A DNA stretch of 24,000 nt from positions 646,611-670,610 of the forward strand of contig CAWIQZ010000017.1 of NCBI GenBank assembly GCA_963838465.1, read 5' to 3'. Shown piece after piece: positions 1 to 24,000 of this stretch. The DNA comes from an uncultured Bacillaceae bacterium. Its GTDB lineage: Bacteria; Bacillota; Bacilli; Bacillales; Bacillaceae_D. The position numbers and the translations under genes were made by a program. The notes beneath the pieces are model-generated. The model searched no databases. It had not been told where the DNA came from and saw nothing but the letters and a program-made list of their open reading frames with translations. Every line of letters begins with the position of its first letter. Within the stretch, counting starts at the first letter, position 1.

Positions 1-155
1 GCAAGCATGGCATAAGTAGGGCGTCCAGATGCAAGAACAACCTTGACGCCAGCTTGCTGCGCCTTCACAAGTGCGTTCTTTGTTCTTGGAGAGATGGTAT
101 GATCATCTCGAAGGAGAGTGTCATCTAAGTCTAATACAATCATTTTATAAGCCAT
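1..155 (-). CDS. Cof-type HAD-IIB family hydrolase, N-terminal ~51 codons only (gene runs off the left edge)
   Basis: Partial, so not in the ORF track. Reverse complement from the ATG at 155-153 reads MAYKMIVLDLDDTLLRDDHTISPRTKNALVKAQQAGVKVVLASGRPTYAML. The DLDDT (DxDxT) motif and the SGR motif are typical of Cof/YidA-like HAD phosphatases. Confidence 0.75.
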   Translation of the reverse strand, partial: MAYKMIVLDLDDTLLRDDHTISPRTKNALVKAQQAGVKVVLASGRPTYAML

Positions 156-265
156 TATCCTAATCCTTTCTTTCGTAAAGATAGTTAATATCCTACTACA
201 AATTGTTAGGAATAGATAGATTCATAGCTTATTGATTTTTATTGGGCGTTTCATTTTGAATAACG

Positions 266-303
266 AACAAAAAGACAGAGGATTGAAATTAACCTCTGTC
301 TTT
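266..303 (-). terminator. Rho-independent terminator downstream of the CBS gene
   Basis: Arms AAAGACAGAGG (271-281) and CCTCTGTCTTT (293-303) form an 11-bp stem. On the minus strand the stem is followed by a T-rich tract. Confidence 0.6.
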
Positions 304-334
304 CTGTTCATTATTATTGTGACAAATTAAAATG

Positions 335-775
335 CTATTTTATCTCATTTGTATTATGTGAGATATCAGAGAGGGCTTCGCCGGCTTCGTTTTGATAAAT
401 GGCTTCATTTGCTAAGTCACCAATAGCAACCATACCAACCAATTGTCCGTTATCAACAACAGGTAATCGTCTAATTTGATGTTGTGACATAAGTTGGGCT
501 GCTTCATGAGCGTCCATCGTCGATGAAGCAACAGTTAGGTTAGTTGACATACAATCTTGAACCGGAACATCAGAGCTACTACCTTCTGCAGTTGAACGTA
601 ATGTAATATCACGATCTGTAATGATTCCGCGGAGCTGTCCATTTTCAACTACTGGGATCGAACCAACATTATGCTCCTTCATTAGTGCAGCTGCTTCGTG
701 TATCGATTGCTGTGGATTCACTGAAATAACATCTTTTGACATTAATTGACTTAGATTTTGCGGCATATAAAACAC
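335..775 (-). CDS. CBS domain pair protein (YhcV-like)
   Basis: 146-aa ORF with two CBS-like repeats: VISVNP...GSIPVVENGQLRGIITDRDI and LTVASS...RRLPVVDNGQLVGMVAIGDL. Confidence 0.9.
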   Translation of the reverse strand: MFYMPQNLSQLMSKDVISVNPQQSIHEAAALMKEHNVGSIPVVENGQLRGIITDRDITLRSTAEGSSSDVPVQDCMSTNLTVASSTMDAHEAAQLMSQHQIRRLPVVDNGQLVGMVAIGDLANEAIYQNEAGEALSDISHNTNEIK

Positions 776-998
776 TCCATTCTTATATTAATAAATTTTA
801 TGAATTGCTCGTGGTATAAGTTAAGCTTGTTAATTTTCCTTATTTGTAAAGACCTCCCTTACGTTAATATTTTTCAACAATGCTTAAGATGCGCCATTTC
901 TAAATAAATATGCATGTTCATTGTCTGAAACATTTATGCGAGCAAGATCAGGAGTCGGTTTTAATCATTTCATATACTGAAATCATTTAGCGATTTTA

Positions 999-1033
999 TA
1001 AAAAAAACAAAAGCCAACTTACTGACTTTTGTT
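999..1033 (-). terminator. Rho-independent terminator downstream of the lipoprotein gene
   Basis: Stem AACAAAAG (1006-1013) / CTTTTGTT (1026-1033). On the minus strand it is followed by a T-run (A-run 1000-1007 on the plus strand). Confidence 0.6.
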
Positions 1034-1057
1034 TTAAAGTGAAGATTTAGTTTTAAT

Positions 1058-1531
1058 CTAAAGCTGATCACGATCAATATCAATTTTATCTTGGTTATCA
1101 AATTCGATATCTAAATCAAAATCTGTAACATCTTCCCGGTTAATCTCAAAATATGCTAATACTTGATCGATGATTTCATCTTCATTCATTTCCTTAGTTA
1201 GATTTAAATCAGTAAACATTTGTTCAATCTCTGCTAATGCTTCAGATCCGGTTAAAGTTTGAGCACCAGCTACGGAATAAGAAGCCTCCGTTTCATCTCG
1301 TTCAACTTCGTAATCTACATCAATTTTATCATTAGATGCTAACTCAATGTCGAGATCAAAATCAGTGATTTGTCCAGTTGTTTCATCAATTTGACCATTC
1401 TCGGCCGTTTCTTCATTAGGTACGTCAATAGGGGATTCGTTCGCCGTTTCATTAGGTACATCATTCCCACAAGCTGTTAAACTAATGACAAATAGTCCAA
1501 TTAAAATCGTTTTTGTAATCATCTTATTCAT
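1058..1531 (-). CDS. Acidic lipoprotein with an internal duplication (YusW-like by resemblance)
   Basis: The track ORF is 1058..1714, but the ATG at 1531 has an AGGAGGGA Shine-Dalgarno (rc of 1533-1540). From there it reads MNKMITKTILIGLFVISLTACGN, a signal peptide plus lipobox LTAC. Two repeats are present: TDFDLDIE..DKIDVDYE and TDFDLDIE..DKIDIDRD. Confidence 0.8.
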   Translation of the reverse strand: MNKMITKTILIGLFVISLTACGNDVPNETANESPIDVPNEETAENGQIDETTGQITDFDLDIELASNDKIDVDYEVERDETEASYSVAGAQTLTGSEALAEIEQMFTDLNLTKEMNEDEIIDQVLAYFEINREDVTDFDLDIEFDNQDKIDIDRDQL

Positions 1532-1726
1532 TTCCCTCCTAGAATATCTTTTAAATAGTAATTGCCCAATAAATGAATTATTAAACAAAAATTTGTTTTC
1601 TTTCTTTTTTTCTTGGTTCATCCACCAAGTATAAATGAAAAAATGATCAGTAAAGAATGGTATAATACGAAGGTTGTCATAAACAACAAAACAGCGTGTT
1701 AATAACGAAAGCAAAAGGGGATTACA

Positions 1727-2782
1727 ATGGATTTTAGAATTAATTTTTTGTCATTTTTTGTTGTTCAAGTTGAGGGGCAAGGAGAGCAAGCTGATAAACG
1801 TTTTAATCATTATCAAACAATAGATGAACAATTGTACATAAACAGTGCCCTTAAAGACTTTCTTGATGGTGAATTAATGAAAGTTGTAAAACGAAAAGTA
1901 GAAAGAAATCCTAAATCAGAACAAGTGCCCACAAAAATCGGCCGTTTTATTGTAGAGCCTGGGTATGAGTTAGAAACGAATCCTAACTATAATCTTTTTA
2001 ACCGTATAAGAACAGCTGCTGATGCAGCTAGTTTTAGAAAAAGCAGTGAAGAGCTTGTCCGAGCATATATGGACACGAGTGCAATTCGGGGAGGAGCCCT
2101 TCTCGTGATCAGGGCACAATTTACAAAATATATGGATGATCCCTTTGTCTTTGTCTTAAAATGTGATTTTGAGCAGAAGGTAGCGTCGATTACCGATGAA
2201 AAAACAATGATCAGAAATGTGGAAAGAGCAATCACAACGAAGAACATGAAATCGATTCAATATCCCTACATGCCAGAAGAAGGCATGGTCGAAGAGTGGG
2301 AACTGAAAATCCACCAATCCTCTCATGCACGCTACTTTGAAGACTTCTTAAAATTTGTCGAGTACCATCAATCAATGCCTGAAATCGTCAAAACGCAAGT
2401 CATTCAAATGGCCCAGCAACACATCGCAGAAACATATCAAGAGGAAACGCCAGAACGAATCCAAGAGGAAGAATACATCGAAGCTTGGTCAAACACACCT
2501 GTGCGTGAACTCCAAGAAAAGTGGACGCCAGAGCAAGTCGTAGAAGCCTCTGCACCGATTGTTGAGCATCAGCCAGAACTACCACTCAAGCTCAAACTCG
2601 ATCATATAGACGTAAAGGCATTGCTTTCTGATTTTGGTGAATCGGTTCATATTGCAAAAGTGAACGGGAAGTATGTGATTGTGATTGAAGGGGATTCATT
2701 TACGTTTGAAAAAGGCGTTTCACCAGTGGAGTTTTTGAAGCCTGAGCCTCTTGAGGAAGTGTTGAAGAGGGTGGGGAGGTAA
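1727..2782 (+). CDS. Conserved hypothetical protein of 351 aa (possibly DUF3900 or distantly NdpA-like; function not established). Integration target of the islands.
   Basis: Long ORF with an AAGGGG Shine-Dalgarno 7 nt upstream of the ATG. Its 3' part is repeated twice downstream. The substitutions between copies are mainly synonymous, which shows it is a real, selected coding sequence. Confidence 0.85.
   Translation: MDFRINFLSFFVVQVEGQGEQADKRFNHYQTIDEQLYINSALKDFLDGELMKVVKRKVERNPKSEQVPTKIGRFIVEPGYELETNPNYNLFNRIRTAADAASFRKSSEELVRAYMDTSAIRGGALLVIRAQFTKYMDDPFVFVLKCDFEQKVASITDEKTMIRNVERAITTKNMKSIQYPYMPEEGMVEEWELKIHQSSHARYFEDFLKFVEYHQSMPEIVKTQVIQMAQQHIAETYQEETPERIQEEEYIEAWSNTPVRELQEKWTPEQVVEASAPIVEHQPELPLKLKLDHIDVKALLSDFGESVHIAKVNGKYVIVIEGDSFTFEKGVSPVEFLKPEPLEEVLKRVGR
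2261..2782 (+). repeat. Copy A of the triplicated 3' end of the 351-aa gene (attL-side homology block)
   Basis: Collinear with 11142-11663 at a constant offset of 8881 with no indels and 28 mismatches in 522 bp. The last 90 bp also match 14091-14180. Confidence 0.9.
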
Positions 2783-2891
2783 TAAAGTAGTACAATTTAT
2801 CGGAATTCTAACTAGATTGTGACCAATAGTGTGACCATGATTTAAACCCTCAATGCCTGTAACACAAGGTTTCCTTTAAATGAATGTGACT

Positions 2892-2919
2892 AACACCTGT
2901 TTATTTGCAGGTGTTTTTT
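2892..2919 (+). terminator. Rho-independent terminator serving the reconstituted 351-aa gene
   Basis: AACACCTG (2892-2899) ... CAGGTGTT followed by a T-run (2914-2919). Confidence 0.6.
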
Positions 2920-3143
2920 CTTATGAATTTTAATAGAAAGGGAATGTCGTTATCCGATTAAGAAAAGTCTTTTTTGTACGGCTGTTTTGAATATTGATGT
3001 TTACATATGGTATCGGGTGATTTGAAAGCATTTTTACTTTGTTAAAATACCTATCAATATTTGTCTTTATCTTCTAATGATAGGACAAAAGTTATATACT
3101 TAACCTATAGAAAGTATGAAAATGGTAAAATTCACAGGAAGAG

Positions 3144-5063
3144 GTGTACTCTGTTTTGAGGAATAAGTCAAAACCGGTTGGTTATCTACTAGCTTTCTTA
3201 TTAGGAGGTCTAGGTGTACATGCATTTTATTACAGAAGATATGTAAGAGGAATTGTATATCTCATTCTATGTTGGACTTATATTCCTATTATTTTGGGAT
3301 GGATTGATATGTTATTTATAAATAAATGGCATAAGCAACTCCAAGAAAGTGGTTCAATTGTGAACAGCGAACCGAAGACGGTAAAAAAACTAAAGCCAAA
3401 GCTTGTATCGGAAGTGAAAAAAGAAAAGAAGCTTGAACAAGTAGTAGACAAGAAGACAGTTGATTCTAAACTGAGTTCGTTGAAGAAGAAACATGTACTT
3501 TATGAGGAAGATGAAATCATACTCACAAAATACAGTCACATTCAAACACCGAAAGAGATTTTGGAAAGTATTGAAGAAATTAAGAATCCTAAAAAGCGTA
3601 CTAATTCGGTAGGTGGGATATCCATTGAAGTCAACTTTTCTCACTCAAATACTGATTTTGTAAAGGATTCAATACGTTATTCTAAAGTGCGAGAGAAAGA
3701 GAGTCCTGAAATTCCATTACAAGCGTACTGGACAACATTTGGTAACTTAAATGACAAACAAAAAAAGTGGTACTTTTACTGGAGAGAACAAGTGTTGAAT
3801 GGCGAGTACCCTGATGTGGACTTAAGTTACATTATCTTATTTATATACGAGTTGATGAATTATTCCTTTAACCAAAAAGCTTCTTTCAATATTAGTATGA
3901 TGGTACGTTTGCATGAGGAGTACAATGGGAGGATACCGAAATTAAGCAATTACTCCACACGTTGGATTGCAGATATGCTCTATGAAGTAAAAGAACAAGA
4001 ATTAGCTCAAGAGTGGGCAGATGAGAGAAATCATATCCCACCACTATATCAGCAATTACAGGATAAAGAAGATAACTTAGCTAAAATCTCGATTACTTCT
4101 TGGAAGCCATATATCCGTAACCATAGAGAAACTGAATATTTTAAGGTCAATAAAAACAAAATTTATAAGGTATTTAAAGAGAGTCTACCTTTGCTCCAAG
4201 AAGTCTATGAGAAAGAAAATAAAAAGTTGCTACAATATTGGTTCAAAATTAACAAGGAGCGTGTCATTCGACATTTGTTTGCTTCTGCGGTTGTAGGACG
4301 AAGCCATGATGGTGTTCATGTGTATGTGGAACGCATCAAACCTACAGATGACCTATCCAAAGAGGTTACGGCATTATTTAAGCTATCTGAAAACGTAACA
4401 CGCCAACTAAATGGAGAAAAGCGTGAGATTAAAGTAAACGAAGAATTTCTGCCGGAAGGATTTAAAGAAATGATGATGGAGCATTTTTCTAATGAGAGAA
4501 ATAGACGATTTAAAGTCGTCCAAAAATCAGAAGAAATAGAACAAGGTGGAGAAATACCACCACCTCCAGAGAAGAAACCGGAAGTAGAAACAAAGCCTAA
4601 AATTGAGTTTAACAAAAGCAATATTGGGAAACTACAAACAGATACTGACAGGTTGATTGAAACGATTAATTCTAGAAGTGAAGCGGAAGAGCACGAGGTT
4701 AAAGAACAACTCAAAGATAAAGAAAAGGAAGAAGTTCGCACGAATCCACCAGAACAAAAAACGCCACTTACAACGGAAACAGATGTCCTATCAGCTTTAG
4801 GTGGAGGGGCAGAGTTTGAAGGGGAAGTAGAATTCCTCGAAATATTAACGGATATTGAAAAGGGATTTTTAAACCAATTCGAAAACGGTAAATATAACCA
4901 AGAATCAGCCAATTTGTTTATTAAGCAAAAAGGACTCATGTTAGGTATGTTTATAAGTGAGTTAAATGAAAAGGCGAACGAATATATTGGGGACAACCTT
5001 CTTGAAAGTCAAGGGGACGATATTGTCGTGTATGAAGAATACGAACATGTATTTCTGAAATAA
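3144..5063 (+). CDS. TM2-domain membrane anchor fused to a TerB-N and TerB-C domain protein (SngA-like)
   Basis: N-terminus KPVGYLLAFLLGGLGVHAFYYRRYVRGIVYLILCWTYIPIILGWIDMLFI has two TM helices in a TM2-like pattern. Residues ~190-400 (YWTTFGNLNDKQKKWYFYWREQVL..DLSYIILFIYELMN) look like TerB-N. The C-terminus (IEFNKSNIGKLQTDTDRLIETI ... LTDIEKGFL...ISELNEKANEYIGDNLLE) looks like TerB-C, interrupted by K/E/P-rich low complexity. The start is uncertain: GTG 3144 or TTG 3156. Confidence 0.75.
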   Translation: MYSVLRNKSKPVGYLLAFLLGGLGVHAFYYRRYVRGIVYLILCWTYIPIILGWIDMLFINKWHKQLQESGSIVNSEPKTVKKLKPKLVSEVKKEKKLEQVVDKKTVDSKLSSLKKKHVLYEEDEIILTKYSHIQTPKEILESIEEIKNPKKRTNSVGGISIEVNFSHSNTDFVKDSIRYSKVREKESPEIPLQAYWTTFGNLNDKQKKWYFYWREQVLNGEYPDVDLSYIILFIYELMNYSFNQKASFNISMMVRLHEEYNGRIPKLSNYSTRWIADMLYEVKEQELAQEWADERNHIPPLYQQLQDKEDNLAKISITSWKPYIRNHRETEYFKVNKNKIYKVFKESLPLLQEVYEKENKKLLQYWFKINKERVIRHLFASAVVGRSHDGVHVYVERIKPTDDLSKEVTALFKLSENVTRQLNGEKREIKVNEEFLPEGFKEMMMEHFSNERNRRFKVVQKSEEIEQGGEIPPPPEKKPEVETKPKIEFNKSNIGKLQTDTDRLIETINSRSEAEEHEVKEQLKDKEKEEVRTNPPEQKTPLTTETDVLSALGGGAEFEGEVEFLEILTDIEKGFLNQFENGKYNQESANLFIKQKGLMLGMFISELNEKANEYIGDNLLESQGDDIVVYEEYEHVFLK

Positions 5064-5076
5064 AGGAGTTACACGT

Positions 5077-6393
5077 ATGAATATTAAGAAAAGAGACTCT
5101 TCCGCTGTATTAAATTCTCTATCTGGTGGAGTTGTTCCGAGTCGAGGATTGCAGTATATTATGGTCGGTAGAGCTGAAGAAGCTAAGCAAATCCTCAGCG
5201 ATTTGGATAATATTAAAAAGGGCTCATCATTTATTAAATTGTTCATTGGACCTTTCGGTAGTGGGAAAAGTTTCATCCAAGCCCTTATTCAGCAAATTGC
5301 TTTTAATGAAAAGTTTGTTGTAGCAAAAGCAGACTTCACACCAGAACGTAGATTATATGGTAGTGAAGGCAAGGCTGTAGCTATTTACACAGAAATGATG
5401 AAAAATTTATCTACAAATACTGTACCAGATGGCGGGGCGTTGTCGACCATATTAGATAAGTGGATTGGTGATGTTCAAATGAAAGTAGTGAAAGAGAGGG
5501 AATACACATCTGTAGAATTCGATAACCCAAATTTCGTTAAAGATGTGGAACATGAAATTACTAGTACGGTTTCTAAAATGGATGAATTGGTAGGTGGTTA
5601 TGACTTTGCACGAATCTTAACTCTTTATTTTAAAGGTTTCGTGGAAGATAACAGTGACTTACAAAGGTGTGCATTAAGATGGCTTAGAGGGGAATACAAT
5701 ACTAAAACTGAAGCTCGTACGGACTTAGGTGTTAGGGATATCATCAATGATAGTAATTATTATGAGTTTATTAAAGTCTTATCACAGTTCGTTAAACAAA
5801 TTGGATACTCTGGTCTTGTTATCAACTTTGATGAAGCAATTAATTTATATAAAATTACTCATCCTCAAACTAGAGATAAGAACTATGAAACCATTTTAAA
5901 GATATATAATGATACGCTGCAAGGAAATGTAGAGGGACTGTATATCACGATCGGAGGAACTCCTGAGTTCCTCCAGGATGAAAGACGAGGGTTATTTAGC
6001 TACGGTGCTCTGAAAAGAAGACTTCAATCCAATCGTTTTGAAACAACTGAATTTCGCGATTTATCACAACCTGTTATTACTTTAACACCTTTAAAACACG
6101 ATGAAACTTTTGTTTTGTTACAGAAAATAAGGGATATCCATGCTGTTCATTACGGTTATGAGAGTATGGTCAATGATGATGAAATCATGAGTTTTATTCA
6201 AGAAGAATATGCTAGACCGGGTGCAGAGGAGAATTTAACAGTTGGTGAAGTTATCCGTAATTTTATTGGTGCATTAAATATTCTTCATCAAAATCCCAAT
6301 TACGAGCGTTCCAATCTATTTGGTGAGAAAAATAGTGAAGAAAAAGCATCAGAATCGAATATCAACTCTCGTTTTTCTCGAACGGAAGGGTAG
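5077..6393 (+). CDS. P-loop ATPase of the DUF2791 / BrxD-like type (SngB-like)
   Basis: Begins 13 nt after the upstream stop. Walker A is GPFGSGKS (5248-5271) and a Walker B-like motif is LVINFDEA. The N-terminal SGGVVPSRGLQYIMVGR motif resembles DUF2791-family ATPases as I recall them. Confidence 0.75.
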   Translation: MNIKKRDSSAVLNSLSGGVVPSRGLQYIMVGRAEEAKQILSDLDNIKKGSSFIKLFIGPFGSGKSFIQALIQQIAFNEKFVVAKADFTPERRLYGSEGKAVAIYTEMMKNLSTNTVPDGGALSTILDKWIGDVQMKVVKEREYTSVEFDNPNFVKDVEHEITSTVSKMDELVGGYDFARILTLYFKGFVEDNSDLQRCALRWLRGEYNTKTEARTDLGVRDIINDSNYYEFIKVLSQFVKQIGYSGLVINFDEAINLYKITHPQTRDKNYETILKIYNDTLQGNVEGLYITIGGTPEFLQDERRGLFSYGALKRRLQSNRFETTEFRDLSQPVITLTPLKHDETFVLLQKIRDIHAVHYGYESMVNDDEIMSFIQEEYARPGAEENLTVGEVIRNFIGALNILHQNPNYERSNLFGEKNSEEKASESNINSRFSRTEG

Positions 6394-6401
6394 GTAATGT
6401 T

Positions 6402-8420
6402 ATGACTTCATTTCAATTACTCTCGAAAACAATGCAAAAGAAAATTTGGGATATGAACTGGGATAAACTTACTTCCATTCAAAATAAAACGATTCCAGTC
6501 ATCATTGAAACAACTAAAGATGTGATTGTATCCTCAGGAACTGCTTCTGGTAAAACGGAAGCAGCTTTTTTGCCAATCATTTCATGCATAGAAGAAAACG
6601 CAGAAGAGCAGTTGAAAGTGTTATATATCTCTCCGTTAAAAGCGTTGATTAATAACCAATTTGAGCGGATTGAAAGACTGTGTGAGAATAGCGGTATTTC
6701 CATACATAAATGGCATGGTGATGTAAGTCAAAGTCAAAAAAATAAGTTTGTGAAGAAACCATCTGGGATACTTCAAATTACCCCAGAATCGGTAGAGAGT
6801 TTATTTATTAACAGAACAGAACATATCAAGCATTTATTCAAAGGGGTTGAATTTGTTGTAATTGATGAAATCCATTCCTTTATCAATACCGAAAGAGGGG
6901 TACAATTACGTTCTCTTTTATCTAGGATTGAACATTATACAGATGAAAGAGCCAGAATAGTTGGATTATCAGCTACAATTGATAACTTTGAGCTGGTGAA
7001 AAAATGGGTAAATTATCGTGATACAGAAAATGTGGAAATTATTGAAGCTAAGGGAAGTGACAAAGACCTTTTATACTATTTGATGCATTTTCAAACAGGA
7101 GATGACCGAAAAAAACCGGTTGAGCTGTATGAGGATATTCGAGAATTAACGAGAAATCAAAAAGCTATCATCTTTTGTAATAGTCGAGGAGAAGTAGAAG
7201 AAGTGACGGTGTTTTTAAATCGATTAGCTGAAAGCGATAACATAGGAGAAACATATTATGCCCATCATTCGTCAATTGATAAGAAAGAACGAGAATATGT
7301 AGAAAAGACAATGATGGAATCAAAGATGTCCAAAAGTGTTGTGGCAACTAGTTCTTTAGAGCTTGGAATAGACATTGGTGATGTTGATATTGTTGTCCAA
7401 GTAGATAACACTTTCACAGTGTCCTCGTTGAAGCAGCGGCTAGGGCGGTCAGGAAGAAAAAGAAATGCAAACCAAATGCTGCAACTATATTCAACGGATG
7501 AAGATAGTTTAGTTCAATCCATAGCCGTAATGGAACTTATATTAGAAAAGTGGATAGAACCAGCTGAGGGATATCCAATTCCATATGACATACTATTTCA
7601 TCAAATCATTTCGATTTGTCAAGAAACAAACGGAATTACGAAAGAACAATTGGTCAAAAAAATAAAAGTAAATCATATATTTTTCTCATTGGAAAACGAA
7701 CGAGTTTTAGAATTGATAGAACATATGATTGAACTGGACCATTTAGAAAAAATAAAGGGTAAAAATGAATTAATTGTTGGAATTGAAGGAGAACGAATAC
7801 TAAGAAGCCGGGATTTCTATGCAGTCTTCACGATACCAGAAGAGTTTACCGTGTTAGAAGGTGTACGGAAAATTGGGACGTTAGATAAAACGTCTATGTT
7901 AAATGTTGGGGATAACATTATTCTTGCTGGTAAACTGTGGACGGTGAGAGACATAGATTTTCACAAAAATAAGGTATATGTTCAAAAAACCGTTAACGGA
8001 AAGCCTCCCAGATATGCTGGTGGCGGTATAAAGATTCATAAACGAATCGTTGAAAAAATGATGGAACTCCTGTGTTCCGATCAAGCTATAAGTTATATTG
8101 ATGAAAAAGCTACACAGACATTAAATGATGAGCGAAAGCCCTACCAACACTATGAGGTGAAACCGAATGAACGAGTGTTTTGGGTTAAAGAGGGAGAAAT
8201 CATCTTTGAAACATACACTAGTACAATCGTTGCTCGTAATTTAGTATGGGCATTCCGTGCGTTAGGATTACCTATAAAGTCAGTTGATGGGGTAGGAAGA
8301 ATTACTATTGAAGGTTATTTCGGTGACATAGAAAACGTAATAGAGGAAATGAAAAACAGAGAATGGACTTCTAAGGTATTGTTGGAAAATACAAAGGACG
8401 CAAGAATTTTTCTCTACTAA
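6402..8420 (+). CDS. DEAD/DEAH-box superfamily 2 helicase, Lhr-like (SngC-like). The C-terminus is probably truncated by a frameshift.
   Basis: Motif I GTASGKTE, motif II DEIH, SAT, motif VI QRLGRSGR. Begins 8 nt after the ATPase stop. The +1 frame stays open from 8353 to 8538. Confidence 0.85.
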   Translation: MTSFQLLSKTMQKKIWDMNWDKLTSIQNKTIPVIIETTKDVIVSSGTASGKTEAAFLPIISCIEENAEEQLKVLYISPLKALINNQFERIERLCENSGISIHKWHGDVSQSQKNKFVKKPSGILQITPESVESLFINRTEHIKHLFKGVEFVVIDEIHSFINTERGVQLRSLLSRIEHYTDERARIVGLSATIDNFELVKKWVNYRDTENVEIIEAKGSDKDLLYYLMHFQTGDDRKKPVELYEDIRELTRNQKAIIFCNSRGEVEEVTVFLNRLAESDNIGETYYAHHSSIDKKEREYVEKTMMESKMSKSVVATSSLELGIDIGDVDIVVQVDNTFTVSSLKQRLGRSGRKRNANQMLQLYSTDEDSLVQSIAVMELILEKWIEPAEGYPIPYDILFHQIISICQETNGITKEQLVKKIKVNHIFFSLENERVLELIEHMIELDHLEKIKGKNELIVGIEGERILRSRDFYAVFTIPEEFTVLEGVRKIGTLDKTSMLNVGDNIILAGKLWTVRDIDFHKNKVYVQKTVNGKPPRYAGGGIKIHKRIVEKMMELLCSDQAISYIDEKATQTLNDERKPYQHYEVKPNERVFWVKEGEIIFETYTSTIVARNLVWAFRALGLPIKSVDGVGRITIEGYFGDIENVIEEMKNREWTSKVLLENTKDARIFLY

Positions 8421-8640
8421 ATTTTCTCCGTATTTACCAGAAAGGTTACAAGAGGAGATACACATTGCTAGCGAGATTAATATTCAAGCAATGAAAGAAT
8501 ATCTAATTTCTCATTTATTTAGAATTATAAAATTGTAAAGGTGAGAAAGAACTGACACCTATACCTTACTTAATCAAGAGTTAACCTTGTCTGAATTGGC
8601 TTGGTTAAATAATGTTGTATTGCAACGTTTGAGATAATAA

Positions 8641-8672
8641 TTGTAAGCCCGCAGTCTAAAGTGGGCTTACAA
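8641..8672 (+). terminator. Hairpin terminator downstream of the three-gene operon
   Basis: TTGTAAGCCC (8641-8650) pairs with GGGCTTACAA (8663-8672) in a 10-bp stem. The downstream tract is T-rich but interrupted. Confidence 0.5.
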
Positions 8673-8762
8673 CTTTAGATTTATTATTTTCTATATTTTT
8701 CAAAAAGTAACCTTAAGTTATGATACAATATACTTGTAAAAAATTCATGAGGAGGTTATTTC

Positions 8763-9779
8763 TTGAAGATTATAGCTTTTATTGTAAGTTTAATATTAGT
8801 AACCTTTATTTATGTACAACCTGTAAATGCTGAACCTATTTTTAGAGACATTGAAGAAGATCATTGGGCTTTTGATGAAGTTAATGATCTCGTTAAAAAA
8901 GGGATAGTTAGTGGCTATGAAGATGGAACTTTTAAACCTAACGCAACACTCACTCGTGCTCAAATGGCAGTAATGTTATCTATTGCATTAGATTTGGAGT
9001 TGAAAAACCGTCCGAATCCTAATTTTACTGATGTGTATTCCAATTTCTGGGCTTACAATTCGATAGCCGCAGTCGCAGAAGAAGGAATTATTACAGGTAA
9101 TGATGGTAGATTTCATCCAAGTGAAAACTTGACAAGAGCACAGATGGCAGTAGTATTAAGAAGAGCTTTTGACTTAATTGGAACTACCGAACATAGATTC
9201 AGAGATATTTCACAGAATTTTTGGGCTTACGAGGATATTCAATCTCTTGCAGCAAATGGTATCACAACAGGATATGAGGATAATACTTTCAGACCCAATG
9301 TTCCAGTAACAAGAATACAATTTGTGGCATTTTTAGCACGTTCCCTTAAATTATACGAAGAAGAAAATCCTGTCACAGAAGAACCTGAAGAAAACGAAGA
9401 GATTGAAGTGGAATTTGAATTTTCAGAACTAAATACTCATTATGTATCTCCAGATAATAATATGACTGTCACAATGAAAAATATAGAAGTGATTGATAAT
9501 CAAGGAATTTATGAATACAGAATTACTTATATAGAACAGAACAATACGATTGATAAGGTTATTGATCAAGGAGCTTTTAAAGTTTTCTATGTAAATGGTG
9601 AATCAGAACCTCAATACGGATTTTTTAATAGACTTTTTCCAACAGAATCCGAAACAAGAACCTATACTTTTAAAGCATTAAAATATCAAGAGCCTTATTT
9701 AGTTGAATATGGAAGTGATTTGTTTTTTAATAATGAACCAAAAAATGAATCATTGAAATGGAAAATAGAACTACCGTAA
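8763..9779 (+). CDS. Secreted protein with three S-layer homology (SLH) repeats and an uncharacterised C-terminal domain
   Basis: TTG start after a GAGGAGG Shine-Dalgarno. Signal peptide MKIIAFIVSLILVTFIYVQPVNA. Three SLH repeats (F.D...HWA...V..L...GI..GYEDGTF.PN..LTRAQMAV). Residues ~200-338 have no motif I recognise. Confidence 0.9.
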   Translation: MKIIAFIVSLILVTFIYVQPVNAEPIFRDIEEDHWAFDEVNDLVKKGIVSGYEDGTFKPNATLTRAQMAVMLSIALDLELKNRPNPNFTDVYSNFWAYNSIAAVAEEGIITGNDGRFHPSENLTRAQMAVVLRRAFDLIGTTEHRFRDISQNFWAYEDIQSLAANGITTGYEDNTFRPNVPVTRIQFVAFLARSLKLYEEENPVTEEPEENEEIEVEFEFSELNTHYVSPDNNMTVTMKNIEVIDNQGIYEYRITYIEQNNTIDKVIDQGAFKVFYVNGESEPQYGFFNRLFPTESETRTYTFKALKYQEPYLVEYGSDLFFNNEPKNESLKWKIELP

Positions 9780-9799
9780 AAATTAATATACATTATTTA

Positions 9800-9833
9800 G
9801 ACATACCTTTCAAAATAAAGGGTATGTCTTTTT
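9800..9833 (+). terminator. Rho-independent terminator downstream of the SLH gene
   Basis: AGACATACC (9800-9808) / GGTATGTCT (9821-9829) followed by TTTT. Confidence 0.65.
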
Positions 9834-9942
9834 CATTACTAAGACATCTCGAATCATTATGCTCTTTTTCTAAAACAAATGGTATAATCTTACTATAGGG
9901 ATTAATTATTTACTGGGAAAAGGTCTTTAGGAGGCTCTTTTC

Positions 9943-11073
9943 ATGAAAGGAAGTATAACTAAAAATAAAAAAACTGGTAAATGGGATTTTGTTTTTAGTA
10001 TAGGTCGTGATCCTTTAACTAGTAAATGGAAACAAATTAGAAGAAGAGGATTTGAAACAAAACGTCAAGCTGCAGAAACGATGACCAAGTTACAAGCAGA
10101 GGTATTAGAGGATGAGTTTATTGATTTAGCTAGTCTGACTTACGGTAGTTATATGGAACAATGGTTTGAAGAAAGAAAAAATCATCTTCAGAAATCTACC
10201 TTTGAAACTCAGTACATTTACTTCAAAAACCATATTAAGCCTAGACTTGGACATTTCAGAATCCAAGAGATAAACCCATTGCATATTCAAAAGTTTATTA
10301 ATGATTTGGTTCGGGAGAATGATTATTCTGAGCATACTATTCATTTAGTTTACCGAATTGTTAGTGCTTCATTTAAAAAAGCAAAAATCATAAAATTGGT
10401 CAAAGACAATCCTGCACTTGGCGTTACTCTACCAAAGATTAGAAAAAAAGAAATGAAACTATGGTCATTAGAAGAAGTTAATCATTTTATTTCTGAAGCA
10501 AAAAAAGTCAAGCGTATAACTCGATGTCACATTGGTTTTCTAATTACAATTTTAACGGGAATACGTCAAGGAGAAGTTCTTGCTCTTCGTTGGAAAGATA
10601 TTGATTTGGATAAGCAAATAATTTACATTCGACAGACGTTAACTCAAGCTGCAAGAATTAAAAATGGCGCAAAGAATGACAGTAGTATTCGCTCTATCCA
10701 TATTTCGGATAGCTTGATCACTGAATTGAAGACACATAGAAAACGGATTTTAGAAGAAAAACTCCAACATGGACAGGCATACGATGATTTCGATTTAGTT
10801 ATCTGTACAAGAACAGGTAAGCCGATAATTCCAAGAAATTTTAGAAAAGAGTTCTATAATTTATCTGAGAAAATTAATATGCCTAAAATTCGCTTTCATG
10901 ATCTTCGACACACGCATGCAACAATCTTAATTCAGCAGAATGTGAATGTAAAGTTAATCTCTGAACGGTTAGGTCATTCTGAAATTGGAACAACACTTGA
11001 CACGTATAGTCATGTCTTACCAAACATGCAGAAGATTGTATCAGACGAATTAAATAAAATCATTAGATTATGA
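9943..11073 (+). CDS. int: Tyrosine-type site-specific recombinase (phage integrase family)
   Basis: N-terminal arm-binding-like segment KTGKWDFVFSIGRDPLTSKWKQIRRRGF. Catalytic signature GIRQGEVLALRW ... FHDLRHTHATIL ... LGHSEIGTTLDTYSHV (R..HxxR..Y). Confidence 0.95.
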   Translation: MKGSITKNKKTGKWDFVFSIGRDPLTSKWKQIRRRGFETKRQAAETMTKLQAEVLEDEFIDLASLTYGSYMEQWFEERKNHLQKSTFETQYIYFKNHIKPRLGHFRIQEINPLHIQKFINDLVRENDYSEHTIHLVYRIVSASFKKAKIIKLVKDNPALGVTLPKIRKKEMKLWSLEEVNHFISEAKKVKRITRCHIGFLITILTGIRQGEVLALRWKDIDLDKQIIYIRQTLTQAARIKNGAKNDSSIRSIHISDSLITELKTHRKRILEEKLQHGQAYDDFDLVICTRTGKPIIPRNFRKEFYNLSEKINMPKIRFHDLRHTHATILIQQNVNVKLISERLGHSEIGTTLDTYSHVLPNMQKIVSDELNKIIRL

Positions 11074-11141
11074 CCTACTTTTGTGACCAATAGAGTTAAT
11101 GGAACTGAAAAGTATTGATATTAAAGGATTTTCAAGCAGTT

Positions 11142-11663
11142 TATCCCTACATGCCAGAAAAAGGCATGGTCGAAGAGTGGGAACTGAAAATCCACCAATC
11201 CTCCCATGCAAGATACTTTGAGGATTTCTTGAAATTTGTCGAGTATCACCAATCGATGCCTGAAATCGTCAAAACGCAAGTCATTCAAATGGCCCAGCAA
11301 CACATCGCAGAAACATATCAAGAGGAAACGCCAGAACGAATCCAAGAGGAAGAATACATCGAAGCTTGGTCAAACACACCCGTGCGTGAACTCCAAGAAA
11401 AGTGGACACCAGAGCAAGTCGTAGAAGCCTCTGCACCGATTGTCGAACATCAGCCAGAACTACCACTCAAGCTCAAACTCGATCATATAGACGTAAAGGC
11501 ATTGCTTTCTGATTTTGGTGAATCTGTTCATATTGCCAAAGTGAACGGAAAGTATGTGATCATTATTGAGGGTGATTCATTTACGTTTGAGAAGGGCGTT
11601 TCACCAGTGGAGTTTTTGAAGCCTGCGCCACTTGAGGAAGTGTTGAAGAGGGTAGGGAGGTAG
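11142..11663 (+). pseudogene. Copy B: displaced 3' fragment (173 codons) of the 351-aa gene, junction between islands 1 and 2
   Basis: 94.6% identical to 2261-2782 with no indels and only 3 amino-acid differences. Homology stops abruptly at 11142. The track ORF 11115..11663 uses a fortuitous TTG. Confidence 0.85.
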
Positions 11664-11726
11664 GGGAAAGTAACCATTCAAATGTGTGTTATTACATGGT
11701 ATTTAGCTTAAATTTTTCCCCTTCAA

Positions 11727-11757
11727 GGCACTGATCAATTTGGTCGGTGTCTTTTTT
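11727..11757 (+). terminator. Rho-independent terminator downstream of copy B
   Basis: GGCACTGATC (11727-11736) pairs with GGTCGGTGTC (11742-11751) using G-U wobbles, followed by TTTTTT. Confidence 0.5.
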
Positions 11758-11815
11758 ATTAACTAAGTCGCAAATGTGCGAAAACAAAATAATCTAACAA
11801 AGGGGAAATGTAAAA

Positions 11816-12538
11816 ATGAACGAGCAACAAACTGTATTACCAAGCTACAAGCAAGTAAAGGATGAGCTAGTACCAATTCCAAACTTTGATAAGTATTATG
11901 CATGCCATCAAAAATTAGGGAAGATTTTTAATAAGCAAAGTGGGAAATGGTTGCTTGTTGACGCTAAAGGTGTTGGAGATAAAAGGTATTTATTAACTAA
12001 ATTAAAAAGTAACGATGGTGAATGGATTCCAGTATATGAGTATGAAGCTATTTTTGCATCTTATTGGGGCCAGTGGAAAACTTGGAGAAATTTCGGTCGA
12101 AAAATGGAAATTGAACATAAGGATCGGAATCCTAAAAATAATAATATCTAAAATCTAAAGCTTGTTGATAGAGTTAGTCAATATACAGACGATGTAATCA
12201 AAGATATGTCAAATAAATCTCGGCTTGATGCTGAACAAGTGGTGATTATTAAAACTGATATTGCTGTTTGGGGAGATGGTAAGATTAAGTTTCATCAAAA
12301 ATGGGCAGATGAGTTGAACTGTTGTAAAAGGACAATCCAAAATATCATACTAGGTAATTCGTGGAAAAATGTTGAACCAACTGTAAGATTAATACATACA
12401 TAACAATAGTCACAGTGTAGTTTAAATTTGAGTGAATACATTAAGCAAGCTGCTAAGTCTTATGGACATGGCTATAGGAATATGTGGAACATTATAAACG
12501 GAAAGTCAAGGAAGCATCTACATAACCAAACCAATTAA
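11816..12538 (+). pseudogene. NUMOD4/HNH homing-endonuclease-like gene inactivated by three in-frame stop codons
   Basis: Track ORFs 11816..12151 and 12206..12403 and a further segment 12428..12538 are all in one frame. They are interrupted only by TAA 12149, TAA 12401 and TAG 12407. The HNH-like motif EIEHKDRNPKNNNI*NLKLV spans the first stop. Two HTH-like repeats follow: KRTIQNIILGNSWKNV and YRNMWNIINGKSRKHL. Confidence 0.75.
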
Positions 12539-12658
12539 AATGATGATTTTAACTATTTCAAATTATAATCTACTAAATTAAATTTCCAAAAAATGATTAA
12601 ATTCCCCTTTGCTAGAGTATAATGTTAATAAGACTTTAGACTTTAAGCGTGATGGTTA

Positions 12659-13093
12659 ATGTCAACAGAGACAACATATGACACTTTGGACTTAAGTGAT
12701 CTAAATAAAGAGTTATACAAAGTTGGAAAACTAACTATTAATATCATAGATTTGCTAAATTTAAGTAGTGAAGAGAAAGATATTATAGTATGGAGAGATA
12801 GATTAAATTATATTGCTAAGCATAAAAATGATTTTGAAACAGAAGAACAATTTTATAAACATATTGAAGCAATCCCTGAAATTATTCAAAATCCTGACTA
12901 TGTAGGATTACATCCAAATGGAAAGAGTCTAGAATTTATAAAAAGAATAGATGAAAACATGCTAGTTGCAGTTAGACTAAGTGATAAAAAGAAACTTGCA
13001 TTTCGTACTTCTTATCCGATAAAACAGAGCAAACTCAACAACTATATTGCTGCGGGAAGGGTTAAATGTGTAAACCCTTCTTTACAAGCATGA
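12659..13093 (+). CDS. Small protein resembling stand-alone PBECR (Barnase-EndoU-ColicinE5/D-RelE-like) nuclease-fold proteins; putative RNase/toxin
   Basis: 144-aa ORF. The pattern IVWRDRLNYIAKHKNDF...YKHIEAIPEIIQNPDYVGLHPNGKSLEFIKRIDENMLVAVRL...LAFRTSYPI matches my memory of PBECR-type proteins on Firmicutes mobile elements. Not verified. Confidence 0.5.
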   Translation: MSTETTYDTLDLSDLNKELYKVGKLTINIIDLLNLSSEEKDIIVWRDRLNYIAKHKNDFETEEQFYKHIEAIPEIIQNPDYVGLHPNGKSLEFIKRIDENMLVAVRLSDKKKLAFRTSYPIKQSKLNNYIAAGRVKCVNPSLQA

Positions 13094-13109
13094 ATCAACA
13101 TGGTATATT
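13081..13109 (+). promoter_or_regulatory. Sigma-A-like promoter with extended -10, overlapping the 3' end of the upstream CDS
   Basis: -35 TTTACA (13081-13086), 17-bp spacer, TGgTATATT (13101-13109). Confidence 0.45.
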
Positions 13110-13115
13110 GATCAT

Positions 13116-13261
13116 ACACTATAGAAATAAGTTATTTGAGGACGGAACAGGCAGCCGTCACGCCCTTTCAGGGTCTTATAAGAGATGTAGGATACGCCAC
13201 CCTACCAAGTAACTTATTAACGTTTAAAGACCTCCTCATTCATTTGAGTGAGGTCTTTTTC
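13116..13261 (+). ncRNA. Candidate structured small RNA (about 145 nt): 9-bp closing stem, three internal hairpins and its own terminator
   Basis: P1 13126-13134/13210-13218 (AATAAGTTA/TAACTTATT). H1 GACGG/CCGTC 13141-45/13155-59. H2 GCCC/GGGT 13162-65/13171-74. H3 GTAGG/CCTAC 13187-91/13201-05. Terminator 13227-13261. No ORF fits. The family is not recognised. Confidence 0.4.
13227..13261 (+). terminator. Rho-independent terminator
   Basis: AAGACCTC (13227-13234) pairs with GAGGTCTT (13250-13257). An inner CTC/GAG helix follows across a 1-nt bulge. Then TTTTT. Confidence 0.7.
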
Positions 13262-13417
13262 TCTAAGATTAAAGGGTTTTTATAATAATACTGTTCAGGT
13301 ATTATTATAAAATTAAGTAGAAAGTGTGGCGATCAAATGGTTAGTATACCGTTAAGCCAAAAGAAGAAACGTTTAACCATATCATTAGATGAACCCACTC
13401 CCCGTTAACCTTTAGTG

Positions 13418-13446
13418 TTGTCTTTGTCAACAAAAATTGGTATAAT
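13418..13446 (+). promoter_or_regulatory. Sigma-A-like promoter for the small-ORF/MazF-like pair
   Basis: -35 TTGTCT (13418-13423), 17-bp spacer, extended -10 TGgTATAAT (13438-13446). Confidence 0.5.
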
Positions 13447-13524
13447 TTCCTTATAGACAACCATATACTAATACCACTTTTACTAACGGGCGGTGAGTAT
13501 ATGTGTAAAGAGGAGGAGAAAGAT

Positions 13525-13680
13525 ATGGAAAAAACTATGGAAAGAAAAGATTATAAAAAACTAAATCTTAACCATGAAAAAATAAACAGTATCTCAGTTA
13601 CTCCTAAAGTTAAAGATGGGAAATTACTTTTCAACGAGAACAATAAAGATCATCGCTACATTGTTGAAGATGATCTTTAA
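13525..13680 (+). CDS. 51-aa ORF absent from the ORF track; candidate antitoxin partner of the downstream MazF-like toxin
   Basis: ATG 13525 preceded by AGAGGAGGAG (13510-13519). Reads MEKTMERKDYKKLNLNHEKINSISVTPKVKDGKLLFNENNKDHRYIVEDDL. Stops 15 nt before the toxin ATG. Too short for the ORF track. Confidence 0.5.
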   Translation: MEKTMERKDYKKLNLNHEKINSISVTPKVKDGKLLFNENNKDHRYIVEDDL

Positions 13681-13695
13681 AAAGTTCAAAATTTC

Positions 13696-14052
13696 ATGCA
13701 AATAGGTGACATCTTCTATTTTGATGTAGCATATACTGATGACCCATCTAAATCAAGCAATAGACCAGTATTAATTATCGATGAACTAGAAGATGATATG
13801 TTATTACTAATCTCAACAACTACAAAAGGAAGAAAATATCCAATTAGTGGTTATGACCGCTATAAGATTCCGATTCAAAATTGGAGAAAAACAGGTTTGG
13901 ATAGACCTTCTTGGTGTCGTGGGAAGATATTGATCAGGCTTCATAAGGATGAAATTGACTCGCTAGTTAAGATAAGTGATTATATAGGTAGGATGCATCC
14001 AGAAGATTTTAACATAATTATAGAAGAGTTAGAAAAGATTCATAGCAATTAA
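13696..14052 (+). CDS. PemK/MazF-like toxin (putative endoribonuclease)
   Basis: 118 aa. GDIFYFDV...SNRPVLII...MLLLISTTTK follows the PemK/MazF layout (GdI..vdf ... RPvlvl ... v.v.piTs). No Shine-Dalgarno of its own, which suggests coupling to the upstream small ORF. Confidence 0.6.
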   Translation: MQIGDIFYFDVAYTDDPSKSSNRPVLIIDELEDDMLLLISTTTKGRKYPISGYDRYKIPIQNWRKTGLDRPSWCRGKILIRLHKDEIDSLVKISDYIGRMHPEDFNIIIEELEKIHSN

Positions 14053-14090
14053 ACCTCAAAATCTCCCCTACTCTATATGAGTTAAAGGGA

Positions 14091-14180
14091 GATTCATTTA
14101 CGTTTGAAAAAGGCGTTTCACCAGTGGAGTTTTTGAAGCCTGAGCCACTTGAGGAAGTGTTGAAGAGGGTGGGGAGGTAG
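14091..14180 (+). repeat. Copy C: last 90 bp of the 351-aa gene (attR-side remnant next to chromosomal DNA)
   Basis: Matches 2693-2782 and 11574-11663. At the five variable sites inside the gene it agrees with copy A at four and with copy B at one. It also shares the TAG stop and the post-stop GGGAAAG with copy B. Confidence 0.85.
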
Positions 14181-14280
14181 GGGAAAGGGAGAGTAAGAGT
14201 AAGCTTTAGTAACAGTTCCCAAAACAAAGCCACAAGTAGTATAATAATGTAAAAAATAAACATACAGGAAGGTTGGTATT

Positions 14281-15615
14281 ATGGTAAACGAAGAAAAAAT
14301 ATTATCAACCAAAAAAATTCTTGTGTTTTTTGTCCCTTTAGGGTTATCAGCAAGTTTAGTTATGTTTTCCCATATGATCATAAACGGTACGCTAACGAGA
14401 GGGGAAGATGCTGAAGTAATTATTGCTAGCTATGTTATTGCAATGAGCTTATTTGCGATAACAGAACGGCTAGGTGTTTTATTACGTAATGCTTGCTCTG
14501 CACTAGTTCGTGACAAGATTTCGTTTAAAGCGATGTCGACAGTTGCTGCCTATGTAGTATCCGTGTTAATGATTATTTCAGTAACAATCGCTTATACTCC
14601 TATAGGTAAGTGGATATTTTCAGTACTATTTGGCGCAGACCCTACGATGATTGATCAAATCGTAGACGTTTATCAAATTTTAATAATTGTTACGTTTTTT
14701 TCAGCGATTCGTTGTTTATTTCAAGGGGTTATCATTATAAATCGGCAAACAAAATGGTTGACAATAGGAATGATTATACGCTTAATCGGAATGTATGTAT
14801 TATCATGGATCTTTATACATAACGGAAACATTAGTGCGAAAACAGGAGCATATATCTTTTTAGCTGGGATGATTATAGAAAGTATTGTTAGTTTTATAGA
14901 AGGACGATTTTTAGTAAAAAAAATGATTGAGAAAAAAAAGAGTCACCCGATTACAACAAAGGCTCAGATTTTTCGATTTTATAACCCACTCATTTTATCA
15001 TCTTTGATCATTGTCATGGTTGGTCCCATTATAAATGTATTTCTAGGAAGGACTAATGAAATAGAATTGGCAATTGCTGCTTACGCAATTGCCTTAAGTA
15101 TTGCACAATTAATCTTAAGTTTTTTTACTTATACTCATCAGATTGTTCTAACATTTTATAAAGATCATCCTAAAAAAGTAAAACAATTTACAAAGATGAT
15201 AGGAGTCATTCCAACTGTCATATTAGGTATATTTTGCTTCACTCCATTAGGTGCTTTCTTTATTGAACATATATTAGGTGCTAATGAACGTTTAGTGGAA
15301 GCTAGTCTAGAAAGCTTGCAAATATTTATGCTCATGACGCTTGTTTTTCCATTTATCGACTATTGTAATGGGTTGCTAATGTTGAAAAGTCAAACAAAAA
15401 TGATGGTTCTTTCGCAATCAACAAATCTGATTATCACTTTTCTTATTTTATTGATTGCTTCTACATTTGTACCCTCTTGGAATGGGATGATTGGAGCAAT
15501 GGCACAATCAATAGGAATGCTTGGAGAATTAATCGTGTTATTATTGATCCTTTTAAGACCCAAGCTTAAATGGCCACCTCATTTAATATTAATCAAAAGA
15601 AAAGCGAAATTTTAG
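14281..15615 (+). CDS. MATE/MOP-superfamily polytopic membrane transporter
   Basis: 444 aa with about 12 hydrophobic segments. The two-halves organisation is typical of MatE-like exporters. AGGAAGG Shine-Dalgarno upstream. Confidence 0.7.
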   Translation: MVNEEKILSTKKILVFFVPLGLSASLVMFSHMIINGTLTRGEDAEVIIASYVIAMSLFAITERLGVLLRNACSALVRDKISFKAMSTVAAYVVSVLMIISVTIAYTPIGKWIFSVLFGADPTMIDQIVDVYQILIIVTFFSAIRCLFQGVIIINRQTKWLTIGMIIRLIGMYVLSWIFIHNGNISAKTGAYIFLAGMIIESIVSFIEGRFLVKKMIEKKKSHPITTKAQIFRFYNPLILSSLIIVMVGPIINVFLGRTNEIELAIAAYAIALSIAQLILSFFTYTHQIVLTFYKDHPKKVKQFTKMIGVIPTVILGIFCFTPLGAFFIEHILGANERLVEASLESLQIFMLMTLVFPFIDYCNGLLMLKSQTKMMVLSQSTNLIITFLILLIASTFVPSWNGMIGAMAQSIGMLGELIVLLLILLRPKLKWPPHLILIKRKAKF

Positions 15616-15652
15616 TGAAACAAACGGATACTTCAATGGTTGAGAAGTGAAC

Positions 15653-15682
15653 AGAAGGTGGCTTTGAACCATCTTCTTTTTG
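15653..15682 (+). terminator. Rho-independent terminator between convergent genes
   Basis: AGAAGGTGG (15653-15661) / CCATCTTCT (15669-15677) followed by TTTT. Confidence 0.55.
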
Positions 15683-15717
15683 ATTTAAAGAAATAACCTA
15701 ACCACCATGATAATTTC

Positions 15718-16611
15718 CTATTCGTTTTTTCCTGTGATGAATGATAGTTGTTTATTTACAATAGACACATTTGCAGGTGTATTGGAATAGATTTCACCAT
15801 CCATATCAACATCCAATGGTCTATCTGTTTCTAAATGGAAAACAGTGGTGCGGATAAGGTCAATTCCTTCTGTCTCTTTTGTCCAATCATCAGAAAAAGC
15901 TTTATTATACATATTCTTAAAAAGATTAAGACCAGATTCGCGAATGAGATAAATTTCAAGTAACCCATCATCCAATTTTGTTTCATCGAGATGTAAATTA
16001 GATGTTCCAAGAAAGTAACCGTTCATTGCTAAAATCATGACGGCTTCTCCTTCAAAATGATCTTTATCGGTTTTTAACGAAAAGGAGAATGGGGTTGCCT
16101 TCTTTAATGATTGTAATGCGCTTATAAAATAACTGAATTTCCCGATCGAGTTTTTTAGATTGCTGTCAGTTCCTTCAGATGCTTCCGTAATTAACCCGAC
16201 TCCGAAGAAATTAGAGAAGTATCGATCATTTGCTTTACCGATATCTATGCTTTGGAGTGTACCTGTTGTTATTAATTTAGCAGCTTCACTACTCGTTTGA
16301 GTAATAGCCAAAGAACGTGAGAAATCGTTACAAGTTCCTGTTGGAATTATACTAACAACGGGTGGATTTTTCACTTCCATTAAGCCATTTATACATTCGT
16401 GGACAGTACCGTCACCACCCACAATGATTAGTAAGTCAAATTCACCTGCTCGCCATCGACAATACCTTTCTGGATCACCTTTTTCTTTTGATTGCAACAA
16501 GGTTAATTCATTAATATTTGGAGCAATTATTTCTACAATTTCACCTAAATAACTTAATATATCAGCTTTGCCAGCATTACCGTTATAAATAAGCAGTGCT
16601 TTGTTATACAA
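15718..16611 (-). CDS. Diacylglycerol-kinase-family lipid kinase (YegS/BmrU type)
   Basis: 297 aa. NGNAGK near the N-terminus, GGDGTVHECINGL, and IIPTGTCNDFSRSL, which is the DAGK catalytic-domain signature. TTG start. Confidence 0.9.
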   Translation of the reverse strand: MYNKALLIYNGNAGKADILSYLGEIVEIIAPNINELTLLQSKEKGDPERYCRWRAGEFDLLIIVGGDGTVHECINGLMEVKNPPVVSIIPTGTCNDFSRSLAITQTSSEAAKLITTGTLQSIDIGKANDRYFSNFFGVGLITEASEGTDSNLKNSIGKFSYFISALQSLKKATPFSFSLKTDKDHFEGEAVMILAMNGYFLGTSNLHLDETKLDDGLLEIYLIRESGLNLFKNMYNKAFSDDWTKETEGIDLIRTTVFHLETDRPLDVDMDGEIYSNTPANVSIVNKQLSFITGKNE

Positions 16612-16748
16612 GGTGGACCATTCCTTTCCTATAGGTTAACTATTTTTTCATGTACTTATAAGTGGAGTGTAAAGATTAATGCTTCTATTCCCGTAATAGC
16701 TGCATTTGACACGAAAAACGAGAAAGATTTTGAAAGAATGTTTAGAAA

Positions 16749-16788
16749 GAAAAAACGTCCGCATGTGAAGATACACATACAGACGTTT
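16749..16788 (-). terminator. Rho-independent terminator downstream of the nitrate transporter gene
   Basis: On the minus strand, ACGTCTGTATGTG ... CACATGCGGACGT is followed by TTTTTT (plus-strand A-run 16749-16755). Confidence 0.55.
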
Positions 16789-16821
16789 CTGGCATTTTTT
16801 GGAGAACCTAATTTGATGAAC

Positions 16822-18027
16822 TTATATTTTTACGGATTCACCTGAAACCTTCCAGGATTGCCGCCATGAAGCCTGAATGACTAACAAAAGAACGAATGCA
16901 GCAATTGCGATAAGAGAGAAGACGATAAAACCGCTCGCATAAGTACCTGTTACTTCCTTTAGACTTCCAAGAATATTTGGTAGGAAAAAGCCACCTAAGC
17001 CACCAGCAGCACCGACGATACCTGTCACCATCCCAATCTCTTTTTGGAATCTTTGAGGTACAAGCTGGAACACGGCACCGTTACCCATTCCGAGACACAT
17101 CATACCAGCAAATAACAAGACAGTGACGAAAGCAAGTGGTGGTAATAAGCTAACACCAAACATACAAATTGCTGCCCCAATAAATAAGAACGAGAGTAAT
17201 TTCACGCCACCAATTCGATCGGCAATATACCCACCCACTGGTCGGAAAAAGCTACCAGCTGCGACACAAATACTAACGAAGTCTCCAGCACGCACATTTG
17301 ATAAGCCATATTGATTAACAAAGAAATAGCTTAAGAAGCTAGCAAGCCCGACAAAACCACCGAAAGTCACTGCATATAATAAGCAAAAGTAAGCTGTATC
17401 TTTTTGCTTAAATACTTTGAAATAATTTGAAAGTGGCTGTGGAGCAGGTTGATTTGGTGCATCTTTTGCAAGAAAAATATACGAGAAGAGAACGAGCGTT
17501 AGAGGAATGAGCGCAAGACCCATAACACCTTGCCAACCGTATATTTCTGCTAACCTCGGACCAAACAATGTCGCAAGAAGCGTTCCACTATTACCTGCTC
17601 CAGCTATCCCCATTGCTAAGCCTTGTAGATGAGGAGGGTACCACCGGCTTGCCATTGGAAGTGCCGCAGAAAAGCTAGCTCCAGCAACCCCTAAAAGAAT
17701 TCCGATTGCATATAATTCAGATATATTTGACGCTCCTAGCCAACCCCAGAAAAGGGGAATCATCGTGACGATCATCCCACCAATCGCTGTTTTCTTTGGA
17801 CCGAAACGATCTGTTAATATACCTACGATGATTCTAAAGAAAGAACCTCCTAAAATAGGTATGGCGACAATCATCCCCACTTGCGCTGGAGAAAGGCCAT
17901 AATCCTGTGTAATATAAACGCCCAAAGCTCCTAGTAAGACCCAGATCATAAAGCTAACATCAAAGTACAGGAATGCTGAGAATAGAGAAGGGGCGTGTCC
18001 GCTTTTCTTTAGTTCTGATAGTTTCAT
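16822..18027 (-). CDS. nasA: MFS nitrate/nitrite transporter (NasA/NarK family)
   Basis: 401 aa. The N-terminus [39 protein letters not shown] and the motifs [11 protein letters not shown] and [10 protein letters not shown] closely resemble B. subtilis NasA as I remember it. Confidence 0.85.
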
Positions 18028-18182
18028 GTAAACTCCCCCTAGCCAGTAGTTATTCTAATAGCTGAATTATGACATAATTTAAACAGTGCAGATAACAACC
18101 TTGGCAGATAAAGTAACGGAGTTTTTCACAAAGAAATGTAAGAAGTGGTTTGTATAATGAACATGAAGTTTATAGTCAACAT

Positions 18183-18217
18183 AAAAGAAAACGAGACCCC
18201 TTCTGCGAGATCTCGTG
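18183..18217 (-). terminator. Rho-independent terminator downstream of moaC
   Basis: On the minus strand, ACGAGATC ... GGTCTCGT is followed by TTTCTTTT. Confidence 0.5.
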
Positions 18218-18224
18218 CAATGAT

Positions 18225-18713
18225 CTAATGTTTTGTAGCGGTATAGTCACCGTTTTTTCCGCCTGTTTTACTTAGTAACAGTGTATCTTTTATGATCATG
18301 CTTTTATCAACTGCTTTACACATATCATAGAAGGTCAAAGCAGCGACGGAAACCGCTGTTAATGCTTCCATTTCAACTCCAGTATTACCTTTACATGAGA
18401 CCTCTGCTTGGATAATCAGTACATAGCCATCTTCAACTTCTCTGTATTCAAAGTTGAAGTCTACCCCTTGTATTTGAATAGGGTGACACATAGGAATAAG
18501 ATCGGGTGTTTTTTTAGCAGCCATAATGCCAGCAATTTGAGCGACTTGAAGAGGATCACCTTTTTTGATTTGCGCCTTTTCAATCGCATCATATAATTCC
18601 TTTTTTATCAATATCGTACTTTGAGCAACGGCCGTTCTTTTGGAGTCTTCTTTTTTAGAAATATCGACCATTTTCGGCCGGCCTTTTGTATTCCAGTGTG
18701 AAAATTCACTCAT
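18225..18713 (-). CDS. moaC: Cyclic pyranopterin monophosphate synthase MoaC
   Basis: 162 aa. [45 protein letters not shown] are MoaC signatures. Confidence 0.95.
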
Positions 18714-19302
18714 TTATGCTATCTCCTTTATCATGTAATTGAATCCAATCTTCTTGATGGTTAATATTGATAAAATCCTTTTGTATACTTGAAAATTGAA
18801 CATATTCCACGTTTACACTTTGTAACAGTGGTTGCATGCTTTTTCGATTATTAGCCAAGATTTCCTGTGCGAAAGGCAAACATCGCCGGTGATAGAGGGA
18901 AAGAAGTGGTTGCTCTCTATCGCCTGTAATCGGAACAATTGCATCACTCGATTGCTTGCCAGTATATGTAATCATCCGCTTAACAAAGGTAGAAGTCACG
19001 AACGGGATGTCGGAAGCTAATACGAAGAACCAGTTATGTTGTTTAATCGATTCCATTGCAAATGAAAGAGCAGATAACGGCCCATTATGTCGTTCTTTCT
19101 CGATCAATAATTCTGCATTCACACTTCGAAAATAGGGAGAGAGTTCCTCGTTTGTCACAATATAAATCGATTGAACGCCGCTGTTTGTTAATGAATGAAT
19201 ACTATGCTCGTAAAAAGGAATACCCTTGTACAGCTCAAACATTTTAGGTCTCCCGTAACGCGAAGACTGACCACCTGCGAGCACGATACCACAAATACTC
19301 AT
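18706..19302 (-). CDS. mobA: Molybdenum cofactor guanylyltransferase MobA
   Basis: 198 aa. The N-terminal [16 protein letters not shown] nucleotide-binding motif. Overlaps moaC and moaB by a few nt, consistent with an operon. Confidence 0.9.
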
Positions 19303-19793
19303 TTTCTTACCAGTTCCTCGACAAAATGTGGCATAGTCGGCAAAATCAACTTCTCCATGGCAAGCTTAACGGCATTTGTTGAACCTGGCAATGCGTAAAT
19401 AGCAGTATTACCTTTACTTCCCGCAGTTGAGCGACTAAACATCGCTTTAGAACCAATCTCTTCATAACTAAGCATACGGAAGAGTTCGCCGAAACCATCC
19501 ATTTGTTTATCGAATAATTGAGAGACCGCTTCAAAAGTTACATCTCTTGGTGAAAATCCAGTGCCGCCATTAAGAATAATTGCTTGAATCTCTGAATCAT
19601 CTGACCAATTTTTGACCACCTCTTGAATTGAAGCTAATTCGTCCTTAATAATCTTATAGTCAATGATCGTATGAGAGTTTGAACGTAAAAGAGTCTGAAT
19701 TGATTGACCACTTCGGTCATTCTCTGTCGTTCTCGTATCTGATATCGTTAATACTGCAACCTTAACTGATAAAGAATCGCTAAATTTATGCAT
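19299..19793 (-). CDS. moaB: Molybdenum cofactor biosynthesis protein B (MoaB/Mog family)
   Basis: 164 aa. AVLTISDTRT, ILNGGTGFSPRDVT, ALPGSTNAV. Confidence 0.9.
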   Translation of the reverse strand: MHKFSDSLSVKVAVLTISDTRTTENDRSGQSIQTLLRSNSHTIIDYKIIKDELASIQEVVKNWSDDSEIQAIILNGGTGFSPRDVTFEAVSQLFDKQMDGFGELFRMLSYEEIGSKAMFSRSTAGSKGNTAIYALPGSTNAVKLAMEKLILPTMPHFVEELVRK

Positions 19794-19956
19794 CTTATTA
19801 TTTCACCTTCTTTTTTTATGTTAGAATGATGTATTGTATGAGAAATCAACTTTATTGCACTTCATTATAGTAACAGCTTTTCTTAACAAATAACCATATA
19901 TTTTTCGACTAAAAAGTATAACATTTATGGTGCCTTTCTAGATGTTCAAAAAAATG

Positions 19957-20126
19957 AAGGCTTCTGCTATAAGGATTTGGCTATAAGCAAGGTTTTTCTA
20001 AACTTACCAGAAAGTATTAAAATCATGATACCTTTCTGAACGAATAAAAGTCTAAGGCTTTCGCCATTAAGAGCTTGGCGATAAGCCAAGTTTTTCTAAG
20101 ATTTTTTCGACGTCGAATCATGATAC
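19957..20126 (+). repeat. Two imperfect tandem units of about 75 nt (19957-20031 and 20054-20126) in the divergent moaB/moaA intergenic region
   Basis: Both units start AAGGCTT and end ATCATGATAC. Unit 2 contains the hairpin CTTGGC-gataa-GCCAAG plus TTTTT (20074-20095) and the palindrome TTCGACGTCGAA (20105-20116). Confidence 0.5.
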
Positions 20127-20154
20127 AGGACGATAAAACAACTAAGAGGGAGGA

Positions 20155-21177
20155 ATGAGCATGGAAATCAAACCAGTTAGCGATAAATATATGCGTCCAT
20201 TGCAAGATTTGCGTATCTCAATAATGGACAAGTGTAATTTCCGCTGTTCCTATTGCATGCCTGCAGAAGTATTCGGTGAAGATTATGTCTTTATGCGAGA
20301 AGAAGAGTTGCTTTCGTTTGATGAAATTGAAAGGCTAGTCATTCAATTTACAAAATTAGGCGTGAAAAAGCTTCGTCTCACTGGTGGTGAACCGTTATTG
20401 CGCAAAGACGTTCACCTTCTTATCGAACGTTTAGCAGTATTGGATGGTATAGAAGATATTGCCTTGACCACAAACGGTGTCCACCTTGTAAAACAGGCAA
20501 AAGCATTGAAAAAGGCCGGGTTGATGCGTGTTAATATTAGTCTTGATGCGCTTGATACTGACATATTTCAGCAAATGAACGGTAGAAAGGTCAAATCAGA
20601 CATTGTTCTAAAAGGAATGGAGGCAGCAATATCTGCTGGCTTACACGTGAAAGTAAACATGGTTGTGAAAAAAGGAGTGAATGACGGAGAAATTGTCAAG
20701 CTTGCTTCTTATTGTAAGGATCTTGGAATAACGCTTAGGTTTATCGAATTTATGGATGTCGGCCAAACGAATGGCTGGGATTTCTCTCAAGTTGTAACGA
20801 AAAAGGAAATCCTAGAAAAAGTTTCAACGATCGCTCCTCTTGAACCATTAGAAAAAGATTATTTTGGAGAAGTGGCCAAGAGGTATCGCTATAAGGGGAC
20901 AAATATTGAAGTAGGCTTCATCTCGTCCGTTTCTGATACATTTTGTGGTAGCTGTACGAGAGCAAGAGTTTCTGCAGATGGAAAGCTTTATACTTGTTTA
21001 TTTGCTGAATCAGGATATGATTTACGAAGCCTTATTCGTTCGGGAGCATCTAACAAAGAAATTGAGGGGGAAATTGAAAGCATTTGGGCCAATCGAACTG
21101 ACAAATACTCAGAGGAACGTACAGAAGAGACTGTGAAAAATAGGAAGAAAATTGAGATGTCCTATATAGGTGGTTAA
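20155..21177 (+). CDS. moaA: GTP 3',8-cyclase MoaA (radical SAM)
   Basis: [10 protein letters not shown] radical-SAM cluster motif and the C-terminal [20 protein letters not shown] second cluster. The ATG at 20161 has better spacing from the GGGAGG Shine-Dalgarno than 20155 does. Confidence 0.95.
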
Positions 21178-21184
21178 AGAGAGC

Positions 21185-21290
21185 GTGACTCAAGAGGGTC
21201 TGACTGCTAGCGATCACATTGTATTTTGTGCTTAATAATGAGCAATTTATAATGTAAACTAGGGGTCAGACCCTTTAAAATGGAGTCAAC
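21185..21290. repeat. Intergenic inverted repeat between moaA and moeA
   Basis: AGGGTCTGAC (21195-21204) is the exact reverse complement of GTCAGACCCT (21265-21274). The outer GACTC (21187-21191) / GAGTC (21283-21287) also pair. Confidence 0.4.
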
Positions 21291-21335
21291 CTCTCTCATG
21301 ATTAATGATGGATTCCTTTTACTATTTATAATGGA

Positions 21336-22634
21336 GTGATGGCAATGGTAGAGAAGAGAAAACCAATACCAGTTGAAGAAGCTGTGAAAAAAGTAATGGA
21401 GTTCGTAAAGAGTCCGAAAAAAGAAATCGTTGCTATTGAAAAAGCATATGGAAGATTTTTAGCAGAGGATTTAATGGCTTCACATGATGTCCCAGCTTTT
21501 GATCGTTCACCTTATGATGGATTTGCGCTTCGTTCAGAAGATACGCAACTTGCTAGTTCTGACAATCCTATTCAGTTTGAAGTAGTTGGTGAAATTGGAG
21601 CTGGCTATGTTTTTGAAGAAGAAGTTAAACCGTTTCAAGTCGTTCGTATTATGACAGGAGCCCCTATTCCGGCAGGTTGCGATGCAGTCGTTATGCTTGA
21701 ATTAACGCAAGAAATTCATACAGGGGAAAAACCAATCATTCAAATTAAACGCTCGTTTAACCATGGAGATAATATTTCCTATCAAGGAGAAGATACGAAA
21801 AAAGGAACAGTGCTAGTTAAAAAAGGAACGCTCATTAACCCTGGTATTGTCGCTCTTCTTGCAACGTTTGGCTATCATGAAGTAAGTGTAGCGAAAAAGC
21901 CAATCATCGGTGTGATAGCCACGGGTAGTGAGCTCCTGAATGTAGATCAACCACTTGAACCAGGAAAAATTCGAAACAGCAATGCCTATATGATTATGGC
22001 TCAGATTGAGCGGGCAGGCGGAGAAGCGAGATACTTTGGTAAGTTTAATGATGACTTTGATGACTGTTATACAGCAACAAAGGAAGCATTGGCTCAGGTT
22101 GATATGCTCATTACCACTGGTGGGGTATCTGTCGGAGATTATGATTATATGCCGGCCATTTTCAAAAAGCTAGGAGCCGATGTCCTCTTTAATAAAGTCG
22201 CTATGAGACCGGGAAGCGTCACAACAGTTGCTACTGTCGATCATACATTACTTTTTGGTTTATCTGGTAATCCATCTGCTTGTTACGTCGGATTTGAATT
22301 GTTTGTTCGTCCGATTTTACGAAATGCTTTATTTAATGAACGCCCTCATTTACGTAAAACAAAGGCAACATTAGGAGTGGATTTCTTAAAACCAAATCCA
22401 TTCATGAGATTAGTACGAGCTAAGCTTACATACGATGAGCAGGAATTAATTGCCGTCCCATCTGGTCTTGATAAATCTGGTGTTGTCAGTTCTTTAGGAG
22501 GAGCGGATGTCCTAATTGTATTGCCAGGTGGAACAAGAGGATATGAAAAAGGAATGTCAATTGATGTGCTATTACTTGAAGACACGCAAGGAAGTGAATG
22601 GCCTTGGAACAATATTGTCCCATCTTACAGGTAG
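21336..22634 (+). CDS. moeA: Molybdopterin molybdenumtransferase MoeA
   Basis: 432 aa with MoeA N-terminal, MoCF-binding (TTGGVSVGDYDY) and C-terminal domains. The true start is probably ATG 21345, 8 nt after GGAG. Confidence 0.95.
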   Translation: MMAMVEKRKPIPVEEAVKKVMEFVKSPKKEIVAIEKAYGRFLAEDLMASHDVPAFDRSPYDGFALRSEDTQLASSDNPIQFEVVGEIGAGYVFEEEVKPFQVVRIMTGAPIPAGCDAVVMLELTQEIHTGEKPIIQIKRSFNHGDNISYQGEDTKKGTVLVKKGTLINPGIVALLATFGYHEVSVAKKPIIGVIATGSELLNVDQPLEPGKIRNSNAYMIMAQIERAGGEARYFGKFNDDFDDCYTATKEALAQVDMLITTGGVSVGDYDYMPAIFKKLGADVLFNKVAMRPGSVTTVATVDHTLLFGLSGNPSACYVGFELFVRPILRNALFNERPHLRKTKATLGVDFLKPNPFMRLVRAKLTYDEQELIAVPSGLDKSGVVSSLGGADVLIVLPGGTRGYEKGMSIDVLLLEDTQGSEWPWNNIVPSYR

Positions 22635-23139
22635 TTGGTTATCAAAATAGCGGTAAAACAACATTAATGGAAAAGTTAATCAAAAAAAGTGCTGATTCAG
22701 GCTTACATATTGCCAGTATAAAGCATCATGGTCATGGTGGGGCATTGAAGAATGAAATAGCGGAAAAAGATAGTGAACGACATCAGAAAGCTGGCTCAGC
22801 GATTACCGCTGTTGAGGGTGGAGGCTCCTTACAAATACAGATAAAAGGATCAATCATGGTCACTTGAAAAGCTATTAAAGTTGTATCAATTTTTTTCTCC
22901 TGATATTATATTTGTAGAAGGGTTTAAAAAAGAGAATTTTCCGAAAGTTATTCTTTTAAGAGGGGAAGAAGATCTTTCGCTATTAAGTGAGGCAAAGAGC
23001 ATTATTTGCGTCATTTCTTGGAAGTCTTTGAAAGGTGTACGAAAAGGAATATCCACTTTTTCACATTCACGATGAAGGAGAATACATAAACTATATTTTA
23101 CAGAAATTGAGTGATGAATATGGAACTGAATTTATTTGA
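22598..23139 (+). pseudogene. mobB: mobB (molybdopterin-guanine dinucleotide biosynthesis adaptor) interrupted by two +1 frameshifts
   Basis: Frame 0 reads LQVVGYQNSGKTT...AVEGGGSLQIQIK. Frame +1 from 22845 reads DQSWSLEKLLKLYQFFSPDIIFVEGFKKENFPKVILL. Frame +2 from 23032 reads KVYEKEYPLFHIHDEGEYINYILQKLSDEYGTEFI*. All three segments are collinear with B. subtilis MobB as I recall it. The shifts sit in A-runs at 22843-22846 and between 23031 and 23045. Confidence 0.85.
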
Positions 23140-23597
23140 AATAAGCGACCAGCCTTTGTCGATGGAAGAAGTGACAGCAAAAGTGAGTCGCAGAGAATGT
23201 GGGGCCATTGCGACGTTTATCGGTACTGTGAGGGAATTAACGCATGGGAAGAAGACATTGAAGCTTGAGTATCAGGCATACAAGCCTATGGCCATCAAAA
23301 TGCTTGAACAAATTGGTCATGAAGTGCAGAAAAAAGTGGCCTGGATCAACCATTGCGATCACTCATAGAATTGGAACACTTGATATATCAGAGATTGCTG
23401 TCATTATCGCCGTGTCAACGCCTCATCGAAAAGCAGCTTATGAAGCAAATGAATATGCGATGGAACGAATCAAACAAATTGTACCGATTTGGAAAAAGGA
23501 ATACTGGGAAGATGGAACAAAGTGGATCGGTGATCAGCTTGAAAAGACGCCTTATCCAGAAGGGAAGCCGGCGATAGGAGGGAATAAAAATGATTAA
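23111..23597 (+). pseudogene. moaE: moaE (molybdopterin synthase catalytic subunit) interrupted by one +1 frameshift
   Basis: Track ORFs 23111..23368 and 23265..23597 join as ...GHEVQKK/WPGSTIAITHRIGTLDISEIAVIIAVSTPHRKAAYEA...PIWKKE if one A is removed from the A6 run at 23330-23335. The likely start is ATG 23114 or 23120. Confidence 0.85.
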
Positions 23598-23823
23598 AAT
23601 CTTATTATTTGCTGAGCTTCAGGAAGAGGCAGGAGTAGATGAGCTTGAGATAGAAAAGGCTGGTATAACCGTTAGTGAAGTAAAAGCGTGGCTTCAAGCC
23701 GAATATTCCTTAACACTTCCATCGAATACAATGATCGCAATTAATGAACATTATGCGGATGAAGAAGCAATCTTAAATGATGGGGATGTCATTGCGTTTA
23801 TTCCACCAGTCAGTGGAGGATAA
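23590..23823 (+). CDS. moaD: Molybdopterin synthase sulfur-carrier subunit MoaD
   Basis: 77 aa with a ubiquitin-like pattern ending in the C-terminal GG. GGAGGG Shine-Dalgarno. Overlaps the moaE end by 8 nt. Confidence 0.9.
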   Translation: MIKILLFAELQEEAGVDELEIEKAGITVSEVKAWLQAEYSLTLPSNTMIAINEHYADEEAILNDGDVIAFIPPVSGG

Positions 23824-24000
23824 TCAAAACTGTTGAAAAGGGTTACTCAATTGTTGAGCAACCCTTTTTCTAATCTTTAATCTAGCAAGAATTCTTTCTG
23901 GATGGGAATAAATATTAAAGGATGAGCCCCTTATAAAACCTACTGCTGTGATATTTAAATCCTCAGCTAATTTAATCGCTAAATCAGTTGGAGCAGACTT
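23824..24000 (-). CDS. fdhD: Formate dehydrogenase accessory sulfurtransferase FdhD, C-terminal 58 codons (gene runs off the right edge)
   Basis: Partial, so not in the ORF track. The reverse complement reads KSAPTDLAIKLAEDLNITAVGFIRGSSFNIYSHPERILARLKIRKRVAQQLSNPFQQF*. The SAPT..A..LA....IT..GF.RG..FN.Y.HPERI block is the conserved FdhD C-terminus. Confidence 0.8.
   Translation of the reverse strand, partial: KSAPTDLAIKLAEDLNITAVGFIRGSSFNIYSHPERILARLKIRKRVAQQLSNPFQQF
23836..23869. terminator. Hairpin between the convergent moaD and fdhD genes (a possible bidirectional terminator)
   Basis: AAAAGGGTTACTCAA / TTGAGCAACCCTTTT with one mismatch, followed by TTC on the plus strand. It lies inside the last codons of the fdhD reading frame. 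Confidence 0.55.

Follow-up and report, generated by a model that had tools for sequence, protein, structure and literature searches.

Replacement of the 3′ end of a gene by an integrating element is a textbook mechanism. In the account of e14 (and phage 21) given in PMC6379469, which cites Hill et al. 1989, a tyrosine-integrase element of Escherichia coli occupies the 3′ part of icd, supplies an alternative 3′ end and leaves a 163-bp displaced pseudo-3′-end. Tandem accretion, in which ICEs, IMEs and CIMEs accumulate at the 3′ end of a gene such as fda of Streptococcus thermophilus (ICESt1/ICESt3), is treated in PMC5704250 with reference to Pavlovic et al. 2004 and Bellanger et al. 2011. Shango is an anti-phage system of mobile defence hotspots (PMC10250203; bioRxiv 10.1101/2022.05.11.491447).

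We analyzed a stretch of 24,000 nucleotides (the window) from an uncultured Bacillaceae bacterium. At a probability of about 0.85, it contains two tandem mobile islands in the 3′ half of a conserved DUF3900/DUF3898 gene, each with a cassette that replaces the gene end. As in e14/icd, the gene is kept intact by an element-supplied 3′ end and the displaced end lies on the other side. Unlike in e14/icd, the cassette measures 522 bp and spans half of the gene, with all of the DUF3898 domain; the target gene is one of no known function, several islands are stacked, and island 1 carries a defence system instead of a prophage. Tandem accretion likewise involves repeated site-specific integration at a rebuilt site, giving arrays of att repeats in which older members have decayed and lost the integrase. 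In contrast to ICE/IME accretion, islands 1 and 2 are devoid of conjugation or mobilization genes. The three Shango genes occur here in their usual order. The kind of arrangement is thus already known from e14 in icd and from tandem accretion. For the site itself, a full-text literature search for DUF3900 returned no paper, and we found no published description of this hotspot.

Target gene and three copies of its 3′ end

The target gene (1727–2782; this and all other features described below are on the forward strand) codes for a protein of 351 residues that matches both Pfam domains, DUF3900 and DUF3898, from end to end. The gene is therefore intact after integration, with direct repeats of 522 bp flanking the insert. 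Its product matched no PDB relative and no NCBIfam model. Orthologues were collected at 77 Bacillaceae loci.

The 3′ half of the gene, copy A (2261–2782, the left junction or attL side), is repeated as copy B (11142–11663) over 522 bp at a constant offset of 8881, with 94.6% identity and no indels. The shorter copy C (14091–14180) corresponds to 2693–2782, the last 90 bp of the gene; its identity is 97.8% with copy A and 95.6% with copy B. For copy B the homology sets in abruptly at 11142, and for copy C at about 14091. Copies B and C have in common the TAG stop codon and the GGGAAAG that follows it; copy A ends TAATAAAG. The repeats, their offset, abrupt starts and shared stop region, as well as the position of the integrase described below, had been reported in a sequence-only reading of this DNA, and all of them were found again. 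In total, three att repeats in direct orientation, copies A, B and C, bound adjacent elements, an arrangement paralleled at three other loci of the set (L075, L022 and L111); stacking at the target gene was also seen at L010.

All three copies have the same orientation and fall within 12 kb, so that they might also have arisen by local segmental duplication or by misassembly, with no element inserted at all. Sequence divergence between the copies is about 5% and mostly synonymous (35 of the 40 variable sites within the gene are third codon positions), each copy has unique flanks, and unrelated cargo including an integrase separates them. The same architecture recurs in other species and in independent assemblies, and a relative has an empty site. 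The copies are therefore attributable neither to chance nor to assembly duplication, the outcome that the sequence-only reading had named as capable of overturning it, and we regard this explanation as hardly credible.

Cargo, integrase and candidate arm sites of island 1

Island 1 (2783–11141) carries three adjacent, co-oriented genes identified by PADLOC HMMs as SngA (3144–5063; 2.7e-54; TM2, TerB-N and TerB-C domains in Pfam), SngB (5077–6393; 5e-174; a BrxC/D-like ATPase) and SngC (6402–8420; 5e-208; a DEAD/Lhr-type helicase). Together they constitute a Shango system as predicted from gene content. The remaining cargo is an SLH-domain surface protein (8763–9779; three Pfam SLH repeats). 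At the far end of the insert lies a tyrosine integrase with an arm-binding domain (9943–11073; Pfam Arm-DNA-bind_4, SAM-like and Phage_integrase; PHROG 1), 60–78% identical to its Bacillaceae orthologues. This sole integrase of the islands has its stop codon 68 bp before copy B. Among the small ORFs near it, whose translations were read by eye, no excisionase was recognized. Searches of 2783–14090 with Pfam, PHROGs and PADLOC revealed no phage structural, conjugation or relaxase genes, so the region does not qualify as a prophage, ICE or IME. No free attP or circular form was found in a phage collection (DNA and protein), plasmids or viral contigs, where integrases were at most 39% identical and the cassette was absent.

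Tandem GTGACC repeats at the integrase stop codon and after the stop codon of the rebuilt gene can be read as candidate arm-type integrase sites. The putative P′ arm sites (2818–2893) are TGTGACCAA at 2818, TGTGACCAT at 2830 and TGTGACTAA at 2885. On the putative P side (11070–11090), an ATGACC overlaps the integrase stop codon and is followed by TGTGACCAA; this position is kept at loci L075, L106, L109 and L111. The tandem GTGACC pair was detected 3′ of the target-gene stop codon in 9 of the 77 loci and was absent from the other 68, compared with 28 matches in 1.5 Mb. A core-like CCCTCAATGCC at 2847 was dropped, as such matches with two mismatches turn up at least as often as chance predicts. 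Terminator-like hairpins are located at 2892–2915, where the hairpin comes from island 1 and serves the rebuilt gene, and at 11725–11753, 3′ of copy B.

Empty site and recurrence in related bacteria

The closest relative found, Halalkalibacter nanhaiisediminis, has no islands at this locus, and its flanks are conserved (CBS, YusW, the target gene, DAGK, MFS and moa genes, in this order). In line with this, most of the 77 orthologue loci, compared across species, contain neither a gene fragment nor the GTGACC pair after the stop codon. A relative without the islands is what the sequence-only reading had proposed to look for.

Integrase orthologues with 71–78% identity are encoded in the B. cereus group, Priestia, Peribacillus and Halalkalibacter, and each is followed within about 60–100 bp by a fragment of the target gene. 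This fragment starts at codon 176–180 in every orthologue case, namely in H. alkalisediminis, the B. cereus group, Priestia megaterium, Peribacillus simplex, Peribacillus huizhouensis, Bacillus sp. BP-3 and Bacillus sp. 123MFChir2. P. huizhouensis is particularly informative. Its integrase-adjacent fragment is the native 3′ half, 91% identical to sister species, while the copy fused to the gene has only 55–57% identity to these species from gene nucleotide 663 onwards, i.e. its distal part is foreign. Stacked integrative elements that supply a replacement 3′ end at a single gene, as proposed in the sequence-only reading, are thus borne out by the empty site in H. nanhaiisediminis, the integrase–fragment module in four genera and the displaced native copy in P. 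huizhouensis.

Probable reciprocal exchange between cassette and host gene

Three-way comparison of copies A and B with H. nanhaiisediminis separates the sites at which only one copy deviates. Ten B-private sites occupy the left part, ending at 2374, and 13 A-private sites the right part, beginning at 2500 (Fisher p = 1e-4). Copy A is accordingly host-type at 2261–2374, equal to copy B at 2375–2499 and element-type at 2500–2782; in copy B, 114 element-type bp on the left are followed by the former resident end, and a frame of 182 codons is still open. Judged from the alignment, this is the signature of a reciprocal exchange between the element cassette and the host gene, with the crossover apparently within 2375–2499. 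Together with the P. huizhouensis identities, the pattern identifies the fused 3′ part as derived from the element and the displaced copy as the former resident.

Aligning the copies, as had been suggested earlier, thus mapped the crossover to an interval rather than to a single core site. The exact crossover probably falls at one of two places. The first is the 14-bp ATGCCTGAAATCGT (2375–2388), which is also within the P. huizhouensis interval (gene nucleotides 613–662). The alternative is CCCTACATGCC at the left edge of the repeat (2264–2274), where TACATGCC is the same at both junctions in all six genomes compared. Estimates from different species do not coincide: the window and P. huizhouensis point to gene nucleotides 649–662 and one further species pair to about 606, whereas the left edge (nucleotides 513–538) is favoured by the comparison of the window with H. 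nanhaiisediminis and by weaker change-points in two other species pairs. In the former comparison, identity steps from 83% to 95% exactly at 2261, which we count as evidence for horizontal spread of the cassette. The palindromic CATGCC-N7-GGCATG (2270–2288) is unlikely to be the overlap region, because in three genomes the two junctions have different spacers. One candidate arm would be 400–550 bp away from the crossover, an unusually long distance.

Could homologous recombination alone account for the entry and movement of the islands? In that case the 522-bp cassette would supply the homology for a Campbell-type crossover by RecA or for replacement through transformation, with an integrase that is inactive or a mere passenger. 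Throughout 2375–2499, a block of 125 bp, copies A and B are identical and H. nanhaiisediminis differs at seven sites (P about 1.5e-4 by chance); the block looks like a conversion tract, which is typical of homologous recombination rather than of tyrosine-recombinase exchange. The cassettes are mosaics, and exchange starts vary by species pair as given above. On the other hand, the integrase is conserved at 60–78% identity and invariably precedes the fragment at short distance, GTGACC repeats are kept at both ends across four genera, and the left edge of the cassette is identical everywhere. In addition, with only about 55% identity to the host beyond nucleotide 663, the P. huizhouensis cassette has diverged too far there for RecA-mediated exchange. 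Overall, we consider recombination without the integrase improbable. The exchange itself was probably catalyzed by the integrase, and the cassettes were probably also reshaped by RecA-type recombination within the 522-bp homology.

We therefore favour integration. Island 1 would be a minimal integrative island consisting of the tyrosine integrase, candidate arm sites at both ends, a 522-bp cassette with the last 174 codons of the gene, and cargo. It would have entered by reciprocal exchange of its cassette with the host gene. The host gene would be unchanged as far as the exchange point and be completed from there by codons, a stop codon and a terminator supplied by the element (copy A), and the former resident end would have moved to the far side, where it adjoins the integrase (copy B). 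Counting against this reading are the negative searches for a circular form and an excisionase, the scatter of crossover estimates, the tract-like block shared by A and B, and the distant arm.

Island 2 as a probable eroded relic

Island 2 (11664–14090) lies between copies B and C. It contains an HNH endonuclease pseudogene (11816–12541), a PBECR3 nuclease-fold protein (12659–13093; Pfam 1.7e-23) and a 59-residue ORF followed by a MazF/PemK-like toxin gene (13501–14052; Pfam, PHROG 1936 and the ORF list). There is no integrase, and the HNH gene is a single frame broken by in-frame stops, one of them within the HNH motif, in agreement with the earlier description of this segment. Island 2 is probably what is left of another cassette-bearing element, without its integrase and with about 430 bp missing from its displaced copy; copy C would be the shortened remnant of this older displaced 3′ end.

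Copy C had been interpreted as a mosaic of A-type and B-type states, i.e. as a chimeric att product. The alignment speaks against this: over the shared 90 bp not one change is private to copy C, and wherever the sequences vary it is either A or B that stands apart, which makes copy C the plain consensus of three related sequences. Nor is island 2 a CIME, which by definition retains both att sites. Copy C starts at the equivalent of 2693 and is without the regions 2264–2274 and 2375–2388, so that the distal repeat is truncated and both candidate crossover sites are gone.

Alternatively, copy C might mark a second attachment site, near codon 300–323, used by another integrase family, in which case island 2 would be an intact non-autonomous element instead of an eroded one. 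Short distal fragments indeed occur also at L075 (from codon 304), L111 and L010. Nevertheless, their left ends vary (window equivalents 2693, 2636, 2459 with an internal deletion, and about 2515), and one distal fragment reaches further left and has a frameshift, a pattern that fits erosion rather than a common core. Moreover, none of the distal fragments has a second integrase nearby, and at L075 an integrase stub is still present beside one eroded fragment. We therefore rejected a second attachment core, as the left ends are unlike each other, and deem this alternative very unlikely.

The age order proposed earlier, with island 1 as the recent arrival, is not supported by the reasoning given for it. 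The decay of island 2 suggests, without proving it, that island 2 is older than island 1. The argument from position fails, because integration of element 1 into the rebuilt gene and integration of element 2 into the displaced copy B result in the same final map.

A possible shared landing site in Bacillaceae

A broader reading, to which we give even odds, is that prophages and defence islands share a landing site inside the DUF3900/DUF3898 gene, which they enter by means of one well-conserved integrase lineage present in four Bacillaceae genera. The same integrase family serves a prophage in Bacillus sp. BP-3, and other defence-type genes, among them those for Shedu SduA, Mrr, an OLD-TOPRIM protein and a HEPN protein, are carried by its sister elements. 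If the reading is correct, half-gene cassettes would repeatedly overwrite the distal half of the gene and shuffle it between species, so that these elements would rewrite half of a host gene and carry that half across species boundaries. The attP geometry would also be unusual, with the exchange point about 115 bp inside the cassette and one arm-site cluster more than 400 bp away.

In practical terms, the hotspot is recognizable by the DUF3900/DUF3898 gene, an integrase followed by a fragment starting at codon 176–180, and GTGACC repeats, and could be mined for defence systems and prophages. Truncated DUF3900/DUF3898 ORFs of 167–182 residues called beside these integrases are better annotated as displaced gene ends than as paralogues. 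A sign of half-gene shuffling is that the relationships obtained from the 5′ half of the gene disagree with those from the 3′ half, and comparison of the H. alkalisediminis and H. lacteus arrays with sister species indicates that 3′ halves have been shuffled throughout the genus.

Three copies of the end of a DUF3900/DUF3898 gene

The 351-aa product of the gene at 1727–2782 combines a DUF3900 and a DUF3898 domain. Our searches returned neither a PDB relative nor an NCBIfam model for this protein, and a literature search found no paper naming DUF3900. Orthologues of the gene put the window in Halalkalibacter, and most of the 77 orthologue loci have a single gene copy. In the window, the repeat finder matched 2261–2560 with 11142–11441 (offset 8881) and revealed a three-way repeat at 2688–2789, 11569–11670 and 14086–14187 (offsets 8881 and 2517). 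Within the gene, copies A (2261–2782) and B (11142–11663) are colinear over 522 bp without indels and share 94.6% identity, while the 90 bp of copy C (14091–14180) are 97.8% identical to A and 95.6% to B. The repeats reported by the sequence-only reading, both the A/B match and that of copy C, were thus borne out. The TAG stop and the post-stop GGGAAAG are common to B and C; copy A ends TAATAAAG. As many as 35 of the 40 variable in-gene sites (copies A, B, C and the nearest orthologue) fall on third codon positions, so the copies are coding sequences that have diverged, not duplicates created by assembly. A separate 54-nt internal direct repeat (1073–1126 and 1313–1366, 70% identity) in the minus-strand YusW-like gene probably reflects a repeated protein segment.

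Contents of the two islands

Island 1 (2783–11141), between copies A and B, codes for a tyrosine integrase with an arm-binding domain (9943–11073) and carries an SLH-domain protein and SngA, SngB and SngC (PADLOC E-values 2.7e-54, 5e-174 and 5e-208) as cargo. The latter constitute Shango, an established anti-phage defence system (PMC10250203; bioRxiv 10.1101/2022.05.11.491447). No phage structural, conjugation or relaxase genes were found in island 1, and none of the small ORFs near the integrase looked excisionase-like when their translations were read by eye. A Shango operon with 75% DNA identity to window 4816–8326 sits on a 585-kb Bacillus cereus plasmid (NZ_CP045607.2, 81127–84638), and therefore the Shango cargo moves independently of the integrase module. 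Island 2 (11664–14090) contains an HNH endonuclease pseudogene (11816–12541, a single frame with in-frame stops), a PBECR3 nuclease-fold gene and, behind a small ORF, a MazF-like gene; it has no integrase.

Empty site and the native gene end

Comparison with relatives, suggested earlier as a way to recover the empty site, did so: the closest genome found, that of H. nanhaiisediminis (locus L001), has the flanks with neither of the islands and without copies B and C. Its gene order is CBS, YusW, the gene, DAGK, MFS and moa genes. The 3' half of its gene (L001 10535–11056) is 95% identical to the window cassettes (element-borne copies of the 3' half), compared with 83% for the remainder of the gene. 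A related element, no longer present, probably overwrote this gene end.

In P. huizhouensis, the gene up to nt 662 is 90% identical to those of two sister species (L072 and L058). In the fused copy, the part between nt 663 and the stop codon reaches only 55–57%, and the displaced fragment beside the integrase (nt 538–1050) again 91%. This pattern indicates that the distal part of the working gene comes from the element and that the native end is pushed aside. The mechanism matches that of e14 in icd, where a 163-bp gene end is moved away and replaced by one from the prophage (PMC6379469). On the P. huizhouensis contig (JACJHX010000008; loci L053 and L113), about 95 kb separate the intact gene from the integrase and displaced fragment, a span that is probably a large composite array. 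Shedu (SduA), Mrr, MutH, HNH and resolvase genes lie beside the integrase, and prophage tail genes past the fragment.

Integrase family linked to the gene fragment

Integrase orthologues are 60–78% identical across Bacillaceae. Every one that we fetched is followed, within ~60–100 bp of the integrase stop codon, by a piece of this gene that starts from codon 176–180. The set comprised H. alkalisediminis (L075), the B. cereus group (L106–L108), Priestia megaterium (L109), Peribacillus simplex (L111), P. huizhouensis (L113), Bacillus sp. BP-3 (L115) and Bacillus sp. 123MFChir2 (L116). These fragments all share one left edge, at, or ~10 bp before, CCCTACATGCC. Tandem GTGACC repeats (~12 bp spacing) overlap the integrase stop codon and, in occupied genomes, also occur 36–135 bp past the stop codon of the intact gene. 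A GTGACC pair lies ≤300 nt after the gene in 9 of the 77 loci, compared with 28 hits in 1.5 Mb overall. We infer that these repeats may serve as arm-type integrase sites. The short conserved motif TGATAT-A-AGG, which precedes the left edge in several Halalkalibacter and Salipaludibacillus elements, may be a site for an accessory protein; the motif is located 25–35 bp left of the displaced-fragment edge in L075, L078 (S. neizhouensis) and L080 (H. lacteus), and in the window within 11100–11141.

Cargo varies from member to member. The element in this window carries Shango, that of B. cereus a UvrD-type helicase and a PD-(D/E)XK nuclease, that of Priestia an OLD-TOPRIM protein, and that of P. 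huizhouensis Shedu, Mrr and MutH. Strain 123MFChir2 has AAA_13 and HEPN proteins, strain BP-3 a prophage, and H. lacteus a nonulosonic-acid gene cluster with an ISL3 transposase in the integrase's place. This split ISL3-family transposase (L080 8875–9982) directly precedes the displaced fragment of the 14.7-kb biosynthesis island; prkA, a DUF444 gene and spoVR come after the fragment.

Likely location of the exchange

We compared copies A and B with the H. nanhaiisediminis gene site by site. Over 2279–2374, A equals the H. nanhaiisediminis gene and B is private at 10 sites; over 2375–2499, A equals B and the H. nanhaiisediminis gene differs at 7; over 2500–2713, B equals that gene and A is private at 13. 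The left/right split of B-private versus A-private sites gives a Fisher p = 1e-4. The simplest reading of these sites would involve two parental sequences, a resident end near that of H. nanhaiisediminis and an element cassette ~5–9% different. A single reciprocal exchange within 2375–2499 would then yield both copies, A as resident-left plus element-right and B as element-left plus resident-right. The exchange interval in P. huizhouensis is gene nt 613–662, and it overlaps that of the window by 14 bp, 2375–2388 (ATGCCTGAAATCGT).

A single fixed core is complicated by three findings. The 125-bp block identical in A and B (chance ~1.5e-4) looks like a conversion tract. The identity between the window and H. 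nanhaiisediminis rises from 83% to 95% in one step, precisely at the cassette's left edge (change-point nt 538); change-points near this edge occur in two other species pairs (nt 513 and, weakly, nt 537). Finally, one further pair changes at ~nt 606. Both candidate sites contain ATGCCNGAA (at 2270 and 2375), found otherwise on this strand of the window only at the matching places of copy B. All well-supported exchange start points are inside the cassette and none to its left. Our conclusion is that exchange occurs only within the cassette; it is probably catalysed by the integrase, and homologous recombination also reshapes the copies.

Stacking and decay

Other genomes have such arrays too. 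That of H. alkalisediminis consists, in this order, of an integrase with a fragment of codons 180–351, a fragment of codons 304–351, and an integrase stub with a fragment of codons 176–292. In Salipaludibacillus neizhouensis there are two further fragments, and a GTGACC pair of its own comes after one of them; P. simplex and Alkalihalobacillus deserti have a second fragment each. The short fragments differ in start position, which led us to reject a second core as their source, and some have internal deletions or frameshifts; they are eroded full-length copies. Copy C fits this pattern. Island 2, without an integrase and with its HNH pseudogene, is a decayed element, as previously proposed.

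Two other proposals did not stand. The map would look the same whether integration was into the rebuilt gene or into the displaced copy, so the ages of the islands cannot be read from the map, and position does not make island 1 recent. Copy C, considered a mosaic of A- and B-type states, shows no difference of its own across the 90 bp common to all three copies, and three related sequences give such a pattern without recombination.

The finding is real and well explained by a known mechanism. The array also matches tandem accretion with decay to integrase-less elements (PMC5704250). New here are the target gene, a cassette that spans half of it, the wide range of the integrase lineage and an exchange point that is probably internal.

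The S. neizhouensis scaffold with the intact gene also has, ~354 kb away, an orphan fragment of it (L078 10001–10498, codons 176–341), with no integrase homologue detected within 10 kb on either side. In the window, a MatE-like membrane protein gene (14281–15615) is located just downstream of copy C. H. alkalisediminis (L004) and H. akibai (L008) carry its homologue (75–76% identical) directly upstream of the DUF3900 gene and in the same orientation; in H. nanhaiisediminis, a 229-aa ORF and a GH18/SLH gene take this place. The MatE-like gene could be cargo of a still older element.

Follow-up and report, generated by a model that had tools for sequence, protein, structure and literature searches.

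A probable Shango anti-phage defence operon with a TM2-bearing SngA on an integrase island of an uncultured Bacillaceae bacterium

Protection against phages by Shango has been demonstrated only for the systems of Escherichia coli and Pseudomonas aeruginosa (Millman et al. 2022, 10.1101/2022.05.11.491447; Johnson et al. 2023, PMC10250203). A published phylogeny places its helicase SngC together with BrxHI, DruE and DpdJ in one defence-helicase clade (PMC12278908), and 'membrane surveillance' has been proposed for Bunzi and Dionysus, two further systems with TerB-containing proteins. A mechanistic paper on Shango was not found in the literature, and there are no solved structures for SngA or SngB. 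Here, we analysed a 24,000-nt stretch of DNA from an uncultured Bacillaceae bacterium (GCA_963838465.1 CAWIQZ010000017.1:646611-670610), hereafter called the window, with a focus on a three-gene operon at positions 3144-8538.

Three co-directional open reading frames on the + strand, at 3144-5063 (639 aa), 5077-6393 (438 aa) and 6402-8420 (672 aa), follow each other in the order A-B-C with gaps of 13 nt (sngA/sngB) and 8 nt (sngB/sngC). A hairpin with a 12-bp stem (8641-8672, +) is the likely operon terminator, and a second terminator-like hairpin, with a T run behind it, is located upstream of sngA, 3' of the DUF3900 gene (2892-2915, +). The tight packing, both gap lengths and the terminating hairpin agree with the first-pass annotation of this DNA, which was made from the sequence alone. 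Of its operon limits of 3144-8538, the end at 8538 is reached only via a +1 frameshift, the open frame being closed by a stop codon at 8418-8420. The best PADLOC match of each gene is the respective Shango model (SngA, PDLC03958, 2.7e-54; SngB, PDLC03959, 5e-174; SngC, PDLC03960, 5.2e-208), in line with the Shango-like assignment already proposed, and all the Pfam domains named at that stage (TM2, TerB_N, TerB_C, DUF2791, DEAD and Helicase_C) were matched, DUF2791 under its present name BrxC_BrxD. Chance matches would not reach E-values anywhere near these. The Walker motifs of SngB and the helicase motifs of SngC are intact. We consider it probable, at roughly 0.85, that the three genes form an anti-phage defence operon of the Shango type (SngA-SngB-SngC) and belong to the subtype prevailing in Bacillota. 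Judged by its sequence, it is a recognisable member of the known system with a predicted membrane-anchored SngA, a form common in Bacillus-like bacteria.

The second gene, sngB, encodes a BrxD-like P-loop ATPase, as shown by its match to Pfam PF10923 (7.9e-153), the BrxC_BrxD family formerly known as DUF2791, to which the first-pass annotation had assigned it. The Walker A motif GPFGSGKS spans aa 58-65 (nt 5248-5271) with the lysine correctly numbered as K64, and the Walker B motif LVINFDEA spans aa 247-254 (nt 5815-5838). The structural model of SngB has low confidence (pLDDT 64) and yields weak, non-significant fold matches to RdrA, ZAR1 and ORC/Cdc6. The third gene, sngC (6402-8538, +; open frame 6402-8420), encodes an Lhr/BrxHI-type SF2 helicase matched by the Pfam families DEAD, Helicase_C and WH_Lhr, and its nearest solved relative is the M. 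smegmatis Lhr (5v9x/7lhl), the best PDB sequence match at 3.5e-31. All four helicase motifs previously pointed out were located, namely motif I GTASGKTE (aa 46-53, nt 6537-6560), motif II DEIH (aa 155-158, nt 6864-6875), motif III SAT (aa 190-192, nt 6969-6977) and motif VI QRLGRSGR (aa 345-352, nt 7434-7457).

Both proteins also match BREX models, SngB that of BrxD (5.4e-53) and SngC that of BrxHI (1.1e-137), and SngC gives partial matches to the ligase-associated DEXH and Lhr helicase models. Such matches would be expected of a BREX type 2-like fragment consisting of a BrxD + BrxHI pair, or of a housekeeping Lhr-type repair module, with a TerB-family stress protein adjacent by chance. We regard this explanation as highly improbable, since the Shango models outscore the BREX models by far in PADLOC (577 versus 179 bits for SngB; 691 versus 458 bits for SngC). 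Moreover, the 179 bits of SngB against NCBIfam BREX_BrxD stay below the cut-off of 350, and the scores of SngC against TIGR04121, PRK13767 and PRK09751 (254, 233 and 123 bits) stay below the cut-offs of 850, 849 and 1496, respectively. Genes of the PglX, PglZ and BrxC type are absent from the island. A chance neighbourhood also fits poorly with the gene order, as 73 of the 80 related loci, which come from many Bacillota as well as other phyla, have a TerB_N/TerB_C gene ahead of the ATPase and helicase genes. This conserved three-gene co-occurrence answers the synteny survey suggested earlier. Six of the seven loci without a full A-B-C set are cut at a contig end, and the remaining one, a short metagenomic contig, has no SngB or SngC match. 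The sngABC trio also occurs on megaplasmids of B. cereus and B. thuringiensis and on Klebsiella pKPN3, while no match was found among 50,697 phage records.

The first gene, sngA, is called from GTG 3144 (3144-5063, +), yet TTG 3156 fits the N-termini of homologs (M-x-x-KSK) and the Shine-Dalgarno sequence GAGGTG (3141-3146) better. The encoded protein comprises a TM2 hairpin, a K-rich linker, a TerB_N-containing core, a linker with a conserved motif, a long helix, an acidic spacer and TerB_C, an arrangement whose main elements had been recognised from the sequence. The AlphaFold2 (AF2) model combines ordered and disordered segments (pLDDT 77). The TM2 domain (aa 7-56; 3162-3311, +; PF05154, 4.6e-12) scores 46.4 bits against a gathering threshold of 27.9, and its two helices are predicted at aa 10-29 and 33-70 with a pLDDT of ~90. 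The following linker (aa 60-117) contains 17 K/R residues. TerB_N (aa 166-310; 3639-4073, +; PF13208, 2.1e-25) lies within a confidently folded core of aa 118-455, and the strings YWTTFGNL, KKWYFYWR and LSYIILFIYELMN were located at aa 195-202, 207-214 and 227-239, respectively. W209, Y210, W213, R214, D226-Y229, Y235-L237 and N239 are invariant in the SngA alignment.

Behind the core, the alignment reveals a conserved linear motif, RFKxVQ ... IPxPP (aa 455-475; 4506-4568, +), with R455, F456, V459 and P472 invariant across 34 homologs. It is predicted to be disordered (pLDDT <50 for aa 455-488) and may represent a candidate docking peptide for a partner. TerB_C (aa 483-634; 4590-5045, +; PF15615, 7.1e-15) follows, the last ~80 aa of which are modelled with an H-H-E-H-H-E-E topology that resembles a winged helix; the Foldseek matches to LysR/MarR winged-helix domains are weak (prob 0.4-0.7, E>1). 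The TerB domain proper (PF05099), by which Shango is described in the literature, gave no match at E ≤ 1 in the middle region of the window SngA or in nine diverse homologs. Since the PADLOC SngA model nevertheless matches this protein end to end (aa 115-635 on model positions 50-521 of 528), this points to a difference of subtype rather than to exclusion from the Shango family. The missing TerB domain, the sngC frameshift and the likely -1 deletion in sngA had been overlooked in the first-pass annotation.

The fusion of TM2 to SngA, noted at the outset, is real according to the Pfam match and the homolog survey. TM2-bearing SngA proteins were found in about 35-39 of the 80 species-level loci and in ~100 of the best 120 database matches, always with the TM2 match at the N-terminus, and public database entries already carry the Pfam annotation TM2 + TerB_N + TerB_C. 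The fusion is thus the dominant form of SngA in Bacillota and not peculiar to the window operon. It qualifies as a distinct variant, a question previously left undecided, in comparison with Klebsiella pKPN3 SngA, though not in the sense of rarity. In the SngB tree, TM2 is dominant in the clade of the window operon, with at least four losses. Decayed TM2 remnants are present in two loci, in three others SngA begins at the FFKKLF segment that succeeds TM2, and eleven further loci carry unrelated N-terminal transmembrane helices on SngA. Among TM2-type homologs, no part of SngA is better conserved than TM2, with a mean identity of 65% versus 54% for the core, which suggests that its sequence serves a specific role and not just passive anchoring.

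For the window operon, we infer the following mechanism. The TM2 hairpin would tether SngA to the membrane on its cytoplasmic side, with both ends of the hairpin inward, because the net charge of its flanks is +13 versus +3 for the loop. The flexible lysine-rich tether would display the TerB_N core, the RFKxVQ..IPxPP peptide and the winged-helix-like TerB_C, which may recruit SngB, probably an ORC/STAND-like switch ATPase, and SngC, acting in the proposed complex as a 3'-5' DNA translocase/helicase of the Lhr/BrxHI type. Upon infection, SngB and SngC would together target phage DNA or RNA:DNA intermediates close to the membrane and block replication. As no nuclease domain was detected by Pfam or PADLOC in SngA, SngB or SngC, the block might be achieved by ATP-driven unwinding or remodelling, or by passing the DNA on to nucleases of the host.

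The same lack of a recognisable nuclease domain in all three proteins, together with the pronounced conservation of TM2, could also speak for a variant that acts by abortive infection with the TM2 hairpin as effector: when phage DNA is sensed by SngB/SngC, SngA would form oligomers that permeabilise the membrane. In the TerB-containing systems Bunzi and Dionysus, TerB proteins are indeed joined by pore-forming or membrane components. We nevertheless judge this unlikely by a wide measure, as the repeated losses of TM2 left sngABC in place, unrelated transmembrane helices substitute for it in other clades, and Klebsiella Shango, a proxy for the tested proteobacterial systems, is devoid of TM2 and of any other Pfam membrane-domain match. 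Given its many losses and replacements in loci that retained sngABC, the anchor would, in the mechanism we favour, fix the location and probably the sensitivity of the complex rather than act as a killing device.

Two indels bear on the integrity of the window copy. Frame translations show a 1-nt insertion (GGAC-G-CAAG) at ~8400 (+) that throws sngC out of frame, so that ARIFLY and a stop codon stand in place of the 45 conserved aa at the C-terminus. The conserved C-terminus runs on in the next frame to 8536-8538, and with the extra base removed SngC has 711 aa and gives a single uninterrupted alignment, covering residues 1-711, with homologs 710-712 aa long. In sngA, one A is probably missing from the A3 run at 5058-5060 (+), which probably removes six residues. 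Adding one A gives a 645-aa SngA ending in ...KIKELHV, the stop codon of which overlaps the sngB start (ATGA). A Logan contig with an identical SngB encodes a SngA of the same 645 aa that overlaps sngB by 4 nt. Because SngC is left without its conserved C-terminal 45 residues, the window copy may be impaired or inactive, provided that the extra base did not arise in assembly.

If both indels were real mutations, the island would carry a decaying, non-functional Shango remnant. The insertion near 8400 indeed falls outside any homopolymer, the lost residues are conserved across homologs (SK[FY]S.YLP...H.A.EI[DN]I...EYL...FR), the public record holds the truncated 672-aa SngC, and the helicase is also split, at a different place, in the near-identical contig ERR11593883. 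We hold such decay to be possible though doubtful, since apart from the two indels the open reading frames are full length with intact catalytic motifs, and SngB and SngC are 88% and 78% identical to their nearest homologs without further lesions. In addition, the sngA lesion is located in an A-run, and the other assembly has the intact 645-aa SngA and a helicase region that is 1 nt short instead of 1 nt long. The two assemblies thus differ at both sites, a disagreement as expected of sequencing errors.

The operon is the main cargo of a ~8.9 kb tyrosine-integrase island, which agrees with the integrase-bearing island reported before. The island is inserted in a conserved DUF3900/DUF3898 gene (1727-2782) and re-supplies its 3' end. 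The 3' part of this gene forms the left copy of a 524-bp direct repeat on the attL side (2259-2782, +), and a displaced 3' fragment forms the right copy on the attR side (11140-11663, +). Alignment of 2150-2900 with 11050-11800 showed ~95% identity from TATCCCTACATGCC to the stop codon, and Pfam DUF3900 and DUF3898 were matched in both 1727-2782 and 11115-11663. Besides sngABC, the island contains only the integrase gene (9943-11073, +; Pfam Phage_integrase, Phage_int_SAM_3 and Arm-DNA-bind_4) and a gene (8763-9779, +) encoding a secreted protein that bears three S-layer-homology (SLH) repeats (Pfam SLH, 9.9e-44), is uncharacterised in its C-terminal half and has no PADLOC match. As the DUF3900 protein is 87-88% identical to those of Halalkalibacter species, the host is presumably a Halalkalibacter-like alkaliphilic Bacillaceae.

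In comparison with the Shango systems of E. coli and P. aeruginosa PA14, the window operon has the same gene order, a TerB_N/TerB_C protein, a BrxD-like ATPase and an Lhr/BrxHI-like SF2 helicase, and likewise resides on mobile DNA. With Klebsiella pKPN3 as a proxy for the tested proteins, the differences are that the window SngA possesses TM2 and no PF05099, whereas the Klebsiella SngA is TerB_N-TerB-TerB_C (PF05099 match, 2e-7) and has no TM2, and that sngC is frameshifted in the window copy. The two SngA proteins gave no BLASTP alignment; with the TerB domain also missing, the transfer of function rests mainly on SngB, SngC and the profile-level similarity of SngA. BREX type 2 (Pgl-like) shares the homology of SngB/SngC to BrxD/BrxHI, whereas the window island has no methyltransferase, PglZ, PglW or BrxC, and its third partner is a TerB_N/TerB_C protein. 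The M. smegmatis Lhr-core helicase has the RecA1-RecA2-winged-helix layout in common with SngC; whereas Lhr is a repair enzyme that stands alone, SngC invariably occurs together with SngA and SngB and possesses its own conserved C-terminal tail. Bunzi and Dionysus similarly combine a Ter-family protein with transmembrane elements, but they employ the TerB domain proper with lipid-binding or pore-forming partners and no ATPase-helicase pair, while the window operon has TerB_N/TerB_C only. Finally, the window SngA shares the two-helix hairpin and the GxxGxHxFY and W-x-D signatures with TM2 proteins (YozV/NINE-type small membrane proteins), which are stand-alone small proteins, whereas here TM2 is the N-terminal module of a ~640-aa, predicted cytoplasmic SngA.

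Three co-directional ORFs lie on the forward strand at 3144-5063 (sngA, 639 aa), 5077-6393 (sngB, 438 aa) and 6402-8420 (sngC, 672 aa), separated by gaps of 13 nt (sngA-sngB) and 8 nt (sngB-sngC), and a terminator-like hairpin is found at 8641-8672. These ORF coordinates confirmed the tightly packed three-gene layout described in the first-pass annotation, and its domain predictions were all matched in a Pfam run. Gene 1 contains TM2 (aa 7-56, 4.6e-12), TerB_N (aa 166-310, 2.1e-25) and TerB_C (aa 483-634, 7.1e-15), gene 2 consists of PF10923 BrxC_BrxD (formerly DUF2791, 7.9e-153), and gene 3 carries DEAD, Helicase_C and an Lhr winged-helix domain. The motif strings quoted in that annotation, including the Walker A residue K64 of gene 2, were found where they had been claimed, as were the terminator hairpin and the integrase island (integrase gene at 9943-11073). 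With the listed genes, domains, motifs, hairpin and integrase all present, the observation is real and far beyond chance.

The PADLOC models for SngA, SngB and SngC gave the top matches for genes 1, 2 and 3 (2.7e-54, 5e-174 and 5.2e-208, respectively), in agreement with the Shango identity proposed earlier. The PADLOC models for BrxD and BrxHI scored far below those for SngB and SngC, and scores against the NCBIfam equivalogs of BrxD and of the Lhr-like or ligase-associated helicases stayed well under their cut-offs. Alternative readings of the locus as a BREX fragment, a repair module or a tellurite-resistance system were rejected in view of these model scores and of the gene content. Judged from its sequence, the region 3144-8538 is a genuine Shango operon. 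A membrane-linked DNA-processing complex was reportedly predicted in the Ter study of Anantharaman and Aravind in 2012.

The operon end at 8538, as first annotated, holds only in part: homologous coding sequence does reach 8536-8538, but the intact sngC frame stops at 8418-8420, after ...NTKDARIFLY. Past this stop, the next frame reads ...QEFFSTKFSPYLPERLQEEIHIASEINIQAMKEYLISHLFRIIKL and runs to 8536-8538. In homologs, which are 710-712 aa long, the corresponding sequence is ...T(T/K)DQEFFFSKFS.YLP...; the frameshift is therefore due to a single additional base at about 8400 (GGAC-G-CAAG), and its removal yields a protein of 711 aa that aligns with the homologs from end to end. A T5 run at 8407-8411 was also considered as the frameshift site and was rejected, because the homolog comparison points to ~8400. 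In sngA, one A is probably missing from the run at 5058-5060; its addition gives 645 aa ending in ...KIKELHV, with a stop codon that overlaps the sngB start (ATGA). A 6.4 kb Logan contig from run ERR11593883 encodes an identical SngB and a 645-aa SngA overlapping sngB by 4 nt. Its helicase is split into 447 and 228 aa across 2135 nt, elsewhere than the break in the window, and this region has one base too few, against one too many in the window. The two assemblies thus differ at both indel sites, and the ERR11593883 contig has its own lesion. The Shango copy in the window may be damaged.

Shango is widespread. While a single-protein SngA scan of genome contigs returned no matches, an alignment-based scan with one genome per species recovered 80 related loci. 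Homologs of SngA, SngB and SngC were consecutive and in the same order in 73 of the 80; six of the remaining seven end at a contig edge, and the last one (L059, on a short metagenomic contig) had no SngB or SngC match. The same trio occurs on megaplasmids of B. cereus and B. thuringiensis (SngB identity 84%) and on Klebsiella pKPN3, and SngB-like ATPases were detected in 690 plasmid records and in none of the 50,697 phage records searched. Among 1.84 billion cluster representatives, SngA relatives numbered 90 at E ≤ 1e-30 and 2875 at E ≤ 1e-3. Compared with the nearest locus, SngA is 62% identical overall, SngB 88% and SngC 78%, the linkers contributing much of the SngA divergence. Three loci with distant SngA homologs (L058, L065 and L080, from Anaerolineaceae, Syntrophobacteraceae and a deltaproteobacterial MAG) contain SngA ORFs of ~1230-1250 aa, in which an N-terminal extension of ~650 aa with no Pfam match precedes TerB_N and TerB_C.

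In the window, sngABC is carried by an island of ~8.9 kb (~2783-11139) whose only other cargo is a gene for an SLH-repeat protein and the tyrosine integrase gene (9943-11073, Pfam). A direct repeat of the last 524 bp of a DUF3900/DUF3898 gene is present at 2259-2782 and 11140-11663 with ~95% identity; the right copy lies immediately 3′ of the integrase gene, and the displaced gene fragment at this side is called as an ORF (11115-11663). The pattern is that of a putative integrative element targeting the gene and restoring its 3′ end. The DUF3900 protein shares 87-88% identity with its Halalkalibacter orthologs, and both repeat copies are too close to these orthologs for the host- and element-derived copies to be distinguished. 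The nearest Shango relatives are found in Cytobacillus, Bhargavaea, Sporosarcina and Siminovitchia, in keeping with horizontal acquisition. Neither the same integrase nor the same target gene was found beside Shango in any of the 80 related loci. The product of the SLH gene (8763-9779) is a secreted protein that has three SLH repeats, followed by a C-terminal half that is uncharacterised; it had no match in PADLOC and might be cargo with a surface-related role, such as changing how phages adsorb. Just beyond the island, further fragments resembling mobile-element or toxin genes are located at 11816-14052: an ORF of 111 aa whose tail weakly matches HNH_3, a nuclease of the PBECR3/PBECR2 Barnase-EndoU-RelE-like kind (12659-13093, 1.7e-23) and, at 13696-14052, a PemK/MazF-like toxin (5.6e-05). 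The site may be one where mobile elements land repeatedly.

The TM2 fusion emphasised in the first-pass annotation is real but not peculiar to the window: an HMM made from the N-terminal 68 alignment columns gave TM2 hits in about half of these 80 loci, always at the beginning of sngA and nowhere else. TM2, TerB_N and TerB_C form the precomputed domain set of ~100 of the best 120 database relatives of gene 1, which are annotated at source under names such as 'TerB N-terminal domain-containing protein', 'TM2 domain-containing membrane protein YozV' and 'NINE protein'. In a neighbour-joining tree of SngB, the window falls within a large Bacillota clade in which TM2 is the norm, and TM2 is missing from at least four sublineages of this clade. 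Two of these (represented by L024 and L050) retain TM2 remnants interrupted by stop codons, and in three others (L021, L030 and L049) SngA begins at FFKKLF, the segment normally situated just past the hairpin. Furthermore, unrelated N-terminal hydrophobic helices are present in 11 other loci, and Paenibacillus and Desulfosporosinus have SngA forms without any N-terminal hydrophobic helix. From these losses, remnants and unrelated replacements, the membrane anchor emerges as an accessory of SngA that recurs but can be exchanged or dispensed with, and of which the predicted TM2 hairpin is the commonest version in Bacillota. No papers linking TM2 to TerB or Shango were found in the literature searched.

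In four gut Clostridia loci (L054, L055, L056 and L061), SngA is ~25% identical to that of the window and possesses two extra hydrophobic helices preceding TM2. On the SngB tree these loci are embedded among forms whose anchors are not TM2, which suggests that the TM2 fusion was either acquired a second time or is ancient. In Sporosarcina limicola (L011, 9974-11905), an intact TM2 hairpin is encoded upstream of the annotated start of the SngA protein P0092, which is a conserved Met within the motif IDMFF (equivalent to aa 55 in the SngA of the window); either this start is mis-called or it hints at an internal start that could produce an isoform without the anchor. At the sngA start region of the window, a 16-codon ORF (3116-3166, ATG at 3116) overlaps out of frame, and GAGGTG at 3141-3146, as a ribosome-binding site, suits TTG 3156 more than GTG 3144.

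The AF2 model of SngA (mean pLDDT 77) comprises a helical hairpin predicted with confidence (aa 10-70), a disordered tether rich in lysine (aa 71-116), a confident core of TerB_N with a helical and beta-hairpin extension (aa 118-455), a disordered stretch (aa 455-488), a long helix (aa 491-524) and, after an acidic disordered spacer, a C-terminal unit with the order H-H-E-H-H-E-E (aa 560-639), whose fold matches to winged-helix DNA-binding domains were weak and non-significant. TM2-type homologs share on average 65% identity in the hairpin, 54% in the core, 51% in TerB_C and 21-25% in the linkers. The disordered stretch contains an invariant motif, RFKxVQ ... IPxPP (R455, F456, V459 and P472), which is typical of a docking peptide and is regarded here as a candidate. 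The net charges of the N-tail (+3), loop (+3) and post-membrane segment (+10) favour a cytoplasmic location of both termini by the positive-inside rule. No relatives of SngA or SngB were retrieved from the PDB by sequence or profile search. The SngB model is of low confidence (pLDDT 64), and it weakly resembles RdrA, an NLR and archaeal ORC/Cdc6, a hint that SngB may be a switch ATPase that oligomerises. The nearest solved relative of SngC is mycobacterial Lhr, and SngC clusters with BrxHI, DruE and DpdJ in a published phylogeny (PMC12278908).

No report of the Shango mechanism was found in the literature searched. SngA, tethered at the inner face of the membrane, would be a scaffold, and perhaps also a sensor, that recruits the SngB ATPase and the SngC 3′-5′ translocase/helicase, which in turn would act on phage DNA or RNA:DNA intermediates near the membrane. 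No nuclease domain was detectable in SngA, SngB or SngC. Direct interference fits better than suicide, and the anchor has been lost and replaced many times, which speaks for a role in localising the system over one in killing the cell. At the same time, the high conservation of the TM2 sequence leaves room for a more specific role. It seems rather unlikely that the TM2-anchored, TerB-less SngA defines a mechanistically distinct subtype, in which the hairpin would be a sequence-specific sensor or oligomerisation element, responding for example to the phage DNA-injection machinery or to membrane perturbation, and gating SngB and SngC via RFKxVQ ... IPxPP. The hairpin being the most conserved part of SngA is compatible with such a role. 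The hairpin has also been lost repeatedly, which counts against its being essential.

Recognised by standard tools, this Shango operon is of an already known kind. Its predicted architecture places it in a widespread Bacillota subtype with a membrane anchor and no TerB domain, of which no discussion was found in the searchable literature. PF05099 (TerB) was absent at E ≤ 1 from the SngA of the window and from nine diverse homologs, and the 'TerB-domain' label for Shango needs qualification in annotation. N-terminal anchors of several unrelated kinds keep appearing in SngA, and the short invariant peptide in its disordered linker is a feature of the Bacillota form; together with the overall build of that form, they offer concrete experimental handles in Bacillus subtilis. 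Compared with the Shango of Klebsiella pKPN3, which stands in here for the experimentally tested proteobacterial systems, SngB is ~39% identical, and BLASTP gave no significant alignment between the two SngA proteins. The Bacillota form is built unlike its Klebsiella counterpart: the latter has a TerB_N-TerB-TerB_C SngA, whereas the SngA of the window lacks TerB and carries a membrane hairpin.
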